A stretch of DNA of 64,000 nucleotides from Planctomycetota bacterium (GTDB lineage: Bacteria; Planctomycetota; PLA2; JAEUHO01). The DNA is taken from contig CBDCWP010000008.1 of assembly GCA_965223505.1 (NCBI GenBank), forward strand, positions 110,560 through 174,559. Reading direction: 5' to 3'. The first letter of the stretch is position 1. Every line of letters begins with the position of its first letter. Of the stretch, positions 1-64,000 are shown piece after piece. The position numbers and the translations under genes were made by a program. Below the pieces are notes generated by a model. It had not been told where the DNA came from. It did no database searches and was given only the letters and a program-made list of their open reading frames with translations.

Positions 1-753
1 CACCTTGACGCGGTCCGGCGCGAGAACGCCGAGCTCGGTGACCTCGTACTCCGCGCCGGCGCCGAGCAGCCGGATCTTGTCACGCTTCTTCAGCACGCCG
101 TCGATCAACCGCAGGTAGATCACGACGCCGCGGAACTCGTCGAACACCGCGTCGAACAGCAGTGCTTTGAGCGGTCCGTCGGGGTCGCCGTGCGGCGGCG
201 GAATCACGTCGATGATGCGGTCGAGCACCTCGCGGGCCCCGTCGCCCGTCTTCGCCGAGCAGTGCAGCGCCTCTTCGCCCGAGATGCCGAGTACGGCCTC
301 CATCTCCTCGGCGACGCGCTCCGGCCGCGACGTGGACATGTCGGTCTTGTTGAGGACGGGAATCAGCTCGAGGTCGGCCTCGATGGCGAGGTAGGTGTTC
401 GCCACGGTCTGGGCCTCGACGCCCTGCGTCGAGTCGACCAGCAGGATCGCCCCTTCGCACGCCGCGAGTGAGCGACTGACCTCGTACGTGAAGTCGACGT
501 GCCCGGGCGTATCGATGAGATTGAGGACGTATTCCTTGCCGTCCTTCGTGTAGGGCATGCGCACCGCGCGCGCCTTGATCGTGATGCCGCGCTCGCGCTC
601 GAGGTCGAGGTCGTCGAGCACCTGCGCGGACTTGACGCCCCGCTCGACCAGGCCCGTGATCTCCAGGAAACGGTCCGCGAGCGTGGACTTCCCATGGTCG
701 ATGTGAGCGACGATGGCGAAATTGCGGATGTGGGAGATGGGGCCCGCGGTCAT
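1..753 (-). CDS. lepA: Translation elongation factor 4 (LepA), N-terminal part; runs off the window start
   Basis: Manual translation from ATG at 753: [31 protein letters not shown]...[14 protein letters not shown]...[40 protein letters not shown]...NKTD; canonical LepA G-domain motifs. Absent from the ORF track because no stop codon lies in the window. Confidence 0.97.
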
Positions 754-764
754 CGGGCGGGATT

Positions 765-787
765 GTAGGGGCGATCTCGCGGTCCCC
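765..787 (+). repeat. Degenerate GTAG-type REP-like element
   Basis: GTAGGGGCGATCTCGCGGTCCCC resembles the GTAG-GGGC...GCCC units at 24446, 24507 and 34517; the palindrome is imperfect. Confidence 0.4.
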
Positions 788-793
788 TTGGGA

Positions 794-1378
794 CTACCGG
801 AGGCGCTCCACGAGCGCGCGCAGCGCATTGCCGCGGTGGCTCAAGGCGTTCTTGGCGTCGGCGCCGAGCTCGGAGAGGCGCACGCCGCTCGGCGGATGGA
901 AGAACAGCGGGTCGTAGCCGAATCCACCGTCCCCCTTGGCCGGCCAGCGAATGACACCCTCGACCGTTCCCTCGGCTTCGGCGAGCACCGACCCGTCCGG
1001 CGCGGCGACGATCACGTAGCACACGAAACGTGCCGCCGGGTCCGTGACGCCCAGCGCTTCGAGCCGTTCGATCAACAGGGCGTTGTTCGCCGCGTCGTCG
1101 CCGTCCTCACCCGCGTACCGCGCCGAGCGCACGCCCGGCTCGCCGTCGAGCGCGTCGACGACGAGTCCCGAGTCGTCCGCCAGCGCCGGCGCGTTCAGGT
1201 GGGCCGCGATGGCCGCGGCCTTCAGCAACGCGTTGGCGCGAAACGTCGAACCGGTCTCTTCCACGTGCGGAAGGTCCTCGGCCACCCGCACCTCGACGTC
1301 GAGCGGCGCGAGGATCTGGCGGATCTCGCGGACCTTGTGCGGGTTGTTCGTAGCGAGGTAGAGCGGACGGAGCGACAT
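794..1378 (-). CDS. rdgB: dITP/XTP pyrophosphatase (Ham1/RdgB family)
   Basis: [62 protein letters not shown] motifs; lies directly downstream of rph, the usual arrangement. Confidence 0.96.
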
Positions 1379-1381
1379 CGG

Positions 1382-2110
1382 CTACGCGAGCGGCGCCGCC
1401 ATCGCGGCCTTCGAAATGTCGAGCGTCTGCTGAATGCCCGAGCGCGCGAGGTCGAGCAGCTTCGTCAGCTCGTCGGCATCGAACGGGCGGCTCTCCCCCG
1501 TGCCCTGAATCTCGAGGAACCGTCCGGATGCGGTCATCACGACGTTCATGTCCACGTCGGCGCCGCTGTCCTCGACGTAGTCGAGATCGGCGAGCGGAAC
1601 GCCCTTGACGATGCCGACGGAGATCGCGCCCACCGGGTCGATGATCGGCCACTTGTCGAGCGGCTTCTTGAACATGTAGGTCCGCAACGCGTCGCACAGC
1701 GCGACGTAGGCGGCGTTGATGCTCGCGGTGCGCGTTCCGCCGTCGGCCTGCAGCACGTCGCAGTCGAGCCAGACCGTGCGCTCGCCGAGCGCCCGCATGT
1801 CCGTGACGCCGCGCAGGACGCGCCCGATCAGGCGCTGGATCTCCTGCGTGCGACCGTCGATCCGCCCCGTCGAGCGGGATCGCGGCTTGCGGTCGCCCGT
1901 CGAGCCGGGCAGCATCGCGTACTCGGCCGTGACCCAACCCTTGCCGCGCCCCATCATCCACTTGGGGACCCGTTCCTCGATCGATGCGGTACAGAAGACG
2001 TGGGTGTCCCCGCAGCGATAGAGCACGGATCCCGGGGCGGAGCGGGTGAAGCGGCGCGTGATCTCGACCGGGCGGATCTGCCCGGGCTCGCGCCCGTCGT
2101 GGCGGCTCAT
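1382..2110 (-). CDS. rph: Ribonuclease PH
   Basis: R.DGR...IRP, GWVTAEYAMLP, GRTQEIQRLIGR, DCDVLQADGGTRTASI, DLDYVEDSGADVDMNVV, EIQGTGE. Confidence 0.97.
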   Translation of the reverse strand: MSRHDGREPGQIRPVEITRRFTRSAPGSVLYRCGDTHVFCTASIEERVPKWMMGRGKGWVTAEYAMLPGSTGDRKPRSRSTGRIDGRTQEIQRLIGRVLRGVTDMRALGERTVWLDCDVLQADGGTRTASINAAYVALCDALRTYMFKKPLDKWPIIDPVGAISVGIVKGVPLADLDYVEDSGADVDMNVVMTASGRFLEIQGTGESRPFDADELTKLLDLARSGIQQTLDISKAAMAAPLA

Positions 2111-2248
2111 CGAGGAACTCCAGGGGGGGCCGGAATCCTACCTCCGGCCCGGCCGCGAGCGGGGTCAAGTCGGACCCCCCGAAACGCCGATAGCGACACC
2201 GGGCGAAGGAAGTGAGGCCGTAGGGACACTGCAGGCCAACCCCCCCCT

Positions 2249-2548
2249 ATGGTCAAATCCGCCGTTCCGTCTCCCCGCGTCACCGTGCACAGCGGAAGCC
2301 GCCGCCTCGAAGCGCTGCCCGTGCTGCTACGGGGGGACGAAGCCTCCCTCGTCATGAAGACGGTGCCGCCCACGCAGGAGCTCGACCTCGTCCTCAGCTG
2401 GCCGGACGGACGCACCACACATCTCGACACGCGCTTGCGCGCCGTCGACGGCGGCGGACGGATCGCGCATCTCGCCGTCGTCGGCGTACGCGACGCGTGG
2501 GAGCCCTTCCTCGAGTACCTCGGCCGCGCGTCGGCAGAGGGGCGATAG
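2249..2548 (+). CDS. Small hypothetical protein, possibly a PilZ-like beta-barrel
   Basis: 99-aa ORF with protein-like composition, alternating beta-strand pattern and a C-terminal helix (WEPFLEYL); no RxxxR motif. Confidence 0.5.
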   Translation: MVKSAVPSPRVTVHSGSRRLEALPVLLRGDEASLVMKTVPPTQELDLVLSWPDGRTTHLDTRLRAVDGGGRIAHLAVVGVRDAWEPFLEYLGRASAEGR

Positions 2549-2675
2549 CGCCCCGCCGCCCGCCTCGAGGCGTCCGACATCGAAAAGTGAGGGGACCGCG
2601 ATCGGTGGCGGGCCCGCGTCGCTACCTCCTGTGGACCCCAGAGGTTCGTTCTCAGCACGGAGGAGATTCCCCATC

Positions 2676-3083
2676 ATGCGAACCAGCCAAGTTCGTCGCC
2701 TATTGCTCGTGTTTTCACTGTTGGCGTTCGTTTGCGCGCCCTGTCTGTCCACCCACGCCCCGGTTGCGTCGGCCGACCCGACCTGGGTGCCGATCTTCGA
2801 CGACATGATCGTCGCGAGCATCCGGCCCGGGAACGGCGCCGAGATTCGAATCGTCGAGGCCTCGAAGGGCCCGGATCTCGAGAATGCCGTCGGCGGGAAG
2901 GCGAGCTACGACCGCCTCGATGCCGTCCTCTCCGACCTGGCCGGCGTGACGGCGGTCCGCACGGACGGCTGCTACGTCGCCGGATCTGCCGGCCTGTCGA
3001 TGCTGGCGGCCGCCGGACTCACGAATGACACGGACCTCCCGTCCGACGTCGCCGGGCTGAGCCACGCTCGCCGCTCGGACTGA
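2676..3083 (+). CDS. Hypothetical secreted protein
   Basis: SD GGAGGAG at 2659-2665, ATG at 2676; signal-peptide-like MRTSQVRRLLLVFSLLAFVCAPCLSTHAPVASA. Confidence 0.7.
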   Translation: MRTSQVRRLLLVFSLLAFVCAPCLSTHAPVASADPTWVPIFDDMIVASIRPGNGAEIRIVEASKGPDLENAVGGKASYDRLDAVLSDLAGVTAVRTDGCYVAGSAGLSMLAAAGLTNDTDLPSDVAGLSHARRSD

Positions 3084-3096
3084 GCGTCACCGAGGC

Positions 3097-3121
3097 GAGG
3101 CGAGGGGGCGCCCCTCGCCTC
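3097..3121. terminator. Perfect 11-bp GC-rich hairpin between convergent genes
   Basis: GAGGCGAGGGG-gcg-CCCCTCGCCTC between the stops at 3083 (+) and 3129 (-); no U-tract. Confidence 0.5.
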
Positions 3122-3128
3122 CAGCCCA

Positions 3129-3647
3129 CTAGCCGCGCCACCACGACAGATTCACGTCCCGCCGAATCGTCTCGGCGAGGATGCCGAGGTCCGCTCGGCT
3201 CTCGCGAATGTCCTGCAGGTTGATCTCGTGCACCGGTTTCCAGAACCGGGGGCGCAGGATGAAGAGGAGGCCGCGCTGCAGCGCGGTCTCCACGACCCAC
3301 CTGCGTTGGGTGTCGCGATTGGCCATCTCCAGCGAGGTGAGCAGCCGCTCCAGGTCCTCCAGCCCTCCCGCCTCCAGGCGGAGGAAGACGAAGGGGAACT
3401 CCTTCGTGCTCTCCCGACCGGCGGACGCGGACGCGACCCGGAACGTCGGCACGAGCTCGAGCGCCCGCACCAGGGGGTAGACGAGGACGTTGAACCCGCG
3501 CTCGCGGGCCTCCTCGATCTCCTCCATGTGTTCCACCGCCGCCGGGTCGCCGTGCAGGTGGCCGCACAGACCGCACTGCTCGAATTCGATGCCGCTCACG
3601 AGCGTCGGCTCGAGCCGGCGGCTCCCGCACTCCTCACAAACCGCCAT
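3129..3647 (-). CDS. Hypothetical protein with N-terminal zinc ribbon
   Basis: MAVCEECGS...EQCGLCG (two CxxC pairs); starts 2 nt after the dapF stop. Confidence 0.75.
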   Translation of the reverse strand: MAVCEECGSRRLEPTLVSGIEFEQCGLCGHLHGDPAAVEHMEEIEEARERGFNVLVYPLVRALELVPTFRVASASAGRESTKEFPFVFLRLEAGGLEDLERLLTSLEMANRDTQRRWVVETALQRGLLFILRPRFWKPVHEINLQDIRESRADLGILAETIRRDVNLSWWRG

Positions 3648-3649
3648 TT

Positions 3650-4501
3650 TCAAGCTTCTCCCGGCCACCGGCCTTCGAACACGTCGACGGTCGGCCCGCG
3701 CAGATACACCTGCCCGTCGTCGGCCCATCGCACCTGCAGCGTGCCGCCGTTCAGCTCCACGGCGACCTCGCGGTCCGTGCGCCCGGTCAGCGCGCCCGCG
3801 ACCACGGCGGCGCAGGCGCCGGTGCCGCACGCCTCGGTCTCGCCGCAGCCGCGCTCCCATGTCCGCTGGCGAATCCGGTTCCGCCCCAGCACCTGGACGA
3901 ACTCGACGTTTACCCGCTCAGGAAAGGCGGCATGGGTCTCCAGCGCCGGGCCGAGCGTCGTCACCGGGGCCGACGCGACGGCGTCGACGAAGGTGACGGC
4001 GTGCGGGTTGCCCATCGAGACCGCCGTGATCCGCAGCGTCTCGCCGTCCAGGGCGAGCGCCTCCTCGACCGCGCGTCCCTCGCCCTGCATCGGCAGCGAG
4101 CTGCGCTCCAGGCCCGGCGCGCCCATGTCGATCGTGACGTCGCGCGTTCCGTCCGGCGCCGTGGCGTGCATCTCGACGCCCAGGACGCCGGCGCCCGTCT
4201 CGGCCGTGAAATGCGTCCGATCGCCGATCCAGCCCCGCTCGTGGACGAATCGGGCCGCGCAGCGCAGGCCGTTCCCGCACATCTCGGCCTCCGAGCCGTC
4301 GACGTTGAACATCCGCATCCGGAAGTCCGCGTCGTCACTCGGCATGACGAGGATGAGGCCGTCGGCGCCGACGCCGCGGCGGCGGTCCGTCGTTCGCCGC
4401 GCCAGGCCGGTCGGGTCGGCGACCAGGTGCGTCTTGGCGTCGACGACGACGTAGTCGTTGCCGCAGCCGTGCATCTTGGTGAAGGGCAGGGACTCGCTCA
4501 C
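3650..4501 (-). CDS. dapF: Diaminopimelate epimerase
   Basis: FTKMHGCGNDY, GVGADGLI, NVDGSEAEMCGNGLRC, SMGNPH, WERGCGETEACGTGACA; GTG start at 4501 (the track ORF is over-extended). Confidence 0.97.
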   Translation of the reverse strand: MSESLPFTKMHGCGNDYVVVDAKTHLVADPTGLARRTTDRRRGVGADGLILVMPSDDADFRMRMFNVDGSEAEMCGNGLRCAARFVHERGWIGDRTHFTAETGAGVLGVEMHATAPDGTRDVTIDMGAPGLERSSLPMQGEGRAVEEALALDGETLRITAVSMGNPHAVTFVDAVASAPVTTLGPALETHAAFPERVNVEFVQVLGRNRIRQRTWERGCGETEACGTGACAAVVAGALTGRTDREVAVELNGGTLQVRWADDGQVYLRGPTVDVFEGRWPGEA

Positions 4502-4801
4502 CGGACGTCGGCGCTCCGCTCGCCCGCGCCTGTCGCGTGCGAGTTCCACAGGGTAGGGGCGTTCCCGCCACCGGCGAAGTGTCGCATAACGGGACGGATG
4601 CCCGGGCTGACGCTCCCAGGCCCGCCGAATGGGGCGTCGAAGGGCCCGTGACGCCGAAAAACCGGGCGCGTCGGTGGAGCCGCCGCGGTTAGCTTGTATC
4701 CCGCGGGTTTTGGCTGGCCCGCGCATGAGTACCAGGAATTTCCAGCACGTGAGCGTGGTCGTTGCGCCCAGGGGGGGCGTGTGCAGTCCCGTTTCGCGTG
4801 C

Positions 4802-7585
4802 ATGATCGACGTGCACCCCATTGACCACCTCTCCGACGTGCTGGCGAGTGATCGACCGCCGCACGAACGGCGTCGCCTCCTGCGCGAAGCCGATCCGGAC
4901 ACCGAGACCCTCAACGGGCTCGTGGACGAGGCCGTCCGACTGCGCAGCACGGAGCCGGTGGGCGCCGAGCGGATCTCGCGGTCCGTGCTGGCGGTCGGGC
5001 GCGCCAAGAACCTCTCGGCGCTGACGCTACACGCCAGCCGCACGCTCGCGCAGATCGAGATCGTCCGCGGCAAGCCGCGCAACGCACTGCGCATGTTGCG
5101 CAAGCTCAGTCCCGTCATCTCGCACCATCAGGAGGCGTCGGTCGTCCTCGAGCTCGCGCAGACCCTCGCACTGCTGGGGCGACGAAGTGAAGCGCTGCAG
5201 GCGATCGCGGATGCGCGCACACGGCTGCCCAAGGACGGTGCGTTGCGACAGCTCGCGATGCTCGACCTGGGCGAGGCCACGATCCTGGCGGACAACGGCG
5301 ATCTCGAGGGCGCGCTCGGACTGATGAACCGTGGCCGGCGCGGCATGCTCCAGTCGGGATCGAAGAACACGACCATCGCGTCGATCGACATCAACCGCGC
5401 GACGGTGCTCAGCACCATGGGCCGCTACGACCAGGCGGCATCGACCTATCGGCGCACCATCCGCCAGCTCAACGCCGACGGACAGGTCGCGCTCGAGCTT
5501 CAAGCGCGGTTCAACATGTCGTGCCTCGAGGTCTTCCGCGGGAACTACCACCACGCGCTGCACGGCTTCCGCGGCCTGCGCTCGCGATTCCGGGAGATCG
5601 GGGACGACCGGCACATCGCCGAGTGCGACCTGGCGGAAGCCGAGGTCAACCTCGTCCTGAATCTTCCGACGCAGACGGTCTCGCTTGCGACCCGTGCGGA
5701 AACGACGTTCAAGCGCCTCGGCCTCGAGGACGAGCGGGCGAAGGCGAGCTTCTTGTCCGCGGTCGCGGCCCGCGCGCTCGGCCGCACCAGCGAGGCCATG
5801 CACAGGCTGGAGCAGGCGCGCCGCACCTTCCAGGCCAGCGGCTGCCGCACGTGGGAGGCGATGTCGCTTCACCGCCTGGCCGAGTCCGATCGCGATATGG
5901 GGTTGATGGGCGCCGCGGCGACGCGCGCCGCGCGGGCCGCCCAGATGCTGCGCCATCAGGGGTTGCACGAACGCGCCGGACACGCCGAGGTGCTGCTGGC
6001 CCGCATCGAGATCGAGATGGGCGAGGTCGAGAACGGCCACCGCCGCCTCCAGCGCGTCATCGACGACACGCCGATTCGCCAGAGTCCCTGGCTTCGCTGC
6101 GAAGCGCATCACCACCTCGCGCTGGCCGAAGAGGCGATCGGTGAGACCGGCCGCGCGGTGCGCAACGTTCTGCGGGCCACCAAGATCCTCGAACGGCACC
6201 GGCTCGCGATCCCGCCGGACGAGTACATGGCCGCGTTTCTCAACGGCCGCGCCCGGTTGTTCGAGGACGCCGTGCGTCTGGTGCTGAAGCACGGTGGTCA
6301 GGCTGCGCCGCGCCGCGCGTTCGAGCTCACCGAGCAGGCCCGCGCCCGCGCCTTGCTCGACATGCTTCGTGGCCGCGCGTCGGTCGCGGCGCCCGAGCGC
6401 GGCGACGACGACGGGCTGTCCCAGATCCGCACCGTTCGACTGCCGCAGCTCAAGGACAAGGCCAACGTGAAGCCCGCCTCCGAGAGCGGGGCGGGCATGC
6501 CGCGCCGGCTCGCGAATCTCGCGCTCGAGCGGCCGCGTCCCGCGCGCAGCCGCGGCGCGACGCCGCCCCGGCTGCACGAGGTGGCCAAGCGGCTGCCGTC
6601 GGACACGACGCTGGTCGAGTACTTCCTCAGCGGCGACGAGCTGCTGACGTACGTCCTGCAAGACGGGAAGCTGAAGCTTCGTAGGCGCGGCCTGCCACGC
6701 AGCGCTTTGCGCCGCGTGCTGAGCCGGATGCAGTACCAGCTCGACCGACCGAACGTCGAGGAGCACCGCAAGAGCGGCGGGCGGCCGTTGCGTTCCGCGT
6801 TGGCGGTGCTCGACGAGCTCAACGACATCCTGCTCGGCTCGGATCGCGACAGCCTCGACTGCGAACGGATCGTGATCGTCCCCCACGGCGAGCTGCACGG
6901 CGTTCCGTTCGCCGCGCTGACGTGCGCGGGCAGTCCGCTGATCGAGGAGTACGAGGTCGTGACGGCGCCCAGCGCGGCCATCTACCTGCACTGTCTCGAC
7001 GCGCGCACCAGCGACGGACAGGACAACCTGTTCCTGGGGGTTTCCGACGCAGGGCGGCCGTACGTCAACCGCGAGGTCAGCTCGCTCGTGTCCCTGCTGC
7101 CGAACTCGAGCTCGCTGCTGGACGAGGCGGCGTCGCGCGCGGCGTTGCGCGAGCGCGGCGAGCGAGCCCGAACGATCCACATCAGCGCGCACTCGGAGTA
7201 TCGCCACGACGACCCGATGGAGTCGCGCGTCCTACTCTCGGACGGTTGGCTCACGGTGCCGCAGATCTACTCCATGAAGCTGCGCCCCGAGCTGCTCGTC
7301 CTCTCCGGGAGCGCCACCGGGCGCGCGGCCGTCACCGACGGCGGCGACTTGTTCGGACTCGCGCGCGGCTTCCTGTTCGCGGGCGCCTCCAGCCTGCTGA
7401 CCACGTTGTGGGAGGTCTCCGGCGACCGCACCGCGGACTACATGGAGCGTTTCTACCGCTGGTACACCGAGACGGGCTCGGCCGCCGCGGCCATGCGCAA
7501 GGCGGCGCTCGAGATCCGCTCCGTCAACCCGCATCCGTACCACTGGGCGTCGTTCGTGCTGACCGGACGGGGGTCACCCGGCTAA
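4802..7585 (+). CDS. TPR-repeat plus C-terminal CHAT (caspase/HetF-like) domain protein; catalytic motif degenerate
   Basis: Long helical TPR-like N-terminus; CHAT motifs LVEYF, IVPHGELHGVPFAAL, IHISAHS, LLVLSGSATG, GLARGFLFAGA.SLLTTLWEV, HPYHWASF. Confidence 0.88.
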   Translation: MIDVHPIDHLSDVLASDRPPHERRRLLREADPDTETLNGLVDEAVRLRSTEPVGAERISRSVLAVGRAKNLSALTLHASRTLAQIEIVRGKPRNALRMLRKLSPVISHHQEASVVLELAQTLALLGRRSEALQAIADARTRLPKDGALRQLAMLDLGEATILADNGDLEGALGLMNRGRRGMLQSGSKNTTIASIDINRATVLSTMGRYDQAASTYRRTIRQLNADGQVALELQARFNMSCLEVFRGNYHHALHGFRGLRSRFREIGDDRHIAECDLAEAEVNLVLNLPTQTVSLATRAETTFKRLGLEDERAKASFLSAVAARALGRTSEAMHRLEQARRTFQASGCRTWEAMSLHRLAESDRDMGLMGAAATRAARAAQMLRHQGLHERAGHAEVLLARIEIEMGEVENGHRRLQRVIDDTPIRQSPWLRCEAHHHLALAEEAIGETGRAVRNVLRATKILERHRLAIPPDEYMAAFLNGRARLFEDAVRLVLKHGGQAAPRRAFELTEQARARALLDMLRGRASVAAPERGDDDGLSQIRTVRLPQLKDKANVKPASESGAGMPRRLANLALERPRPARSRGATPPRLHEVAKRLPSDTTLVEYFLSGDELLTYVLQDGKLKLRRRGLPRSALRRVLSRMQYQLDRPNVEEHRKSGGRPLRSALAVLDELNDILLGSDRDSLDCERIVIVPHGELHGVPFAALTCAGSPLIEEYEVVTAPSAAIYLHCLDARTSDGQDNLFLGVSDAGRPYVNREVSSLVSLLPNSSSLLDEAASRAALRERGERARTIHISAHSEYRHDDPMESRVLLSDGWLTVPQIYSMKLRPELLVLSGSATGRAAVTDGGDLFGLARGFLFAGASSLLTTLWEVSGDRTADYMERFYRWYTETGSAAAAMRKAALEIRSVNPHPYHWASFVLTGRGSPG

Positions 7586-7591
7586 GCGCCG

Positions 7592-8497
7592 CTACGCCGG
7601 CCGGATCTTCATCGACAGGTCGAGCGCCGGTGCGCTGTGCGTCAAGGCGCCGACCGAGATCCGCGCGACGCCCGACGAGGCGTAGGCCTCCACGGCCTCG
7701 ACGGACACGCCGCCGGTGACCTCGAGCTCGGGGCGCGGTGACGGGCGTTGGCGGATGTAGCGCACGGCCCTGCGGATGTCGGACAGGTCGAACTCGTCGA
7801 GCATCAGGATCGTCGCGCCGGCTTCCACCGCCGCTTCGAGCTCCGCCTGGGACTCGACCTCCACGTAGAGCTGCGTTCCGTCCGGCAACGCCGCCTTGCA
7901 CGCGGCCACGGCGCGGCCGATGGCCTCCGGACCGGTCGTTCCGTACGCCGCGCGAAGGTGGTTCTCCTTGATCATCGCCGCGTCGGCGAGGTCCATGCGG
8001 TGGTTGCGTCCGCCGCCGCAGCGAACGGCGTACTTCTCCAACGCGCGCCAGCCCGGTGTCGTCTTGCGTGTGTCGTAGATGCCGGTTCCGGTCGCCATCG
8101 TGCCCTCGACGAACCTCGCGGTGAGCGTGGCCACCCCGCTGAGGTGCCGAATGACGTTGAGCGCCGTGCGCTCGCCCGCGAGCAGCGCCGCGGCGGCGCC
8201 GTGAAGCGTCATCAGCGTCGCGCCCGCGCCGACCTGATCCCCGTCTTCGTATTCGCCTTCGACGGTGATCCCGGGGTCGAGCAGGAGGAACGTCGGCTCG
8301 ACCAACGGCAGGCCGCAAACGACCCCGGACGCCTTGGCGACGATGTCGGCCGTCGCTTGCGCGGACGGTTCGATCAGCGCGGCGACCGTCACGTCGTCTC
8401 GGGCCCGGTCCTCCGCCAGCGCCTGCTCGAGCAACGGAAGAAACGGGGCGAAGTCGAAGCCGACCGGGTCGAAGTCGTCGTCTGACGCGTCGTTCAT
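7592..8497 (-). CDS. nadC: Nicotinate-nucleotide diphosphorylase (quinolinate phosphoribosyltransferase)
   Basis: ALAED..DDVT, ERTALN, DTRKTTPGWRALEKYAVRCGGG.NHRM, MIKENH, VEVES, MLDEF, ISVGALTHSAPALDLS. Confidence 0.97.
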   Translation of the reverse strand: MNDASDDDFDPVGFDFAPFLPLLEQALAEDRARDDVTVAALIEPSAQATADIVAKASGVVCGLPLVEPTFLLLDPGITVEGEYEDGDQVGAGATLMTLHGAAAALLAGERTALNVIRHLSGVATLTARFVEGTMATGTGIYDTRKTTPGWRALEKYAVRCGGGRNHRMDLADAAMIKENHLRAAYGTTGPEAIGRAVAACKAALPDGTQLYVEVESQAELEAAVEAGATILMLDEFDLSDIRRAVRYIRQRPSPRPELEVTGGVSVEAVEAYASSGVARISVGALTHSAPALDLSMKIRPA

Positions 8498-8898
8498 GGC
8501 GGCATCCTACCGGCGGAGCCTTGGGGAACGTCGGCGGCCCCGAACGTGATCCGCAGCGCCCGGCATGCGCGCAGCCGGGCGACGGTGCGCGGCCCGAAGC
8601 CGGGAATGCGCTCGAGCTCATCGAAGGACCGCAGCGGGCCGTTCGCGAGTCGGTCGTCCACGATCGCGTAGGCGCGCCGGATGCCGACGCCGGGCAACAA
8701 CCGCAGCGTCGCGACGTCCGACTGCGAGAGATCGACGAGCACCGGCTTCGGCGTCGTCGGCGTACGGCGCGCGCATGCGCCGGCGAGTCCGCCGGCGAGG
8801 TGCGCAGCGAGCCCCAGGACGAGAAGGCCGTCGCGCAGCCGCCGCACGGCGCTGCGTCGCGCACGGCTCACCGGGCATTCGGCGGCGGGCGGGGGCAT
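8494..8898 (-). CDS. ComEA-like helix-hairpin-helix DNA-binding membrane protein
   Basis: Hydrophobic segment, then VDLSQSDVATLRLLPGVGIRRAYAIVDDRLANGPLRSFDELERIPGFGPRTVARL (two HhH motifs); start could be ATG 8898 or GTG 8871. Confidence 0.85.
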   Translation of the reverse strand: MPPPAAECPVSRARRSAVRRLRDGLLVLGLAAHLAGGLAGACARRTPTTPKPVLVDLSQSDVATLRLLPGVGIRRAYAIVDDRLANGPLRSFDELERIPGFGPRTVARLRACRALRITFGAADVPQGSAGRMPP

Positions 8899-8961
8899 CC
8901 TCCTGTTCCTCGCCGCACGCGGTCCGCCGGTTTCTCCCGCTGCACGTAGAATCGGCGCGCC

Positions 8962-9717
8962 GTGACCGGATCCTCCGACACCAACGGCGTGGTGGTGCGC
9001 GCCACCGGCCTGCACATGACCTTCGGGCGCGGCGACGCGGCGGTGAACGCGCTGCGTGATGTCAGCTTCGAGCTTCGGCGCGGCGAGTGCCTCGGCCTGC
9101 TGGGCGCCAACGGCAGCGGCAAGAGCACGACGATGCGCATCGTGCTCGGCATCCTCGAGCCGACGCGCGGCGACGTGGCGGTCCTCGGCGGCGCCGCGGG
9201 CCGGCGCGCCGCGCGCGCGCGCACGGGATTCGTTCCCGAGGAGGCGCGCCGGTTCGGCCGCCTGTCCGGTCGCGAGACCGTCGATTTCTTCGCGCGATTG
9301 CAGGGCGTTCCGCGCAGCGAGCGCAAGCGACGCGTCCAGGACGCGTTGATCGCCGTCGGGCTCGCGGAGCGCGCGTGGAAGCAGCGTGTAGGCAACTACT
9401 CGCGCGGCATGACACGACGCCTGGCGATCGCCGCGGCGTGGGTGCACCGGCCCGCGTTGCTGGTGCTCGACGAACCGACGGCGGGTCTCGATCCGCCCGG
9501 TACGGAGGAGATCCTCGACCTGCTCGCACGGCACCGCGACGAGGGCGGCGCGACGCTCATCTCGACGCACGACCGCGTCACGGCGGAAGGCGCGTGCGAC
9601 CGCGCGCTGGTCCTCTCGCACGGCAAGCTCGCGTTCGAAGGCAAGACGCAGGCGCTGCTCGCGGACGACGACGGTCCTTCGCTGGCCGGTCTGATTCGGA
9701 AGTCCGCCCGTGCGTGA
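8962..9717 (+). CDS. ABC transporter ATP-binding protein (exporter type)
   Basis: Walker A GANGSGKST, signature YSRGM, Walker B LLVLDEPTAGLDP, H-loop STH. Confidence 0.93.
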   Translation: MTGSSDTNGVVVRATGLHMTFGRGDAAVNALRDVSFELRRGECLGLLGANGSGKSTTMRIVLGILEPTRGDVAVLGGAAGRRAARARTGFVPEEARRFGRLSGRETVDFFARLQGVPRSERKRRVQDALIAVGLAERAWKQRVGNYSRGMTRRLAIAAAWVHRPALLVLDEPTAGLDPPGTEEILDLLARHRDEGGATLISTHDRVTAEGACDRALVLSHGKLAFEGKTQALLADDDGPSLAGLIRKSARA

Positions 9718-10834
9718 CCTGTTCGTCCTGACCGGACGCCACCTGCGCGTCGCGCTCCGGTCGCGCCTCGCGTGGGTGCTCGCGTTGGTGTTCATCGTGG
9801 CGGCGCACGCCGGCGTGATCCTCGTGCCCGACGCGTCGTCCGCCGCGGGGACGATCGCCGTGAGCGCGCTGCTCGCGCTCGTCTTCTTCGTGTTCTCCGT
9901 GTCGGCCGGCGCCGGCAACGTCCTGCCGGAAGACCGGCGCACCAAGGCCGACGAGTGGCTCGAGTGCCTCGCGCCCCCGGCCTGGAAGCACCGCTTGTCG
10001 TGCGTGGTCGCCGGGTGGGTCCTCTGCCTGGGCGTGGCGATCGTCGGCGGCGCCGTCGCCAGCGTCGTCACGTCGCTCTGGGCGTCCGACTTCACGGTGC
10101 GCGACGTGACCGCGGTCGACCTGGCGCAAGGCGCGCGGATCGCGCGTGCAGACGACGAGACGGGGCCCGGGGCACCGCGCGCGTTCGCCGTGCCCGGCGA
10201 CGGGGCGGGGCGCACGCTGGCGCTGTCCGTACGCCCCCGGCCGCGGGATCCGGCGCTGCTCGTCGATCGCGTCGACCTCGATTGGCGCGGCGACGACGGA
10301 TCGAGCGGCGCCGTGACGGTGTCGGTGTGGCAGACCATGCGCCTCGACGTGCCGGCGCGTGCGCGCTCGATCGAGCTGCGCAACCACTCCACCGACTGCG
10401 GGCTGTTCGTGAGGAGCAGCGAGGTGCTCGGACCGGCGCGTCCGCTGCCGCTCGGGCTCTTCTGGTTCGGACTGTGGACGGGACTCATGGGCGCCGCCGC
10501 CGTCCCCGTCGCGGTGTTCGTCTCGCGCTTCGCGTCGGGAGCGGTCGCGGGCGCGGCGGGCTTCAGCGTGCTCTTCTTCGGCGCGGTCAAGGCACCCATG
10601 TTGGAGCTGGCCGAGGCGCTCGCGGACGCGACCTGGGCGTCGGTCGTCTTGCAGACCGCGGCGCTCATGACGCCCGACATCGGCCTGTTGCGGCTCGTCG
10701 GCGCATACGCGGCGGGACGCTGGATGCCCGCGGACGCGTGGCGGGCGTTGCCGGGCGTACTCGGCTACGCGGCCGTCGGAACGGTGCTCGCGTGCGTGGC
10801 GTTGCCCGCGCGGTGGCGGGGGACGTCGGCATGA
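9710..10834 (+). CDS. ABC-2-type permease-like membrane protein with an inserted extracytoplasmic domain
   Basis: Multiple hydrophobic segments at both ends around a soluble beta-rich insert; overlaps the ATPase stop. Confidence 0.75.
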   Translation: MRDLFVLTGRHLRVALRSRLAWVLALVFIVAAHAGVILVPDASSAAGTIAVSALLALVFFVFSVSAGAGNVLPEDRRTKADEWLECLAPPAWKHRLSCVVAGWVLCLGVAIVGGAVASVVTSLWASDFTVRDVTAVDLAQGARIARADDETGPGAPRAFAVPGDGAGRTLALSVRPRPRDPALLVDRVDLDWRGDDGSSGAVTVSVWQTMRLDVPARARSIELRNHSTDCGLFVRSSEVLGPARPLPLGLFWFGLWTGLMGAAAVPVAVFVSRFASGAVAGAAGFSVLFFGAVKAPMLELAEALADATWASVVLQTAALMTPDIGLLRLVGAYAAGRWMPADAWRALPGVLGYAAVGTVLACVALPARWRGTSA

Positions 10835-12072
10835 GGTGGCGGTTCGCCCTCGCCGGCTGCGCATGTCTGCTGTTGGCGGCCTTCTCGGCGCCGATGTCGT
10901 CGAAGACCGGCGGTACGACGACGACCGCCGTCGGCCGCTCGATGGGCGGCATGCGCGTCGTGTTGATCGACGTCCTGTTCCTGCGGGCGGACGCGCTGAA
11001 GAAGGACGGCCGTCCCGAAGAGGCCGCGGCGTTGTACGAGACGATCATCGAGCTCGATCCAAAGAACGACGCGGCGGCCGTGCATCTGATCGACATCTAC
11101 GTGGACGACCTGCTTCGGCGCGAGGCCACGCTCGAGGGCCGCATGCACTGGTGGCGCAAAGCGCGCTCGCTGCTCGCCAAGGCGCTGGTGCTGAATCCCG
11201 AGTCCGCCCTCCTGCACTACCGCGCGTTCCAGCTCGTCTGGATCACGCCGGTGTCGCACCCCGATCTCGCGCAACCGTTGGCGCAGGAGATCGAACGACC
11301 GCGCTTCCTCGTGTTGTCGCATCTGCGCAAGGCCGCGCGACTCACGGACAACATTCCCACGCGCTGGCGCCTGCATCTGCGCGATCTCTCCGAGATCGCA
11401 CCCGCGTTCGCGGCCGAGGCGATCGGCGAGCAGCAGGCCGAGCTCTTCCAGGCCGCCGTCGCCGCGGGGTACGACCTGCTCGATCGCAGGCGCTCGACGC
11501 TGGGCAAGATGCTGCACGTGGTCGAGGTGCGCGGCCACAACATCGGCATACGTCGCGATCGCTTCCTCGAAGCGGGCCTGCAGACCGTGGCCGCGGTGCG
11601 CGAGGCCCTCGGCGCGTCCGATCATCGACGCGCGTGGGAGGTCGTCCGGCAGTACGAGCGGTTCGTCGGTAGCAGCAACGCCCTCGGCATCCTGGAAACG
11701 CTGCTGCTCCGCAGCCTGGCCGAAGCGGTCTTCGCGGGGCTGGGCGGCACGGAGCGCCGCGACGTGAACCTCGACATGGCGTCGCGGCTGGCGACGAAGG
11801 TCGCGGCGAAGGCCCTGGCGTACGAAAAGGACGCCGTTCGCGACGAGGCGCTGCGCATCGGGGACGCCCTGTTGGAAAGGCGCGGCGCTCAGCTGGGTGA
11901 GCGCGCCGCCGTGCTGAAGGCGGGTTTGGAGGCCGTCCGTGCGTTGATCCCCACCGAGACGGAGGCGTCCGCACAGCGCGAGATCGTGGACCGCTACGCG
12001 GACGGCGGCGATCCCGAGGTGCTGCCGCTCCTGCGCTGGATCGTCGATCGGCGGCTCATTCCTGCACCCTAG
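10831..12072 (+). CDS. Membrane-anchored or exported TPR-like helical protein
   Basis: ATGA overlap with the permease; N-terminal hydrophobic segment MRWRFALAGCACLLLAAFSA; GGMRVVLIDVLFLRA followed by TPR-like repeats (IIELDPKN, ALVLNPES). Confidence 0.75.
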   Translation: MRWRFALAGCACLLLAAFSAPMSSKTGGTTTTAVGRSMGGMRVVLIDVLFLRADALKKDGRPEEAAALYETIIELDPKNDAAAVHLIDIYVDDLLRREATLEGRMHWWRKARSLLAKALVLNPESALLHYRAFQLVWITPVSHPDLAQPLAQEIERPRFLVLSHLRKAARLTDNIPTRWRLHLRDLSEIAPAFAAEAIGEQQAELFQAAVAAGYDLLDRRRSTLGKMLHVVEVRGHNIGIRRDRFLEAGLQTVAAVREALGASDHRRAWEVVRQYERFVGSSNALGILETLLLRSLAEAVFAGLGGTERRDVNLDMASRLATKVAAKALAYEKDAVRDEALRIGDALLERRGAQLGERAAVLKAGLEAVRALIPTETEASAQREIVDRYADGGDPEVLPLLRWIVDRRLIPAP

Positions 12073-12119
12073 CCCACCGTTCCACTACCCTCCGGGGTCC
12101 GAGAACGGAAACCGAACCG

Positions 12120-12542
12120 ATGTCCGAGAACGAGTCCAAGTCCGTCGAAGCACTTGTGCGGAAGGTCGCCGCCCTGTGCGCCGAGAAGCGAGGTGAGAAC
12201 GTCGTCGCGCTCGACGTGCGCGGTCTCGTGGACTACATGGACTTCCTGTTGGTCGTGACCGGCCGCGGGCCGCGGCAGAACCGCGCGATCTCCGAGCACG
12301 TGATCACGTGCATGAAACGCGAAGACATGCTGCCCCTGTCGCGCTCCGGCCACGACGGCGGGACGTGGATCTGCCTCGACTACGTGGACTTCGTCGTGCA
12401 CATCTTCGACGACGAGACGCGCGAGCACTACGACCTCGAGCTCTTGTGGGCCGACGCGAAGCCGCTCGCGCTGGAATTGCCCGATGCCGTCGCGGCCGAA
12501 GAAACCGAGCCCGCCGAGGAAGGCGTCATCGAGCCGCCGTAG
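12120..12542 (+). CDS. rsfS: Ribosome silencing factor (RsfS/Iojap)
   Basis: EKRGENVVALDV, DFLLVVTG, WICLDYVDFVVHIF...REHYDLELLWADA. Confidence 0.95.
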   Translation: MSENESKSVEALVRKVAALCAEKRGENVVALDVRGLVDYMDFLLVVTGRGPRQNRAISEHVITCMKREDMLPLSRSGHDGGTWICLDYVDFVVHIFDDETREHYDLELLWADAKPLALELPDAVAAEETEPAEEGVIEPP

Positions 12543-12602
12543 AGGCAGGCCTGAGAGGCAGTCGATGACCACGGCGTCTAGAACGACTCGATGGAGCGGC
12601 GC

Positions 12603-13214
12603 CTAGAGCGACTCGATGGCGTTGAACTCGTCGAAGTCGACGACCCCGTCGCGGTTGGCGTCGGCACGCGAGATGGATCCGCCGAAGCGCTTGGCTTCCT
12701 CCATCTGCAGCAGGCCGTCGCCGTTGCGGTCGAGGTTTTCGAAGGCGATCTGCCGCTCCGACGTGGGCTCGAGCGTCACCATCTCGACGGTGTCGAAGAT
12801 CGCGCCGACGTTGTTCTCCAGCGTACCGGTGCCGACGTCGACCTCCTTGAAGCCGAAGTTGCGCTGCGGCTCGTAGCGGACCGCGCGGCCCATCGAGTCG
12901 ATGTGGCCGAGCTGCTCGTTGCGGTTGAGGCTGGTCACCGTGTACATCCGGAACCGGGGACCGCCGCGCATCTGGCGGTACTCCTTCTCGACGACGTAGC
13001 CGGCGTGGCGCGGCGGCGCCAGCACCAACGACTGCGCGATCTTCACCTTCCAGATCTTGGTATCGTCGCTGACCATCCAGTCGCCGCGGTCCAGCCGCGA
13101 GGCGATCTCGTCGCACGTCGTCGGCCCGCAGGGCCCGCAGGGGCCGCCAGGTTGTGTGGCGCAGCCGGTCACGGCCAGCGCGATGAGCGCGGCAAGGCAG
13201 ATCGGATACCTCAT
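12603..13214 (-). CDS. Lipoprotein with C-terminal EF-hand pair
   Basis: Lipobox AVTG-C; EF-hand loops DRNGDGLLQMEE and DANRDGVVDFDE. Confidence 0.8.
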   Translation of the reverse strand: MRYPICLAALIALAVTGCATQPGGPCGPCGPTTCDEIASRLDRGDWMVSDDTKIWKVKIAQSLVLAPPRHAGYVVEKEYRQMRGGPRFRMYTVTSLNRNEQLGHIDSMGRAVRYEPQRNFGFKEVDVGTGTLENNVGAIFDTVEMVTLEPTSERQIAFENLDRNGDGLLQMEEAKRFGGSISRADANRDGVVDFDEFNAIESL

Positions 13215-13309
13215 TGAAGCGCGGTCCCTCCCGAGCGAACGGAGCGTAGGATAGCGCCTTCCTTCCGGGTGCGACAAGCATCCGGGCGGGTCGCGGGGGT
13301 GCGGCGCAC

Positions 13310-15316
13310 GTGTCGAGTTCCGGTTCGCCTGACGACGTCGATCATCTCCTCGCGCCCAAAGGGCCCATCGCGCGTGCCTTCTCGGACGGCGGCGGCGAGT
13401 TCGAGGAACGCCCGCAGCAGCTTCAGATGGCGCGCGCGGTCCAAGCGGCTCTGTCATCGGGGCGTCATGCGTTGATCGAGGGCGGAACCGGGGTGGGCAA
13501 GTCCTTCGCGTATCTCGTTCCCGCGTTGAGCTGGGCGGCGCGAACGGGCGGCAAGGTCGCGGTCGCCACCAGCACGATCGCGCTGCAGGAGCAGCTCGTT
13601 CAAAAGGACCTGCCGCGCCTCGCGGCGTCCTTGCCGTTCGACGTGTCCTTCGCGCTGGTCAAGGGGCGCGGCAACTATCTGTGCACGCGCCGGCTGCATC
13701 GCGCGCTCGCGGAGACCGGCTCGCTCTTCGACGGGGACGAAGCGCGCGAGCAGCTCGCGTCCATCCTCCGCTGGTCCGCGGTGACGAAGGAGGGCGCGCG
13801 CCAGGATCTGCCGTTCCGTCCGCTTCCGTCGGTGTGGGAGTCGGTGCGCGCCGAGCAGGGCAACTGCCTCGGCCGCGCATGCGCGTTCTATGCGGGCTGC
13901 CACTATCAGCGTTCGCGGCGGCGCGCGCACACCGTCAACCTGCTGGTGCTGAATCACCACGTGCTGCTCGCGGACCTGGCGCTTCGGCGTTCGGGCGCAT
14001 CGTTCCTGCCGGACATCGACGTCGTGGTCGTGGACGAAGCGCACGACTTCGAGGACACGGCCGCCGAGCACCTCGGACTGCGCGTGTCGTCGCTCGGCAT
14101 GCTGCATCAGCTCGGCCGGCTCTGGAACCCGACGCGCAGGACCGGTCTCCTCCACGGTGACGCCGGGGAACGCCTGCGCGCCGCGGTGACGCGCACGCGC
14201 AAGGCGGCGCGGGCGTACTTCGCCGACGCGGCGGCGCAGCTGCCCGAGGAGCGTAGCCGCGGCACCGTGGAGCTGCCCGCGGACTTCACGCTGCCCGCGT
14301 CGTTCGCCGTCCAGCTCAACGAGCTCGCGGGCGCCGTCGCCGAGTGGAGCCGCGGGGTGAACGACATGGAGCAGTCCATGGAGCTCGGCGCGCGCGCGCG
14401 CGGACTCGGCGAAGCCGCGGGCGCGCTGGAGACGGTGGTCCAGGCGAGCGAAGAAGGGTTCGTTCGATGGGCCGAGGTCCGTCCCGGCGCGCGCGGCACG
14501 CAGGCGATGACGCTCGTACGGTCGCCGATCGACGTCGGGCCCGCCCTCGACGAGGTGCTGTGGAGCAAGCACGCGTCGGTGATTCTCACCAGCGCCACGC
14601 TGACGACGGGAAAGCCGGCTTCGTTCGACTTCATGCGCCGGCGCCTCGGTCTCGATGCGCCGGAGATGCTGTCCGTCGGCAGCCCGTTCGAGTATCGCCG
14701 CCAGGCGCGGCTGGTCCTGCGCACCGACCTACCCGACCCGGGCGCGAACGCGCGCGGCTACGAGGACGCGCTGTGCGACGCGGTGTTCGATGCGGTCCGG
14801 CGCACCGACGGCGGCGCGTTCGTGCTGTTCACCGCGTACGGCGCCATGCGCCGCACGGTCGAGGCGCTGCGCGACCGGCTCGAGGCCGCCGACCTCACGG
14901 TGCTCGTGCAGGGCGAGGACCTCGAGCGCAGTGCGCTGCTCGACCGCTTCCGCGAGGGCGGTTGCGTGCTCTTCGGCGTGTCGTCGTTCTGGCAGGGCGT
15001 GGACGTGCCCGGCGACGCGCTGCGCCACGTCGTCATCGCCCGGCTGCCGTTCGAGGTGCCGACGCATCCGCTGCAACGCGCGCGCAGCGATCACGTCTCG
15101 TCGGCCGGGGGCGATCCGTTTCGCGACCTCGCGGTGCCCCAAGCGGCGCTGCGCCTCAAGCAGGGGTTCGGCCGGTTGATCCGTCGCTCGGACGACTCGG
15201 GTGTCGTCACGATTCTCGACCCGCGTATCGTGCGCAAGTCCTACGGCCGTGTGCTGTTGGACAGCTTGCCGGAGTGCCCGGTCGAGCTCGTACCCGACGA
15301 GGGGCAGTCGATCTGA
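13310..15316 (+). CDS. DinG/YoaA-family ATP-dependent Fe-S helicase
   Basis: Q motif RPQQ, Walker A GTGVGKS, TIALQEQL, KGRGNYLC plus CLGRAC.....C Fe-S cysteines, DEAH, TSATL, FWQGVDVPG, LKQGFGRLIR. Confidence 0.93.
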   Translation: MSSSGSPDDVDHLLAPKGPIARAFSDGGGEFEERPQQLQMARAVQAALSSGRHALIEGGTGVGKSFAYLVPALSWAARTGGKVAVATSTIALQEQLVQKDLPRLAASLPFDVSFALVKGRGNYLCTRRLHRALAETGSLFDGDEAREQLASILRWSAVTKEGARQDLPFRPLPSVWESVRAEQGNCLGRACAFYAGCHYQRSRRRAHTVNLLVLNHHVLLADLALRRSGASFLPDIDVVVVDEAHDFEDTAAEHLGLRVSSLGMLHQLGRLWNPTRRTGLLHGDAGERLRAAVTRTRKAARAYFADAAAQLPEERSRGTVELPADFTLPASFAVQLNELAGAVAEWSRGVNDMEQSMELGARARGLGEAAGALETVVQASEEGFVRWAEVRPGARGTQAMTLVRSPIDVGPALDEVLWSKHASVILTSATLTTGKPASFDFMRRRLGLDAPEMLSVGSPFEYRRQARLVLRTDLPDPGANARGYEDALCDAVFDAVRRTDGGAFVLFTAYGAMRRTVEALRDRLEAADLTVLVQGEDLERSALLDRFREGGCVLFGVSSFWQGVDVPGDALRHVVIARLPFEVPTHPLQRARSDHVSSAGGDPFRDLAVPQAALRLKQGFGRLIRRSDDSGVVTILDPRIVRKSYGRVLLDSLPECPVELVPDEGQSI

Positions 15317-15750
15317 TGAAGGTCACGACGTACACCGAAGCCGAGCCGGTCGCATCGAGCGTGCTGCTGCGCGTGGTGATGTGCGTCGACGTCGTGCTCG
15401 CGCTGTGGTTCACCGCGTACTGGTGGGACGAGCAATCGCAAGGCGTCCATCCGATGCTGCTCGCGCTCTTGGCGGTCTTCGGCGCGCTCGTCGTCTTGAC
15501 GAGCATCGGCTGCTTGGGCCTGCGCGCTGCGGCGATGGTCTGGAGGCGCCGGCTCGGCTTGATCGCCGTCATCATCGTGATCTGGCGCGGCGGCGCCCAC
15601 AGCCCGATCTTCTTTCAGTGCGTGGTCCTGTTCTGGAACGCGTTCATCTGGATCGTGCTGTTGCTCGAAGCGCGGCGCGTGGCGCACATCGTCTCCGAGG
15701 CGACCGGCGAAGAGGTTCTCCAGGCCGACCCGGAGCGTCCGGACCGCTAG
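15316..15750 (+). CDS. Hypothetical membrane protein (about 4 TM segments)
   Basis: TGATG coupling to the helicase; four hydrophobic segments. Confidence 0.75.
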   Translation: MKVTTYTEAEPVASSVLLRVVMCVDVVLALWFTAYWWDEQSQGVHPMLLALLAVFGALVVLTSIGCLGLRAAAMVWRRRLGLIAVIIVIWRGGAHSPIFFQCVVLFWNAFIWIVLLLEARRVAHIVSEATGEEVLQADPERPDR

Positions 15751-15763
15751 GCCTTGCCCGCGG

Positions 15764-16993
15764 CTACGGCGAGAACTCGACCGCACCGACGTCGGCGTTG
15801 CCGTCGCCGAAGCGGCTCACCGACCGTTGGTCCAGGAAGAGCGGCAGTCCGTTCTCGTCCAGGCACTGGGCGTGCGGCACGGCGTTGTTGGCGGGGCTGC
15901 CGAGCAGGGGAGAGCGCGAGTAGGTGTCGCCGACCTGCTGCAGCGGGCCGAGCAGCGGACCGAGCGGCGCGCCCGAGTCCCCGACCATGTTGCCGTTCAC
16001 GCCGTCCACGATCGCGCCGACGTCCAAGCTGCCGATCAGGTTGTAGGACGCGTTGGTCGCCCAGACGATCGACGGCGCGAAGTCGGGCCGTAGCGGGCAG
16101 TTGTTGTCGGCGATGATCGTCTGCCGCACGGTGAACGTGCCCTCTCCGCCCTCGGTGCCGAGCATCACCCCGCCCCCGACCTCCGCCGCGCTGTTGCCGG
16201 TAATCGTGCAGCCGAAAAGGCCGAGCTCGCCCCCGGAGACCATCGCGATGGCCACGATGCCTCCGCCGTCGTCGTTCGGCGTGCCGCCGAGCGCGGTGTT
16301 GCCGTGCACGGTCGTGCTGCGCGCGGTCAACGACCCGCCAAGCATCACGACACCGCCGCCCGGGCCGTTGGTCGCGGCATTGACGCGCAGCGAGGAGTTG
16401 GTGATCAGGGTTTCGCACAGAAGCAGGTACAGCCCTCCGCCGTGCTGGGCGTTACACCCCGCGACGTCGCATCGATCCAGGTGCAGCTCGGAGGCGGCGG
16501 CCTGAATCGCGCCTCCGCTGAGGCCCGCGATCGCGTTCGTGATCCGGACGCGCGACAGGACGACGGACGAATTGCCGACGTGCATCGCGCCGCCCGTGCC
16601 GGGCGCCTCGCAGTCGTTGAGCCACAGCCCCTCGAGGCGCACGAACGGCGCGCCGTCGATGAAGAACGCGCGGTCGCCGTTGTCGAGGAACAGCTCGGTC
16701 TGCACGCCGTCCGGACCGCCGGTGATGCGAATCGACTTCTCGATCTCGATCTGCGACATCAGGAAGACGCTGCCGCCCTGGATCGCGGGGTCGAACGTGA
16801 CGAGCGCGCCGGGCAGCGCGTCCGCAACGACCTGCCGAAGCGATCCCGGGCCGTCGTCGTTCAGGTTCGTGACCTGCACGATCTGCGTGATCGGCGGACC
16901 GCCGTCTGCGGCGGTTCCGGGGCCGCCGCTCGAGCCGCAGCCCGACAGGACGAATCCGGCGACACAGATGATGACCCAGCGCGTGGCAGCCAT
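15764..16993 (-). CDS. Lipoprotein with right-handed beta-helix (Pmp-like GGAI repeats) and choice-of-anchor Q-like C-terminus
   Basis: Lipobox VLSG-C; VTNLNDDGPGSLRQ; repeated N.A..GGA[IM]/GGG[LVI]; C-terminal LGPL...GSPANNA...DQR...DVGAVE. Confidence 0.8.
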   Translation of the reverse strand: MAATRWVIICVAGFVLSGCGSSGGPGTAADGGPPITQIVQVTNLNDDGPGSLRQVVADALPGALVTFDPAIQGGSVFLMSQIEIEKSIRITGGPDGVQTELFLDNGDRAFFIDGAPFVRLEGLWLNDCEAPGTGGAMHVGNSSVVLSRVRITNAIAGLSGGAIQAAASELHLDRCDVAGCNAQHGGGLYLLLCETLITNSSLRVNAATNGPGGGVVMLGGSLTARSTTVHGNTALGGTPNDDGGGIVAIAMVSGGELGLFGCTITGNSAAEVGGGVMLGTEGGEGTFTVRQTIIADNNCPLRPDFAPSIVWATNASYNLIGSLDVGAIVDGVNGNMVGDSGAPLGPLLGPLQQVGDTYSRSPLLGSPANNAVPHAQCLDENGLPLFLDQRSVSRFGDGNADVGAVEFSP

Positions 16994-17097
16994 GGCGACG
17001 TCTCCCGTACGCAGCGCGCGCCGTTCACGGCGCGCGCCCTACGTGGAGGTAGTCGCGAAGGCGCGCCCGAATTGCCGGGCGCGTTCCCGACGGGCCG

Positions 17098-18153
17098 CTA
17101 CGCGGTCGCGGTGGCCCGGTCCAAGCGCTCTTGGGCCAGCCGGTTCGAGGCCTCGTTCGTGCTGATGTCGTCGCGCTTCGCGATCTCGAAGACGCGCTTC
17201 ATGGCGTGGTAGATGTTCTCCACCTTCGCGCGCGCGCGATCCTCGTCGTAGCCCGTCGGCTCGACCTCGATCGACACGTTGATGATGCCGCCGGCGTTGA
17301 TGACGTAGTCCGGCGCGTACAGGATCCCGGCTTCCTTGAGGCGGTCACCGTGGTCCTCGCGCAGGAGGATGTTGTTCGCGGCGCCCGCGATGATCTTCGT
17401 GTCGAGCTTCGGGAGGCTGTCGTCGTTGACGACCGCGCCCAGCGCGCACGGCGCCAGCACGTCGCACTCGACGAAGAGGATGTCGCCTGGATCGACGATC
17501 TCCGCGCCCGTCTCCGCGGCGACGTCGGCCACCTTGTCGGCGCCGATGTCGGCGATCATGAGCTTCGCGCCCGCTTCGGCGAGGTGCTGGCAGAGGTACT
17601 TGCCGACGTGGCCGACGCCCTGCACCGCAACCGTTCGGCCGCTGAAGTCGTCGGAGCCGAACACCTCCTCGAGGCACGCCTTGATGCCGAGGAAGGTGCC
17701 GAGCGCGGTCCACGGCGACGGATCACCGCTCGATCCCATGGCCTTCGGAAGCCCCGTGACCCACTTGGTCTTCTCGCGGACCTGCACCATGTCCTCGACC
17801 GTCGTGCCGACGTCCTCCGCGGTGATGTACTTGCCCTCTTGCGCGTCGACGAACGCGCCCATTGCGTTGAAGAGCGCCTCGGACTTGTCCGTCTTCGGGT
17901 TGCCGATGATGACGCTCTTGCCGCCGCCCAGTCCGGTGTCGGCGACGGCGGACTTGTACGTCATGCCCTTCGACAGACGCAGGACGTCGAAGATCGCATC
18001 GTCCCAGGAGGCGTACGGCCACATGCGAAGACCACCGAGTGCGGGGCCCAAGGTCGTGTTGTGAATCGCGATGACCGCTCGAAGACCCGACTCCTTGTCT
18101 TCGCACTTCACGACGCGTTCGTATCCCTCTTGCGGAATGACCTCGATGTCCAT
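17098..18153 (-). CDS. Glu/Leu/Phe/Val dehydrogenase (leucine dehydrogenase-like)
   Basis: IAIHNTTLGPALGGLRM, LRLSKGMTYK, GGGKSVI, YITAEDVGT, GDPSPWTA, QGVGHVG, PCALG, GAANN, APDYVINAGG. Confidence 0.93.
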   Translation of the reverse strand: MDIEVIPQEGYERVVKCEDKESGLRAVIAIHNTTLGPALGGLRMWPYASWDDAIFDVLRLSKGMTYKSAVADTGLGGGKSVIIGNPKTDKSEALFNAMGAFVDAQEGKYITAEDVGTTVEDMVQVREKTKWVTGLPKAMGSSGDPSPWTALGTFLGIKACLEEVFGSDDFSGRTVAVQGVGHVGKYLCQHLAEAGAKLMIADIGADKVADVAAETGAEIVDPGDILFVECDVLAPCALGAVVNDDSLPKLDTKIIAGAANNILLREDHGDRLKEAGILYAPDYVINAGGIINVSIEVEPTGYDEDRARAKVENIYHAMKRVFEIAKRDDISTNEASNRLAQERLDRATATA

Positions 18154-18304
18154 TGATGCGCGTCTCCGATCGAAATAGGGGGGCGTACGGTATCCGGTGG
18201 CGGCGCGAGCGCAGAGAAATGTCCGCATCGGCGTCGCGCCGCACCGGCGCGGATCATACGCGCTAACTCCCTGTCGCGCAGCATCTTAGATTCCGAGGGG
18301 GGCG

Positions 18305-21082
18305 CTAGTCGGCGGCCGGCTTCTTGGCGGAAGCGGTCTTCTTCTTCGCCGCTTTCTTGGCCTTCTTCTTGGCGGCCTTTTTCTTCTTCGCCGCCTTGCG
18401 CTTCTTCTTCTTCTTCTTCTTCTTGCGTCCGCCGCCGGCCTTGATGCGCTCGGCGCGTTTCACCAGGAGCACGACCGCCTCGTCCATCGTCAGCTCGGAC
18501 GGCTCGACGCCGCGCGGCAGGCTGGCGTTGATCTCGCCGTCGGTCACGTACGGTCCGTAGCGGCCGTTGAGGATCTTCAGCGGCGCTCCCGTTTCCGGAT
18601 GATCGCCGAGCTCGCGCAACGGCTTGGCCGGGGCGGCCTGCCCGCGGCGCCGGCGCGGTTGCTTCAGGAGCTCGATCGCCTGCTCGAGCGTGATGTCGAG
18701 CAGGTTGATCTCGGCAGGGATGCTGCGCGACTCCTTGCCCCACTTGATGTACGGACCGTAGCGGCCCAGATGGGCGAAGACCGACGCCGACTCCTCGTCC
18801 TTCTTGCTCGCGTCGTCCGCGCCTTCGTCCTTGGCCGGCGTGCCGGCGTACGGGCCGAGGTCGCGGGGAAGCTCCAGCAGACGCAGCGCCGTCTTCAGGT
18901 CGACCGACTCCGGCTCCATGTCGGCCAGCAGGCTGACCATCTTCGGCTTCGGCGCGCCGTCTTCGCGGTCGCCGAGCTGCACGTACGGTCCGAAGCGTCC
19001 GGACTTCACGTAGACCGGCTTGCCCGTCTCCGGGTCTTCGCCCAGCGCGGTCGGCCCGCGGGCCGCGGCCTCGATGATCTCCATCGCCGCCTCGACCGTG
19101 AGCTCGTCGGGAACCGTGTCCTCCGGAATGCCGCCGCTGTTTTCTCCGTCCGTGACGAACAACCCGAACTTGCCGACGCGCACTTCGATCTCTGTGTCGC
19201 CGTGCTTGCCGAGCGTGAAGCCGCAGACCTCGCGCGGGTCGACCTCGTCGATGCCCTTCTGCACGAGCTGCTCGAGCCCCGGCTGCCCGTTGCCGTTGTA
19301 GAAGCGGCGCAGGTACTCCTTGCCGTCGAGCTCGCCGCGGGAGATCGAGTCGAGGTCGTCCTCCATGCGGGCCGTGAAGTCGAAGTCGAGCACGTCGCCG
19401 AAGTGCTGCTTGAGCATGCGCACCACCGCGAACGCGGTGTAGCTCGGCACGAGCGCCGTGCCCTTCTTGAACGCGTACTCGCGGTTCAAGAGCAGCTCGA
19501 TGATCGACGCCCACGTGCTGGGTCGGCCGATGCCGCGGGTGTCGAGCTCCTTGACGAGGCTCGCCTCCGTGAATCGCGCCGGCGGCTGCGTGTTGTGCTC
19601 GTGCGCCTCGACGTCCTTGATGCCCAGCGCCTGACCCTGTTCGAGGTGCGGGAGGTGCTTCTCGGCCGTCGGATCGCGCCGCACCTTGCCCGACGTACGC
19701 ACGTCCGCGCTCTCGACGTAGGCGAGCTGATAGCCGGGGAAGTCGATGGTGCGGCCCGTGGCGCGGAAGACCGCGTCCTCGACGCCGACGTCGACCGTCA
19801 TGCGCCGGCCTTCGGCGTTCTTCATCTGGGACGCGACGGTGCGCTTCCAGATGAGCTCGTACAGCTTCGCGGCGTCCGGTCCGATGTCCTTGCGGACCTT
19901 CTCGACGCTCTGGAACGAAGAACCCGCCGGACGAATCGCTTCGTGCGCCTCCTGTGCGTTCTTCACCTTCGTCTTGTAGGTGCGCGGCTCGGCAGGGAGG
20001 TTCTCCTCGCCGTACCGGGTCTTGATCAGCTTGCGCGCGGCCGTGAGCGCTTGCGACGACAACGCCGTCGAGTCCGTACGCATGTAGGTGATCGCGCCGT
20101 TCTCGTACAGCTGCTGCGCGAGGCGCATGGTGCGCTGGGCCGGGTACCGCAGCTTGCGGCCGGCCTCCTGCTGCAGGGTGCTCGTCGTGAACGGGGGCGA
20201 GGGCTTGCGTGAGTACGGCTTCTCCTCGACCGAGAGCACCTTGGACGGCTTGCCGTCGAGCCGTTTCGCCAGCGCAACGGCTTCCTTGCTGCTCAGGATG
20301 TGGACGTCTTCGTTCTCGAGCTTGCCGGTGAGCGACTCGAAGTCGCCGCTGCGGGCGACACGTCGGTCGGCGAGCTCGCGCAGACGCGCCTCGAAGCTCT
20401 CGGTCTCCGTCGAGAACTGCGCCGTCAGATCCCAGAACTCGGTCGAGGTGAATCTGATCCGCGCCATCTCGCGGTCGACGAGCAGGCGCAGTGCCACGCT
20501 CTGTACGCGCCCGGCCGACAGTCGCGGACGGATCTTGCGCCACAGCACCGGCGAGACGGCGTAGCCGAACAGCCGGTCGAGAATGCGGCGGCTCTCCTGC
20601 GCCTTCACCAGGTCCTGGTCGATGTCGCGCGGCTCCTCGAGCGCGTGCAGGATCGCGCCGCGGGTGATCTCGTGGAAGACCAGCCGGTGCACGGGCACCT
20701 TCGGCTTCAGCACCTCGACGAGGTGCCAGGAGATGGACTCGCCCTCGCGGTCCTCATCGGTCGCGAGCCAGAGCGCCGGCGCTTCCTTCAGTAACGACTT
20801 GAGCGTCTTGATCTGGTCGCGCTTGGCGGCCGGCACGACGTAGATCGGCTCGAAGTCGTTGTCGAGATCGACCCCCAGACGCGCGAACTTGTGCTTCTTC
20901 AGCGAGGGCGGGAGCTCCGCGGAGGAGCTGGGCAGATCACGGACGTGACCGATCGAAGCGCGCACCTCGAACTCGTCTCCGAGGAACTTGGTGATGGTGC
21001 GCGCCTTGGCCGGCGACTCGACGATGACGAGCGCCTTCCCGGACGGGGGCTTCTGCTTCGATGACTTCTTCTTGGCGCCCAT
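18305..21082 (-). CDS. topA: DNA topoisomerase I with C-terminal repeats and a lysine-rich tail
   Basis: LVIVESPAKA, ASIGHVRDL, ATDEDREGE, SAGRVQS, ITYMRTDS, QEAHEAIRP, GIGRPST; C-terminal GRFGPYV/GRYGPY repeats. Confidence 0.97.
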   Translation of the reverse strand: MGAKKKSSKQKPPSGKALVIVESPAKARTITKFLGDEFEVRASIGHVRDLPSSSAELPPSLKKHKFARLGVDLDNDFEPIYVVPAAKRDQIKTLKSLLKEAPALWLATDEDREGESISWHLVEVLKPKVPVHRLVFHEITRGAILHALEEPRDIDQDLVKAQESRRILDRLFGYAVSPVLWRKIRPRLSAGRVQSVALRLLVDREMARIRFTSTEFWDLTAQFSTETESFEARLRELADRRVARSGDFESLTGKLENEDVHILSSKEAVALAKRLDGKPSKVLSVEEKPYSRKPSPPFTTSTLQQEAGRKLRYPAQRTMRLAQQLYENGAITYMRTDSTALSSQALTAARKLIKTRYGEENLPAEPRTYKTKVKNAQEAHEAIRPAGSSFQSVEKVRKDIGPDAAKLYELIWKRTVASQMKNAEGRRMTVDVGVEDAVFRATGRTIDFPGYQLAYVESADVRTSGKVRRDPTAEKHLPHLEQGQALGIKDVEAHEHNTQPPARFTEASLVKELDTRGIGRPSTWASIIELLLNREYAFKKGTALVPSYTAFAVVRMLKQHFGDVLDFDFTARMEDDLDSISRGELDGKEYLRRFYNGNGQPGLEQLVQKGIDEVDPREVCGFTLGKHGDTEIEVRVGKFGLFVTDGENSGGIPEDTVPDELTVEAAMEIIEAAARGPTALGEDPETGKPVYVKSGRFGPYVQLGDREDGAPKPKMVSLLADMEPESVDLKTALRLLELPRDLGPYAGTPAKDEGADDASKKDEESASVFAHLGRYGPYIKWGKESRSIPAEINLLDITLEQAIELLKQPRRRRGQAAPAKPLRELGDHPETGAPLKILNGRYGPYVTDGEINASLPRGVEPSELTMDEAVVLLVKRAERIKAGGGRKKKKKKKKRKAAKKKKAAKKKAKKAAKKKTASAKKPAAD

Positions 21083-21347
21083 GCGATCCGGTCGTCGCGT
21101 CCTTTCTACTGGGAGTCTTCGGTCGATACCGCCGCGCACACTACCGGTCGAGTGCCCCGCACCTAGGGAACTCAGCAGTCCGTGCTCCGGCTCTCTCAAC
21201 GTGTAGCCGCGATGGCGCGTCCTGCCACGGAGGCCTAAAGTCCTCGCGGGCAACGGGTTACGCATGCGCTCCGGCCGCCCGTGTGCGCGGCCGCGCGCGG
21301 AGGCCGGACGGCGCTATCCTCGCGCGTCGGCCCCGGAGAGTTTCACC

Positions 21348-22526
21348 GTGAGCGTTCGCACCCTCGTTTTCGTCCTCGTTCCCTGTCTCTTGCTCGCGCC
21401 CGCGGCCCTCGCCGAGGACGAGGTGTCCGCCGCCGAGCGCTTCCAGAAAGCCTGCGCGGCGATGCCGACGCCCGCCGCCGGCAACGGCTTCGACTGGACC
21501 GGCGAGATCGTGATCAACGGCCAGGCGTTCGGCGGCTGCCGCTTCATCGCGACCGTCGAGAAGCGCGACGACGTGGCGTACTGGCGAACCCACGACGTCG
21601 CGCAGATCGCCCAGGCCTTCCGCCTCGATGTCGCCGGTACGTTCACGCGGGACCTGGTGCCTGTCGATGCCAAGGGCCGCAACAAGGACGACGAGGAAGA
21701 CCTCGCCATCGAGTGCAAGATGCAGGGGGACGGCCTGCACGTTCGCATTCAGCCCGCCGGCGGAGAGCTGCGCGAGGCGGTGATCGCCGTCAAAGGCCCG
21801 ACGCTCATCGGCATGACGTCCCGCATCCTCTTTCTGCGTTCCGTCATCACGCAGAAAGGCGCGACCTACGAGTGGGCCGAGCCCCATCCGACCCGCATCG
21901 GCAAGGACCCCAAGAAGAAGCCGACCATCGTGAAGACGACGGCGCGCATTCTCGGCGTAGGCAAATTCAAGGGCGTGAAGGCGCTGCTCGCGGAAGTCAA
22001 GGACGAGAAGAAGACGAACGTCTTCGCGTACACCACGGACAAGCACGCGTTCCTCGGCGTGTCGATGACCGAGGAGGGCGAAGCGACGACGTTCGAGATG
22101 CTGCCGGAGGGCACGACCGAGTCTTCGGTGCCGAAGGACATCTTGCGCAAGCCGGCCGAGTCGCCCCAGGTCGCGGTCGGGCGGTTCTATCTCGCCAACG
22201 GGCTGCACGACGTGACGCTGCTCGAGGAGACGTTTCACTGGCCGACGGTGCTCGCCAACGTGAAGAGGGGCAACCCGGACTTTGCCGGGACCGAGGACGA
22301 CCTGCGAAAGGCGGTGCTGGAGAAGTTCAAGGCCAGCTGGCACAAACAGAAGAGAGAGGACCCCGCGGTGGTCGAGCTGTTCCTGCGCGGGTCGCTTCGA
22401 AGCATGAAGGTCGAGGCGCGCGACGGCAACCTCGCCCGCGTCGCCGTGGACCCGAACGTGCGCGGCATCGGCGGTCAGAAGTGGGTCGTCGTCGAGGTCG
22501 ACGGCTTCTGGTACATGGCGAAGTGA
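21348..22526 (+). CDS. Hypothetical secreted protein (paralog of the downstream gene)
   Basis: GGAG SD, GTG start, signal peptide ending ALA-EDE; beta-rich domain plus C-terminal FHWP...DGFWY domain. Confidence 0.8.
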   Translation: MSVRTLVFVLVPCLLLAPAALAEDEVSAAERFQKACAAMPTPAAGNGFDWTGEIVINGQAFGGCRFIATVEKRDDVAYWRTHDVAQIAQAFRLDVAGTFTRDLVPVDAKGRNKDDEEDLAIECKMQGDGLHVRIQPAGGELREAVIAVKGPTLIGMTSRILFLRSVITQKGATYEWAEPHPTRIGKDPKKKPTIVKTTARILGVGKFKGVKALLAEVKDEKKTNVFAYTTDKHAFLGVSMTEEGEATTFEMLPEGTTESSVPKDILRKPAESPQVAVGRFYLANGLHDVTLLEETFHWPTVLANVKRGNPDFAGTEDDLRKAVLEKFKASWHKQKREDPAVVELFLRGSLRSMKVEARDGNLARVAVDPNVRGIGGQKWVVVEVDGFWYMAK

Positions 22527-24430
22527 TGCTGCGCACTCCGACCCTCGCCGCCTTGCTGCTCGTCGTCGCCACTTCGGCGACGTTCGCCGACGACGCCGCG
22601 ACGATCGCGGCGGAGAGCGCGTTTCCGGCGCCCGCCGTCGAGCACGGGTTCGAGTTCCGTTGCGACATTCGCCAGGCCGGCGGCGTCGTCTCGCAGCTCA
22701 CGCTTTCGGCCGAGCCGTTCGAGGTCGACGGCGAGCCCGGCTGGCGCGTGCGCGACGTGATCACGCCCAAGGACAAGGGCGGCGACCGCGTGCGCACGGA
22801 GGCCTATCTCGACCGGCGACTCGACGCCGTCCGCGGCACCTACGAGCGGCGCAACGCGAAGGGCTTCCTCATCTGCCACTGGCAGCGCGGCGCCGACGGC
22901 GCGTTCGAGCTCCAGCACCGCACGCAGGAGTACGAGAACGAGATCCTCTCCAAGACGAAAGGGCGCGCGAAGACCAGCCTCGCCGGACTGCTTCTGTTCT
23001 TGCGGCTCGCGCCCGCCGGCGCCGCCACCTATCGGTTCCTGGAGCTCGACCCCGATCCCACCGCCGGCGACCCGTACGTCGTCCAAGCGGACCTGCGCGT
23101 GCATCGCACGGCCGGGTGGCGCGTCGGTGAGCGGGTCCACGACGCCTGGATCGTCAGCTTCACGCGCGGGCAGCGCTCGTATCGACTGGCGCTTTCGACC
23201 CCCAAGCGCGAGTTCCTCGGACTCGACGTCGTAGGCATGCCACTCATGGTGAGCCCCGTCGGCGGCGGCGACGTCGGGCTGCAGGACGCCGAGGCGGACG
23301 GTCTCGCGACGCCGCTCGAAATGGCCGCGCGGCGCTCGGCCAAGGTGCGGGCGTCGCTATCGACGCCGACGAAGGGCTTCCGTTTCGAAGCCGACCTCGT
23401 CCTGGGTGACTATCGGATCGGCAGCGCGGTGCTCTCGGCCGAGCCGTCGAGCGTGAACGGGCAGCCGGCCTGGATGGTGCGCGAGACGACGCAGCGAACG
23501 GCCGGCGAGGCCCACGTGCTCGGCGAGTGGTCGGGCTTCCTGGCGCAGGATCTGTCCCTGCTGCGCGGCGAGACCATGCATCGCGCCCCGTCCGGTAACC
23601 GCTCGCACACGTACGTGCGCTCCGGCGACCGCATCGAGACGGTGCACCACTTCGCCTCGGGCAAGGTCGGCCCGGTCTGGACGACGTTCCGGCCCGGCAC
23701 GACGACCGGCCTCGTCGCGGTGGTCTTGTTTCTCCAGGCCGTGCCCAAGGGGAAGGCCGTCTACGTCATGCCGGGCTACGACCCGCTCTACGTGCGAACG
23801 CCGAAGGCGGGCTCCGGCGCGTTCCCCGCGGACCTCGTGGACGCGCACGTAGAGGTCCTCGGCGACACCTCCTTCGACCGCGGACTGACGACGCGGCCGA
23901 CGTGGGCGGCGCGGGTCTCGGCCAAGACGGGCCGCGTGTACGTGGTGCACCTGGACCGCGGCACCCGCTCGCTCGTCGCCGTCGAGGGCATCATGCCCAA
24001 GGTGACGTTGGCGCCCAAGGGCGCCGGCGGCAAGACGATCGACTGGTTCGAGTACGCGGAGAAGTCGCCGCGCAGCGCGCAGGACGTCTTCGTGAAGTTC
24101 GGGCGCGGCTACCACCTACCGGACGTCGCGCTGCTCGCGGACGCGTTCCACTGGCCGTCGATGCTCGAGAACGAGATCGAGGCGGGCAGCTACGAGGCGG
24201 GCACCGCACTGGAGCGCGTGCGCAAGGACTGGATCGAGGAGTTCGTGCGCCGTTCGAAGCACCGCACGGTGGGGGACTGCGACGACTTGCTCCTGCAGAT
24301 CTTCATGACGGCGACCGAGACGACGCACGCGGACGGATCGGTCACGATCGCGACGATTCCGGCGTACGGCGGTCACGCGTACCACTGCAAGCCGATCGAC
24401 GGGCGCTGGTACATCGTCAAGGTCGACTGA
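22526..24430 (+). CDS. Hypothetical secreted protein with a duplicated beta-rich domain
   Basis: TGATG coupling; signal peptide ending TFA-DD; two copies of a P....GF.F..D module; C-terminal FHWP...DGRWY domain. Confidence 0.8.
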   Translation: MLRTPTLAALLLVVATSATFADDAATIAAESAFPAPAVEHGFEFRCDIRQAGGVVSQLTLSAEPFEVDGEPGWRVRDVITPKDKGGDRVRTEAYLDRRLDAVRGTYERRNAKGFLICHWQRGADGAFELQHRTQEYENEILSKTKGRAKTSLAGLLLFLRLAPAGAATYRFLELDPDPTAGDPYVVQADLRVHRTAGWRVGERVHDAWIVSFTRGQRSYRLALSTPKREFLGLDVVGMPLMVSPVGGGDVGLQDAEADGLATPLEMAARRSAKVRASLSTPTKGFRFEADLVLGDYRIGSAVLSAEPSSVNGQPAWMVRETTQRTAGEAHVLGEWSGFLAQDLSLLRGETMHRAPSGNRSHTYVRSGDRIETVHHFASGKVGPVWTTFRPGTTTGLVAVVLFLQAVPKGKAVYVMPGYDPLYVRTPKAGSGAFPADLVDAHVEVLGDTSFDRGLTTRPTWAARVSAKTGRVYVVHLDRGTRSLVAVEGIMPKVTLAPKGAGGKTIDWFEYAEKSPRSAQDVFVKFGRGYHLPDVALLADAFHWPSMLENEIEAGSYEAGTALERVRKDWIEEFVRRSKHRTVGDCDDLLLQIFMTATETTHADGSVTIATIPAYGGHAYHCKPIDGRWYIVKVD

Positions 24431-24438
24431 CCGACGGC

Positions 24439-24538
24439 GAACCTCGTAGGGGCGGGGCTCGACCCCGCCCGCGAGCTGGGGCTTGCGTTCATACCTGCTT
24501 GTTCGCGGGCGACCTCGAGGGTCGCCCCTACGGGTTTG
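24439..24538. repeat. REPIN-like inverted doublet of GTAG-type REP elements
   Basis: GTAG-GGGCGGGG-ctcga-CCCCGCCC (24446-24470) and inverted GGGCGACC-tcgag-GGTCGCCC-CTAC (24507-24531); flanks also pair (GCGAGC/GTTCGC, CGAACC/GGTTTG). Between convergent genes. Confidence 0.8.
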
Positions 24539-24564
24539 CTTCGCAGCCGTGCGAGTCAGGCGCG

Positions 24565-25383
24565 TCACGGCAGGTCTGCCAACGACGCGATGCGCACGTC
24601 GCGTGTCGCACATTCCGTCGTGAGCGGCGCCGGCGCCGGCGGGCCGCCGGGCTCGCGCGCAGGGCGCGTCGCATTTCGCTCCGCCTTGCGGCGCATGATC
24701 TGCTTGTAGATCGGCTCGGCCCGCGCACGCGCCGGCAAGCCGTACGCCGTGAGAAATGCGAACGGGTCGAGCGCAAGTTCGGTGCACCCGGCCGCGAACT
24801 GCGCGATGTCCTTCGCGCGCCCGCGATCGATCACCTCGTCGGCCGGCTCGAAAGACGCGTACGGAAATCCGATCGGGACGGGATTGGCGCCGCCGATGTC
24901 GACCAGCACGTTCTTCGGATAGCAGTCGCCGTGCCGAAAGCCGCTGTCGTGCCAGGCGCGCAGCGCGCGCGCGATCGCGTCGATCACCGAAGGATCTTCC
25001 TTGGCGACCTCACGGCCGTCGCGACGGCCCGGCTCGAACGGACGGATGAGCACCGAACCCTGCAGCACGCCGTTGTGCCGGCGCTCGCCGACGGCCAGCG
25101 GCTGCGGCGTCGCGATGCCGATCGACTTCGCGCGCAGCGCGTTCGCCGCCTCACGCCGCTCGCGGGACGGACGCCCCCAGGTGCGAAGCCGCCTCCCCTT
25201 GCGCGGACGCCGCCACTTCACGAACAGGGGCGCCTCGGCGTCGACGCGAACGGCGGCGGACTGCCGGTCGCTGGAGAGCACCGTCCCGGTCGCTGCGAGC
25301 GACATCCAGGCGGCGACGTCGAAGGCGCACTGCGGCTCCAGCCAGTCTCTCGAGCGGTCCCGCAGCCACCACGTCTCCTTCAC
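24565..25383 (-). CDS. Lipopolysaccharide kinase family protein (Kdo/WaaP/InaA-like)
   Basis: LFVKWRR, SRERREAANAL....IATPQPLAVGE, LRAWHDSGFRHGDCYPKNVLV, RAKDIAQF; GTG start overlaps the methyltransferase stop. Confidence 0.8.
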   Translation of the reverse strand: MKETWWLRDRSRDWLEPQCAFDVAAWMSLAATGTVLSSDRQSAAVRVDAEAPLFVKWRRPRKGRRLRTWGRPSRERREAANALRAKSIGIATPQPLAVGERRHNGVLQGSVLIRPFEPGRRDGREVAKEDPSVIDAIARALRAWHDSGFRHGDCYPKNVLVDIGGANPVPIGFPYASFEPADEVIDRGRAKDIAQFAAGCTELALDPFAFLTAYGLPARARAEPIYKQIMRRKAERNATRPAREPGGPPAPAPLTTECATRDVRIASLADLP

Positions 25384-26027
25384 GGGGCGACCCGCATCAC
25401 GGCGATGGCGACCAGCGACGAGAACGAGTTGAGACGCAGCGGCTCGCCGACGGGCTCGAGCCCGTGCGCGGCGGCCTCCGCGAAGAACGCTTCCGGCTGC
25501 AGCGCATGGCGCCGGCGGTCCACGCCACGCCGTCGTTGGCTGCGGCCCTTCCACGTCGAGTCGTCCGAGAACGACATGACCACGGCGCGCTTCGCCACGC
25601 GGGCCAGCTCGCTGAAGGCGCCCGCACGCTCCTCGGGCGTCGCCATGTGGTGCACGAGGCGGTGGCACACGGACGTGTCGAACGTGTCGTCTTCGAACGG
25701 CAGCGCATCGACGGTCGCCTGGACGAAGTCGACCTTGCCGTCGTCCACGAAGGTACGTAGAGCATCGCGCGCCTCGTCCAACATCGCCTGCGACTGATCG
25801 ACGCAGGTGACGCGTTCCGCCCGTTCGAGCAGCGTCGGGGTCAGGCGTCCCGCGCCGCAGGCGCAGTCGAGCACGTGGCCGGCGGCCTGCGCGCGCTGGA
25901 TCGCCCTGCGAACGAGGGAGAGCTCTCGCCGGTTCGAGAGCCGGCGGATCCACGATTTCTCGTACTTGCGCCGGTACGCCGCGGCGCCGGCCGAGCTTCG
26001 GTAACGGGCGATGAGCTGGGCGTCCAT
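25380..26027 (-). CDS. Class I SAM-dependent methyltransferase
   Basis: VLDCACGAGR motif I, CVDQSQAML, LPFEDDTFD, CHRLVHH. Confidence 0.9.
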   Translation of the reverse strand: MDAQLIARYRSSAGAAAYRRKYEKSWIRRLSNRRELSLVRRAIQRAQAAGHVLDCACGAGRLTPTLLERAERVTCVDQSQAMLDEARDALRTFVDDGKVDFVQATVDALPFEDDTFDTSVCHRLVHHMATPEERAGAFSELARVAKRAVVMSFSDDSTWKGRSQRRRGVDRRRHALQPEAFFAEAAAHGLEPVGEPLRLNSFSSLVAIAVMRVAP

Positions 26028-26115
26028 GACGCCCCAAGGGTACCGACCGTTGTTGCCTGACGTCACATTCCGCGCGTTGTCTCCCACCCTCGCGACCCGC
26101 TAGGATGCCCGGCCT

Positions 26116-27528
26116 GTGTCTACGGATTCCTCCAGTCATCCGGGGTCGATGCTGGCCCACTACCAGATCCTCGAGCGCATGGGTGAAGGGGCGATGGGCA
26201 CGGTCTACTGCGCCCACGACACGGGTCTCGATCGGAAGGTTGCGGTGAAGGTGCTGCGCGAAAGCGTCGCGACGGATCAGGAGCGCGTCGATCGCTTCGC
26301 GCGGGAGGCGCGCGCGGCGGCGCGCGTGAGCCATCCCAACCTCACGCACATCTACTACGTCGGCTCGCAGGGGAGCTGGCGCTTCTTCGCGATGGAGCTG
26401 CTCGCCGGAGAGGACCTGGAGCTCTACGCGGAGCAGCAAGGGCCGGTCTCGCTCGCCGACGGGATCGACATGCTCGTGCAGGCGGCGCGCGGACTTGCCG
26501 CAGCGCACAAGGCCGGCGTGGTGCACCGCGACGTCAAGCCGTCCAACATCATCCGCCGGCCGGACGGGACCGTGAAGATCACCGACTTCGGCCTGTCGAA
26601 GTCGCTCGATGCGGACGTTTCATCGACGCAGGCCGGACAGGTGATGGGGACGCCGACGTTCATGAGTCCCGAGCAGTGTCGCGGCGAGTCCGTCGACACC
26701 CGCACCGACATCTACTCGTTGGGGCTCACGGCGTACTACCTCTTCACGGGGGTGCCCGCGTTTCCGGGGCCCTCGATCGGCGCGGTGATCAACGATCAGA
26801 TCAACACACCCTTGCCGCGGCTCACCAAGGCGCGTCCGGATCTTCCCGAGGCGCTCGAGGAGATCCTCGACGAGATGTGCGCCAAGGACCGCGAGCGACG
26901 GCCCGAGGACATGGACGAGGTCATCGAGCTGCTGGAGACCTGTCGGCCGCGCCAGATCGATCCCGCCCCGCTGGCGGTGCGCGCCGTCGCGCTCGGCCTC
27001 GATGCCGTGATCGTCGGCGTCGTCGTCGCGGTGATCGCGACCGCATGGCAGGTCGGCCTGGGGACATCCGTCGAGGACAACCCGTGGATCGGCTTCGTGT
27101 TCACGGTCCTGTGGGTGCTCGACCATCTCGGCGGCGAGCTCTGGTTCCGGCAGTCGCTGGGCAAGCGGCTCATGCACATTCACGTGTGCTCGGCGGACGG
27201 CACGCGCGCCAACCGCAAGGCGATCCTGCTGCGGCTGCTCATTCGCTTCCCGACCATTCCACTGCATCTGGTGATGCAGCCCCTGCTCCTCGGCACCGTG
27301 AGCGGGTGGGTCGACATCGGCGAGGCGTCGGTGTTGATCGCGGGCGCGATCTGCTACTTCGTGACGGCGCGCAAGACGCTCAGCGACCTGCTCACGGGCA
27401 CGCGTGTCGTCTATCAGACGTCGCGCGATCGTGTGAAGCGACGGAAGCGAGCGGGTTCTTCCTCCGTCCAGCCGCCGACGAAGTCGAAGCCGAAGCCGAA
27501 GGATCCGCTGGCGGAGACGCAGTCGTAG
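26116..27528 (+). CDS. Hanks-type Ser/Thr protein kinase with C-terminal RDD-like membrane domain
   Basis: GEGAMGTVY, VAVK, HRDVKPSN, DFG, GTPTFMSPEQ, DIYSLG; then R.VALGLD, QSLGKRLMHIHV, LSDLLTGTRVV (RDD pattern). Confidence 0.92.
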   Translation: MSTDSSSHPGSMLAHYQILERMGEGAMGTVYCAHDTGLDRKVAVKVLRESVATDQERVDRFAREARAAARVSHPNLTHIYYVGSQGSWRFFAMELLAGEDLELYAEQQGPVSLADGIDMLVQAARGLAAAHKAGVVHRDVKPSNIIRRPDGTVKITDFGLSKSLDADVSSTQAGQVMGTPTFMSPEQCRGESVDTRTDIYSLGLTAYYLFTGVPAFPGPSIGAVINDQINTPLPRLTKARPDLPEALEEILDEMCAKDRERRPEDMDEVIELLETCRPRQIDPAPLAVRAVALGLDAVIVGVVVAVIATAWQVGLGTSVEDNPWIGFVFTVLWVLDHLGGELWFRQSLGKRLMHIHVCSADGTRANRKAILLRLLIRFPTIPLHLVMQPLLLGTVSGWVDIGEASVLIAGAICYFVTARKTLSDLLTGTRVVYQTSRDRVKRRKRAGSSSVQPPTKSKPKPKDPLAETQS

Positions 27529-27568
27529 GGAACGACCGCGCATCCGCACGCGTCCGATCGGGCGACCG

Positions 27569-28546
27569 CTACCTGGCCATCTGCTTCACCAACGCCTTGA
27601 GCTGCGCCACGTCCTGACGCAGCGCGCGCACGTCCGCGCGCAACGCGCGGACCTCGGCGAGCATCGCGTGGTCGCCGCGCGCTCGCTCGCGACTGCGCTG
27701 GTCCATCGCGGCCATCTGCTTGCGGACCTCCTCCGCCTGCCTCTGCATGCCGTTTCGCTGCAGGACCGCGATGGCCTGCTCCAGCTCGCGGCGCTCGCCG
27801 GCGCCGAGGTCGAACGCCCGCATGCGCGTCCCGCCGACGTAGGCGTTCGGGTTCTCCACCGAGAAGTCGATCCAGTCGGTCTTGCTGCCGGCCTTGCCGT
27901 CGCGCTCGAATAGGAAGCCCGGCTTGATGCGGTCCTCCGTTCCGAGGGAGATGACGTACGGGTTGCTCACCTTCGATGCCTTCCTTGCGTGATCGAGCGC
28001 CGAGCGGGCTTCGTCGACCTGCTGTCCGAGACTCGCGGCGAGTTGCTCGGCGCTTCGAAGGTCGTCCTTCGCCTTCATGACGCGCGGATGAACGCTCGCG
28101 AACGTCTCTTCGAGCGACGCGAGCCTGGCGCGGGCCGCGTCCAGAGCCTTCGTCGCTCTTGCGTAGCCGGCCTCCTTGTCTCGCAACGCCCTCGAGAGGC
28201 TGACCGTCTTCTCCTCCAGGAGCTTCCACTCGAACTTCCCGACTTCACCGGTCGCGCGCGGCCAGGCCGAGCTCTTACGCGCCCGCTCTGTTCGCGCCGC
28301 GTCGAGCCACCTCTTGGCGGCGGTCAGCTTCTCCGTTTCCCGCTCCGCGTCGGCGAACTTCTTCTCCGCCTTGAGGCGTTCGATGCGAACGGTGAGCGCT
28401 TCGATCTCGGCCTCCAGCTCGCGGATCTCCTTCGAGACGGCGGGCTTCGCCTTCTTCTTCTTGGCCGCGGTGTCGTCGTCGGCGCGCGCGACCGTTCCCC
28501 ACGCAACGAGCGCCGTCACCAGTACGAGTCCTACTGTCGTCCTCAT
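27569..28546 (-). CDS. Hypothetical secreted coiled-coil protein
   Basis: Signal peptide ending ARA-DDD; heptad-rich sequence; last gene of the blaI/M56 operon. Confidence 0.8.
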   Translation of the reverse strand: MRTTVGLVLVTALVAWGTVARADDDTAAKKKKAKPAVSKEIRELEAEIEALTVRIERLKAEKKFADAERETEKLTAAKRWLDAARTERARKSSAWPRATGEVGKFEWKLLEEKTVSLSRALRDKEAGYARATKALDAARARLASLEETFASVHPRVMKAKDDLRSAEQLAASLGQQVDEARSALDHARKASKVSNPYVISLGTEDRIKPGFLFERDGKAGSKTDWIDFSVENPNAYVGGTRMRAFDLGAGERRELEQAIAVLQRNGMQRQAEEVRKQMAAMDQRSRERARGDHAMLAEVRALRADVRALRQDVAQLKALVKQMAR

Positions 28547-28561
28547 CGTTTCGTTTCCTTT

Positions 28562-29869
28562 CTACCGTCGGTCCAAGAGCTGTTGCACGAGGCGGCGCAG
28601 GTCGCGCACGTCGTTGCGAAGCGCGGCGACCTCCTTGCGGAGCGCGTTCACCGCGTCGAGCGTCGCGTCGCGGCCCGCCGACGCGGCTTGCGCCTTCGTG
28701 AGGTCCGCGTTCATGCGCGCGATCTCCGTCTCGACCTCGCTTGCGCTATTCGTGAGCCCGGCCTCGAGCAGCGCGGCTCGCGCCGCCTCGAGCGACGTCA
28801 GCCGGCTCTCCAGCCGCCTGCGTTCGATGTCGTCGATCGCGGTGCGGCGACCGGCGTAGGCGGTGAGATCGGAATGGGGGCCTTCGTTCAGGAGCCTGGC
28901 CCTCGCAACCGGAACGCCCTTCCTATCGACCACGGTCCCTTGCAGGTCGCGCAGCGTCGCCTCGTCCTGTGCGAAGCGGTTGAGGTTGTCCGTGATCTTC
29001 GCGTTGATGCGCGCGAGCTTGGCGGTGTCACCCGAGTCCGCGATCGACTTCGCCTCGGCTTCGAGCGCCGCGTGCGCGGCATCGAGCGAGGCCAGCCGTT
29101 CATCCGCGATCTTGTGCTCCAGCGCCGTCCTCTCGACGAGGCGTCCGTCGGCCTCGAGCTGCGCTTGCGCGCTCAGATTGGCCAGCGCGACCCTGAAACG
29201 AGCCTTCTCCAGCTCCGACGCGTCCAAGAGCACCAGGAGGTCGCTCCCGTCCGTGATGAAGCGCGCGTTCGGCGCTTCCTTCTGAACGCGACGGAGGATG
29301 TCGTCTCGCGTCATGCCCGCCCGCAGCAGCGAACGAACGCTGGTCGTGTACATGTCGGCTCGTACGGACGTCGTGCGCGTGACCGTGTACGGTCCGAACC
29401 GATCGGAACGATGCCGGACGGCGCGCGCCAGTCCCGGCGTTCGTTTCACCAGATCCGCCAGGCCCGCTTCGAACGAGGCCAGCAGCGACTGGTGGACCGC
29501 GTGATGCTCCCGGGCGGCCTTGGCGTCCTTGCCGGCGTCGAGCAGCCGCCGAACCTCCGCGGCGGCATCGGCCACGGCCGCGCGCGCATCGTCGAGCTCG
29601 CGACGCGCGTCACTGAGCGCGTCCAGATGTTCGCGAATGCCGCAAGCGAGATTCGCGTCGAGCCGGCCTTGCTTGCGGTAGCGGCGCCACCACTTCCGGA
29701 ACGTCTGCGCTTCCGCGGACTGATTCGTCGCTCGAAGCTCGTCGAACAGGCTGTCGCAGAGATCGTTCTGGGCCTGAAGGGTCTCTTCTTCGGCGAATGC
29801 CGGCGTCGTCAGGGGCGGCAGCACTGCCGCGGCGATGCCGAGCACCGCGATTCGTGCCAGGTTCATCAT
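28562..29869 (-). CDS. Hypothetical secreted coiled-coil protein
   Basis: MMNLARIAVLGIAAAVLPPLTTPAFA-EE signal peptide; start overlaps the M56 stop (ATGA); heptad-rich. Confidence 0.8.
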   Translation of the reverse strand: MMNLARIAVLGIAAAVLPPLTTPAFAEEETLQAQNDLCDSLFDELRATNQSAEAQTFRKWWRRYRKQGRLDANLACGIREHLDALSDARRELDDARAAVADAAAEVRRLLDAGKDAKAAREHHAVHQSLLASFEAGLADLVKRTPGLARAVRHRSDRFGPYTVTRTTSVRADMYTTSVRSLLRAGMTRDDILRRVQKEAPNARFITDGSDLLVLLDASELEKARFRVALANLSAQAQLEADGRLVERTALEHKIADERLASLDAAHAALEAEAKSIADSGDTAKLARINAKITDNLNRFAQDEATLRDLQGTVVDRKGVPVARARLLNEGPHSDLTAYAGRRTAIDDIERRRLESRLTSLEAARAALLEAGLTNSASEVETEIARMNADLTKAQAASAGRDATLDAVNALRKEVAALRNDVRDLRRLVQQLLDRR

Positions 29870-31230
29870 TTCGCTCCTTTCAGCGCGGTGTAGCGCTCGC
29901 GCATCGATTGCGCGCGTTTCCGTACGCGTTCCAGCGCGGCCGTGAGCGCCGCGTCGTCGCCCAGCGTCGCGATGAGCTCGACGAGCTTCGTCACTTCCGC
30001 ATCCGCCGCCTCGATCTCCCCGCCCAACAGCTCCAGTGCACCCTCGAGCGTGTCGGCGTGCGCGGGCGTCGGCGACGACGGTTCGCCCGGCTGCGCGCCC
30101 GGCTGCGCGATCGCCGAGAAGGACGGCGCGGCGCCCGCGACGGTCATCAGCACGACGGCTGCGGCGAACAACGCGCCGCGCGCGGACCGCCGAGAGACGG
30201 CGACGTCGCTGCGAACGAGCCGGCGCACACGCCGGCCGAGCATGCTCTCGCTCTGGGCCATCGACGGCACGACGACGGGGCGGCGGCGTGCGACCATCCA
30301 GCCCGCGACCTCCGTCAGGCACTCGGCCAGGGCGATGGGACGCCCGGTGCGATCGACGGCCCAGTCGTCGCACAGCAGTTCCGCCGTCTCGCGCAGCTTG
30401 CGCGCGGCCAGGCGATTGAGCGGCTGGAAGAAGCACAGCGCGCAGACGAGGTGCTCCGCGAACAGCCAGAAGGAGTCCGCCCGCACGATGTGCCCCATCT
30501 CGTGCGCGATCATCGCCTCCTGCTGGTCGGCGGTGAGGCCTGCCACGGCCCGTGTCGGGACGCAGATCTCGGGGCGCCGCAAGCCGAGCGCAACCGGACT
30601 CTCGAGCGCGGTCGTCGTGCTCAACGCGACGTGCCGACGCAAGCCGGCCGTCGCGCGAAGTCGTGTGACCAGCGTCTGCAGCGGTCCTGTGCGAAGCGGC
30701 TCACGCCTCGCGATGCGCGCGCGCAGGCTGCGGCGGGCGCGGCGGATGCGCAGCACCAGGCACGCTGCGACGGCGAACCAAAGCGTCCCGAACACGAGCG
30801 GCCAAGCAACGGCGGCGCGGTCCTCGTTCTTCGGACGGGTCGTGTGCGCAACGTGCGCGGACGCGATCTCGCTCGGTACGCCCGGCTCGAAGCGCTCGAC
30901 CTCGACGACCTCGTGTTCGACGACGGGCGTGATGAAGCCCCCGTGCTCGAGCGGGGCCGCATCGAGCGGAGCCGGTGCGCGGGTGATCTCCATGTCGATG
31001 CGTCCGCCCACCGGATCGAGATCCAGGCCGATCTGCAGCGAGGCGGTGACGAACGCACCGAACAACGCCGTGCGCCAGATGGTCTCCTTCGCATGCGCAC
31101 TCAGGCGCGTCGCGAAGCGGGTGAGCAACCACGCACCCGCGAGCAGCACGGTGCTGTGAACGAGGTACGTGACGAGCCAAGGCGCCGCCGCGGCGAACCA
31201 GCCCTGAAGCATGGCGAGAAGGTCATGCAT
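29866..31230 (-). CDS. BlaR1/MecR1-type M56 membrane metallopeptidase without a penicillin-binding domain
   Basis: TM segments, SPVALGLRRPEICVP, AHEMGHIVRAD (HExxH), FFQPL, ELLCDDWAV, LGRRVRRL; short C-terminal helical tail. Confidence 0.92.
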   Translation of the reverse strand: MHDLLAMLQGWFAAAAPWLVTYLVHSTVLLAGAWLLTRFATRLSAHAKETIWRTALFGAFVTASLQIGLDLDPVGGRIDMEITRAPAPLDAAPLEHGGFITPVVEHEVVEVERFEPGVPSEIASAHVAHTTRPKNEDRAAVAWPLVFGTLWFAVAACLVLRIRRARRSLRARIARREPLRTGPLQTLVTRLRATAGLRRHVALSTTTALESPVALGLRRPEICVPTRAVAGLTADQQEAMIAHEMGHIVRADSFWLFAEHLVCALCFFQPLNRLAARKLRETAELLCDDWAVDRTGRPIALAECLTEVAGWMVARRRPVVVPSMAQSESMLGRRVRRLVRSDVAVSRRSARGALFAAAVVLMTVAGAAPSFSAIAQPGAQPGEPSSPTPAHADTLEGALELLGGEIEAADAEVTKLVELIATLGDDAALTAALERVRKRAQSMRERYTALKGAK

Positions 31231-31618
31231 CGGAAGCTCCCTTCTCGCGCTTGGACAGCAGCGCTTTCAGCCGCGTGATCTCGTCCGCGTCGATCTCGCC
31301 CTCGGAGAGGAGGTGGTTGACCAGCGCGGCCGCGTCGCCTTCGAACATGCGGTCCATCAGGTCCGACACCATCGAGCGCCGCACCGCGTTCTCGTCCACC
31401 GCGGCGCGATAGACGAACGTGCGCCCCTGCTCACGGCGCTTGACTACGCCCCGTTTCTCCAGACGCGAGAGCATCGTCGCCACGGTCGTGAGCGCGAGCG
31501 CCCGGTCGTCCTGCAGCGCCCGTTGCACCTGCGCGACCGTCGCCTCCCCCTCGTCCCAAAGCACTCGCAACAACGCGAGCTGTAGCTCGCTCAGCGAACG
31601 CGGCCGCTGCTTGCTCAT
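31223..31618 (-). CDS. BlaI/MecI/CopY-family transcriptional repressor
   Basis: LSELQLALLRVLW..GEATVAQV, LALTTVATMLSRLEKRG.V.R...GRTFVY, FEGDAAALVNHL. Confidence 0.95.
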   Translation of the reverse strand: MSKQRPRSLSELQLALLRVLWDEGEATVAQVQRALQDDRALALTTVATMLSRLEKRGVVKRREQGRTFVYRAAVDENAVRRSMVSDLMDRMFEGDAAALVNHLLSEGEIDADEITRLKALLSKREKGASDA

Positions 31619-31637
31619 CGCGCCCTCCCGGGATTCG

Positions 31638-31665
31638 ACTACACTTGTAGTACGACAACTGTAGT
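31638..31665. promoter_or_regulatory. Tandem BlaI/CopY-type operator (TACAnnTGTA boxes)
   Basis: ACTACA-CT-TGTAGT (31638-31651, perfectly inverted 6-bp arms) directly followed by ACGACA-AC-TGTAGT (31652-31665), about 20 bp upstream of the blaI start; matches the established BlaI/MecI/cop-box consensus. Confidence 0.88.
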
Positions 31666-31748
31666 CATGACCTGGGGCGCGTCAAGTGGGGAAAATCGAG
31701 GCGGGGCCAAGACCCCTCGCGCGACCAGCGGTCCGCTGCGCCTCGAGC

Positions 31749-34505
31749 CTACTCCTCGGGCACGTGGATGAAGTCGCCGCCCCCGATCGCGGCCAGCTTG
31801 CGCAGGAACTCGAGGTCGACGCCCAGGTTGCCGAAGGCGACGACGTGCAGCTTCACCTTCGCGAAGCGGTTCAGGTTGCGGAACCAGCCGAGCAGTTCCG
31901 GCGTGGACGTGATCTCGCCGCGGGTGGGGGAGCCGTCGGTCAGGAAGTAGACCGTGTCCGGGATGTTGTCGAGCGACGCGCTGAGCGTCGGCTTGTCGTG
32001 AAGCCCCAACGCGGCCTTCAGCGCGCCGTGGATGTTGGTCTCGCCGTTGGCGGGGGCCTGGAGCACCGCCGACGCGGCCGCGTTCACGTTGCCCTGCGAG
32101 GCGGGCACCAGGTTCTTCTTCCACGGGCGCACGTCGGTGGAGAAGAACACGAGGTTGAAACGAACTTGCGGCTTGAGCGACTTGATCGTCCCCGCGAGCA
32201 CCTCCTTGGCGACCATCATGCGCGTACCCGTGAGCGGTATGTCGCCGAGCTTGGTCGACGCGCCCTTGGGGATGGTGATGTTCTTCTCCATCGAGCTGCT
32301 GACGTCGAACACGAAGCCGACGCTGCGCGAGAAGATGCGCCGCCCGTAGTAGTGCGGCTCGTCCTTGTCGCCGCCCTTCGGATCGGCGTACCGCGCGTCC
32401 GCGGGGTTGGGCGGCGGCGGTCGGTTCGGATCGAACCCGCCGTGCTTCTCCTTCTGGCCCTTCCACCACTTCTCCCATGTCGCGGCGTTCTTGCCGAGGT
32501 CGTCGCCCGACACGGCGCGCAGCGCGCGCAGGTACTCACGCTCGAGCCGGCCGCGCTCGAGTGAGTAGCGCGCGATCAACCCGTCCATGCAGTTGTCGGT
32601 GCCGTAGGCGGCCAGCGCGCGCGCCACGGTCAGGCGCACCTGCCAAGAGCCGTGATTGATGCGTTCGATCGTCTTCAGGCTGGCCTCGTCGCTGCGCGTA
32701 CCGAACGTCGCGCACGCGTCGGCGATGCACATCCACGTCTTCGGCTTCCGCTCCGAGAGGGCGGCGACCAGCGGGGCGAAGCTGGCGTCGTCCCCGATCT
32801 CACCCAGGGCGAACGCCGCGTTGGCCTTGGCCAGCCAGAAGCTGTCCTTCAGCATCGCTTCGAGGCGTTCGCGGGCCGGCGCGTGCTTGAGCATGCCCAG
32901 CGCGCGGGCGACGCCGGCGCGCGCCAGCTTCTTCTTGTGGTCGAGCCCCTCCGTGCGCAGCCACGCCAGCACGTCGTCTGCTTCGGTCTGGGAGAGCACG
33001 TTGAGGATCGTCTCGCGCACCAGGTCCGACGGGTGGTCGAGGCGACCGACGACGACCTCGGCCATGCGGACGTCTTCGATGCGGTCCACGCCGCGAATGA
33101 GCCCGGCGAGCACGTCGGCGTCCTCGGTGGACTGGATGCGGCCGCGCTCGCGCCGCCCGGGGGCGTCCGGGTCCTCCGAGTCGGCGCGCACTTCGCCCAT
33201 GGTCTTGCGGCCGCCCGTCAAGCGCGCTTTCCAACGCTTGTGAAAGTCGTCCGGCGTGATGCCGAGCACGTCCTTGAACGCGACGCCCTCGTCGTTCTTG
33301 TAGCGAATGCTCTTCAGCACGTCGAGCCAGCGGGCGTTGTCCTCCCGCAGCATGAGGTCCATGATCGACCAGGCGCGAATGTGGTCGTTGTACGAGAGGT
33401 GCCCCAGCGAATCGCGCGCGAAGAACGTCTCGATCGGGTCCAGCTTGCGGGCCGCCAACGAGCGCGACTTCTTGTACCAGTCCTTGCCGCTGCCCGACGG
33501 GGCCGTCGTCTCGTTGCTACAGAACGTCGCGTAGTCCTTCTGCGGCTCCGGCAGCTTTTCGAGGAAGTGCGCGGCGCCCACGAAGGCCCACTTCGGGCAT
33601 GCCCGCTCGCTGGGGTCGACGTGGATCCAGCAGGAAAACAACAAGTGACCGATCATGTGCCGGCAGAGGCCGTGCAGCCCCACGTCGCTGCGTTGCTCCT
33701 GCAGGGACCCCACGAAGCCGTTTCCGCAGAACCCCTTGGCGACACGCGAATTGTCGCTCGCCCCGTAGACCATGTCGGTGTTCGCGGAGCCCAGGTAGCT
33801 CTGGGCGAACGCTTCCGCGGTGCGGTGCTTGAGCGTGATGTAGACGCCCATCGGCTTGGCCAGCCGAATGCGTCCCTTGAAGTAGTGCGCGAAGTCGTTG
33901 TACGCGGCCTCGCAGCGCTCGGCGTACAGGTGCGCGACCTCGTGCGCGCTCGCGACCCGGGGCGCGCCACCCTTGGTCTTGATCTTCATCTTCTTGTCGA
34001 TGTCGGTGAGCACGTAGAAGTGCCGCGTCACCGCGAGGACGTATTTGTGTTTCTTGCCGTGGCCCTCGATCTTGAGCTGCCGTTCGAGCGTGGCCAGGAC
34101 CTTCGGGTCGCGGCCGCCGATCAGCTCGTCGCAGGCGTCGCACGACTCGTCCTTCCAGCACTCGCTGCACTGGATGCCGTACGAATAGGCGTGGCGCTTG
34201 AAGAAACACTCCTTCTTCTGGCTGCCCCAGCAAACGCCGCTCGTGCCCCTCGGTCGATCCTTGGATGCGCAGTCGCCGTTGGCGATCAGCAGCCCGCACC
34301 GCGGCGGGTCGGCCGGCGGCCGCATGGGGGAGCGCAGGTACTCCCACGACGCCTGGCCGTCGCGGCACAGGCACCGGCCCGGCTTGCGCTTCTTGACGTA
34401 GTGCGTCTCCTTGTCGTCGTCGCCCTGCGCGGGCGCCGAGCTCAGCAGCGGTGCGAGGAAGAGCGCGGCGAGGACCGGGAGCAGGAGCAGGAGATGCGGG
34501 CGCAT
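31749..34505 (-). CDS. Secreted multidomain protein: Cys-rich domain, degenerate gluzincin-like domain, HEAT repeats, VWA domain
   Basis: Signal peptide MRPHLLLLLPVLAALF; about 10 Cys in the first ~120 aa; HMIGH...PKWAFVGAAHF; HEAT repeats (W.VR..A.AL type); MIDAS DVSSSM...T...FLTDG. Confidence 0.85.
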   Translation of the reverse strand: MRPHLLLLLPVLAALFLAPLLSSAPAQGDDDKETHYVKKRKPGRCLCRDGQASWEYLRSPMRPPADPPRCGLLIANGDCASKDRPRGTSGVCWGSQKKECFFKRHAYSYGIQCSECWKDESCDACDELIGGRDPKVLATLERQLKIEGHGKKHKYVLAVTRHFYVLTDIDKKMKIKTKGGAPRVASAHEVAHLYAERCEAAYNDFAHYFKGRIRLAKPMGVYITLKHRTAEAFAQSYLGSANTDMVYGASDNSRVAKGFCGNGFVGSLQEQRSDVGLHGLCRHMIGHLLFSCWIHVDPSERACPKWAFVGAAHFLEKLPEPQKDYATFCSNETTAPSGSGKDWYKKSRSLAARKLDPIETFFARDSLGHLSYNDHIRAWSIMDLMLREDNARWLDVLKSIRYKNDEGVAFKDVLGITPDDFHKRWKARLTGGRKTMGEVRADSEDPDAPGRRERGRIQSTEDADVLAGLIRGVDRIEDVRMAEVVVGRLDHPSDLVRETILNVLSQTEADDVLAWLRTEGLDHKKKLARAGVARALGMLKHAPARERLEAMLKDSFWLAKANAAFALGEIGDDASFAPLVAALSERKPKTWMCIADACATFGTRSDEASLKTIERINHGSWQVRLTVARALAAYGTDNCMDGLIARYSLERGRLEREYLRALRAVSGDDLGKNAATWEKWWKGQKEKHGGFDPNRPPPPNPADARYADPKGGDKDEPHYYGRRIFSRSVGFVFDVSSSMEKNITIPKGASTKLGDIPLTGTRMMVAKEVLAGTIKSLKPQVRFNLVFFSTDVRPWKKNLVPASQGNVNAAASAVLQAPANGETNIHGALKAALGLHDKPTLSASLDNIPDTVYFLTDGSPTRGEITSTPELLGWFRNLNRFAKVKLHVVAFGNLGVDLEFLRKLAAIGGGDFIHVPEE

Positions 34506-34516
34506 GGGCTGACATC

Positions 34517-34541
34517 GTAGGGGCAGCCGTAGTGGCTGCCC
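34517..34541 (+). repeat. GTAG-type REP singlet
   Basis: GTAG-GGGCAGCC-gtagt-GGCTGCCC: same 4+8+5+8 geometry as the units at 24446 and 24507. Confidence 0.65.
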
Positions 34542-34593
34542 ACGGGACAAGTCGTCTCGCGCGGTTCCCCGTGCTCGAAGGACGCTGAAAGTC

Positions 34594-36966
34594 CTATTCG
34601 CGGGTCAGCATCCGCATCGCGCGCGCCGGCGTGACGCGTCGCGAGGCCCGCCAGGCGGGCAGCGCGCCCAGCGGCATAAGGACCAGCGCGAGGCCGATCA
34701 TCAGGACGATGAGCCACGCGGGCGTGAGCAGTGTCATTCGATAGTGATTCGCCTGTTCGATCCGGTGTAGCAGCCACCGGGCCAGCAGGGGGGCCGCGGG
34801 CAACGCCAACAACAGCGCCACGATGCCTCGCGACATCACCTCCGTCAGGCACAAGCCGAGCAACGCGCGATTGCGCCACCCGAGCGCCTGCAGCACCGCC
34901 AGATCCGGCGCGCGATCCCCGGCGTCGAGCGCGGCGAGGATCGCCAGGAACAGCACCGCCACGCCGATCGACATGAACAGGCCCCAGCGCAGCACGGCCT
35001 CGCTCCCCTCGAAATTGGCTTCGACCTGGGAGCGGGCCCGGTTCATCGCGAAGACGGTTTCGATCTTGGGAGTGTTCCAGAGTGCCGATTCGAGTTCTTC
35101 GTCGGGGAGATCGGACCTCACCTGGCTCGATGTCGCGGCCTCGGACAGGCCGAAGAGGTTGCGGCCCGTCTCCAGGGGGATGACGGCCAAGCCGAGGCTG
35201 ACGCCGTCGAGCACGCCCACGACGCGCAGATCGACGCCCTCGGGCGAGTTGGCGAACGGGAAGCAGCTGATGTCGTCGCCGACGTCGAGGCCTTCTTCCT
35301 TCGCGATCCAGTGATCGATCACGACCTCGTTCGCGTACACGTCTTCGAACACGCGTCCGCGCGCCAGCTTGAGCTTCTTCAACCAGCCGTCGAGCCCGAC
35401 GGACATCACGCGCCGAAAGCGCGGCCCTTCGCCGTACTCGAGCACCGCGAGCTTCGTGATGACCGGCTCCGCGTACCCGTCGGCGAGCCGAGACGCCTCG
35501 GCGAGCACGTCGTCGCCGACGGGATCGGTGAAGTTCAGCGTCGCATCGACACCGAGGCGATCGACCGAGGCGGTCACCTCGGCACGATGCGTGACGTGCA
35601 CCAACAAGAAGGCGAGCACGACGGAGAAGATGCCGCCGAGCCCGAGGACCGCGCCCGCGGTCGCCCAACGGCGGCGCATGATGTTGGTCAAGCCGAGCAC
35701 GACGGCGATGGGTAGCCGCAACAGGTCGCGCAATCTTGCCGCGAGCCCGACCAGAAACCGTTGGTCCTCTCCGAGGACCGTCGTCACCGACGGGCGCAAC
35801 AGGCTCGAAGGCCTGCAGCGCGCGGCCGCGACGACGGGCACGACGCACGCGAGCAGCGAAACGCCGACACAGGCCGCGATCACCAGCGGCAGTGCGGGAC
35901 CGGGTCCGTTGTCGATCAGCGGCGCGTAGCCGACGCTATCGGCGTAGCCCGAGAAGATGTGCCGCGAGAAGGCGCCGTGGGCCACCGCGCCGAGCAGCGC
36001 GCCGACGAGCGTCGGTACGATCGAGAAGCTCATGAACCCCAGGGCGACCCGCCCCGGGCCGTGGCCCATGGCCAGCAACGTGCCGATCGTCTTTTCTTGC
36101 CGCTGCACGAGACGCACGTGCGTCAGCACGAGGAGCACGAGCGCGATCAACACCAGCAATACGGCGACGGCCGGCATGTAGATGTCGTACGTGCGAATGA
36201 TCATCTCGGTGAACATCCGCGACGGATCCTTCTCCAGCGGCTGAACACGTTGAATCGCGACCGGCAGCGCCTCGATGAGCCCCTGCTCGACGGTCGCCAG
36301 GTCCACGTCGTCCCGCAGGCGGAAGAGCAGCGAGTTCACGCGGTGCGAGTGCTCGATGTCCGCGATGGTGGCTTTGGAGACGCCCAGCACCGCGACCGTC
36401 CCGCGCAGCGGCAGGATGTACTCGGGGTGGGCCGGGTAGAGAAAGTGCTCCGGCGTCAGCGAGATGCCCACGACCGGCAGGTCGAACGTGTGCTCGCCGA
36501 CGGTGACGGTGACTCGGTCGCCCAGCTCCGCGCCGTGCACGGTCTGGCAGCTGCGATCGACGACCGCTGCCTTCTCGTCGGGGTGCGGGTACCGGCCTTC
36601 CAGCAGCTGTAGGCGATTGAGCTTCGGCTCGTCCGAGGGCAACACGCGGATCAGCGCAGGCAGCGCGCGCTCGCTGTCCGTCATCTCGACGCGGCCCTCG
36701 AGCAGCAGGCGCTCTTCAGCGGCCTCGATGCCGTCGATGTCCGCCGCGCTCGCGACGGCGTCCGGCAGCGTCGGCGAGCACACGATCTCGATGTCGGCCA
36801 TGTGCAGCCGCTCGTACCAACCTTCGCGCGTATCGAGCAGCATGGCGCGTGCGCGCATCCCGCCGCACACCAAGACGACGACGATGGTGACGAGCAGCGC
36901 GACGCCGATCGCCTGCCAGCGTGTCGCCCACAGGTCGCGCCACGATTTGCGCACCAACGAGGTCAC
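34594..36966 (-). CDS. FtsX/MacB-family ABC transporter permease (two halves)
   Basis: GTGA overlap with the ATPase; LVRKSWRDLW, two periplasmic domains, IGTLLAMG and LAVLQALG EAA-like motifs, final VTPARAMR. Confidence 0.88.
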   Translation of the reverse strand: MTSLVRKSWRDLWATRWQAIGVALLVTIVVVLVCGGMRARAMLLDTREGWYERLHMADIEIVCSPTLPDAVASAADIDGIEAAEERLLLEGRVEMTDSERALPALIRVLPSDEPKLNRLQLLEGRYPHPDEKAAVVDRSCQTVHGAELGDRVTVTVGEHTFDLPVVGISLTPEHFLYPAHPEYILPLRGTVAVLGVSKATIADIEHSHRVNSLLFRLRDDVDLATVEQGLIEALPVAIQRVQPLEKDPSRMFTEMIIRTYDIYMPAVAVLLVLIALVLLVLTHVRLVQRQEKTIGTLLAMGHGPGRVALGFMSFSIVPTLVGALLGAVAHGAFSRHIFSGYADSVGYAPLIDNGPGPALPLVIAACVGVSLLACVVPVVAAARCRPSSLLRPSVTTVLGEDQRFLVGLAARLRDLLRLPIAVVLGLTNIMRRRWATAGAVLGLGGIFSVVLAFLLVHVTHRAEVTASVDRLGVDATLNFTDPVGDDVLAEASRLADGYAEPVITKLAVLEYGEGPRFRRVMSVGLDGWLKKLKLARGRVFEDVYANEVVIDHWIAKEEGLDVGDDISCFPFANSPEGVDLRVVGVLDGVSLGLAVIPLETGRNLFGLSEAATSSQVRSDLPDEELESALWNTPKIETVFAMNRARSQVEANFEGSEAVLRWGLFMSIGVAVLFLAILAALDAGDRAPDLAVLQALGWRNRALLGLCLTEVMSRGIVALLLALPAAPLLARWLLHRIEQANHYRMTLLTPAWLIVLMIGLALVLMPLGALPAWRASRRVTPARAMRMLTRE

Positions 36967-37688
36967 GACGAGGACTGTTCCAAGATGCGGTGATGGCTGA
37001 GCGTCAGGACCACGTCGGCGCGCGCGGCGACGGCCGGGTCGTGGGTGACGATCACCACCGTGCGCGGCTCTTCGCTGCACGTGAGCTCGCCGAGGAGGAG
37101 ATCCAGGACGCGCTCGCCGGCATCCTCGTCGAGGTTGCCTGTCGGTTCGTCGGCCAGGATCAGCGGCGGTCCCTTGCAGCACGCACGCGCGACGGCGACG
37201 CGCTGCTGCTCGCCGCCCGACAGCTCGTGCGGAAACCGATGCAGCTTCGACTCCAACCCGACGGCGCTGAGCGCGCCCTCCGCGCGGGCGCGGATCTCGC
37301 TGCGCGCCATGCCGAGAGGCTCGAGCGCCGTCTCGACGTTCTCGCGCACGTTGAGCGTGGGCAGCAGGTTGAAGGCCTGGAAGACGAAGCCGATGCGGCG
37401 GCGCCGAAAGGTGTTCAGCGCGCGTCGTGACAGCGCCGTCAGCTCCGTGTCGTCGACCCGGAGCGAGCCTTCGTCGGGGATGTCGAGACCGCCCATGAGC
37501 GAGAGCAGCGTGGTCTTGCCGGACCCCGACGGGCCCGTGATGGCCGTGATCGAGCCGCGGGGAATCGAGAAGGACGCCCCTTCGAGCACCGGCACGCGCA
37601 GGTCGCCCTCACCGTAGGCAGCATGCAGGTTCTCCGCGACGACGCAGTGGCCATTGGCGGACGCGGACGGGGTCGGGTTCCCATTCAC
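36963..37688 (-). CDS. LolD/MacB-family ABC transporter ATP-binding protein
   Basis: GPSGSGKTT, IGFVFQAFNLLPTL, LSGGEQQRVAVARA, ILADEPTGNLD, VTHD. Confidence 0.95.
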   Translation of the reverse strand: MNGNPTPSASANGHCVVAENLHAAYGEGDLRVPVLEGASFSIPRGSITAITGPSGSGKTTLLSLMGGLDIPDEGSLRVDDTELTALSRRALNTFRRRRIGFVFQAFNLLPTLNVRENVETALEPLGMARSEIRARAEGALSAVGLESKLHRFPHELSGGEQQRVAVARACCKGPPLILADEPTGNLDEDAGERVLDLLLGELTCSEEPRTVVIVTHDPAVAARADVVLTLSHHRILEQSSS

Positions 37689-38025
37689 ACGGCACGTTGT
37701 ACGCCGAAAACCCTGCGAATGCCTGAGAACACGGGCTCATGCGCAGCCGGGGCGCATTCGCGGGGTCTGCGAAGCAGTCTGGGCGGATCTCGGTGCGTCA
37801 GCGCGCTGCGCGAAAAGGAGTCGGCGGCAACTTTCTGGAGAAAAGGGGAAATGTGTGGAATGAGAAGGAAAGTTTTACGCTATCGAGCAACCGCCAACTC
37901 CAAGCTGTCGCTCCGACCGGGTCCGTCCGGGCCGGCCCCGCACGGCCGGGTGCGAGTGCACCTCTTGGCACCCGAAGAAACAAACCCCACGGCCACCAAT
38001 CTCACACCCTAACGACCCGAAGTTA

Positions 38026-38208
38026 GCGGAAGACTGCTTGTTTCGACAGGGGATCGAAGGCCCTACAAACGGCATACGACTGAATCGACCAATCGGGGTC
38101 GACGGCCGCGGGCGCCGGAATTCGACGCGAGAAACCCCATTGTTGGCCCTTCCCGCCCGACGTGCGTTTGTTGAACACCGCCGCGACCCCTTGAAACAGG
38201 GCATCTGC
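38026..38208 (+). ncRNA. Candidate rod-shaped structured ncRNA (~183 nt, possibly 6S RNA)
   Basis: Nested complementary segments: GCGGA/TCTGC, TGCTTGTTTC/GAAACAGGGCA, AGGGGATCG/CGACCCCT, ACAAACGGCA/TGCGTTTGT, CCAATCGGGGT/ACCCCATTGTTGG, with internal bubbles; G-U wobbles favour the + strand; lies in an ~800-bp intergenic gap. Confidence 0.5.
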
Positions 38209-38501
38209 TTGATCCCCAACGAGTTGTGTGCGCAAGGCGACGACGCCTCACACGGTTGTTGGCCGCCATGGGCACGTCAGTGCCCGTTTCCGGGGGGCTT
38301 GCGGGCGGGTGCTTCGGCGTCCCCGGATGTTCACGGACTCTTAAGACGCCCCCGGCGCGGGCCGTAGGACCCCGGAATTCGGATCCCATTCCAGCTTGAT
38401 GGGTCCGGATGTCGATACGGAGGCGGGACCTTTGCGGCATGTGGCCCGTCCGATGGAGGGCGGGGTGCGGCCGTCGTGAGCCCGAAACAGCAAGGGAACA
38501 C

Positions 38502-40229
38502 ATGCGGCTTTGGATTGCGTTCATATTGTTCGCGGCTCTGATCGGCGTCGTCCTCGGCGTGATCGAGAAGAACGGTCGTGAGGACGAGGCGTCCGCGGAC
38601 GCCGAACCTCCGATGCCCGTCGAAACGGCTGCGGTGGTGCAACCCGGCAAGCTCTCGCTGGCGGCCGTCGACACGCGAATGACACCCGTGGCCGACCTCG
38701 ATCTCGTCGTCCGCGACGCGAACGGCGAAGACATCGTCGAGCTCCGCACGGACGCCGCCGGAAGAGCGTTCGCCGAGGACATGCCGCTCGAGCCGCTGAC
38801 CGTCTACGCCCCCTCCCTGCGCCGCGACGTCGGCACGGCCGATCTGACCAGCGGCTCGAAGACGGTTACGCTCGACATTCCGGCGGTTCGCAAGCTGCTC
38901 GTGTGCTTGCGGGTCGATGGGTGCAAGGCCGTGCCCGCCGATCTGGATATCCACGTGAGCGGCGGAACGGTGCTCTCCAAGGCGCCCGGCGAGGAACATG
39001 GATCCGTCGCGATCACCACGCGGCCCTTCCGGAGCGCTGGCAACGTCGAAGTGCTGTTGAAGGGCTGCGGGATCAAGCCGCAGCGCGTCGTACTCGGACC
39101 CGACGCCGTCTCTCAGCATTGGCCCTTGCAGATCGAGACGTCGCACGCGCTGTCGCTCGAGGTCACGCCGCCGAAGGACGGGGTCTACCAGCTCGAGGTC
39201 CACCGCTATGACGCGCTTGCGGGCGTCTGGACGTATGCGACCGCGGTCGAGACGGCCGAAGGCGGCGCCGCGACACCCGGCCTGCACCGGTTCGAGCGCC
39301 TGCGTCGAGGACGGTATCGAGTGCTCGATTTGCGCAGTGGCCTGTTGACGAGGCCGATCGAGCTCGGCGCGAGCGCGAGCGCGAACGCGAAGCTGGAGTT
39401 CGACCTGAGCGACGTGGTCGCGATCCGCGGGCGCGTCACGACCGGCAAGGCCGACGTCGACGGCGCGCGCATCCTCGTTAGCGGCGCGGTCGACAGTCTG
39501 CATCCGTATGCGCGGCACGGCTTTCCGGTCCTGCGCACGGGCGCGTTCCAGGCGCGAGTGCGTGCCGGCGCTCCCTTCACCCTCACACCGTGGCATCCGT
39601 TGCTCACACCGGCCGAGGTCGGTGGTTCGTACACCGGATCCTCGGCGCCCGAGGATCTCGAGCTTTCGATGGAGATGGGGCCGCAGGTCGTCTTCAGCCT
39701 GGATCCGGCCCAGGTGACGAGCTCGCGCTATCGCGAGCGGCGGTTCCGCGTCTATGCGTATCGGCCGGGCGGCAAGAAGCCTGTCGCGGTCTGCGAGCCG
39801 CAGCCGATGCCCGGCGCAGAGGAAGCCGGCACCTACCGCTTCGGCGGCATCCGACTGGGAAGTTACACGTTCGTGTTTCACGTTCCCGGTCACCCGCCCC
39901 TCACGCAAGCGGACGTGTTCGTCGAGGGCAGCACGGTGTCGCTGGGCACGTTGCGGTTGAAACCGGGCGCCCACATCCAGGTCAACTTCGCGGTCGAGCC
40001 CGGACGAAGAGTGCCCGCGATCAAGATGCGTGCGGTGTCGATGAAGGATCCGCGGTACGTGCGCGAGACGAAGGGCGACGGCCGTCGCACGAGCTTCTTG
40101 AAGGGGCTGGGAAACGGCACCTTCGCCGTCTCCTTCGTGGACGAGAAGGGCCGCCCGGTTGCGTCGTCGCAGAAGGTCGAGATCAAGAACGACCAGCCGG
40201 TGACGATCATGGTGGATCTGCGCGAGTAG
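38502..40229 (+). CDS. Membrane-anchored protein with carboxypeptidase-regulatory-like (beta-sandwich) repeats
   Basis: N-terminal TM MRLWIAFILFAALIGVVLG; RTDAAGRA, HRFERLRRGRYRV, IRGRVT, YRFGGIRLGSYTF, LKGLGNGTFAV repeats. Confidence 0.8.
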   Translation: MRLWIAFILFAALIGVVLGVIEKNGREDEASADAEPPMPVETAAVVQPGKLSLAAVDTRMTPVADLDLVVRDANGEDIVELRTDAAGRAFAEDMPLEPLTVYAPSLRRDVGTADLTSGSKTVTLDIPAVRKLLVCLRVDGCKAVPADLDIHVSGGTVLSKAPGEEHGSVAITTRPFRSAGNVEVLLKGCGIKPQRVVLGPDAVSQHWPLQIETSHALSLEVTPPKDGVYQLEVHRYDALAGVWTYATAVETAEGGAATPGLHRFERLRRGRYRVLDLRSGLLTRPIELGASASANAKLEFDLSDVVAIRGRVTTGKADVDGARILVSGAVDSLHPYARHGFPVLRTGAFQARVRAGAPFTLTPWHPLLTPAEVGGSYTGSSAPEDLELSMEMGPQVVFSLDPAQVTSSRYRERRFRVYAYRPGGKKPVAVCEPQPMPGAEEAGTYRFGGIRLGSYTFVFHVPGHPPLTQADVFVEGSTVSLGTLRLKPGAHIQVNFAVEPGRRVPAIKMRAVSMKDPRYVRETKGDGRRTSFLKGLGNGTFAVSFVDEKGRPVASSQKVEIKNDQPVTIMVDLRE

Positions 40230-40276
40230 TTCCCGCGGCTGGGTTTCCTGCGTAGGCTGGCGAGCGCGAACTGCGC

Positions 40277-40353
40277 GGGCCTGTAGCTCAGCTGGTTAGA
40301 GCAGGGGACTCATAATCCTTTGGTCGGAGGTTCGAGTCCTCCCGGGCCCACCA
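40277..40353 (+). tRNA. tRNA with CAT anticodon, most likely tRNA-Ile2 (lysidine-modified)
   Basis: Acceptor GGGCCTG/CGGGCCC-A-CCA, D-arm GCTC...GAGC, anticodon arm GGGGA-CTCATAA-TCCTT, T-arm GGAGG-TTCGAGT-CCTCC; the GACTCATAATC...TTGGTCG context resembles E. coli ileX rather than Met tRNAs. Confidence 0.93.
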
Positions 40354-40407
40354 CTCTCTCGCGCCGGTTCGTAGCCGTTCGGTCCAGGCGATGGCCGCTT
40401 CGAGCCC

Positions 40408-41110
40408 GTGCCGCTTCTCGAACGCTTCCCTGCTTCACCGTGGCTCGCCCTGTTGGGAACGGTGCTCGCTAGGTGCCCGGCGTACCCCCGCGGGACTCTG
40501 GCATGGGGCCCGAAGGAGGCGCGACAACCGCAGATGGGTCGCGTGTTGTCCTTCTCCGGAGATGGGCTACCGGGGCGCACACGCTCGTTACGTCCATGGT
40601 TACGACTACACCTGGCTCAAGATCGACCGGGATAGCAACGCGATTGTCGTGCTCGATCACCCTGGTGTCAGTCCGTTCCGCCCGCTGAGTGATCCGGCGG
40701 TAGTGAAGGCAGCCAACGAGATGTGGATGGAGTTGGATCAACTGCCCGCGCTACGGGGGCGACCACCTGTCACGTTGTTCATTGACTCGTTCTACGCTGG
40801 TTGGGCCCGGAAGAAGCCATTGGATCACATTCCGGCAGCGTACCCGATAGCCGTGTTTGATCAGATCCATGCGCACGGACAGGGTGTGAAAGTGCCGCTG
40901 CTCTATGAGCTTCGCCTCGACCTGCCCGCGCCGGCGCACCTGCGACCCGCGCCACCCGGGTCGCCGCGCCCACTTCTTGTCCTGCTGATCTGCATCGGCG
41001 TCGGCGGTCTCGCAACCTTCGCCGTGCTCAGCGGCCGGCGAGTGCCTGTGCGGCGTGGCGCCCAACCACGCATGCGGAGCCGTCGGAAAAAACCCGGTAC
41101 GGTACGATGA
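40408..41110 (+). pseudogene. Possibly frameshifted exported or membrane protein with atypical codon usage
   Basis: Signal-like start (MPLLERFPASPWLALLGTVLA) in one frame; protein-like body (YVHGYDYTWLKIDRD...) and C-terminal TM plus basic tail in another frame; lower GC. Confidence 0.35.
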
Positions 41111-41451
41111 CGCCGTCGTCGCCGGATGCGGCCGGTTGGGGAGGCTTACGTGAAATTGTCGTGTTGGGCCGTACTGTTCACCGCGGCGTTGTTCGCAGCC
41201 GTCTCGATTCCGCGTCGGGTGGCCCGACGAGGCCGTCGGAAGAAACCCGGTACCGTATGACGGTCAGCTCCGGAAGTAGGCCGCCACCAGCAGGAGCGTC
41301 GCAACCGCCAGCACGACACCGAACCACTCCGTACGATTCATTCGGCAGAATCGACTCGAAACCTCGTTCGACATGACGTTCTCCACGGCGACCGTCCCGC
41401 CGCCATATGGGTAGGACGCAAAGCCGCCGCGCAATTGACCGACGTTCTCGA

Positions 41452-42459
41452 TCAACGCCCCGGCAGCGAGACCGCAAGCAGTTCGACGTCGTCCGTCGCG
41501 GCCGCCCACGCGTGCGGTCTCCCCGCCGGGACCACGAACGCGTCGCCCGGCTCCAAGCGTTCCGTGGACGTCTCTCCCAACCGAAGCGTCAGCCCGCCCG
41601 CCAGCACGAATCCGAACGATAGTTCCAAGTCGTGCGACCGGGGCTCGCGCTCGATCGTCTCTCGGGTGCGCCGCATCACCCGAACGTCCGCCAGCCCGCC
41701 GGTCGCATCGTGAATACCCGTGTCGCGGCACTCGAACCCGCCGACGCCGGAAGGCGACCACGTAGCCGACGCAGCCCCGTGTCTCACGAAACGCTGTCCG
41801 TCGAACGAGCGATCGCCGGCCACGGTGTTCGTCGGCAACGCGAGCTCGTGATCGAGACACGTCGGATGTCGCGCGGGACACGCCAGCTCGACGACCTCCA
41901 GTCCGGCCGACGCCTCGAGCACGCGATGACGGATCTTCGGCGGCTGCAGGACGCAGTCCCCGGCGCGCAACGTGAACGGCGGGCCCTGGTCCTCGTAGAC
42001 CACCGTCACCCAGCCGTTGACGCAGTAGATCGTCTGGAACCGGACGTCGTGGAAGTGGACGTCGTCCGGAACCGGGCCGCCGCTCTCGATGCGAATGTGC
42101 GACGCGACGAAGCGCCCGCCCTGCCGATCCGGAATCAAGTCGCGATAGCGCATCCCCGCCCGACCGGTCTTCCACGCCGCGTCGTCATTGCGCGTCACCA
42201 CCAGCGACGGCGCAAGTGCCGGCACGTGCGGCCCCTCCGTGAGCATGCGGAGCGACGCGTCCGCGTCGTCGTGCGCCTCGCTTTGCAGAACGAGCGCGAG
42301 CCCGTGGCTCGAGACCAGTGCAACGGACGGGTCGTCCGCCGGCGCGATCGCGTCGAGGCGAAACCCGAGTCGTTCACGGAAGAAGCGCAGCGCCTCGTTG
42401 ATGTCGGGGCACGGAACGATCGATAGGTTGCTCGACGCGTCGGTGTTCGTTACGGCCAC
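41452..42459 (-). CDS. VOC/glyoxalase-like N-terminus plus cupin domains
   Basis: PDINEALRFFRERLGFRL; VPDDVHFHDVRFQTIYCVNGWV.VVYEDQG...GDCVLQPPKIRHRV; second cupin HDLELSFGFVLAG...GDAFVVP..PH. Confidence 0.82.
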   Translation of the reverse strand: MAVTNTDASSNLSIVPCPDINEALRFFRERLGFRLDAIAPADDPSVALVSSHGLALVLQSEAHDDADASLRMLTEGPHVPALAPSLVVTRNDDAAWKTGRAGMRYRDLIPDRQGGRFVASHIRIESGGPVPDDVHFHDVRFQTIYCVNGWVTVVYEDQGPPFTLRAGDCVLQPPKIRHRVLEASAGLEVVELACPARHPTCLDHELALPTNTVAGDRSFDGQRFVRHGAASATWSPSGVGGFECRDTGIHDATGGLADVRVMRRTRETIEREPRSHDLELSFGFVLAGGLTLRLGETSTERLEPGDAFVVPAGRPHAWAAATDDVELLAVSLPGR

Positions 42460-43007
42460 AGCCAGCCGAACGTGCCGGCCGTCACGAGGGCGTACACGAG
42501 CCCGTCGAAGAGGAACTTGCAGGTCGCGCTCCAGGGCGCGCCCTTCCAGACCGAGTCGAGAATGGCGCCGACGCCGTAGCCGAGAAACGCCACCGTTCCC
42601 GTGATTCGGAACACGTCCATGTAGTTCGCGCCGTCGCCGAGCGCGAAGCGCGCCAGGTACGCGGCGAAGATCCCGATGAGCAGGCAGTACAGGAACCACT
42701 GCAAGAGGCTCTTACCCATGCTCGGGACGCCCGAGGGCTTCACGGTCATGAACCCGACGGGGCCGAGCTTGCACTTCTCGATGAACTCCGGGTTCTCACA
42801 GTCCTTCATCGACTCGGCGCCCGGGAACATGTATTGGCCCGGCTTCAGGCCATGGTTGCGCATCTGCTCCAACACGTCGTCTTCACCGGGCATCTTCTGA
42901 TACTCGCCCTTGTGAATCTGAAGAACCATGTGGATGAGCGAGCTCGCGATGAACACGAACACCGCAGAGAGCAGGATGGGCAGCCACAGCGCCGTCAAGA
43001 ATTCCAT
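42450..43007 (-). CDS. Conserved hypothetical membrane protein
   Basis: GGAGG SD; LWLPILLSAVFVFIASSLIHMV, PGQYMFP, GPVG, final FGWLWP; about 4 TM segments. Confidence 0.85.
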   Translation of the reverse strand: MEFLTALWLPILLSAVFVFIASSLIHMVLQIHKGEYQKMPGEDDVLEQMRNHGLKPGQYMFPGAESMKDCENPEFIEKCKLGPVGFMTVKPSGVPSMGKSLLQWFLYCLLIGIFAAYLARFALGDGANYMDVFRITGTVAFLGYGVGAILDSVWKGAPWSATCKFLFDGLVYALVTAGTFGWLWP

Positions 43008-43176
43008 TACCAACCTCCCGATACGCCGGCGACCCCTCCCCAGACCGGGAGCCGGAGCATAGCCAACGCAGGGCGGGGTATCAAAGCGCCTCTTCGAACC
43101 CGGCGACTTCCGGCGACGGAATCAAGTGGCTGCTCGCGCCTCATGACGAGTCGAGCCGCCAAACGGCGTCGCGACG

Positions 43177-43716
43177 CTACGACTCGTAGTAGTTCATGCT
43201 GACGCTCACGATCTTGCGCTCGTCCGTCAGGACGCTTCGAAGAACGTCCTCCAGCACCTTGCCCTTCGAAAGCCGCACGTAGCACGCCGGCCGGTCATTG
43301 GCGTCGAAGCGTTTGTCGATCTCGAACCCGTGACGCCTTCCCATCGCGACGACGTCCCGCCTCGTGACGCCCGGTTCGACGTGCAGGCCGAAGCTGTTCC
43401 GCGCGTAGCCCGCCTTCGCGTCCTTCGGCGTGGGCTCGAGGCCCCGCAGGAGCGCCGCCACCATGTCGATGCGCCGCGTGCGAATCGTCCCGAACGGCGT
43501 GATGCGCACGGCGCCGGCGCGCTCGAGCGGCGCGATCGCCTTCCGGCCCTGCTCGAACAGCGCCTTCGTGGCGCGCAGGCGGACCCTGCCGTCTTCGGCG
43601 GTCAGGTCCCGGACCAGGGCGTCCCAGTCCGGCTTCGGCTCCTCCGCCTCGAGCGCCGCCGGGCACGCAAGCACCGCGATCAGGGTGATCCAACCCGCCA
43701 GCCGTCGTCCACGCAT
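43177..43716 (-). CDS. Hypothetical secreted protein with a HEAT-like segment
   Basis: GGAG SD; signal peptide ending LEA-EE; LVRDLTAEDGRVRLRATKALFEQG...AIAPL. Confidence 0.7.
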   Translation of the reverse strand: MRGRRLAGWITLIAVLACPAALEAEEPKPDWDALVRDLTAEDGRVRLRATKALFEQGRKAIAPLERAGAVRITPFGTIRTRRIDMVAALLRGLEPTPKDAKAGYARNSFGLHVEPGVTRRDVVAMGRRHGFEIDKRFDANDRPACYVRLSKGKVLEDVLRSVLTDERKIVSVSMNYYES

Positions 43717-44203
43717 CGGTTCGTCTCCGTTCGTCCCCGGATTGGACACCCACGGGCCGCGCGGGTTCGGGCCGATCGCGCGGATCGCGTCTCGCGACGG
43801 ATTGGCGCGGCCGACGGCACTCCGTGCGCTCGCGCACGGTTCGAGGGAATTCTCGGCGCCTGCCATGCGTCCTTGCAAGTGCAAGGCGTACGCCCGCAGG
43901 TGGTTAGGGATTCGAAGCGAGGTCGGTTCGCGACTTGCGGGTAGGTGCGCGCGGAGGTGCAGGAATGGCCCGGTGCGGCACGCAACCACGAACCTCGACA
44001 GTTGGCGGTGTGTGCCCGTGCCCGAAGGGTGGTCCAGACGGCGGGGGCGCACGGCGCGTCGGCCGGGCCATCCCTGCTCTTCCGTCTAGCCGCTCCTGCT
44101 GAGGCCCGGACGGTGCGATCTCGAGAACCCCCAGGGCCGCACCCATCCCGGTTGGGGGCGGAATGACAGGGACTTCGCGCTACCGTCGTGGCGGAGGTCC
44201 GCC

Positions 44204-44662
44204 ATGCGACATCGCGCCGTGCTCGCCGTTCTGCTCGCTCTCGTCTTCGCCGGGTGTGGCGACGTGTCACCGTCGCCGGCCCGGTCGATCGTCCGGACCG
44301 ACGCCGCGCCCAAGGCCATCGGGCCCTACAGCCAGGCGGTCCGCGTGGGCGACACGCTCTACTGCTCGGGCCAGATCGCGATCGATCCCGCGACGAGCAA
44401 GATGATCGACGGCGACGCGGCGGCCCAGGCGCGACGCGTCCTCGAGAACCTGGGCGCGGTCCTGAAGGCGGGCGGCGCGGACTTCGGCGACGTCGTGCGC
44501 GCGACCGTGTACGTGAGCGACATGGCGGACTACAAGGCGGTCAACGCGGTGTACGCGGAGTACTTCTCGGAGGCCAAGCCCGCCCGCGCCGCCGTTCAGG
44601 TCGCGCGGCTGCCGCTCGACGCCAAGGTCGAGATCTCCTGCATCGCGGTCCTGAGCGACTGA
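44204..44662 (+). CDS. RidA/YjgF-family protein with an N-terminal lipoprotein signal
   Basis: APKAIGPYSQAV, LYCSGQI.IDP, VNAVYAEYF...PARAAVQVARLP..AKVEI; N-terminal MRHRAVLAVLLALVFAG-C. Confidence 0.92.
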   Translation: MRHRAVLAVLLALVFAGCGDVSPSPARSIVRTDAAPKAIGPYSQAVRVGDTLYCSGQIAIDPATSKMIDGDAAAQARRVLENLGAVLKAGGADFGDVVRATVYVSDMADYKAVNAVYAEYFSEAKPARAAVQVARLPLDAKVEISCIAVLSD

Positions 44663-44684
44663 CGCCTCGCGTACGCTGCCCCCC

Positions 44685-45326
44685 ATGCCGGCCCACCCGC
44701 CCCGCGACGCAGGTCCCGTACTCGCTGCACTGGTTCACAAGCTCGGCTCGCCGCTGGGCGCCGTCGCGAACTACGCCTATCTGCTCGAGGGCGGCGTCGT
44801 GCCCGACGCGCTCGAAGGCATCCAAGGCGGGGTGGGCCGGGTGAAGACGCTGCTCGAAGGGGCGCGCCGTTGGCTCGACGGCGTCGACCCAAAGCCCGGC
44901 TCCCTGACCGCCGACGAGGCCGTCGCCGCGCTCGAACGCGCGGCGGATGCCCAAAGGCGTTCCCTCTCGCTCGACATTCGGGCCTTGCCCGCGCTCGCGG
45001 TCGGGGTCGATACCTGGGTCCTCCTGGGTTCGGAGCTGCTCGCCAACGCGGCGCAGGCCGGTGACCGCGCCGCGGTCGTCGTCGACGGGGCGGTCCGAGA
45101 CGGCGTCGCCCGCGTCTCGTTTCGCGACGACGGGCCCGGCTGGAGCGGCGCGGACGCGGAGCGCGCCTTCGGCTACTTCGTGACGTTGGACCCCGAGTCG
45201 CCCCGGGCCGGCATGGGCCTCTCGATCGTCGCGGACCTCGCGAAGGCCTGCGGAGGCCAGGCCTGGGGCGCACCCCGAACGAATGGGGGCGCCGTCGTCC
45301 ACATCGAGCTTCCTGCGGGCAACTGA
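44685..45326 (+). CDS. Sensor-less histidine kinase-like protein (HisKA plus HATPase)
   Basis: LVHKLGSPLG H-box, ELLANA N-box, DDGPG, GMGLSIV, GGAVVHIELP. Confidence 0.8.
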   Translation: MPAHPPRDAGPVLAALVHKLGSPLGAVANYAYLLEGGVVPDALEGIQGGVGRVKTLLEGARRWLDGVDPKPGSLTADEAVAALERAADAQRRSLSLDIRALPALAVGVDTWVLLGSELLANAAQAGDRAAVVVDGAVRDGVARVSFRDDGPGWSGADAERAFGYFVTLDPESPRAGMGLSIVADLAKACGGQAWGAPRTNGGAVVHIELPAGN

Positions 45327-45361
45327 CCCCTCGGGCCGGGGGTTGGCGGTAGCGTGGGGGG

Positions 45362-46738
45362 ATGGCTTCCGCTTCCCTGCCGCTGGCGCTCGTCGTCGAG
45401 GACGACACCGCGTTCCGCACCAGCCTCGCCGCGCTCGTGCGCACCGAGGGGTTCGACGTGCGCGAGGCCGCCAACCTCGCGGACGCCCGCTCCGCGCTCG
45501 ACGAGCGCGAGCCGGACCTGGTCATGCTCGATCTCGAGCTGCCCGACGGGCGCGGCCTCGACCTCAAGCTCTCCGACGCCATTCCGCCGGAGACGCCCTT
45601 CGTGGTCGTCACGGGCGATGCGAGCGCGCAGGCCGCGCGCCTCGCGCTGCGCGAAGGCGCAGCCGACTACCTCACGAAGCCGCTGCAGCCCGGACAGCTC
45701 AAGGCCGTTCTGCACGCGACCCTCGCGAACCGCAAGTTGCGCGACGAGGTGCAAGGGCTTCGCGGGGCGTTGCGCGACGCCGGACGCTTCGGCAGTCTCG
45801 TCGGCCGCTCCGCGCCGATGCAGCGCGTGTACGACCTCATCACGCGCGTCAGCGCGACCGCCGCACCCGTGCTCGTCACCGGGGAGAGCGGAACGGGCAA
45901 GGAGCTGGTGGCCTCGACGATCCACGAGATGAGTCCGCGCAAGTCCGGCGCCTTCGTCGCCGTCAACTGCGGCGCGATTCCCGAGACCTTGATCGAGAGC
46001 AAGCTATTCGGCCACGAGAAAGGCGCGTTCACCGGCGCCGACGCGCGGCACCAGGGCGTGTTCGAACGCGCGGACGGCGGCACGTTGTTCCTCGACGAGA
46101 TCGGCGAGATGCCGATGGAGCTGCAGGTGCGTTTGTTGCGCGTTCTCGAGACGTCGTCGTTCACCCGCGTCGGCGGCACGGAGGAGATTCGTACCGACGT
46201 GCGACTCGTCGCCGCGACGAACCGGGATCCGCGCGAGTCGATCCGCGACGGCCGGTTGCGCGAAGACCTCTTTCACCGGCTCAACGTGTTTCCGATCCAC
46301 CTACCGCCGCTTCGCAAGCGCGAGGGCGACGTCGCCTTGCTCGCGTTGCACTTCCTCGAGAGCCTGAATCGGGCGGAAGGCGAACACAAGCGCTTCAGCT
46401 CTCGCGCACTGTCGCGGTTGGCCGGTGCGGAGTGGACGGGCAACGTGCGCGAGCTCAAGAACGTCGTTCATCGCGCATGGATCTTGACCGCCGGCGACGT
46501 CATCAAGCCCGAGTCGGTGCGCGCGCATGCCGGTACGTACGAGGCGCAGGACGACGACGACGCGGAGCGCATCGAGGTCGTCGTCGGGTCGAGCCTCGCG
46601 GACGCCGAGCGACGCATCGTCCTCGCGACTCTCGCGCATTGCGAAGGGAACAAGCGCAAGACCGCCCGCGTGCTCGGCGTGAGCGCGAAGACGCTCTACA
46701 AGCGGCTCGCCGAGTACGAGGACGGCGCCGCGTCGTAA
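45362..46738 (+). CDS. Sigma54-dependent response regulator (NtrC family)
   Basis: REC domain (VVEDD, LDLELPD, KP), GESGTGKE, FGHEKGAFTGA, LFLDEIGEM, REDLFHRL, GNVRELKN, Fis-type HTH. Confidence 0.96.
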   Translation: MASASLPLALVVEDDTAFRTSLAALVRTEGFDVREAANLADARSALDEREPDLVMLDLELPDGRGLDLKLSDAIPPETPFVVVTGDASAQAARLALREGAADYLTKPLQPGQLKAVLHATLANRKLRDEVQGLRGALRDAGRFGSLVGRSAPMQRVYDLITRVSATAAPVLVTGESGTGKELVASTIHEMSPRKSGAFVAVNCGAIPETLIESKLFGHEKGAFTGADARHQGVFERADGGTLFLDEIGEMPMELQVRLLRVLETSSFTRVGGTEEIRTDVRLVAATNRDPRESIRDGRLREDLFHRLNVFPIHLPPLRKREGDVALLALHFLESLNRAEGEHKRFSSRALSRLAGAEWTGNVRELKNVVHRAWILTAGDVIKPESVRAHAGTYEAQDDDDAERIEVVVGSSLADAERRIVLATLAHCEGNKRKTARVLGVSAKTLYKRLAEYEDGAAS

Positions 46739-46916
46739 GGGTGGACGCAGGCATGCGACGAACGACCCGTGGGTGCGCGCCACGCCCGGACTCCCCGGCT
46801 GTGGAGTTCTTGCCCGCCCTCGAGGCACGTCGCGAGGCTCGACTGGCCATTTCAAGGGCGCGGAATGCCGGTTGCGTGGCGCCGGGCCGGAAGGACCAGC
46901 GAAAGACGCAAGGCGT

Positions 46917-47270
46917 ATGTCCGAGAGTACCGAAGCCCCCGCTCAGCCGGCCTGGCTGCTCGTCGATCCGAAGGGCCGCATCGAAGCGGCCGGCAGCGCG
47001 GCGGAGCGGCTCTTCGCCATGTCGCGCGACGGGCTGCGCCGGCTCCGGCTCCAGGATCTCGTCGTCGAGAGCGACGGGGAGGTCCTTTGGCTGCTGCGCC
47101 GGGTCGAAAACGGCGCCGTCTGGTCGTCTCTCCTCCCGATCGGGCTGTCGGGCGTGGTTTCCCGCTGTCTCGTCCGCATTACGCACGGGAGCGACGAGCC
47201 CCCGCACTCCCTGGCCGCGCGGCGCGTCGAGTTCCGGCCGCTGGAACCGGCCGGTAGCGAAGGTCGTTGA
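46917..47270 (+). CDS. Small stand-alone PAS-like protein
   Basis: WLLVDPKGRIEAAGSAAERLFAMSRDGLRRLRLQDLV matches the PAS N-terminal pattern. Confidence 0.6.
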   Translation: MSESTEAPAQPAWLLVDPKGRIEAAGSAAERLFAMSRDGLRRLRLQDLVVESDGEVLWLLRRVENGAVWSSLLPIGLSGVVSRCLVRITHGSDEPPHSLAARRVEFRPLEPAGSEGR

Positions 47271-47327
47271 CACCCGGTTCCCAACACCGGTTGAATGCGG
47301 GTCACGCCGCGTGCGTGATTCGGAGGA

Positions 47328-49949
47328 ATGCCGGACGTGAAACACGTCTCGAAGGGCAAGAGCGTGCTCCGCTCGGTTGACCTGGGCGATCCGCAAGCCG
47401 TGCTCGCGTCGATCGTCGAGTCGAGCGCCGACGGCATCATCGGCCAGCGTCTCGACGGCACCGTGACGATCTGGAACGCCGGCGCCGAGCACATGTACGG
47501 CTGGAGCGCCAACGAGATGCTCGGCCAGTCGATCCGACGCGTGATTCCCGAGTCGCTGTTGCCCGAGGTCCAGTTCATCGCCGAGCGCGTGCGCAAGGGT
47601 GAGCGCATTCAAGAGCTGATGACGCGTCGTTTGCGCAAGGACGGCCGCGTCATCGACGTCTCGCTCACGGTCGCCGCGATTCGTTCGAAAGAGGGCCACA
47701 TCGTCGGCATGGCGACGATCGAACGCGACGTGACACGCCGCCGCCGGCTCGACGCGCTCGCCGACGGTCAGCGCCGGCTGCTCGAGACGCTGAGCCGCAC
47801 CAACCGTCTCGTGGACGGGCTGCACGATCTGCTCGACAGCTTCGTCGGCTTGACCGGCGGCAACATCACTGCCGCCGTAATGAAGGTCGAGCCCGAAAGC
47901 CACCGGCTCACACCGATCGCCTCCCGGCTGCCGCACTCCGTCGGTCGCGTGCTGCAGCAGGGCATCGAGCTCGTCCCCAACAAGCACCCGAGCGGCGAGG
48001 CCGCGTTCCATCGCCAGGCCGTCTCCGTGCCGGACGTACGCAAGTCTCCGGGCTGGGACCGGCTGAGAAACGCCGTGGTTCGCGCCGGATTCCTCTCGTG
48101 CTGCGCCACGCCGATCTTCTCGCCGGCCGGCGAGGTGCTCGGCACGCTCGACCTCTACGGCAGCGAGGCCGTCGAGCCGTCGCCGGCCGATCTCGAGGTC
48201 GCGGCCGCGCTCGCGCAGACGGCGGCGTTGGCCATCGAGCGGTCCGAGACCGTCGAGGAGCTCAAGCTGCGGCGGCAGGTGCTGCAGGCCGTCAACCAGA
48301 TCAACGCGCTGCTCGCCGCGGACCTCGACGTCGAGCGCATCGTGCGGCGCGTCAACGAGGAGGCGACCGAGCTGGTCGGCGCGCAGATGGGCGCGTTCTT
48401 CTACAGCGAGGTCGAGTCCGAGGGCCTCGGCTTCCGGCTCTATAGCCTGGCGGGATCGAACCGCGACATGTTCACGCAGTTCGACATGCCGCGTAACACG
48501 CCGCTGTTCAGCCAGACGCTGACGGTCGGCGCCCTGCAGCGGTTCAGCGACGTCACGCGCGAGCCCCGCTACGGCAAGAACGAACCCTACGCCGGCATTC
48601 CCGAGGGGCACCCGATCGTGCGCAGCTTCATGTCGGCGCCGGTGATGGCGCGCTCGGGCGAGGTGCTCGGCATGTTGCTCTTCGGCCACGCCGAGCCGGG
48701 CAAGTTCACGCGCTGGCACGAGGAGATCCTGCGCGGCATCGCGTCGCAGACCGCGCTCGCGATCGACAACGCGCGCCTGTACAGCCAGGCGGCGGACCGC
48801 GCGAACGCGCTGGCCGATGCGAACCAGCGCAAGAACGAGTTCCTCGCGATGCTCGGTCACGAGCTGCGCAACCCGCTCGGGGCCATGGCCGCGAGCCTTG
48901 CCGTCATCCAAGACAGCCTTCCGCGAGGCACGGACGGCCGCGAAGCCGCGGACATCCTCTACCGGCAGTCGAAGCACATGAGCCGGCTCGTGGACGACCT
49001 GTTGGATCTGAGTCGCATCACGCGCGGGAAGATTCCGCTTCGTCGGGAGACGATCGATGCCCGCCGCATCGTGCGCTACGCCGTCGAGAGCGCGCGCAGC
49101 GTCGCCTACGACAACGACCAGGAGATCGAGTACCCGATTCCGCCCGAGCCCATCTGGGTGAACGCCGATCCCGTGCGCGTCGAGCAGATCGTGGGCAATC
49201 TGCTTCACAACGCGATGAAGTTCTCGCCGCGCGGCGGCGTCATCGAGGTCGAGGCGGAGACGACCGGCGCCGAGGCGCGTCTCGTCGTGCGCGACAACGG
49301 CCTGGGCATCCCGGCCGAGAAGCTCGAGGCGATCTTCGGCATGTTCGCCCAGGAGCACAAGGCCGAGCGGCCGACCGGCGGCGGCGGCCTCGGTCTGGGC
49401 CTGACGCTCGTTCGCGAACTCGCGCGCCTGCACGGCGGGTGGGTGAGCGCGCACAGCGACGGTCCGGGCAAGGGCGCCGAATTCGAGGTGCGGCTGCCCA
49501 CCAGCGACGCGCCAGTGACGCCCGCGCCGCCGCCCCAGTCGACGGGTACGCCCCTCGAGGTCCGGTTGCTCATGCCGGTGCTGCGCGTCGTGCTCGCCGA
49601 GGACCAGCCCGACGCCGCCCGCGCCATGACGTTGTTGCTCGAGCGGTGGGGGCACCGCGTGATCCACGTCGCCACCGGGCCCGACGCGCTGACGGCGATC
49701 AAGAACCGCAAGCCCGACGCGGCGCTCATCGACATCGGCCTGCCGGGACTGGACGGCTGGCGGGTGGCGCGCGCGATTCGCAAGACGGCGGGTTTCGAGA
49801 CGCTGCCGATGGCCGCGCTCACGGGACTGGGGCAGCACGTCGACGAGCGGCGTTCGCGTCAAGCCGGCTTCGAGCGTCACTTCGTCAAGCCCGCGGAGCC
49901 CGACGTGCTCAAGCGCTGGCTGGAGGAGATCTGCCGGGCCATTCGGTAG
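47328..49949 (+). CDS. Hybrid sensor histidine kinase (PAS-GAF-GAF-HisKA-HATPase-REC)
   Basis: IVESSADGII...WNAGAE.MYGW (PAS); two GAF domains ending ALAIE/ALAIDNARLY; FLAMLGHELRNPL; NLLHNAMKF; GLGLGL; REC IDIGLPGLDG. Confidence 0.96.
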   Translation: MPDVKHVSKGKSVLRSVDLGDPQAVLASIVESSADGIIGQRLDGTVTIWNAGAEHMYGWSANEMLGQSIRRVIPESLLPEVQFIAERVRKGERIQELMTRRLRKDGRVIDVSLTVAAIRSKEGHIVGMATIERDVTRRRRLDALADGQRRLLETLSRTNRLVDGLHDLLDSFVGLTGGNITAAVMKVEPESHRLTPIASRLPHSVGRVLQQGIELVPNKHPSGEAAFHRQAVSVPDVRKSPGWDRLRNAVVRAGFLSCCATPIFSPAGEVLGTLDLYGSEAVEPSPADLEVAAALAQTAALAIERSETVEELKLRRQVLQAVNQINALLAADLDVERIVRRVNEEATELVGAQMGAFFYSEVESEGLGFRLYSLAGSNRDMFTQFDMPRNTPLFSQTLTVGALQRFSDVTREPRYGKNEPYAGIPEGHPIVRSFMSAPVMARSGEVLGMLLFGHAEPGKFTRWHEEILRGIASQTALAIDNARLYSQAADRANALADANQRKNEFLAMLGHELRNPLGAMAASLAVIQDSLPRGTDGREAADILYRQSKHMSRLVDDLLDLSRITRGKIPLRRETIDARRIVRYAVESARSVAYDNDQEIEYPIPPEPIWVNADPVRVEQIVGNLLHNAMKFSPRGGVIEVEAETTGAEARLVVRDNGLGIPAEKLEAIFGMFAQEHKAERPTGGGGLGLGLTLVRELARLHGGWVSAHSDGPGKGAEFEVRLPTSDAPVTPAPPPQSTGTPLEVRLLMPVLRVVLAEDQPDAARAMTLLLERWGHRVIHVATGPDALTAIKNRKPDAALIDIGLPGLDGWRVARAIRKTAGFETLPMAALTGLGQHVDERRSRQAGFERHFVKPAEPDVLKRWLEEICRAIR

Positions 49950-50025
49950 AGAAAGTGCACACCTCGAGCGTGCCCGAACTCCACGTTTCGCTCATTGTTT
50001 CGGCGCCGGCCCCAGGTACTTGCGT

Positions 50026-50042
50026 TTGGCACGGCGACTGCG
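50026..50042 (+). promoter_or_regulatory. Sigma54 (-24/-12) promoter
   Basis: TTGGCACG-GCGA-CTGCG, exact GG-N10-GC spacing; consensus TGGCACG-N4-TTGC. Confidence 0.7.
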
Positions 50043-50052
50043 AATGACGTCA

Positions 50053-50190
50053 CCCGGATCGAGCGAGGTGACGAAATGAGAGCGCGTGTCCTGCTCTCAC
50101 TTCCGCCCCTAATAAGCCTACCGCCACACACACACACCACTTCGCTTGATGGGGCCGTGCGAACAGCGATGTTCGTGCGGCCCTTTTTCT
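50053..50190 (+). ncRNA. Candidate sigma54-dependent small RNA (~135 nt)
   Basis: Bounded by the sigma54 promoter and an intrinsic terminator; hairpin TGAGAGC/GCTCTCA (50077-50099), then an unpaired C/A-rich tract. Confidence 0.55.
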
Positions 50191-50191
50191 T
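50152..50191 (+). terminator. Intrinsic (Rho-independent) terminator
   Basis: 14-bp stem GGGCCGTGCGAACA-gcga-TGTTCGTGCGGCCC (two G-U pairs) followed by TTTTTCTT. Confidence 0.88.
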
Positions 50192-50299
50192 GGTTTCGGC
50201 GAGCTGGCGCGCGTGTGCCGACGGACCTCCCGAACTCCACGCGGCGGTTCGTTTCTCCACGCCGGTAGGTTCGGGCGCCGCAGCGAATGGGGCTCGGGA

Positions 50300-50316
50300 T
50301 TGGCACGGGCGCTGCA
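50300..50316 (+). promoter_or_regulatory. Second sigma54 (-24/-12) promoter
   Basis: TTGGCACG-GGCG-CTGCA, GG-N10-GC; about 36 bp upstream of ATG 50353, which has a GGAGG SD. Confidence 0.75.
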
Positions 50317-50352
50317 ATACACCGGCGGGAGGAGATCGGAGGGCCGACGTCC

Positions 50353-50688
50353 ATGCGTGAGCATCTCGAACAACGCGTACGTTCGGAGCTGAACCGCAGC
50401 CGCAAGCAGATCGACCGCCTGCGCATGAGTGCCTACCTGCTCAAGCTCGAGCTCCGCGACCGGCATGAGGCCGTCATCGCCGTCCTCGATCTCAAGTGGC
50501 GGGAGCTTCGGCGCTGCTGGGTCGAGCTGTCCGCGGAGCCCGGGAACGAGCAGGCGACCGCCGAGCTCGAATGCGCCCGGCGCCGCCTTTGGGAGGCGAT
50601 CGATGACGCCCGTTGGGTCGGACCCGGGCGCCATCGCTTTCGGGACGAGCCGGCATCCTCCGCGGGAGTGACCAAACACATCGGCTGA
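50353..50688 (+). CDS. Small helical/coiled-coil hypothetical protein
   Basis: SD plus sigma54 promoter; MREHLEQRVRSELNRSRKQIDRLR... amphipathic helices. Confidence 0.7.
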   Translation: MREHLEQRVRSELNRSRKQIDRLRMSAYLLKLELRDRHEAVIAVLDLKWRELRRCWVELSAEPGNEQATAELECARRRLWEAIDDARWVGPGRHRFRDEPASSAGVTKHIG

Positions 50689-50880
50689 CTTTCGACTCGG
50701 TGCGTTCGTCCTGCAAGGCGCTTCGAGTCGACGCGATCGCGCTCGCGGGCGCATGGCTTCGCGTAGAAGCCCATGTCCCCCCGGCCCTCGGGCCGGTCGC
50801 ACGGACCGCGCGGGTGATCTCGCCCGCGCGGTCCTCCTCTTCCCCCGCTGGCGGGGCGCGGCCCGATTGAATGGGGTAGA

Positions 50881-52869
50881 GTGCGGGCGCCTCCTGGCGG
50901 AGGGGTGTTCTTGATCGCGCGTCTCGCACTTGCCGTTCTGACCGTCGTATGCCTGGCCGCGCCGCCGGTTTGGGCGGAGCTCGCGGAGAAGCTGCAGGCG
51001 GTCACCGCGGCACAGGACGCCGGTGACGACGAGGCCATGGTCAAGGCGCTCGACGGGCTCGCCAAGGCGTACAACGCCAGCGACGACGACTCGATGCGCG
51101 AGGAGATCCTCACCGCGCTCGGATTCCTGCTCCTGGACGAAGACGAGTTCCCCAAGTCGCGACCGGTGGCCGCGCGCGTCCTCGGCGATCTGAAGGACAG
51201 AGCCGGCGCTTGGTACGAGCTCGAGGGCTTCATGCCGACCGCGGACCAGACGAACACCGGCGCGTTCGAGCACGCCGTGGTCGTCGCGGCCGGGAAGCTC
51301 AACCAGGGCGAGGTGCTCGACCAGCTTCTCGAGTTCGCCCGCGAGGCGGCGGACGACAAGCTCGCGGCGGCCGCGGTGACGTCGCTCGCGGCCTTCGACA
51401 AGAGCACCGACGCGCATCAGCGCGTAACGAAGGCTCTGATGGACCTCGCCGCGACGTTGCTGCCCGACGAGGCCGCGGACGCGCAGGACAAGGCGCGCTG
51501 GGCGGCGCTTCGCCCGCCGCTCGTCGCGACGCTGCGAACGCTCACCGGGCGCAAGAAGGCGAGCGCGAAGGACTTCGCCGCGCAGGGAACGCGCGGACGG
51601 CGCACGACGTCCGACGGCTCGACGGTCCCGCCGGGTCCCACGCCGCCCGACAAGGCGCCCGACCCGACCGCGCCCACGAAGACCACGCCGTGGGAACAGC
51701 TCTTCGCCAACTTCAAGGCCGAAGAGCCCGGCAACCGGCTCGGTGCGGTCGACGAGGTGTTCGACCGCGAGCTCGTCGGGGACGACGTGCGCGGGGCGTT
51801 GATCGAGCTGGTCGAGATCGAGACCGACTGGCGCGTCCTGTCGATGGCACTGCGCTGTCTCGCGTTCCAGGACACGATGGACGAGCCCGCGGCCCGCATG
51901 CTGAAGCACAAGAAGCACCGCATCTGGCAGGTCCGGCTCGCGCTCGCCGAGGGTCTGCTCGCGTACCGGCACCTGAAGGGCGTGGAGACGTTGATCGACC
52001 TGCTCGGCGACAAGCGCATGCGCGTGCGCGACGAGGCGGGCGAATCGCTCTACAAGCTCACCGGCAAGGACCTCGGCGTCGTGCAGAAGCGCTGGGCCAA
52101 GTGGCTGCGCGAGCAGAAGGGCATCATTCGGTTCATTCCGCCGAAGCACCGTCCGAAGGACTACGGGACGGTCGACCGGGACAAGGGCTACGCGTTCGCC
52201 TACAACCGCTTCTTCGGGACGCGCATCCGCAGCGACCGCGTGATGCTCGTCCTCGACAAGAGCGAGAGTATGTACTACGGCCTCTGGGACCAGACCGTTC
52301 TCGAGGTCGAGATGTTCCTCGGGACGGCGCTCCCGACGACATTCTTCGGCGTCGTGGAGTTCGACGCGAAGCCTCGGATCTGGCAGAAGCGGCTCGCGCC
52401 GGCGAACGACAAGAACGCGGACGACGTGTTGAGTTTCCTCAAGCGCGCCAAGCCCTACGGTCCGACCAACGTGATGGATTCGATGCGCCAGGCCATGAAC
52501 GTTCGCGATGTCGACACGGTCGTCCTGTTGTCCGACGGCGTACCCAACCGCGGGAACCCCAGGGATCCGGCGCCGATCCTCGCGCAGATCCGTCGCACCA
52601 ATCGCTACACCCGGATCGGGATCCACACCCTGCAGATGGAGCTCGGGCGCCGCTTCGAGCACGACGGACCCAGGGGCGAGGACAAGCCCCCGCTCGACGA
52701 GAAGGAGAAGCTCCGCCGCGAGCGCGTGCGGGCCGGCGCGGAGAACACGGCGCTCGGCGGCTTCCTCAAGCGCATGGCCGACGAGAACGACGGGACGTTC
52801 GGCGTCGTGTTCGCCGACTGGTACGCGCCGCCGCCCGACGCCCAGCTGCGTGACGGAACCGACAAGTGA
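50881..52869 (+). CDS. Secreted HEAT-repeat plus VWA-domain protein
   Basis: Signal peptide ending VWA-EL (true start probably TTG 50911 after GGAGGGG); WQVRLALAEGL, VRDEAGESLYKLTGKDLG..W.KW; MIDAS DKSESM, TN, LLSDG. Confidence 0.87.
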   Translation: MRAPPGGGVFLIARLALAVLTVVCLAAPPVWAELAEKLQAVTAAQDAGDDEAMVKALDGLAKAYNASDDDSMREEILTALGFLLLDEDEFPKSRPVAARVLGDLKDRAGAWYELEGFMPTADQTNTGAFEHAVVVAAGKLNQGEVLDQLLEFAREAADDKLAAAAVTSLAAFDKSTDAHQRVTKALMDLAATLLPDEAADAQDKARWAALRPPLVATLRTLTGRKKASAKDFAAQGTRGRRTTSDGSTVPPGPTPPDKAPDPTAPTKTTPWEQLFANFKAEEPGNRLGAVDEVFDRELVGDDVRGALIELVEIETDWRVLSMALRCLAFQDTMDEPAARMLKHKKHRIWQVRLALAEGLLAYRHLKGVETLIDLLGDKRMRVRDEAGESLYKLTGKDLGVVQKRWAKWLREQKGIIRFIPPKHRPKDYGTVDRDKGYAFAYNRFFGTRIRSDRVMLVLDKSESMYYGLWDQTVLEVEMFLGTALPTTFFGVVEFDAKPRIWQKRLAPANDKNADDVLSFLKRAKPYGPTNVMDSMRQAMNVRDVDTVVLLSDGVPNRGNPRDPAPILAQIRRTNRYTRIGIHTLQMELGRRFEHDGPRGEDKPPLDEKEKLRRERVRAGAENTALGGFLKRMADENDGTFGVVFADWYAPPPDAQLRDGTDK

Positions 52870-54788
52870 GGACGCTCGTTGCGGCCGTGGCCCTCGTGTT
52901 CGTGGGGGCGCTGCCCTTCAGCGCGGCGCGAGCGGAGCAAGCCGCGCGGCTCGAGATTCCCGACGGGCGCGTGATCCGCGGCACGAAGCTCCGCAAGGAA
53001 AAGGACGCCGTCGTGCTGGAGACCGTCTTCGGTCCGTTGCGCGTGCCGAACGCCCTGCTCCAGCCGCCGAAGCCGGACCCGCAAGCCGCGCCGACGAACC
53101 CGAACGACAACGCGCTGCCCGACGCGCCGCGCGTGACGACGTCGAGATGGATCAAGCTCGAGAGCGATCTCTCGCTCGCGCGCACCCGCACGTACCACGA
53201 CATGCTCGACGCCTTCGTCGAGCGCATGATCGAGATCTACGAGCTCGACAAGCGGCGCGTCGCCAAGCGCGCTCCGTTCCACGTGCTCGTGTGGCGATCG
53301 AAGGACGACTTCAAGGCGGTACAGGATCGCATCGCGCCGGGCATCGCCGCGCTGAAAGGCAAGGAGTTCGCGGAGGCGACGGCGGGCTTCTACAGCCCGG
53401 GCGAAGACAAGGTCTACATGTGGGATGCGCGCGGCATGTGGGGCGACCATCCAACCGTCGCGCTGCACGAGGTCTGCCATCTCGTCAACACGCGGCTGAG
53501 CGCGGCGACGGGGGTTCGCTTCTCGCAGTGGTTCGAAGAAGGCAGCGCGATGTACTTCCAGATGTTCGTGCCCGGCACCAGCGAGCCCGACTTGAACCTG
53601 TCCGCGCTCGCGACCGTGACGGAGGCCATCGAGGCCGGAACGCCCATGGGCAATCGCGAGCTTCGAAGCGTCTCGTACGCCGACTTCAAGGGCTACGAGT
53701 ACGCGTGGGGGTGGGCGCTCGTTCAGTTCCTCCGCCGCCACGAGGGCGGCAAGCACTGGAAGCCGCTGTTGAAGTTCCAGCGCACGGCGAGCGCCGGCGC
53801 GCCCGGCGACTCGGAGAACGGCCGCTTCCTGAAGGCGATCAAGTACGAGAACGACGCGAAGTTGAACGAAGCGTGGCACGCGTATCTGCTGACGCTGGTG
53901 CCGGAAGAGAACGTGCCGCTCGGCGCGTCGCAAGAGAACCTCGTGGAGGTCGAGGCCATCGAGAAGCCGACCCCGGAGCAGGCGCAGCTCTTCGCCGGTC
54001 TCGGCCGGTCGTTCGCGCGCGCCGGCAATCCGAAGCCCGCCGTCGTCTATCTGCGCGCCGCGCGACGGGGCGGTGTCGAGGACACGTCGCTCTGCCTGCT
54101 CTTCGCACGCATGCTGGCCGAGGACGAGGGGCTGGCCGTCGACGAGCCCTGGCCCGCCGAGGCGTTTTCCGCGATCGAGCACGCGGTCCGGATCGGTCCG
54201 CTGCGCGCGGACGCGCGCTTGGTGCTCGGGCGTCAGCTGCTGTTGCGTGCGACGGATCCCGACGAAGCGCAAGAACCACTCGACCAGCTCGGACTCGCGT
54301 TGCTGGTCATGGGTCCCGACGACGACGACAAGATGATCGCGAAGTGGGCGCTCACCGCCGGCTGCGAAGCGATGCCCCAGAAGTCGCCGCAAGAGGTGCG
54401 CGCGTGGCTGGCCGAGCGCGTTCCGCCGGCCGAGGCGTCGCTGCGCGCGGCGTGGGTCTACTTCCTGCAGGAGCGCGAGGCGTGGGAGCTGTTGATCGAG
54501 GCGCTGGAGGGGCGGTTGAAGGGCGGCACCGCGTCGTTCAGCGACCGCAAGACGCTGGCGGGTCTGTATCTGGCGAGCGATCGCAACGACGAGGCGGCGA
54601 CGATCTACGCGGCCTTGCTCGCGGAGGACGCGGGCGCCGTCACGCTCTGGCCGCATTACGTTCGCGCGCTCGCGGCGTCCGGCAAGCCCGACGAGGCCGC
54701 GGACGCGAAGGCCAAGGGCCTGGAAGCGGCGGATCGCGTCGGCTCGTTTCGGCTTCGCCGCATCATCGAGCGGATTCCGGTTCGCTGA
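52866..54788 (+). CDS. Secreted gluzincin-like (DUF1570/peptidase MA-like) metalloprotein with TPR-like C-terminus
   Basis: GTGA overlap; signal peptide; TAGFYSP, LHEVCHLV (HExxH), QWFEEGSAMYF, YAWGWALVQFL; helical C-terminal repeats. Confidence 0.85.
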   Translation: MRTLVAAVALVFVGALPFSAARAEQAARLEIPDGRVIRGTKLRKEKDAVVLETVFGPLRVPNALLQPPKPDPQAAPTNPNDNALPDAPRVTTSRWIKLESDLSLARTRTYHDMLDAFVERMIEIYELDKRRVAKRAPFHVLVWRSKDDFKAVQDRIAPGIAALKGKEFAEATAGFYSPGEDKVYMWDARGMWGDHPTVALHEVCHLVNTRLSAATGVRFSQWFEEGSAMYFQMFVPGTSEPDLNLSALATVTEAIEAGTPMGNRELRSVSYADFKGYEYAWGWALVQFLRRHEGGKHWKPLLKFQRTASAGAPGDSENGRFLKAIKYENDAKLNEAWHAYLLTLVPEENVPLGASQENLVEVEAIEKPTPEQAQLFAGLGRSFARAGNPKPAVVYLRAARRGGVEDTSLCLLFARMLAEDEGLAVDEPWPAEAFSAIEHAVRIGPLRADARLVLGRQLLLRATDPDEAQEPLDQLGLALLVMGPDDDDKMIAKWALTAGCEAMPQKSPQEVRAWLAERVPPAEASLRAAWVYFLQEREAWELLIEALEGRLKGGTASFSDRKTLAGLYLASDRNDEAATIYAALLAEDAGAVTLWPHYVRALAASGKPDEAADAKAKGLEAADRVGSFRLRRIIERIPVR

Positions 54789-55474
54789 TGCGCGTGCGCG
54801 CCGTCGTCTTCGATCTGTTCGGAACCCTCGTCCCCGACATCGCGCCGGGATCGTGGGCGGACAGCAACGCCGAGATCGCGGCGCTGTTCGGAACGACCGG
54901 CAAGGCGCTCGGCGACGCGTGGCGGCCGACGTTCATGCAGCGCATGACCGGCGAGATGAAGGACGACGACCGCGTGTTCCAGTCGGCGCTCGACGCGCTC
55001 GGCATCACGGCGGACGACCAGACGCACCGGCAGGCCGTGCAGACGCGCGAGGCGTTCATGTTGCGCTGCCTGACGCCCAAGCCGGATGCGATCGAGTGCC
55101 TCGCTGCGCTGAAGGGCGCGGGCATCAAGTTGGGGCTCGCCACCGACTGCTCATCGAACACACCGCACCTGCTCGATCGCACCCCGCTCGGCGCGTTCTT
55201 GCCCGTGCGCGCGGCGTCCGCGCACCTGGGCGTCACCAAGCCGGACCCGCGCATGTACCAATTCGTGCTGGACGGGCTGGGCGTCGAGGCGCGCGACTGC
55301 GTCTACGTCGGGGACGGCAACTCGGAGGAGCTGCCGGGCGCGAAGCGACTGGGCTTCACGACGGTATGGGTCGACAACGGCGCCGATCAGCATCACCGCC
55401 GCTCCTTCGTCCCGGAGGGCGACCACACGGTGCGGGCTTTGGCCGAGATTCCGGCTCTGGTCGCGGGCCTCTGA
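54788..55474 (+). CDS. HAD-superfamily hydrolase
   Basis: AVVFDLFGTLV, KPDPRMY, YVGDGNSEELPGA..LG. Confidence 0.92.
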   Translation: MRVRAVVFDLFGTLVPDIAPGSWADSNAEIAALFGTTGKALGDAWRPTFMQRMTGEMKDDDRVFQSALDALGITADDQTHRQAVQTREAFMLRCLTPKPDAIECLAALKGAGIKLGLATDCSSNTPHLLDRTPLGAFLPVRAASAHLGVTKPDPRMYQFVLDGLGVEARDCVYVGDGNSEELPGAKRLGFTTVWVDNGADQHHRRSFVPEGDHTVRALAEIPALVAGL

Positions 55475-55534
55475 CCCGCGGCCCGGATTTCGTGCAACGC
55501 TTTGGGGGTCGGCGGCATGTCCCTTCCAAAGACC

Positions 55535-58500
55535 ATGGAATCGCAACCCCACAGCTTCCGCATCGACGAGCTCCTCGAACACCGTTCGTGGGCCACACGG
55601 CTCGCCCGCAGCCTGCTGCGCGATCCGAGCGCGGCGGACGACGTCGTCCAGCAGACCTGGATCGCGGCGCTTCGGCGTCCGCCCAAGCGCGGGCGACCGG
55701 TGCGCGGATGGCTCGCCGGCGTGATTCGCAACGAAGCACGACAGCACCACCGCGGTGAAGGCCGGCGCAAGCAGCGCGAGACCCGCGTCGCGGCGTCGAA
55801 GGGACACCTGCCCCCGGCGCACGAGATCGCGGCGAAGGTCGAGATGCAGCGCCTGCTCGCCCAGGCCGTGCTCGAGCTCGACGAGCCGTATGCGACGGCC
55901 GTCATGCTGCGGTACTTCGAAGGCCTGTCGGCTGCCGAGATCGCGCGCAAGCGCGGCGTGCCCGCCGCGACGGTTCGAAGCTGGCTGCAGCGCGGGCTCG
56001 ACAAGCTGCGCGTCGCGCTCGACCGCCGTCACGGCGGCGACCGACGTAGTTGGCAGCTCGCGCTCGTGCCGTTGCTGTCGAGGCGGGGCGCCTTCGCGGG
56101 GTTGTTCGGTTCCGTGGTCGCGGGAGTTCTGCTCATGAAGACCACGACCAAGATCGCTGTTTGCCTCTGCGCCCTGCTGCTCGCCGGCGTCTACTACGTC
56201 GTCTCGCACGACGCGCGCGGCATCGAGTCCACAGAGAGCGCCGCCGGAAGCGACCCGGCGCCCCTGGAAGGCGTCGCCGACCCGGCCTCGTCCGACGCGC
56301 CGCATCTCGAGGGGCGCGAAGCGCGCACGGCGCCCCGCGAAGCGCCCGCGCCGGCCGCACCGTCGGCCACCGAGACGAGTGACGTCGTCAAGCTGTCGGG
56401 GCACTGCGTCGACCGCGACGGCAACGTGCTCGCCGGCGCGCGGATCGTAGCCGGCGTCGCCGCCGGAACAGGAACGGGGACGCAGGTCGTCACCGGTGAG
56501 GACGGATCGTTCCAGGTGAACATTCGACCGTGGCCCGACATCACGCGCGTCGTGCTCACGGTCACCGCCGACGGCTACGAGAATCTCGAGCAGGGGGTCT
56601 CCGCCCACGCGGGCCAGGAGGTGAACGTCGGCGAGATCGTGCTGGCGCCCGGCGGGGCGGTGTCCGGCCTGGTCCTCGGACCGAACGGACGTCCGGTGAT
56701 GAGCGCCACCGTGCTGGCGACCAAGCCCGGCCTCAGCGCGAATGCGCGTAGGAACGCGCGACTGCTCGGTCCGTGGAAGCAGGCGTTTCCGTTCCGGGTG
56801 CGGACCGACGAGGACGGACGCTACACGCTGACGGGCATGCCGGTCGGCACGCTGCGGCTGTGGGCGAACGCCGACGGCCACGAACACACGTTTTCGGAGC
56901 CGCTGGAGGTACTGGCCGGCCGGACGACCCGCGCGCCGACGCTTCGGCTCGCGCCGCTGAACAACGCCGAGCTCATCACGGGCGTCGTGCACGACGAGGA
57001 GGGGCAGCCGGACCCGAACGCGATGGTCATTTATCGCTGGGCGTCAGACGACGGCAGCGGCACGTCCGGCAAGTCGGTCGACGAAGGCGGCCGGTTCCTC
57101 ATTCCGGTGCGCGATGCGGCGCGCTATTGGCTGCGCGCGGAGAGCTTCGACGGGGCGCATCGCACGCGAGAGCACGGGCCCGTCAGCGGCGGCGCCAAGC
57201 TCGTGCTCGCCTACAAGGCTGAGGCGCAGGTCGAGCTGCGCGTGCTCGGCGCCGACGGCAAACCCGTCGAACGCTTCCAGGCGCTCGTCCTCGACCCCGA
57301 GGGGAACCGCTCGCGCACGCCCGAGTACCTCACGAGTCCGAGCGGCGTCATCGGCAAGGTCGCGTTGCCGGACCACGACTTCATGCTCGAGGTGAGCGCG
57401 CGGGGCCACGTCTCGAAGCGTGTGGGGCCGTTCGCTCGCACCCGCAGCGAGCCGATCGGGGTGACGCTGGAGGCGCGCGACGGCATTCGCGGCGTCGTTC
57501 GCCACGCCGATGCGCCTCTCGCCGACGTCGTGGTCACGTTGCATTCGTTCGTCGCCGCGAACGCGGAGGTGATGGAGAACGGCTTTCCGGTCCGCACCAA
57601 CGGGCAGCCGGACGACACGACGCGCACCGACGCATCGGGTCGCTTCACGCTGTTTCCCACGCACGCCGGACGCTATGTCGTTCGCGTCGAAGCGGGCGGC
57701 GCCGCGCCCACCGAGAGCGATCCCATCGACGTCCGCGGGCTCGGCGTCTCGGAACCGATCACGCTGGAGGTGACCACGGGCGGCGCCTTGAAGGGCACCG
57801 TGCGGGGTACACGCGACCGCAGCGCGGCCGGGATCGTGGTCGGCATCTCGCGCGCGGACGGTCACGCGCGCTCGACGCGCACCGACGTCGAGGGGAACTA
57901 CCGGTTCACACGGCTCATGCCGGGCAAGTACGAGGTGCGCATCCTGGAGCGCGACCTCGCCGACGGCTACCACACGATGTCTTCCCGCGAGATCGAGACA
58001 CCGGTCGAGTTCCCGTGGAAGGTCGAGGTCTTCGAAGGCAAGACGGCGTCGTACGACATCGATCTCGCTGCGAGCGAGGGTGTGCAGCTCGAAGGCAGCC
58101 TGATGATCGACGGTGCGCCGGCCGAAGGCTGGACCGCGGAGCTGTTCTCGCTGACGCCCGACTCCGGCCTGGTGCCCGGCGAGAAGGACGCGATCGAGAC
58201 CGACGAGGACGGCCGGTTCCGACTCGCGAAGGACGCGGCGGGCTCGTACCTGCTGCGCGTCTCGACGCAGGACGAGAAGGCGCCGAACGTGTTGGCGCGA
58301 CTCGAGCTCGGCCTCGGGGTTACGCCCTGGTCACTCTCGTTCGAGACGGGCCGCCTCGAGGGCACGTTCGGCGACGCGGAGCGGCTGCAGCCCGGCGAGC
58401 GGCTGCTGCACGTCTGGGAGGCCGGCCAGGGCGCGTTCGTCGTCACCGCCGCGTTGCCCGACGGCGCGGGCCGATTCACGTTCGAGGACGTGCCGGTGGG

Positions 58501-58618
58501 GCCGGGGCGTCTCGTGCGCTTGACCGTCGAGCACATGAAGACCCTGGGCGTCGACGGCTTCCTGCGTCCGGACACCTGGCCCACCTGGAAGACCGTCGAG
58601 GTCGAACGCGGCGAGTAG
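55535..58618 (+). CDS. ECF sigma factor fused to a TM segment and carboxypeptidase-regulatory-like repeats
   Basis: Sigma2 (LARSLLRDPSAADDVVQQTW...GWL), sigma4 (LDEPYATAVMLRYFEGLSAAEIA...TVRSWLQRG), TM, many TD..G.F/Y repeats; start ATG 55535 or 55517. Confidence 0.9.
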   Translation: MESQPHSFRIDELLEHRSWATRLARSLLRDPSAADDVVQQTWIAALRRPPKRGRPVRGWLAGVIRNEARQHHRGEGRRKQRETRVAASKGHLPPAHEIAAKVEMQRLLAQAVLELDEPYATAVMLRYFEGLSAAEIARKRGVPAATVRSWLQRGLDKLRVALDRRHGGDRRSWQLALVPLLSRRGAFAGLFGSVVAGVLLMKTTTKIAVCLCALLLAGVYYVVSHDARGIESTESAAGSDPAPLEGVADPASSDAPHLEGREARTAPREAPAPAAPSATETSDVVKLSGHCVDRDGNVLAGARIVAGVAAGTGTGTQVVTGEDGSFQVNIRPWPDITRVVLTVTADGYENLEQGVSAHAGQEVNVGEIVLAPGGAVSGLVLGPNGRPVMSATVLATKPGLSANARRNARLLGPWKQAFPFRVRTDEDGRYTLTGMPVGTLRLWANADGHEHTFSEPLEVLAGRTTRAPTLRLAPLNNAELITGVVHDEEGQPDPNAMVIYRWASDDGSGTSGKSVDEGGRFLIPVRDAARYWLRAESFDGAHRTREHGPVSGGAKLVLAYKAEAQVELRVLGADGKPVERFQALVLDPEGNRSRTPEYLTSPSGVIGKVALPDHDFMLEVSARGHVSKRVGPFARTRSEPIGVTLEARDGIRGVVRHADAPLADVVVTLHSFVAANAEVMENGFPVRTNGQPDDTTRTDASGRFTLFPTHAGRYVVRVEAGGAAPTESDPIDVRGLGVSEPITLEVTTGGALKGTVRGTRDRSAAGIVVGISRADGHARSTRTDVEGNYRFTRLMPGKYEVRILERDLADGYHTMSSREIETPVEFPWKVEVFEGKTASYDIDLAASEGVQLEGSLMIDGAPAEGWTAELFSLTPDSGLVPGEKDAIETDEDGRFRLAKDAAGSYLLRVSTQDEKAPNVLARLELGLGVTPWSLSFETGRLEGTFGDAERLQPGERLLHVWEAGQGAFVVTAALPDGAGRFTFEDVPVGPGRLVRLTVEHMKTLGVDGFLRPDTWPTWKTVEVERGE

Positions 58619-58664
58619 CGGCGCGGCCCCGGTTTTCCGAACCGGTTTCACCTTCCGCGACGAG

Positions 58665-61600
58665 GTGATACTGGAGGCCGTGTTCTTGTCGCGACGACCC
58701 GTCGACCCCGATCTGCTCCTGACGCATTCCGAGTTCGTGCGCCGCATGGCGCGCGCGCTCATGCGCAACGAGCACGACGCCGACGATCTCGTCCAGGACA
58801 CGTATGCCGCGGCACTCGAACGCGGACCGAAGCGCGACGGACCGCTGCGTCCGTGGTTGGCCGGCGTCGTCAAGCGCCGCGCCGCCGACGCGAAACGCAA
58901 GGGCGCTCGGCGCGCGCAACGGGAAGAGCGCGCCGCCAAGCCGGAGGCGATCGACGCCGCGTCGACGGTCGCCGCGCGCGCGGAGCTCGGCCGGCGCGTC
59001 GTCGACGCCGTGATGGCGTTGCGCGAGCCGTATCGAACCGCGGTGCTGCTGCGTCACTACGACGGCATGCCGCCGCGCAAGATCGCGGCGAAGACCGGCG
59101 TGCCCGTCGAGACCGTGCGGACGCGTGTGCGCCGCGGGCTGGCCGAGGTGCGCGTCATGCTCAGCGGCGATTCGCGCGCGAACGACCGCTCGCTCGGCGT
59201 CGCACTCGCCCTGCTCGCGCAGCCGCGCGGCGCCTCCGTGTTCTCGGTTCTCGCTGGAGTCGCTGCCGTGAAGAAAGCCGTCTTGGCTGCCGCGCTGTTG
59301 ATCGGCGCCCTCGCGATCTGGCATTTCGTTCCCGAGTCCGCGGATGCACCGCCTCACCCCACCCCGGCGGCCGACGAGGGGCTGCCTGGGCTGAAGGGCA
59401 CGGCCGACCTGGTCGACGACGAGATCGATCACGTCACGGGTACCGCGCGTGTCGTCGGGACGGTCTACGACGGCGGCGCACCGGCGGTCGCCCAGGTCGC
59501 GCTGCACGCCTTGCCCGTTGCGGCGACGCGCGTCTCGACCCGCCCGCTGTGGACGTTCGAGGATCTGATCGCGGCCGGCGCGCCTGTCGCGACGACGCGG
59601 TCCGCGGCCGACGGGACGTTTGGATTCGACGCGGTCGCGGCCGGCCACTACGAGCTGCGGGCGTCGTCCGGCGGACGGTACGGCACGACGACGGTGTGGG
59701 TCCCGCACGACGGCGCACGCGTCGTGGCGACGGTGTCGCTGGCGTCCGGCGAGGTCTTGCTGCGCGGCAAGGCCGTCTACGCCGACGGCCGGCCGTTCCG
59801 CGGCCACATTCGGGTCCACCGGCGCCCCGGCCTCACGCAGCTCCACGCCGTCGTTCGCAACGAAACCCGGTTCGGCACGGGACTGTTCGCGACGGACGAG
59901 AACGGCGCGTTCGTCGTGCGCGGCGTCGCGCCCGGCCGCGTCGTGCTTTCGGCGTTCGTGCCCGGCCGTGTGCGGTACGTGAGCTCGCACGTGGAGCTGC
60001 CTTCCAAGAGCGAATTCGTTTTCGTGGTGGACGACGGCGCGCGTGCGGTTCAGGGGCGTGTCGTTCGCGCCGACGGCGGCGCGCCGGTGCCGCACGCGAT
60101 CGTGACGGTGACCGCCTCGCAGTCCGGAACGCACCGCACGTTCGTTCGCGTCGGTACGGATGCCGACGGACGCTTTCGCGCGCACATCGCCGGCGTCGAC
60201 GTGGGCGTGCACGTCCGCGCCGCCGGGTTTGCCGAGGCCTGGGCGGGCGCGCGGATCGAGGAGCCCATCACCGGGCACTACTACGGCGCGCACACCATGA
60301 TCAGCGCCGCGCGCCAGGATCCCGCGCCCCTGGACGTCCCGATCGTCGTGCGGCTGCTCGCGTCGGGTTCGATCTTCGGTGTCGTCTCGTCGGATGCCGG
60401 ACCGCAGGCCGGCGTCTCGGTGTATGCGGCGGCCGAGTCGATGGACGTTCGTACCGCCTGGCGCGTGACGACCAGCGACGCGGAAGGGCGCTACCGCATC
60501 GACGGGCTGCCGCCCGGTGACGTCATCGTGTTCGCGGCCGGCCCGGGCTGGGTCAGCCGGGATCTGGACGACCTGACCATGGCCGGGGGCGCCCACGGCT
60601 TTGCGACGACGGTCGCGCCGGGCGCTGACGTGCGGCGCGATCTGCGCGTCGCGACGTCCGGGCGGATTCGCGGCCGCGTGATCGACGAGAACGGGGATCC
60701 GGTGAGTGCGTGCTCCGTTCATGCCGGTCCCTCCGCGTTTCCGTTTCCCACGCAAACGCTCCAGGCGCCTGCGTGGTTGGGCGCGACGGTCACCGACGCG
60801 GACGGTGCGTTCGTCGTCGATCCCTTGTTGACGGGGTTCGCGCACAAGCTGTATGCCAACGCGGGCGATCGTCCGATCGTCGAGACCGAACCGATCTTCG
60901 TCGCGGCGGGAGAGCTCGATCCGGTCGAGATCAGGCTCCCGGCGACCCGCTGGATCGAGGTGCGCGTGACCGACGAGTCCACGCACGATCCGATCCCCGA
61001 CGCGCGCGTGCGCATCGGCGGCGTGCGCGGCACGTTCATCGTCGATCAATGGGTGACGAACGCAGAAGGCATGGCACGCATCGGGCCGCTGCCTGCGTCG
61101 CAGTACTACCTGGCGTTTGTCGAGGCCGCTGGCTACGTGGGCGCGCGCCGGCCGGCGACCATCGAGCCCAAGGACACCGGGTCCGCGCTAGCGCGTGCCG
61201 AGATCGTACTCACGCGCGGGGCTGTGATCGCGGGCACGATCGTCGCGCCGCAGGGTGTCCCGGTCGTGCGCGCGGTCGCACAGCTGCAGTTCCCGCGCAA
61301 GCGACGGCGTTCGGGCGAGATCTCGTGGCGCACGAAGGCGTCCGTGAACGTCGGATCGGACGGCCGCTTCCGCTTCTCGGGGCTGGAAGACGGCGAGTAC
61401 CGCGTGCGCGCCGAGCTTCAATGGGACGTTCACGACCTGGCCGTTCACCAAGACGCCTCGCTCGGCGACACCGACCTTCGCCTGGAGCTCGCCGACGTCG
61501 GGGACGGTCCGACCTGGGCCGTCAACGTCAAGGGGGCCGACGGTGGCCGCGTGTTCGACGGGCGGCTGCGGTTCCGGCTGAACGAGCGCGGCGGCCGGGC

Positions 61601-63071
61601 GGCAGACGAGGCCACGGACATCCGCAACGGACGGGCGGTGTTCCGTTCCGAGGGCGACGTCGCGTCGGCATCCATCACGGTCTTCGCGTGCCGCGACGAC
61701 ACCGGTCGGCAGGGCGCGTTCGGCGCCGTCACCGATCTGGAGATCGACCCGGCGGGCGGGGAGATCGACGTCACGCTACCGGCGCCGCGTTCGCTCACCG
61801 GAGCCGTGATGTGCGAAGGCAGGCCCGTCGAAGGCGTCGTCGTAGCCGTCGCGCCACCGGGCTGGACGCACGTGGCCGGCTCGAACGCGCACGCGCATGC
61901 ACGCACCGACGCGTCCGGCGCGTTCGTGCTGCGGGGGCTGGGCGGCGGCCCGCACGCCGTCCATGTGCACGCCGGGTACGACTACATGCAAGTCGAGCCG
62001 ACGCTGCTCGCGTCGCTTGCGCCGCTCACGATCGAGCTCGAACGAAGCGCCGGTCCGACCGTCACGGTGCTCGACGCGGCGGGCCGCCCGACGAACGGCG
62101 TTCGGGTGGAGCTGCGCGACCCCGGACAGCCGTATCTCGATCCCATCAGCGGGCGCGGTCCGGCGAACGCCATCGGTCAGGGCACGGGCAACGACGGCAA
62201 GGCACGGCTGCGGAACGTGCCGACCGGACGCGCGTTCGATCTCCACGTCGTGCCGAAGAACACGGCGTGGGCCTCCCAGGTGGTTCGGGATTGGACCCCC
62301 GCCGACACGACGGTCCGGCTCGAAGAAGCGTTGACGATCGAGGGCACCGTCGCGACCCAGGAGCGCAGCTCGATGCTGCGGCTCTGGTATCGGCGGGACG
62401 GACATGCGTGGGCGCGCGGCAGTGTGGCCTCGAACCACGCGTTCGTGATTTCCGGTCTCTCGCGCGGTGAACGCGTACGCGTGTTCGCGACAGGCGGGCT
62501 CATGCCGCCGTCCGGCGACGAAGGCGGTGTCGAGCTGGAAGCCGGCGCGCGCAACGTGACCATCACGCCGAAGGCGTCGGTGACGCAGCGCATCCACGTA
62601 CGTGGGTGGGACGCGTCCTGGGAGAACGTCATGCTCGCCGCGGTGCCGCGGGGGTTGAACCACTCGCTGGTGGGCGTGACCCAGACGGACGGGAGCGCCA
62701 AGCTGTATCGACTCGAAGCCGGACGCGAGTACGCACTGTTCGTCGGGCCGACGCCGGACGGTCGCTACGGTTGGGTCCCGTCGTTCCTCGCCAGCGAGAA
62801 CGAGCTCTCCGTCGATCTCGTGAAGGGAGAGCGAATCGAAGGGACGATCGAGCCACCGGAAGGCGCGACGATCCGCAACGCGTTCGTCCGCCGCGAAGGG
62901 CTCACGATCACGGTCGAGGTCGACGAGCAGGGGCGCTTCAGGCTCGACGGGCTGCGGCCGGGCAAGTGGCTGTTCTTCGCGTACGCGCGGCGCGACGGGG
63001 ACACCGTCAGCGCGGCGGAGTGGATCGAGACGGGCACGTCGAGCGTCATCAAGGACTTCACGAACCCCTGA
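58665..63071 (+). CDS. ECF sigma factor fused to a TM segment and a very long carboxypeptidase-regulatory-like repeat region
   Basis: ADDLVQDTY...PWL, LREPYRTAVLLRHYDGM...VETVRTRVRRGL, TM, about 1200 aa of beta-sandwich repeats; the true start may be TTG 58686 after GGAGG. Confidence 0.9.
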   Translation: MILEAVFLSRRPVDPDLLLTHSEFVRRMARALMRNEHDADDLVQDTYAAALERGPKRDGPLRPWLAGVVKRRAADAKRKGARRAQREERAAKPEAIDAASTVAARAELGRRVVDAVMALREPYRTAVLLRHYDGMPPRKIAAKTGVPVETVRTRVRRGLAEVRVMLSGDSRANDRSLGVALALLAQPRGASVFSVLAGVAAVKKAVLAAALLIGALAIWHFVPESADAPPHPTPAADEGLPGLKGTADLVDDEIDHVTGTARVVGTVYDGGAPAVAQVALHALPVAATRVSTRPLWTFEDLIAAGAPVATTRSAADGTFGFDAVAAGHYELRASSGGRYGTTTVWVPHDGARVVATVSLASGEVLLRGKAVYADGRPFRGHIRVHRRPGLTQLHAVVRNETRFGTGLFATDENGAFVVRGVAPGRVVLSAFVPGRVRYVSSHVELPSKSEFVFVVDDGARAVQGRVVRADGGAPVPHAIVTVTASQSGTHRTFVRVGTDADGRFRAHIAGVDVGVHVRAAGFAEAWAGARIEEPITGHYYGAHTMISAARQDPAPLDVPIVVRLLASGSIFGVVSSDAGPQAGVSVYAAAESMDVRTAWRVTTSDAEGRYRIDGLPPGDVIVFAAGPGWVSRDLDDLTMAGGAHGFATTVAPGADVRRDLRVATSGRIRGRVIDENGDPVSACSVHAGPSAFPFPTQTLQAPAWLGATVTDADGAFVVDPLLTGFAHKLYANAGDRPIVETEPIFVAAGELDPVEIRLPATRWIEVRVTDESTHDPIPDARVRIGGVRGTFIVDQWVTNAEGMARIGPLPASQYYLAFVEAAGYVGARRPATIEPKDTGSALARAEIVLTRGAVIAGTIVAPQGVPVVRAVAQLQFPRKRRRSGEISWRTKASVNVGSDGRFRFSGLEDGEYRVRAELQWDVHDLAVHQDASLGDTDLRLELADVGDGPTWAVNVKGADGGRVFDGRLRFRLNERGGRAADEATDIRNGRAVFRSEGDVASASITVFACRDDTGRQGAFGAVTDLEIDPAGGEIDVTLPAPRSLTGAVMCEGRPVEGVVVAVAPPGWTHVAGSNAHAHARTDASGAFVLRGLGGGPHAVHVHAGYDYMQVEPTLLASLAPLTIELERSAGPTVTVLDAAGRPTNGVRVELRDPGQPYLDPISGRGPANAIGQGTGNDGKARLRNVPTGRAFDLHVVPKNTAWASQVVRDWTPADTTVRLEEALTIEGTVATQERSSMLRLWYRRDGHAWARGSVASNHAFVISGLSRGERVRVFATGGLMPPSGDEGGVELEAGARNVTITPKASVTQRIHVRGWDASWENVMLAAVPRGLNHSLVGVTQTDGSAKLYRLEAGREYALFVGPTPDGRYGWVPSFLASENELSVDLVKGERIEGTIEPPEGATIRNAFVRREGLTITVEVDEQGRFRLDGLRPGKWLFFAYARRDGDTVSAAEWIETGTSSVIKDFTNP

Positions 63072-63110
63072 ACCCCTGACCTGCGCCCCGTTCGTTCCTA
63101 TCTTGTGAAC

Positions 63111-64000
63111 ATGAGGGTGCCCGCTCCCGTGCCGCTCGATCAGCTGCTCGCCCACAAGGCATGGCTGCGGCGGCTGGCGCATGCGTTGGTCAAGGACCCC
63201 AACCGCGCCGACGACCTGGAGCAGGAGGTGTGGCTGCGCGCGATGCGCACCCCGCCCCGTTCGAGACGTTCGCTGCGAGGCTGGCTGGGCACGGTGCTTC
63301 GGCGCACCGCGGTCGATCAACACCGCGCAGACGAACGGCGCGAGCGGCATGAGGGCGCGCGAGCGTCGCGCGCGAGCCGTACCGTTCCGGGCGCGGCCGT
63401 GCTGGCCGAGCAGGCCGACACGCACCGGCGCGTGACGGATGCCGTGCTCGCTCTCGATGAGCCGTACCGCAGCACGCTGCTGCTGCGCTACGTCGGTGAA
63501 CGTTCGATCAAGGACGTGGCGCGAGAGCAAGGCGTTCCGCTCGAGACGGTGCGAACGCGATTGCGGCGCGCGCTCGCGAAGCTGCGCGAGAGCCTCGACG
63601 TCGAGTACGGCGGCAGCAAGCGCTGGATGGCGGCGTTGGTCCCCTTGATCGACGGCAGGGTGCTCGGTGGGGCGGGGTTGGCGACCGCGGCGACGGGAGG
63701 TGTGTTGATGGGTGCGAAGATGGTGATCGCGATCGGTGTCGTCGCCGCGTGTGCGGCGGGGTGGCTGATCTGGGGCAGCGTCGTGTCCGATCCGTCCGTC
63801 ACCGAGGAGGTCGCCGACCGCGCGCTGCCCGACGACGACGAGATGGACACCACGACCCTCGCTGACGCCGGCGCGTCGCCCGCGCTCGAGGGGCGGGTGC
63901 CGGAGGCGTCGGCGCAGCCGGGCGCGACCGGGGCGGATTCGCTGCGGGCGCCGGACGCGGGGCTGCTGCGGTCGCGCAGGGAGGCGGCCGGGCCCGGACG
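63111..64000 (+). CDS. Third ECF sigma factor-TM fusion; runs off the window end
   Basis: Manual translation from ATG 63111: MRVPAPVPLDQLLAHKAWLRRLAHALVKDPNRADDLEQEVW...GWL...LDEPYRSTLLLRY...LETVRTRLRRAL...GGVLMGAKMVIAIGVVAACAAGWLIW...PALEG; open to 64000. Confidence 0.9.
   Translation, partial: MRVPAPVPLDQLLAHKAWLRRLAHALVKDPNRADDLEQEVWLRAMRTPPRSRRSLRGWLGTVLRRTAVDQHRADERRERHEGARASRASRTVPGAAVLAEQADTHRRVTDAVLALDEPYRSTLLLRYVGERSIKDVAREQGVPLETVRTRLRRALAKLRESLDVEYGGSKRWMAALVPLIDGRVLGGAGLATAATGGVLMGAKMVIAIGVVAACAAGWLIWGSVVSDPSVTEEVADRALPDDDEMDTTTLADAGASPALEGRVPEASAQPGATGADSLRAPDAGLLRSRREAAGPG

Follow-up and report, generated by a model that had tools for sequence, protein, structure and literature searches.

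The window considered here is a stretch of 64,000 nucleotides of DNA from a Planctomycetota bacterium whose genome is metagenome-assembled (5.15 Mb in 44 contigs, 67% G+C, 92% complete). Its plus strand carries a two-component signalling cluster that contains an NtrC-type enhancer-binding protein (45362..46738, +) with a receiver, a sigma-54 interaction domain and a Fis-type HTH (Pfam Sigma54_activat at 1.2e-71, Response_reg and HTH_8), and a hybrid histidine kinase of PAS-GAF-HisKA-HATPase-receiver architecture by Pfam (47328..49949, +). A RidA-family gene and a small HATPase protein (Pfam) lie further upstream on the same strand. The gap between activator and kinase (46739-47327) measures 590 nt here versus about 137 nt in the related genome G001, and it contains an ORF of 113 aa (46918-47257) without Pfam family. 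Past the kinase stop codon (49949), 403 nt separate the kinase from the next start codon (50353), which belongs to a 111-aa protein without Pfam family (50353..50688, +). The small-protein gene is followed on the same strand by a HEAT/VWA gene (50881-52869), an order that differs from that in the relatives G001 and G044.

The gap between kinase and small-protein gene holds a short promoter-to-terminator unit, and the activator gene lies 3.3 kb upstream of it in the same orientation. The enhancer-binding protein is presumed to be the candidate activator of the two promoters P1 and P2 described below. The genome encodes rpoN (Sigma54_DBD on contig C37), an enhancer-binding protein gene adjoins the predicted RNA, and sigma-54 activator domains give 33 matches genome-wide, 23 of them strong. 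The gap is found without any difference in contigs from two DNA runs of one sample, among four runs of one study, two runs that may themselves be the source data of the assembly. The contig from run X1 covers the whole stretch and that from X2 covers 49943-50821, both with 0 differences; X3 and X4 gave no contig across the unit. A search of RNA sequencing runs for 48500-51500 found none that contains this DNA.

The upstream promoter, P1, reads TTGGCACGGCGACTGCGA (50026..50043, +) and begins 78 nt downstream of the kinase stop codon. Its core TGGCACGGCGACTGC occupies 50027-50041 and, with the preceding base, TTGGCACGGCGACTGC occupies 50026-50041; this is an exact TGGCACG-N4-CTGC, and the GG-N10-GC pattern lies within the consensus TGGCAC-N5-TTGC, with CTGC as the -12 element versus the classic TTGC. 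The -24/-12 promoter that a preliminary description of this DNA had reported can therefore be read directly in the letters, and transcription is predicted to start near 50052-50054. TGGCACG-N4-YTGC occurs at two sites in the 64-kb window (50027 and 50301), both on the plus strand, against an expectation from shuffles of 0.12 +/- 0.36, and one of 100 shuffles reached two; genome-wide (5.15 Mb) there are 13 sites. The motif by itself is not proof of a promoter: for TGGCAC-N5-YTGC, 9 of 25 matches in the genome fall inside predicted genes. P1 also resembles the sigma-54 promoters of its own lineage, namely P2, the three orthologous promoters of the relatives and the promoters of an RNA family on contig C43.

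The second site is P2, TTGGCACGGGCGCTGCAA (50300..50317, +; core 50301-50315), which is predicted to serve the small-protein operon. It lies 274 nt downstream of P1 and 52 nt upstream of the ATG of the 111-aa protein. Neither P2 nor the duplicated 13-nt box that accompanies both promoters figured in the preliminary description. The box, CCCGAACTCCACG (repeat family D1), stands at 49973..49985 (+) and again, upstream of P2, at 50229..50241 (+); its exact form occurs in two copies in the 5.15-Mb genome, both within the gap between kinase and small-protein gene. The P1 and P2 regions align with a score of 18.8, while shuffles gave 9.9 +/- 1.6 with a maximum of 16.2 (0 of 500 reached the observed score; z 5.4). 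By sequence, P1 and P2, each with the 13-nt box upstream, are tandem duplicates. The blocks are 70-74% identical overall, with the 13-nt box, TTGGCACGG and CTGC identical, and the identity of the core elements inside such diverged blocks suggests that both copies are under selection. An imperfect palindrome, GTGCACACCTCGAGCGTGC (49955..49973, no strand assigned), precedes the predicted P1 start by about 88 nt and occurs once in the genome in its exact form; it is a candidate activator-binding site.

P1 is predicted to direct the synthesis of an RNA of about 140 nt (50053..50192, +). The region 50053-50195 folds at -59.7 kcal/mol with a z of -5.15 (0 of 200 shuffles as good), and the RNA body without the terminator reaches z -3.85 (again 0 of 200), as compared with z -1.86 and 8 of 200 shuffles for the reverse strand. 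Good folding, as far as the model goes, is limited to the plus strand. The fold is closed by a 13-bp stem (50058-50070 with 50138-50150, +), absent from the preliminary description, which encloses a hairpin and a single-stranded tract. The hairpin (50077-50099) had been recognized before as one of seven base pairs; it is present, with eight pairs, one of them G-U. It is followed by CTTCCGCC at 50100-50107, by CCTACCGCC at 50117-50125 and by a (CA)n tract that extends to about 50140. The predicted closing stem thus displays unpaired a C/A-rich, G-poor stretch of 34 nt, CGCCCCUAAUAAGCCUACCGCCACACACACACAC (50104..50137, +), whose unpaired probability is mostly at least 0.9 in the model and which is likely the working surface of the RNA. 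The tract had been called atypical for this genome, and it is so, since 41-nt windows with at most three G make up 1.9e-4 of all windows of the genome.

The unit ends in an intrinsic terminator (50151..50192, +). Its stem (50151-50184) has 15 pairs, one more than had been counted for what was correctly seen as a terminator with a T-run; nine are G-C and two are G-U, the loop has 4 nt and TTTTCTTGGT follows. The terminator fold is specific to the plus strand because the two G-U pairs exist on that strand only. The same two G-U pairs caused a strict terminator scan to overlook this terminator, and the counts of that scan are therefore lower bounds.

The unit is short, ends in its own terminator and is without a coding frame. 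The earlier view of a self-contained non-coding unit running from promoter to terminator agrees with these features, but its statement that no ORF ends inside does not, since mechanical ORFs at 49439..50047 (+), 50050..52662 (-) and 50118..50426 (-) all do. The ORFs tested that overlap the unit have a GC3 of 0.64-0.71, as compared with 0.82 in the small-protein gene and 0.92 in the kinase, and on this account none appears to be coding. A frame from the ATG at 50076, behind GAGGUG, was rejected as it passes through the terminator with a GC3 of 0.64.

The predicted RNA has no recognizable relative in the collections searched. The proposed search with Rfam 15 covariance models on 50026-50192 returned no match with E up to 10, and it covered Qrr, CrcZ, GlmY/Z, Pxr and CcsR as far as Rfam 15 contains models of them; at the gathering score, the whole window gave one match, a tRNA. 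No further copy of the unit was found in its own genome, and a mobile element was rejected as its origin because the unit is single copy. Similarity of the RNA body to the small-protein gene or to flanking DNA was not above that of shuffles, and its six-frame translation matched the small-protein profile with a best E of 0.028 (3.5 bits). Compared with the C-rich 3′ UTRs that follow the small-protein genes in the relatives, the RNA body showed no significant similarity (z at most 1.5); it is like them in the order of parts only.

The arrangement of kinase, gap and small-protein gene has syntenic orthologues in G001, G042 and G044. The search took in 29 family-level and 40 order-level genomes, the latter with a small-protein profile. 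All three relatives carry a kinase orthologue in the same position. The closest homologue of the small protein is a metagenome protein of 63% identity (P0002), encoded on a 2428-bp JGI contig. A scan of genome contigs for the small-protein gene found G001 as the sole relative, a metagenome scan with the small-protein pattern gave no match, and a metagenome scan with the C-terminal half of the kinase gave 80 loci of 38-53% identity, none of which (0 of 80) has the small-protein gene.

In the three syntenic relatives the gap is 155-180 nt long and contains a single sigma-54 promoter, placed 43-49 nt upstream of the start codon; TGCAGG-N3-4-TGCAC repeats occupy the place held in the window by the palindrome 49955..49973. 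Neither a terminator nor an RNA unit is present between kinase and small-protein gene in any of the three, and a DNA search of 41 genomes (the genome itself and 40 others of the family, order and phylum) gave matches in its own genome only. Conservation of the unit in related genomes, which had been put forward as a check on it, is thus not observed, and the unit is specific to its lineage. Since the relatives are without an intrinsic terminator between kinase and promoter, the one in the unit was not inherited as the end of the kinase operon. From their single-promoter gap it also follows that P1 occupies the ancestral place by the kinase stop codon, whereas P2 retains the ancestral distance to the start codon; by this comparison of sequences, the roughly 185 nt between P1 and P2 are new.

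The small-protein gene is itself followed by a structured, C-rich 3′ region (50689..50880, +), within which a 12-bp hairpin (50803-50834) is succeeded by UCCUCUUCCCCC in place of a T-run. The small-protein gene of the relatives likewise has a sigma-54 promoter, and after it comes a structured 3′ UTR of 190-250 nt in which C outnumbers G and which ends in a strong terminator. In all four genomes the region 3′ of the gene is long, structured and richer in C than in G (window 50689-50880; L012:7609-7795, minus strand; L013:3976-4160, plus strand; L021:1250-1503, minus strand), and those of the G042 and G044 small-protein genes are clearly homologous (z 20). This 3′ region could be a regulatory RNA derived from a 3′ UTR. 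As the lineage places C-rich RNA behind sigma-54 promoters, the prior probability that P1 drives a real RNA is raised. Further downstream, the HEAT/VWA gene (TTG at 50911) has its ribosome-binding site paired with an upstream anti-site in the small hairpin CCUCC-UGGC-GGAGG (50890-50903), and this hairpin could be a translational lock.

Two modes of action had been suggested for the RNA: pairing with ribosome-binding sites, and the sequestration of a protein. The motifs on which the first relies exist, namely GGCGGAGG at 44190, GGCGGGAG at 50324 and GGCGGAGG again at 50896, but these targets do not rise above background. With duplexfold, the three sites rank 485, 673 and 114 among 3171; with cofold, the fractions of a random sample of 599 genes that equal or surpass them are 0.27, 0.34 and 0.74. 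A motif of this kind in ribosome-site position is found in 59 of 3172 predicted genes, and the orthologous small-protein start regions of G001, G042 and G044 are without it. The second suggestion, a protein sponge, lacks a visible partner, as neither Hfq nor CsrA was found in this genome, which is 92% complete. CrcZ-type sponge RNAs carry several A-rich binding motifs and work where Hfq/Crc is present; the unit has a single C/A tract. A search for ANTAR proteins gave no match, and its controls gave no match either.

Comparable units were sought throughout the genome as tracts of 41 nt with at most three G followed by a hairpin and a T-run within about 120 nt. The scan returned 12 such units, five of them on the atypical contig C13. 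Three of the seven outside C13 have a sigma-54 match scoring at least 9 (of 11) within 600 nt upstream: the unit behind P1, C4:63371 and C43:573. Matches of this score number 312 in the 9.8 million positions outside C13, which corresponds to a chance of about 0.019 per 600 nt, so that two of the six other units are far above expectation.

The C43 unit (about 200-575, minus strand; L111) shows a sigma-54 promoter TTGGCACACAAAGTGCAA, a structured RNA, a tract of CCCUCC repeats, a terminator and a second C-rich module. Homologues are found at G003:C197, G014:C7 and G012:C1, three of the seven matching loci inspected, with TGGCAC and the -12 GC invariant. The C43 RNA has no match in Rfam and is apparently an undescribed, conserved family of sigma-54 small RNAs; it is better supported than the unit of the window. 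A profile of four C43 sequences searched with nhmmer gave no match to the window's unit with E up to 10, while the C43 copy itself scored 6.7e-79.

On the plus strand of C4 (63371-63830; L112), a sigma-54 promoter GTGGCACGCACGTTGCGA precedes an ORF of about 68 aa whose predicted product is acidic and contains Cys. The ORF gives way to a G-poor, CU-rich 3′ UTR AACUUCCCUCCCCCUCC that closes with a strong terminator, and the opposite strand has an activator gene at a distance of about 2 kb. On the minus strand of C21 (about 278700-278900), a CCCUCC-rich tract precedes a very stable terminator (-37.9 kcal/mol); it is without a sigma-54 match, a TTGAAA...TAGAGT-like sequence lies upstream, and the locus may encode another C-rich small RNA, under a promoter of a different type. 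On C13, the G+C content falls from 67-69% to 53-63% past about 70 kb. The low-GC part at about 133-197 kb (L140-L142) contains some 25 matches to TGGYAY-N5-TTGC with AT-rich spacers, many of them in divergent pairs, among genes for catalase, MscS channels, AI-2E transporters, cytochrome oxidase, aldehyde dehydrogenase and amylase, together with a response-regulator-type activator and kinases. Two readings of this part are at hand: a stress island under sigma-54 control, or DNA that is foreign or mis-binned.

The proposal that an sRNA is an output of the neighbouring signalling cluster is thus borne out as regards a promoter-terminator unit beside an NtrC-type activator and kinase in a genome with rpoN, and not as regards the named targets, the sponge and conservation. 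The reading preferred here, to which we give about an even chance, is that of a young, lineage-specific, predicted sigma-54-dependent RNA of about 140 nt, born by promoter duplication, co-activated with the neighbouring operon and acting through its C/A stretch. A tandem duplication would have copied some 70-90 nt in which the small-protein operon has its sigma-54 promoter and a 13-nt box. Transcription from the upstream copy, P1, would now enter some 140 nt of new sequence and stop at the strong intrinsic terminator, while the downstream copy, P2, would retain its ancestral spacing to the small-protein start codon. The NtrC-type activator, once switched on by its kinase or kinases, would fire P1 and P2 together, and the RNA and the operon mRNA would in this way be co-produced. 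The 34-nt unpaired C/A stretch would then pair with G-rich or GU-rich sequences in other RNAs independently of Hfq; base pairing without Hfq is the most likely action of the RNA. The RNA could also be produced and yet be functionless.

A more specific form of this reading is tentative, and we consider it rather unlikely as a whole. It holds that the RNA has been caught soon after its birth, feeding forward onto the neighbouring operon within a wider use of sigma-54-driven, C-rich and Hfq-independent RNAs in the family. The first two genes of the operon carry GGCGG-purine motifs at their ribosome sites, complementary to the CCGCC words of the RNA; as this motif is rare in the genome and missing from the three orthologues of the first gene, the RNA may feed forward onto its neighbour.

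A different account, unlikely in our estimation, is that the duplicated promoter and the terminator act in cis only. The terminator would block read-through from the kinase operon and from P1, the operon would depend on P2 alone, and any short RNA from P1 would be without function. It agrees with this account that the unit is missing in three of three syntenic relatives and is therefore unnecessary for the conserved circuit, that no specific target emerges with duplexfold or cofold, and that the position of the HEAT/VWA gene on the same strand after the small-protein gene, unlike the situation in G001 and G044, indicates that transcription has been rewired here. However, a terminator would suffice for such a purpose, and the account leaves unexplained the exact -24/-12 elements and the 13-nt box in the P1 copy, the 13-bp closing stem with the unpaired tract that it exposes, and the genome-wide link of sigma-54 promoters with units of G-poor tract and terminator.

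The possibility that P1 is an inactive leftover of the duplication is more doubtful still. The kinase transcript would then be ended, with a 3′ UTR of about 240 nt, by the hairpin together with the tract, which resembles a Rho-loading site. Rho loads on C-rich, G-poor unpaired RNA, which is what the tract offers, and Rho is present in the genome; the terminator lies 236 nt past the kinase stop codon on the same strand, and 9 of the 25 genomic promoter-motif matches fall inside genes. Against this, the core promoter elements have stayed identical in copies that are otherwise clearly diverged, the relatives are without a terminator at this place, and two of the six other units of G-poor tract and terminator also lie behind sigma-54 promoters. 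Least probable, and by a good measure improbable, is a leader or attenuator: the operon would have P1 as an additional promoter, and the 140-nt segment would regulate it in cis through a terminator that is bypassed in certain conditions. Leader terminators behind sigma-54 promoters are an established design (the nasF leader of Klebsiella is reportedly sigma-54-driven and controlled by NasR), and the unit lies in the operon's orientation 160 nt upstream, but folding without the 3′ arm of the terminator leaves the body unchanged and the 5′ arm nearly free, with no competing antiterminator, and the operon has a promoter of its own at the ancestral distance from the start codon.

Proteobacteria and Myxococcus offer well-known cases of sigma-54-dependent small RNAs encoded beside their activators, and a full-text literature search found nothing on such RNAs in Planctomycetota. 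Judged by its sequence, the unit of the window would belong to this known kind, a sigma-54 small RNA beside an activator, and it is predicted from one genome. Like Qrr1 beside LuxO in Vibrio, the predicted RNA is short, ends at a terminator, has a sigma-54 promoter and lies beside its presumed NtrC-type activator. It differs in that it has no sequence or Rfam match to Qrr; in that Hfq, the partner of Qrr RNAs, was not found here; in that its promoter is one copy of a duplicated promoter whose other copy serves the adjacent protein operon; in that it lies downstream of the kinase gene and is not divergent from the activator gene; and in that it is not conserved in relatives. With CrcZ/CrcY and CbrB of Pseudomonas it has in common a sigma-54-dependent RNA just downstream of a two-component system and an unpaired stretch containing C and A. 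CrcZ, however, is about 400 nt long with several A-rich motifs that tie up Hfq/Crc, whereas the window's unit, which is without an Rfam match, offers a single C-rich/(CA)n stretch of 34 nt in a genome where Hfq was not found.

The CcsR1-4 RNAs (Rfam RF02791) provide another parallel. In them, too, C-rich sequence is exposed as single strand and can base-pair with ribosome-binding sites rich in G. They are also linked to a small-protein gene, which they follow in Rhodobacter; the small-protein gene of the window has a C-rich 3′ region. The unit itself has no covariance-model match to CcsR, and the sole sub-threshold match (CcsR1, 50756-50840, 16.8 bits versus a gathering score of 65.3) falls in that 3′ region. 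The motif of the unit is CUUCCGCC / CCUACCGCC together with (CA)n, where CcsR has hairpin loops with CCUCCUCCC, and the promoter is of the sigma-54 type, whereas that of CcsR is of the heat-shock-sigma type. A further likeness is offered by the CCCUCC-repeat family of C43, which shares with the unit its genome, its promoter type and its order of parts (hairpin, unpaired G-poor C-rich tract, terminator), and which differs in being conserved across genera and in giving no profile match to the unit.

If the RNA is real, the locus would show how an RNA of this kind can be born by duplication of an enhancer-dependent promoter. Together with the C43 RNA and the C4 unit, it would then point to a set of sigma-54-controlled, C-rich RNAs in a bacterium where neither Hfq nor CsrA was found. 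Should the reading of a recent birth also hold, a single activator would now yield an RNA and an mRNA together.

Follow-up and report, generated by a model that had tools for sequence, protein, structure and literature searches.

Three sigma-factor genes in a 64,000-nucleotide window of planctomycetal DNA, by which we mean the whole stretch that was analysed, raise an unusual question: does each of them encode one protein or two? Each is a fusion of an ECF sigma factor to a membrane-anchored domain, and each has a Shine-Dalgarno (SD) sequence and an in-frame start codon close to the junction. We consider it likely, judging from the sequences compared below, that this site is a selected internal translation start, from which an ectodomain isoform anchored in the membrane but lacking the sigma factor is made in addition to the full fusion.

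Layout of the three fusions and their start codons

Genes 1, 2, and 3 each encode a predicted membrane-tethered ECF sigma factor, a single ORF combining the sigma domain with one TM helix and a domain outside the cytoplasm (Table 1). Pfam detects Sigma70_r2 (PF04542) and Sigma70_r4_2 (PF08281) in all three. Genes 1 and 2 also show several CarboxypepD_reg repeats each; gene 3 is incomplete, the end of the contig being the end of the window. With σ2 and σ4 as their only sigma domains they belong to the ECF group (group IV) of sigma-70 factors, and they score 69.5, 73.4, and 66.2 bits against TIGR02937 (cut-off 42.9). All NCBIfam subfamily and equivalog models for curated ECF subfamilies stayed below their cut-offs (for example TIGR02989, 57.6 versus 124.55 bits). 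In gene 1, the ECF sigma factor (σ2, σ4) is followed by a linker helix, one TM helix, and the CarboxypepD_reg repeats. The AF2 model of residues 1-231 shows the sigma domains as blocks with pLDDT values of 88-98, and its best Foldseek matches are the ECF sigma factors L, H, and E. The TM helix is modelled at residues 206-227. The preceding linker (191-204), of low confidence in the model, contains residue 201, just N-terminal of the TM helix. The general order is a conserved linker helix, a flexible Gly/Ala/Thr-rich stretch, the TM helix, and an array of CarboxypepD_reg (transthyretin-like) β-sandwiches. The genes adjoining genes 1-3 are unrelated regulators.

Table 1. Positions of the fusion genes, their internal initiation regions and the predicted short product in the window
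Feature	Position	Strand	Basis or composition
Gene 1 full-length fusion	55535..58618	+	ORF, Pfam, start candidates, AF2 model, Foldseek
Gene 1 internal initiation region	56122..56137	+	GGGAG 56122-56126, 8-nt spacer, ATG 56135-56137
Gene 1 predicted short isoform	56135..58618	+	827 aa
Gene 2 full-length fusion	58686..63071	+	ORF, Pfam, start candidates
Gene 2 internal initiation region	59256..59270	+	GGAG 59256-59259, 8-nt spacer, GTG 59268-59270
Gene 3 fusion, cut by contig end	63111..63998	+	ORF, start candidates
Gene 3 internal initiation region	63696..63710	+	GGAGG 63696-63700, 7-nt spacer, ATG 63708-63710

A first-pass annotation of this DNA had reported an SD and an in-frame internal start in all three fusions. 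Both were verified from the sequence, the frame being that of the sigma ORF, and the internal starts lie at about codon 195-201, directly before the TM helix. The internal ATG of gene 1 is residue 201, counting from ATG 55535, and opens with MKTTTK, then IAVCLCALLLAGVYYVV; the predicted short isoform consists of MKTTTK, the TM anchor (56153-56203), an acidic spacer, and CarboxypepD_reg repeats. The internal start of gene 2 opens with VKKA, then VLAAALLIGALAIWHFV, and that of gene 3 with MGAK, then MVIAIGVV..., their TM helices lying 3' of the start codon at 59280-59330 and 63720-63770, respectively.

Genes 1 and 3 had been described as lacking an SD at the sigma start, and this was borne out on every candidate: ATG 55535 (the likeliest), ATG 55517, and TTG 55502 of gene 1 have no GGAG or GAGG, nor do ATG 63111 and GTG 63105 of gene 3. 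The sigma start of gene 2, whose longest ORF begins at GTG 58665, is probably TTG 58686, separated by an 8-nt spacer from GGAGG at 58673-58677. Across the family, 24 of 130 members have a sigma start candidate with an SD no more than 25 codons from the conserved N-terminal block; the sigma starts of the family are mostly SD-less. The first-pass annotation had also proposed the stand-alone gene at 38502-40229 as an analogue of the short isoform. This gene does begin with a TM anchor, but BLASTP detects no similarity between it and the short form of gene 1 (E 0.12), and its CarboxypepD_reg match falls below the Pfam cut-off (27.4 versus 32.3 bits).

Frequency, codon choice and mRNA folding at the internal site

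To survey the family, the signal was defined as GGAG or GAGG located 4-10 nt upstream of an ATG or GTG in frame, within 18 codons around the TM start. It is present in 21 of the 28 paralogous sigma/TM fusions of the same genome and in 61 of 106 loci of relatives (mostly Planctomycetota MAGs), that is, in 82 of 134 members. Control windows inside the same ORFs contain it in 246 of 4335 cases (5.7%), and 500 runs of synonymous-codon resampling gave a mean of 16.2 of 134 (sd 3.3, maximum 27). The internal signal is far above chance. Among the 82 positives, G occupies position -12 in 73 and -11 in 71, A position -10 in 68, and G position -9 in 77; the start codon is ATG in 61 and GTG in 21, and K or R follows at +1 to +6 in 79. 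The spacer is 7-8 nt in 61 of the 76 cases of the first scan. The canonical SD plus start is absent from 52 of the 134 members (39%), so the feature is not obligatory. Some of the signal-less members have G-runs alone, such as GGGGG or AAGGGGG; two relatives outside the 82 (L038 and L052) carry the weaker G-run AAGGGGG, encoding K-G.

The SD is built on an uncommon codon, as had been noted at first sight: GGA makes up 9.2% of Gly codons genome-wide and GGC 63.5%. The enrichment of GGA four codons before the internal start that was predicted for homologs was assessed in 70 members in which the Met had been picked blind to the SD. Codon -4 encodes Gly in 51 of them, using GGA in 43, GGC in 2, and GGT once, compared with GGA at 565 of 4552 Gly codons (12.4%) elsewhere in the same ORFs (binomial p 2.5e-31). 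The A/T-ending codons remarked on near the site also reappear at family level, GC3 being 0.15 at codon -4, 0.61 at -3, and 0.62 at +1 against an ORF mean of 0.84.

These nucleotides might be incidental to a conserved protein motif at the membrane face, G-[GAV]-x-x-M-x(1-5)-K, and the prevalence of Gly at codon -4 as well as a G-x-x-x-M consensus in 118 aligned N-terminal regions would fit such a motif. Selection on the protein leaves unexplained, however, why GGA is chosen over GGC (43 versus 2), why the signal exceeds a null in which the amino acids are fixed, and why GGAG or GAGG is kept with other residues. Six of the 82 positives form the SD without a Gly-GGA pair, through G-S (GGG AGC, twice), W-S (TGG AGC, once), or X-Glu (three times), and a seventh variant places GGA within a G-E pair. 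The residue following Gly is G in 30, A in 25, and V in 20; these are residues with G-starting codons tolerated near the membrane, which suggests that the protein motif arose as a side effect of an RNA signal. We regard the protein-level explanation as scarcely credible. Across the homologs, the internal site is preserved to a degree that the protein sequence does not account for.

The mRNA is also unusually open at this point. In 41-nt windows, the folding energy is -7.6 kcal/mol at the internal start and about -14.5 in the flanks; synonymous resamples of the same site give -10.55 kcal/mol (Wilcoxon p 2.5e-12). At -60 nt, folding is the same as in synonymous resamples (p 0.83), and the dip is absent in the 52 signal-less members (-13.9). 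The genuine starts of this genome favour GGAG spacers of 5-10 nt, and the internal spacing matches them. Inside genes such an arrangement is generally avoided. At 14,042 deep in-gene in-frame ATGs, GGAG stands at spacers of 8, 7, and 5 nt in 0.12%, 0.12%, and 0.11%, respectively, and in-gene GGAG is depleted at start-competent spacers (0.71% at 6 and 9 nt, compared with 1.15-1.5% where the in-phase spacer measures 12 to 30 nt). An SD precedes 158 of 654 ordinary near-unambiguous starts (24%); initiation in this organism thus does not require an SD, nor is an SD proven to be enough for it. The anti-SD sequence was assumed, as the 3' end of the 16S rRNA is missing from the assembly; the genome-wide spacer peak supports this assumption.

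Could GGAG act on elongation instead? By slowing ribosomes ahead of the TM segment, a pause or rare-codon signal might help a protein whose N-terminal cytoplasmic domain is large to reach the membrane. The motif lies immediately 5' of the sole TM helix in most members, and SD-like pausing before membrane segments has been proposed for membrane proteins of E. coli. Pausing would work in the absence of a start codon, but in 61 of the 76 cases of the first scan the motif is followed by ATG or GTG after 7-8 nt. A Met codon is present in the junction window of 69 of 94 SD-bearing and 14 of 40 SD-lacking members, and in 16.3% of control windows; Fisher tests of this association treat the members as independent and ignore kinship, and a phylogenetically controlled test of SD/start co-variation had 5 usable pairs. 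The equally rare Gly codon GGT accounts for one of the 51, so selection is not for a rare codon as such, and the base after GGA is the G that completes GGAG in 77 of the 82. Unfolded mRNA is a mark of initiation, and a pause before a TM segment has been translated cannot aid SRP recognition of that segment. Pausing thus seems very unlikely as the reason for the motif, and internal initiation is again the reading that we follow.

Age of the fusion and a possible relic start

All 134 family ORFs run from σ4 into the TM helix uninterrupted by a stop codon; the gene is never split. A further 21 ORFs end shortly past σ4, namely 17 ECF genes of the same genome with a stop codon and 4 cut by a contig end. 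Those of the 17 that have upstream zf-type neighbours are read as ordinary sigma factors with separate anti-sigma genes. Among 101 C-terminal pieces from relatives, 77 match CarboxypepD_reg and 24 match nothing, no other domain class being seen. In the alignment, the TM helix commonly carries a Trp at its outer end.

According to a proposal by Pinto et al. (2020, PMC7671368), planctomycetal σ2-σ4 modules enter intergenic DNA and there "sequester the in-frame downstream gene". Such a route would put the captured gene's own start at the junction, leaving a ribosome-binding site and an ATG there as a by-product, and the SD, start codon, and signal-anchor of the present fusions might be neutral, unused leftovers of such a gene. 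The stretch between linker helix and SD, is variable in length and of low complexity, as might be expected of former intergenic DNA that has come to be translated. The absence of the signal from 39% of members and its scatter would also suit a relic: on the sigma-domain tree it requires 39 changes, compared with 41.0 +/- 2.8 for shuffled labels, an almost random distribution. The scatter fits many losses or gains, or a poorly resolved tree, and no clean pattern of ancestral retention emerges.

The fusions, however, are not recent. SD-bearing members have a median pairwise sigma-domain identity of 0.42, and the paralogs of the same genome are at most 0.59 identical to their nearest paralog. At such distances silent sites should long be saturated, which disfavours a fossil. 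Neutral GGA codons should have drifted to the 12.4% seen elsewhere, and the signal stands instead at five times its synonymous null. Unfolding of the mRNA beyond the demands of the protein sequence is not expected of a relic either, nor is the survival of such a site in a genome that otherwise depletes in-gene GGAG at start-competent spacers. The uniform ectodomain points to a single old fusion and not to unrelated genes having been captured repeatedly. An unused relic is accordingly improbable, and we think that the internal start was probably at one time that of an independent downstream gene and is now maintained.

Proposed role of the short form and comparison with known systems

The claim of the first-pass annotation that one gene gives two proteins is thus supported by the frequency of SD plus start (82 of 134 versus 16.2 +/- 3.3), by GGA at codon -4, and by the unfolded mRNA. 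Since selection keeps the start signal across this planctomycetal family, each gene probably makes a tethered sigma factor and a sigma-less protein. The flexible stretch holds a complete initiation region: GGAG(G) is followed after 7-8 nt by ATG or GTG in frame, and the mRNA is unfolded locally. The SD is mostly formed by the rare GGA codon and a codon beginning with G. Ribosomes initiating there would make a second protein in the same frame that lacks the sigma factor. It would start with a short n-region (Met, 1-5 residues, Lys) and continue with the same TM helix and ectodomain. The short form would probably be made in excess of the full-length form. It would share the N-in, C-out topology of the fusion and may co-assemble or compete with it, and may thereby set the threshold for release of the tethered sigma factor by regulated intramembrane proteolysis, as in IutY. 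The anti-sigma-like role first suggested for it is unlikely, because in genes 1-3 its cytoplasmic part after the initiator would amount to 3-5 residues.

A bolder and rather doubtful version of the two-product reading makes the SD-driven short isoform the main product, an abundant membrane-anchored β-sandwich array, and the SD-less sigma-tagged form a rare co-assembling "sentinel". If so, damage to or engagement of the array would cause proteolytic release of the sigma factor and re-induction of the gene. Two proteins from one frame would then be how the expanded sigma/TM fusion families of planctomycetes are designed in general, with the G-[GAV]-x-x-M "protein motif" as a side effect of the RNA signal.

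A literature search found no description of an internal-start arrangement in sigma/TM fusions; related systems share parts of it. IutY of Pseudomonas putida (ECF243) is described as a sigma/anti-sigma hybrid whose sigma domain is freed by Prc and the site-2 protease RseP (PMC5411451, PMC8999054). As in the present fusions, a single polypeptide joins an ECF sigma domain in the cytosol to one TM segment and a domain outside the cytoplasm, and site-2 protease (Peptidase_M50) genes are present in this genome. Unlike IutY, genes 1-3 have no FecR-like periplasmic domain by Pfam and no TonB-dependent transducer among their neighbours; their ectodomain is a long CarboxypepD_reg array, and proteolytic release would be by analogy with IutY. 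PMC5411451 describes no internal start.

The ECF sigma factors with long and varied C-terminal extensions treated by Pinto et al. (PMC7671368), ECF57 (formerly ECF01-Gob) among them, come from the same phylum and likewise combine a conserved σ2-σ4 module with a large C-terminal extension and expansion by duplication; the paper mentions no internal or alternative start. ECF57 is characterised by WD40-like repeats in the C-terminal extension and by two conserved Cys linking σ2 and σ4 (PMC8999054). Gene 1 has no WD40 family by Pfam and no Cys in its translated sigma region.

Nested in-frame starts sharing a stop codon are described for phage endolysins, where single genes give two polypeptides and the full-length and short forms multimerize (PMC9430671). 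Those are lytic enzymes and not signalling proteins, and heteromers of the present products would be an extension by analogy. A closer parallel in initiation is arcB of E. coli (Meydan et al., bioRxiv 10.1101/520783), in which an SD-like element and an in-frame start at a domain boundary yield the N-terminally truncated isoform ArcB-C; the site is reported to be conserved across species, and mutating SD and start synonymously abolishes the short product. In the sequences of the present genes, too, an SD-like element stands ahead of an in-frame start codon at a spacing suited to initiation. In the ArcB case a soluble domain is set free from a membrane protein, whereas the predicted short form keeps anchor and ectodomain and loses the cytoplasmic regulator. 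A further difference is that the site recurs here in 21 of 28 paralogs of a single genome as well as in the genomes of relatives.

Domain architecture and predicted internal start sites of the tandem fusions

Three tandem ORFs on the + strand (genes 1, 2, and 3) occupy the window from 55.5 kb to its end, which is also the contig end, in an assembly of 5.15 Mb with 67% GC. All three carry N-terminal Sigma70_r2 and Sigma70_r4_2 domains in Pfam, and 5-8 CarboxypepD_reg repeats are recognisable in genes 1 and 2, gene 3 being cut by the contig end. Only the ECF superfamily model TIGR02937 passed its cut-off. Residues 1-231 of gene 1 were modelled with AlphaFold2 using 118 aligned relatives as input (mean pLDDT 87.6), and the top Foldseek matches of the model were the ECF sigma factors L, H, and E. 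A motif following sigma4, approximately R-R-x-W-x-x-A-L-x-P-L, is conserved in two alignments of family members (A1 and A3); in gene 1 it forms the linker helix, whose surrounding block has a mean pLDDT of 92. This helix may pack against the sigma domains and serve as a minimal self-inhibitory element. The outer end of the TM helix commonly carries a Trp (A1, columns about 285-326), and in most paralogs of A1 an acidic, Asp/Glu-rich spacer lies between this Trp and the first beta-sandwich repeat.

The first-pass annotation had placed a Shine-Dalgarno (SD) sequence and a start codon just after sigma4 in each gene. Re-inspection of the sequence reproduced all three sets of coordinates exactly and found every start in frame. 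A stretch of 3-5 residues that ends in Lys separates each start from the TM helix. In gene 1 the internal Met is residue 201, within the disordered stretch of the model that precedes the helix.

Predicted internal start sites of genes 1-3 (window coordinates) and modelled segments of gene 1
Feature	Position	Strand	Basis
Gene 1 internal start	GGGAG 56122-56126, 8 nt, ATG 56135	+	sequence
Gene 2 internal start	GGAG 59256-59259, 8 nt, GTG 59268	+	sequence
Gene 3 internal start	GGAGG 63696-63700, 7 nt, ATG 63708	+	sequence
Gene 1 sigma2	residues 10-88		AlphaFold2 model
Gene 1 sigma4	residues 95-165		AlphaFold2 model
Gene 1 linker helix	residues 170-181 (56042-56077)		AlphaFold2 model, confident
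Gene 1 low-confidence stretch	residues 191-204		AlphaFold2 model
Gene 1 TM helix	residues 206-227		AlphaFold2 model

The GGA codon on which these SD sequences depend is uncommon, as had been noted, accounting for 9.2% of the Gly codons of the genome against 63.5% for the dominant GGC. Among 14,042 in-frame ATGs deep in genes of the same genome, GGAG occurs at spacers of 8, 7, and 5 nt in 0.12%, 0.12%, and 0.11%, respectively, and a GGAG peak is found at spacers of 5-10 nt upstream of ATGs near ORF 5' ends. The anti-SD sequence was assumed because the assembly lacks the 16S rRNA 3' end, a short-motif search of it having found none. At the in-phase spacers of 6 and 9 nt, intragenic GGAG precedes 0.71% of in-frame ATGs, compared with 1.15-1.5% at the other in-phase spacers of 12-30 nt; GGAG is thus about half as frequent there, as if accidental internal starts were avoided throughout the genome. 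A scan of 55300-64000 for sigma-70 promoters and terminators returned 0 promoter-like and 0 terminator-like sites, a result with no bearing on an internal promoter.

Conservation of the internal start signal across the family

A profile (A1) was built from 23 own-genome paralogs of the fusion and searched against genomes, giving 30 loci: gene 1's own locus and one from each of 29 relatives' genomes. A contig search with a closer 6-row alignment (A2) added 80 loci. After sorting, the family set comprised 134 ORFs extending at least 60 residues beyond sigma4, of which the own genome contributed 28 and other loci 106; the relatives in public records are nearly all labelled as Planctomycetota MAGs. 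The signal was defined as an ATG or GTG in the frame of the ORF, located among the 18 codons surrounding the start of the TM helix, with GGAG or GAGG 4-10 nt upstream. It was present in 82 of the 134 ORFs (21/28 in the own genome and 61/106 elsewhere), and this canonical form was absent from 39% of members. By comparison, 5.7% of 4335 other windows of the same ORFs contained it, and synonymous-codon resampling with the amino acids fixed gave 16.2 +/- 3.3 expected occurrences and never more than 27 in 500 runs. A generic anti-SD energy of -6 kcal/mol or lower was reached in 84/134 members and in 9.1% of control windows. Two relatives outside the 82 have only a weaker G-run, AAGGGGG.

Among the 82 positives, G, G, A, and G occupy positions -12, -11, -10, and -9 in 73, 71, 68, and 77 sequences, respectively. 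The start codon is ATG in 61 and GTG in 21, and a Lys or Arg lies within 6 residues after it in 79. To choose the Met blind to the SD, we took the position ahead of the last Lys/Arg before the TM core, which was possible in 70 members. Codon -4 was Gly in 51 of these 70 (GGA 43, GGC 2, GGG 5, GGT 1), so that the GGA enrichment proposed as a test by the first-pass annotation was indeed found; in the remaining Gly codons of the same ORFs GGA makes up 12.4% (565/4552; binomial p 2.5e-31). Because GGA is enriched and GGT, at 11.6% elsewhere, occurs only once, what is selected is GGA with a G after it and not codon rarity. The residue pairs encoding the SD are G-G in 30, G-A in 25, G-V in 20, and others in 7, namely G-S (GGG AGC) twice, W-S (TGG AGC), G-E, and X-Glu in three. 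The apparent Gly...Met protein motif can be a by-product of the RNA signal, since the residues after Gly are those whose G-initial codons are tolerable near the membrane. A/T-ending codons cluster around the internal start as had been claimed: from a mean of 0.84, GC3 drops to 0.15 (codon -4), 0.61 (codon -3), and 0.62 (codon +1). A Met codon is present in 69/94 SD-bearing and 14/40 SD-lacking members and in 16.3% of control windows, counts that are uncorrected for relatedness; when relatedness was controlled, the co-variation of SD and Met could draw on only 5 independent pairs on supported branches.

The mRNA around the site is weakly folded. Folding energy in 41-nt windows, about -14.5 kcal/mol in the flanks, reaches -7.6 kcal/mol at the internal start, whereas synonymous resamples of the same peptides give -10.55 kcal/mol there (Wilcoxon p 2.5e-12). 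The observed energies match the resampled ones at -60 nt (p 0.83), and the 52 signal-less members show about -14 with no rise at the site. Unfolded mRNA is a second, independent mark of a start.

A scan of the own genome outside the sigma family yielded 30 same-frame matches to an internal SD, start, and TM segment. We rejected them as background: judging by the listed peptides, Glu directly precedes the start in most, and the G..M..K motif is absent from all.

Probable origin and apparent relative strength of the internal start

Planctomycetal sigma2-sigma4 modules have been proposed by Pinto et al. 2020 (PMC7671368) to duplicate, insert, and 'sequester the in-frame downstream gene'. A downstream gene captured in this way would leave its RBS and ATG at the junction, and module insertion upstream of a gene is a credible origin of the internal start; the low-complexity stretch of variable length ahead of the SD in A1 fits it. 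The internal SD and start could then be an unused leftover of the formerly separate gene, as the members lacking the signal might suggest. The trait requires 39 changes on the sigma-domain tree and 41.0 +/- 2.8 when labels are shuffled, which gives no picture of clean retention. We nevertheless regard an unused leftover as very unlikely. The median sigma-domain identity of carriers is 42%, and the nearest own paralog never exceeds 59%. The ectodomain class is uniform, with CarboxypepD_reg in 77/101 C-terminal pieces, nothing in 24, and another class in 0, and the Trp at the outer TM end is common in A1. In none of the relatives does a stop codon interrupt the stretch from sigma4 to the TM helix, and a search among them for a split form (sigma gene, stop, anchor gene) found none; the short ECF genes inspected in the own genome are of the ordinary kind, whose anti-sigma factor is encoded by a separate gene. 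The genome also thins GGAG at the start-competent in-phase spacers. Given the divergent carriers, the uniform ectodomain, and the lack of splits, the signal has been kept long after any capture event, so we read the internal start as probably inherited from a once separate gene and maintained today.

SD-bearing candidates for the sigma start were found no more than 25 codons from the conserved N-terminal block in 24/130 members; among ordinary, near-unambiguous starts of the own genome, 158/654 (24%) have an SD. The sigma starts of genes 1 and 3 lack one, in agreement with the first-pass annotation. In gene 2, the longest-ORF start, GTG 58665, has no usable SD, and TTG 58686 lies 8 nt after GGAGG. 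TTG 58686 is the likelier sigma start because of its SD spacing and its match to the N-terminal length of relatives. A sigma-start SD occurs in 10/80 members with the internal signal and 14/50 without it (Fisher p 0.036, relatedness uncorrected). Judged from these sequence features, the internal start appears to be the stronger of the two, suggesting that the short form, the predicted sigma-less product of the internal start, would be made in excess.

Predicted short form, known systems, and distribution

ECF sigma/ectodomain fusions are currently taken as single-protein 'one-component' systems, and in Planctomycetota, ECF sigma factors fused to membrane segments and ectodomains rank with the regulators that have expanded most. 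If most fusion genes also yield a sigma-less sensor, models of sensing and reset need revision in their treatment of autoregulation, stoichiometry, and the effects of decoys or partners. The proteome would then be larger than gene counts indicate, and an entire class of proteins would escape annotation pipelines that assign each ORF a single product.

The full-length fusion is probably a membrane-tethered sigma factor. By analogy with IutY, whose sigma domain is released by site-1 and site-2 proteolysis (PMC5411451 and PMC8999054), it would be freed by the same two cleavages. The predicted short form cannot hold sigma in the cytoplasm because only 3-5 cytoplasmic residues would follow the initiator in genes 1-3. 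Since it has the TM helix and the ectodomain of the fusion, it could co-assemble with the full-length protein, or could compete with it for ligand or protease.

Membrane-tethered sigma hybrids are already known and share the tethered sigma with the present family. The arcB gene offers a parallel to the predicted short form, an in-frame internal start giving the truncated isoform ArcB-C (bioRxiv 10.1101/520783). What appears to be new is the combination, a family-wide conserved internal start that removes the regulator while retaining both anchor and sensor. We did not find this combination in targeted searches of the literature on ECF and membrane-tethered sigma factors, internal translation starts, and planctomycete SD sequences; in PMC7671368 and PMC5411451, internal-start terms led to no description of such an arrangement.

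The stand-alone gene at 38502-40229 had been put forward as having the architecture of the short form. It has no detectable similarity to the gene 1 ectodomain or short form (BLASTP E 0.12), which removes it as a model. It encodes a membrane-anchored protein of 575 aa with a below-threshold CarboxypepD_reg match, and its SD is weak and only of the AGGGA type.

Across 41 genomes drawn from the same family, order, and phylum, the profile matched 2 to 67 times per genome (35 in the own genome). Where the counts are lowest, the matches are weak (E about 1e-22 to 1e-31) and may belong to ordinary ECF sigma genes. Four loci in MAGs labelled Kofleriaceae, Myxococcales, and Pseudohongiellaceae (L097, L116, L119, and L121) have the same fusion with an internal SD and start, reflecting either a wider distribution or mislabelled or misbinned contigs. 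Within the own genome (G000), tandem paralogs occur on contigs C31 and C38 besides the three of the window, and a head-to-head pair lies on C24 (135495-136178, minus; 136266-137036, plus).
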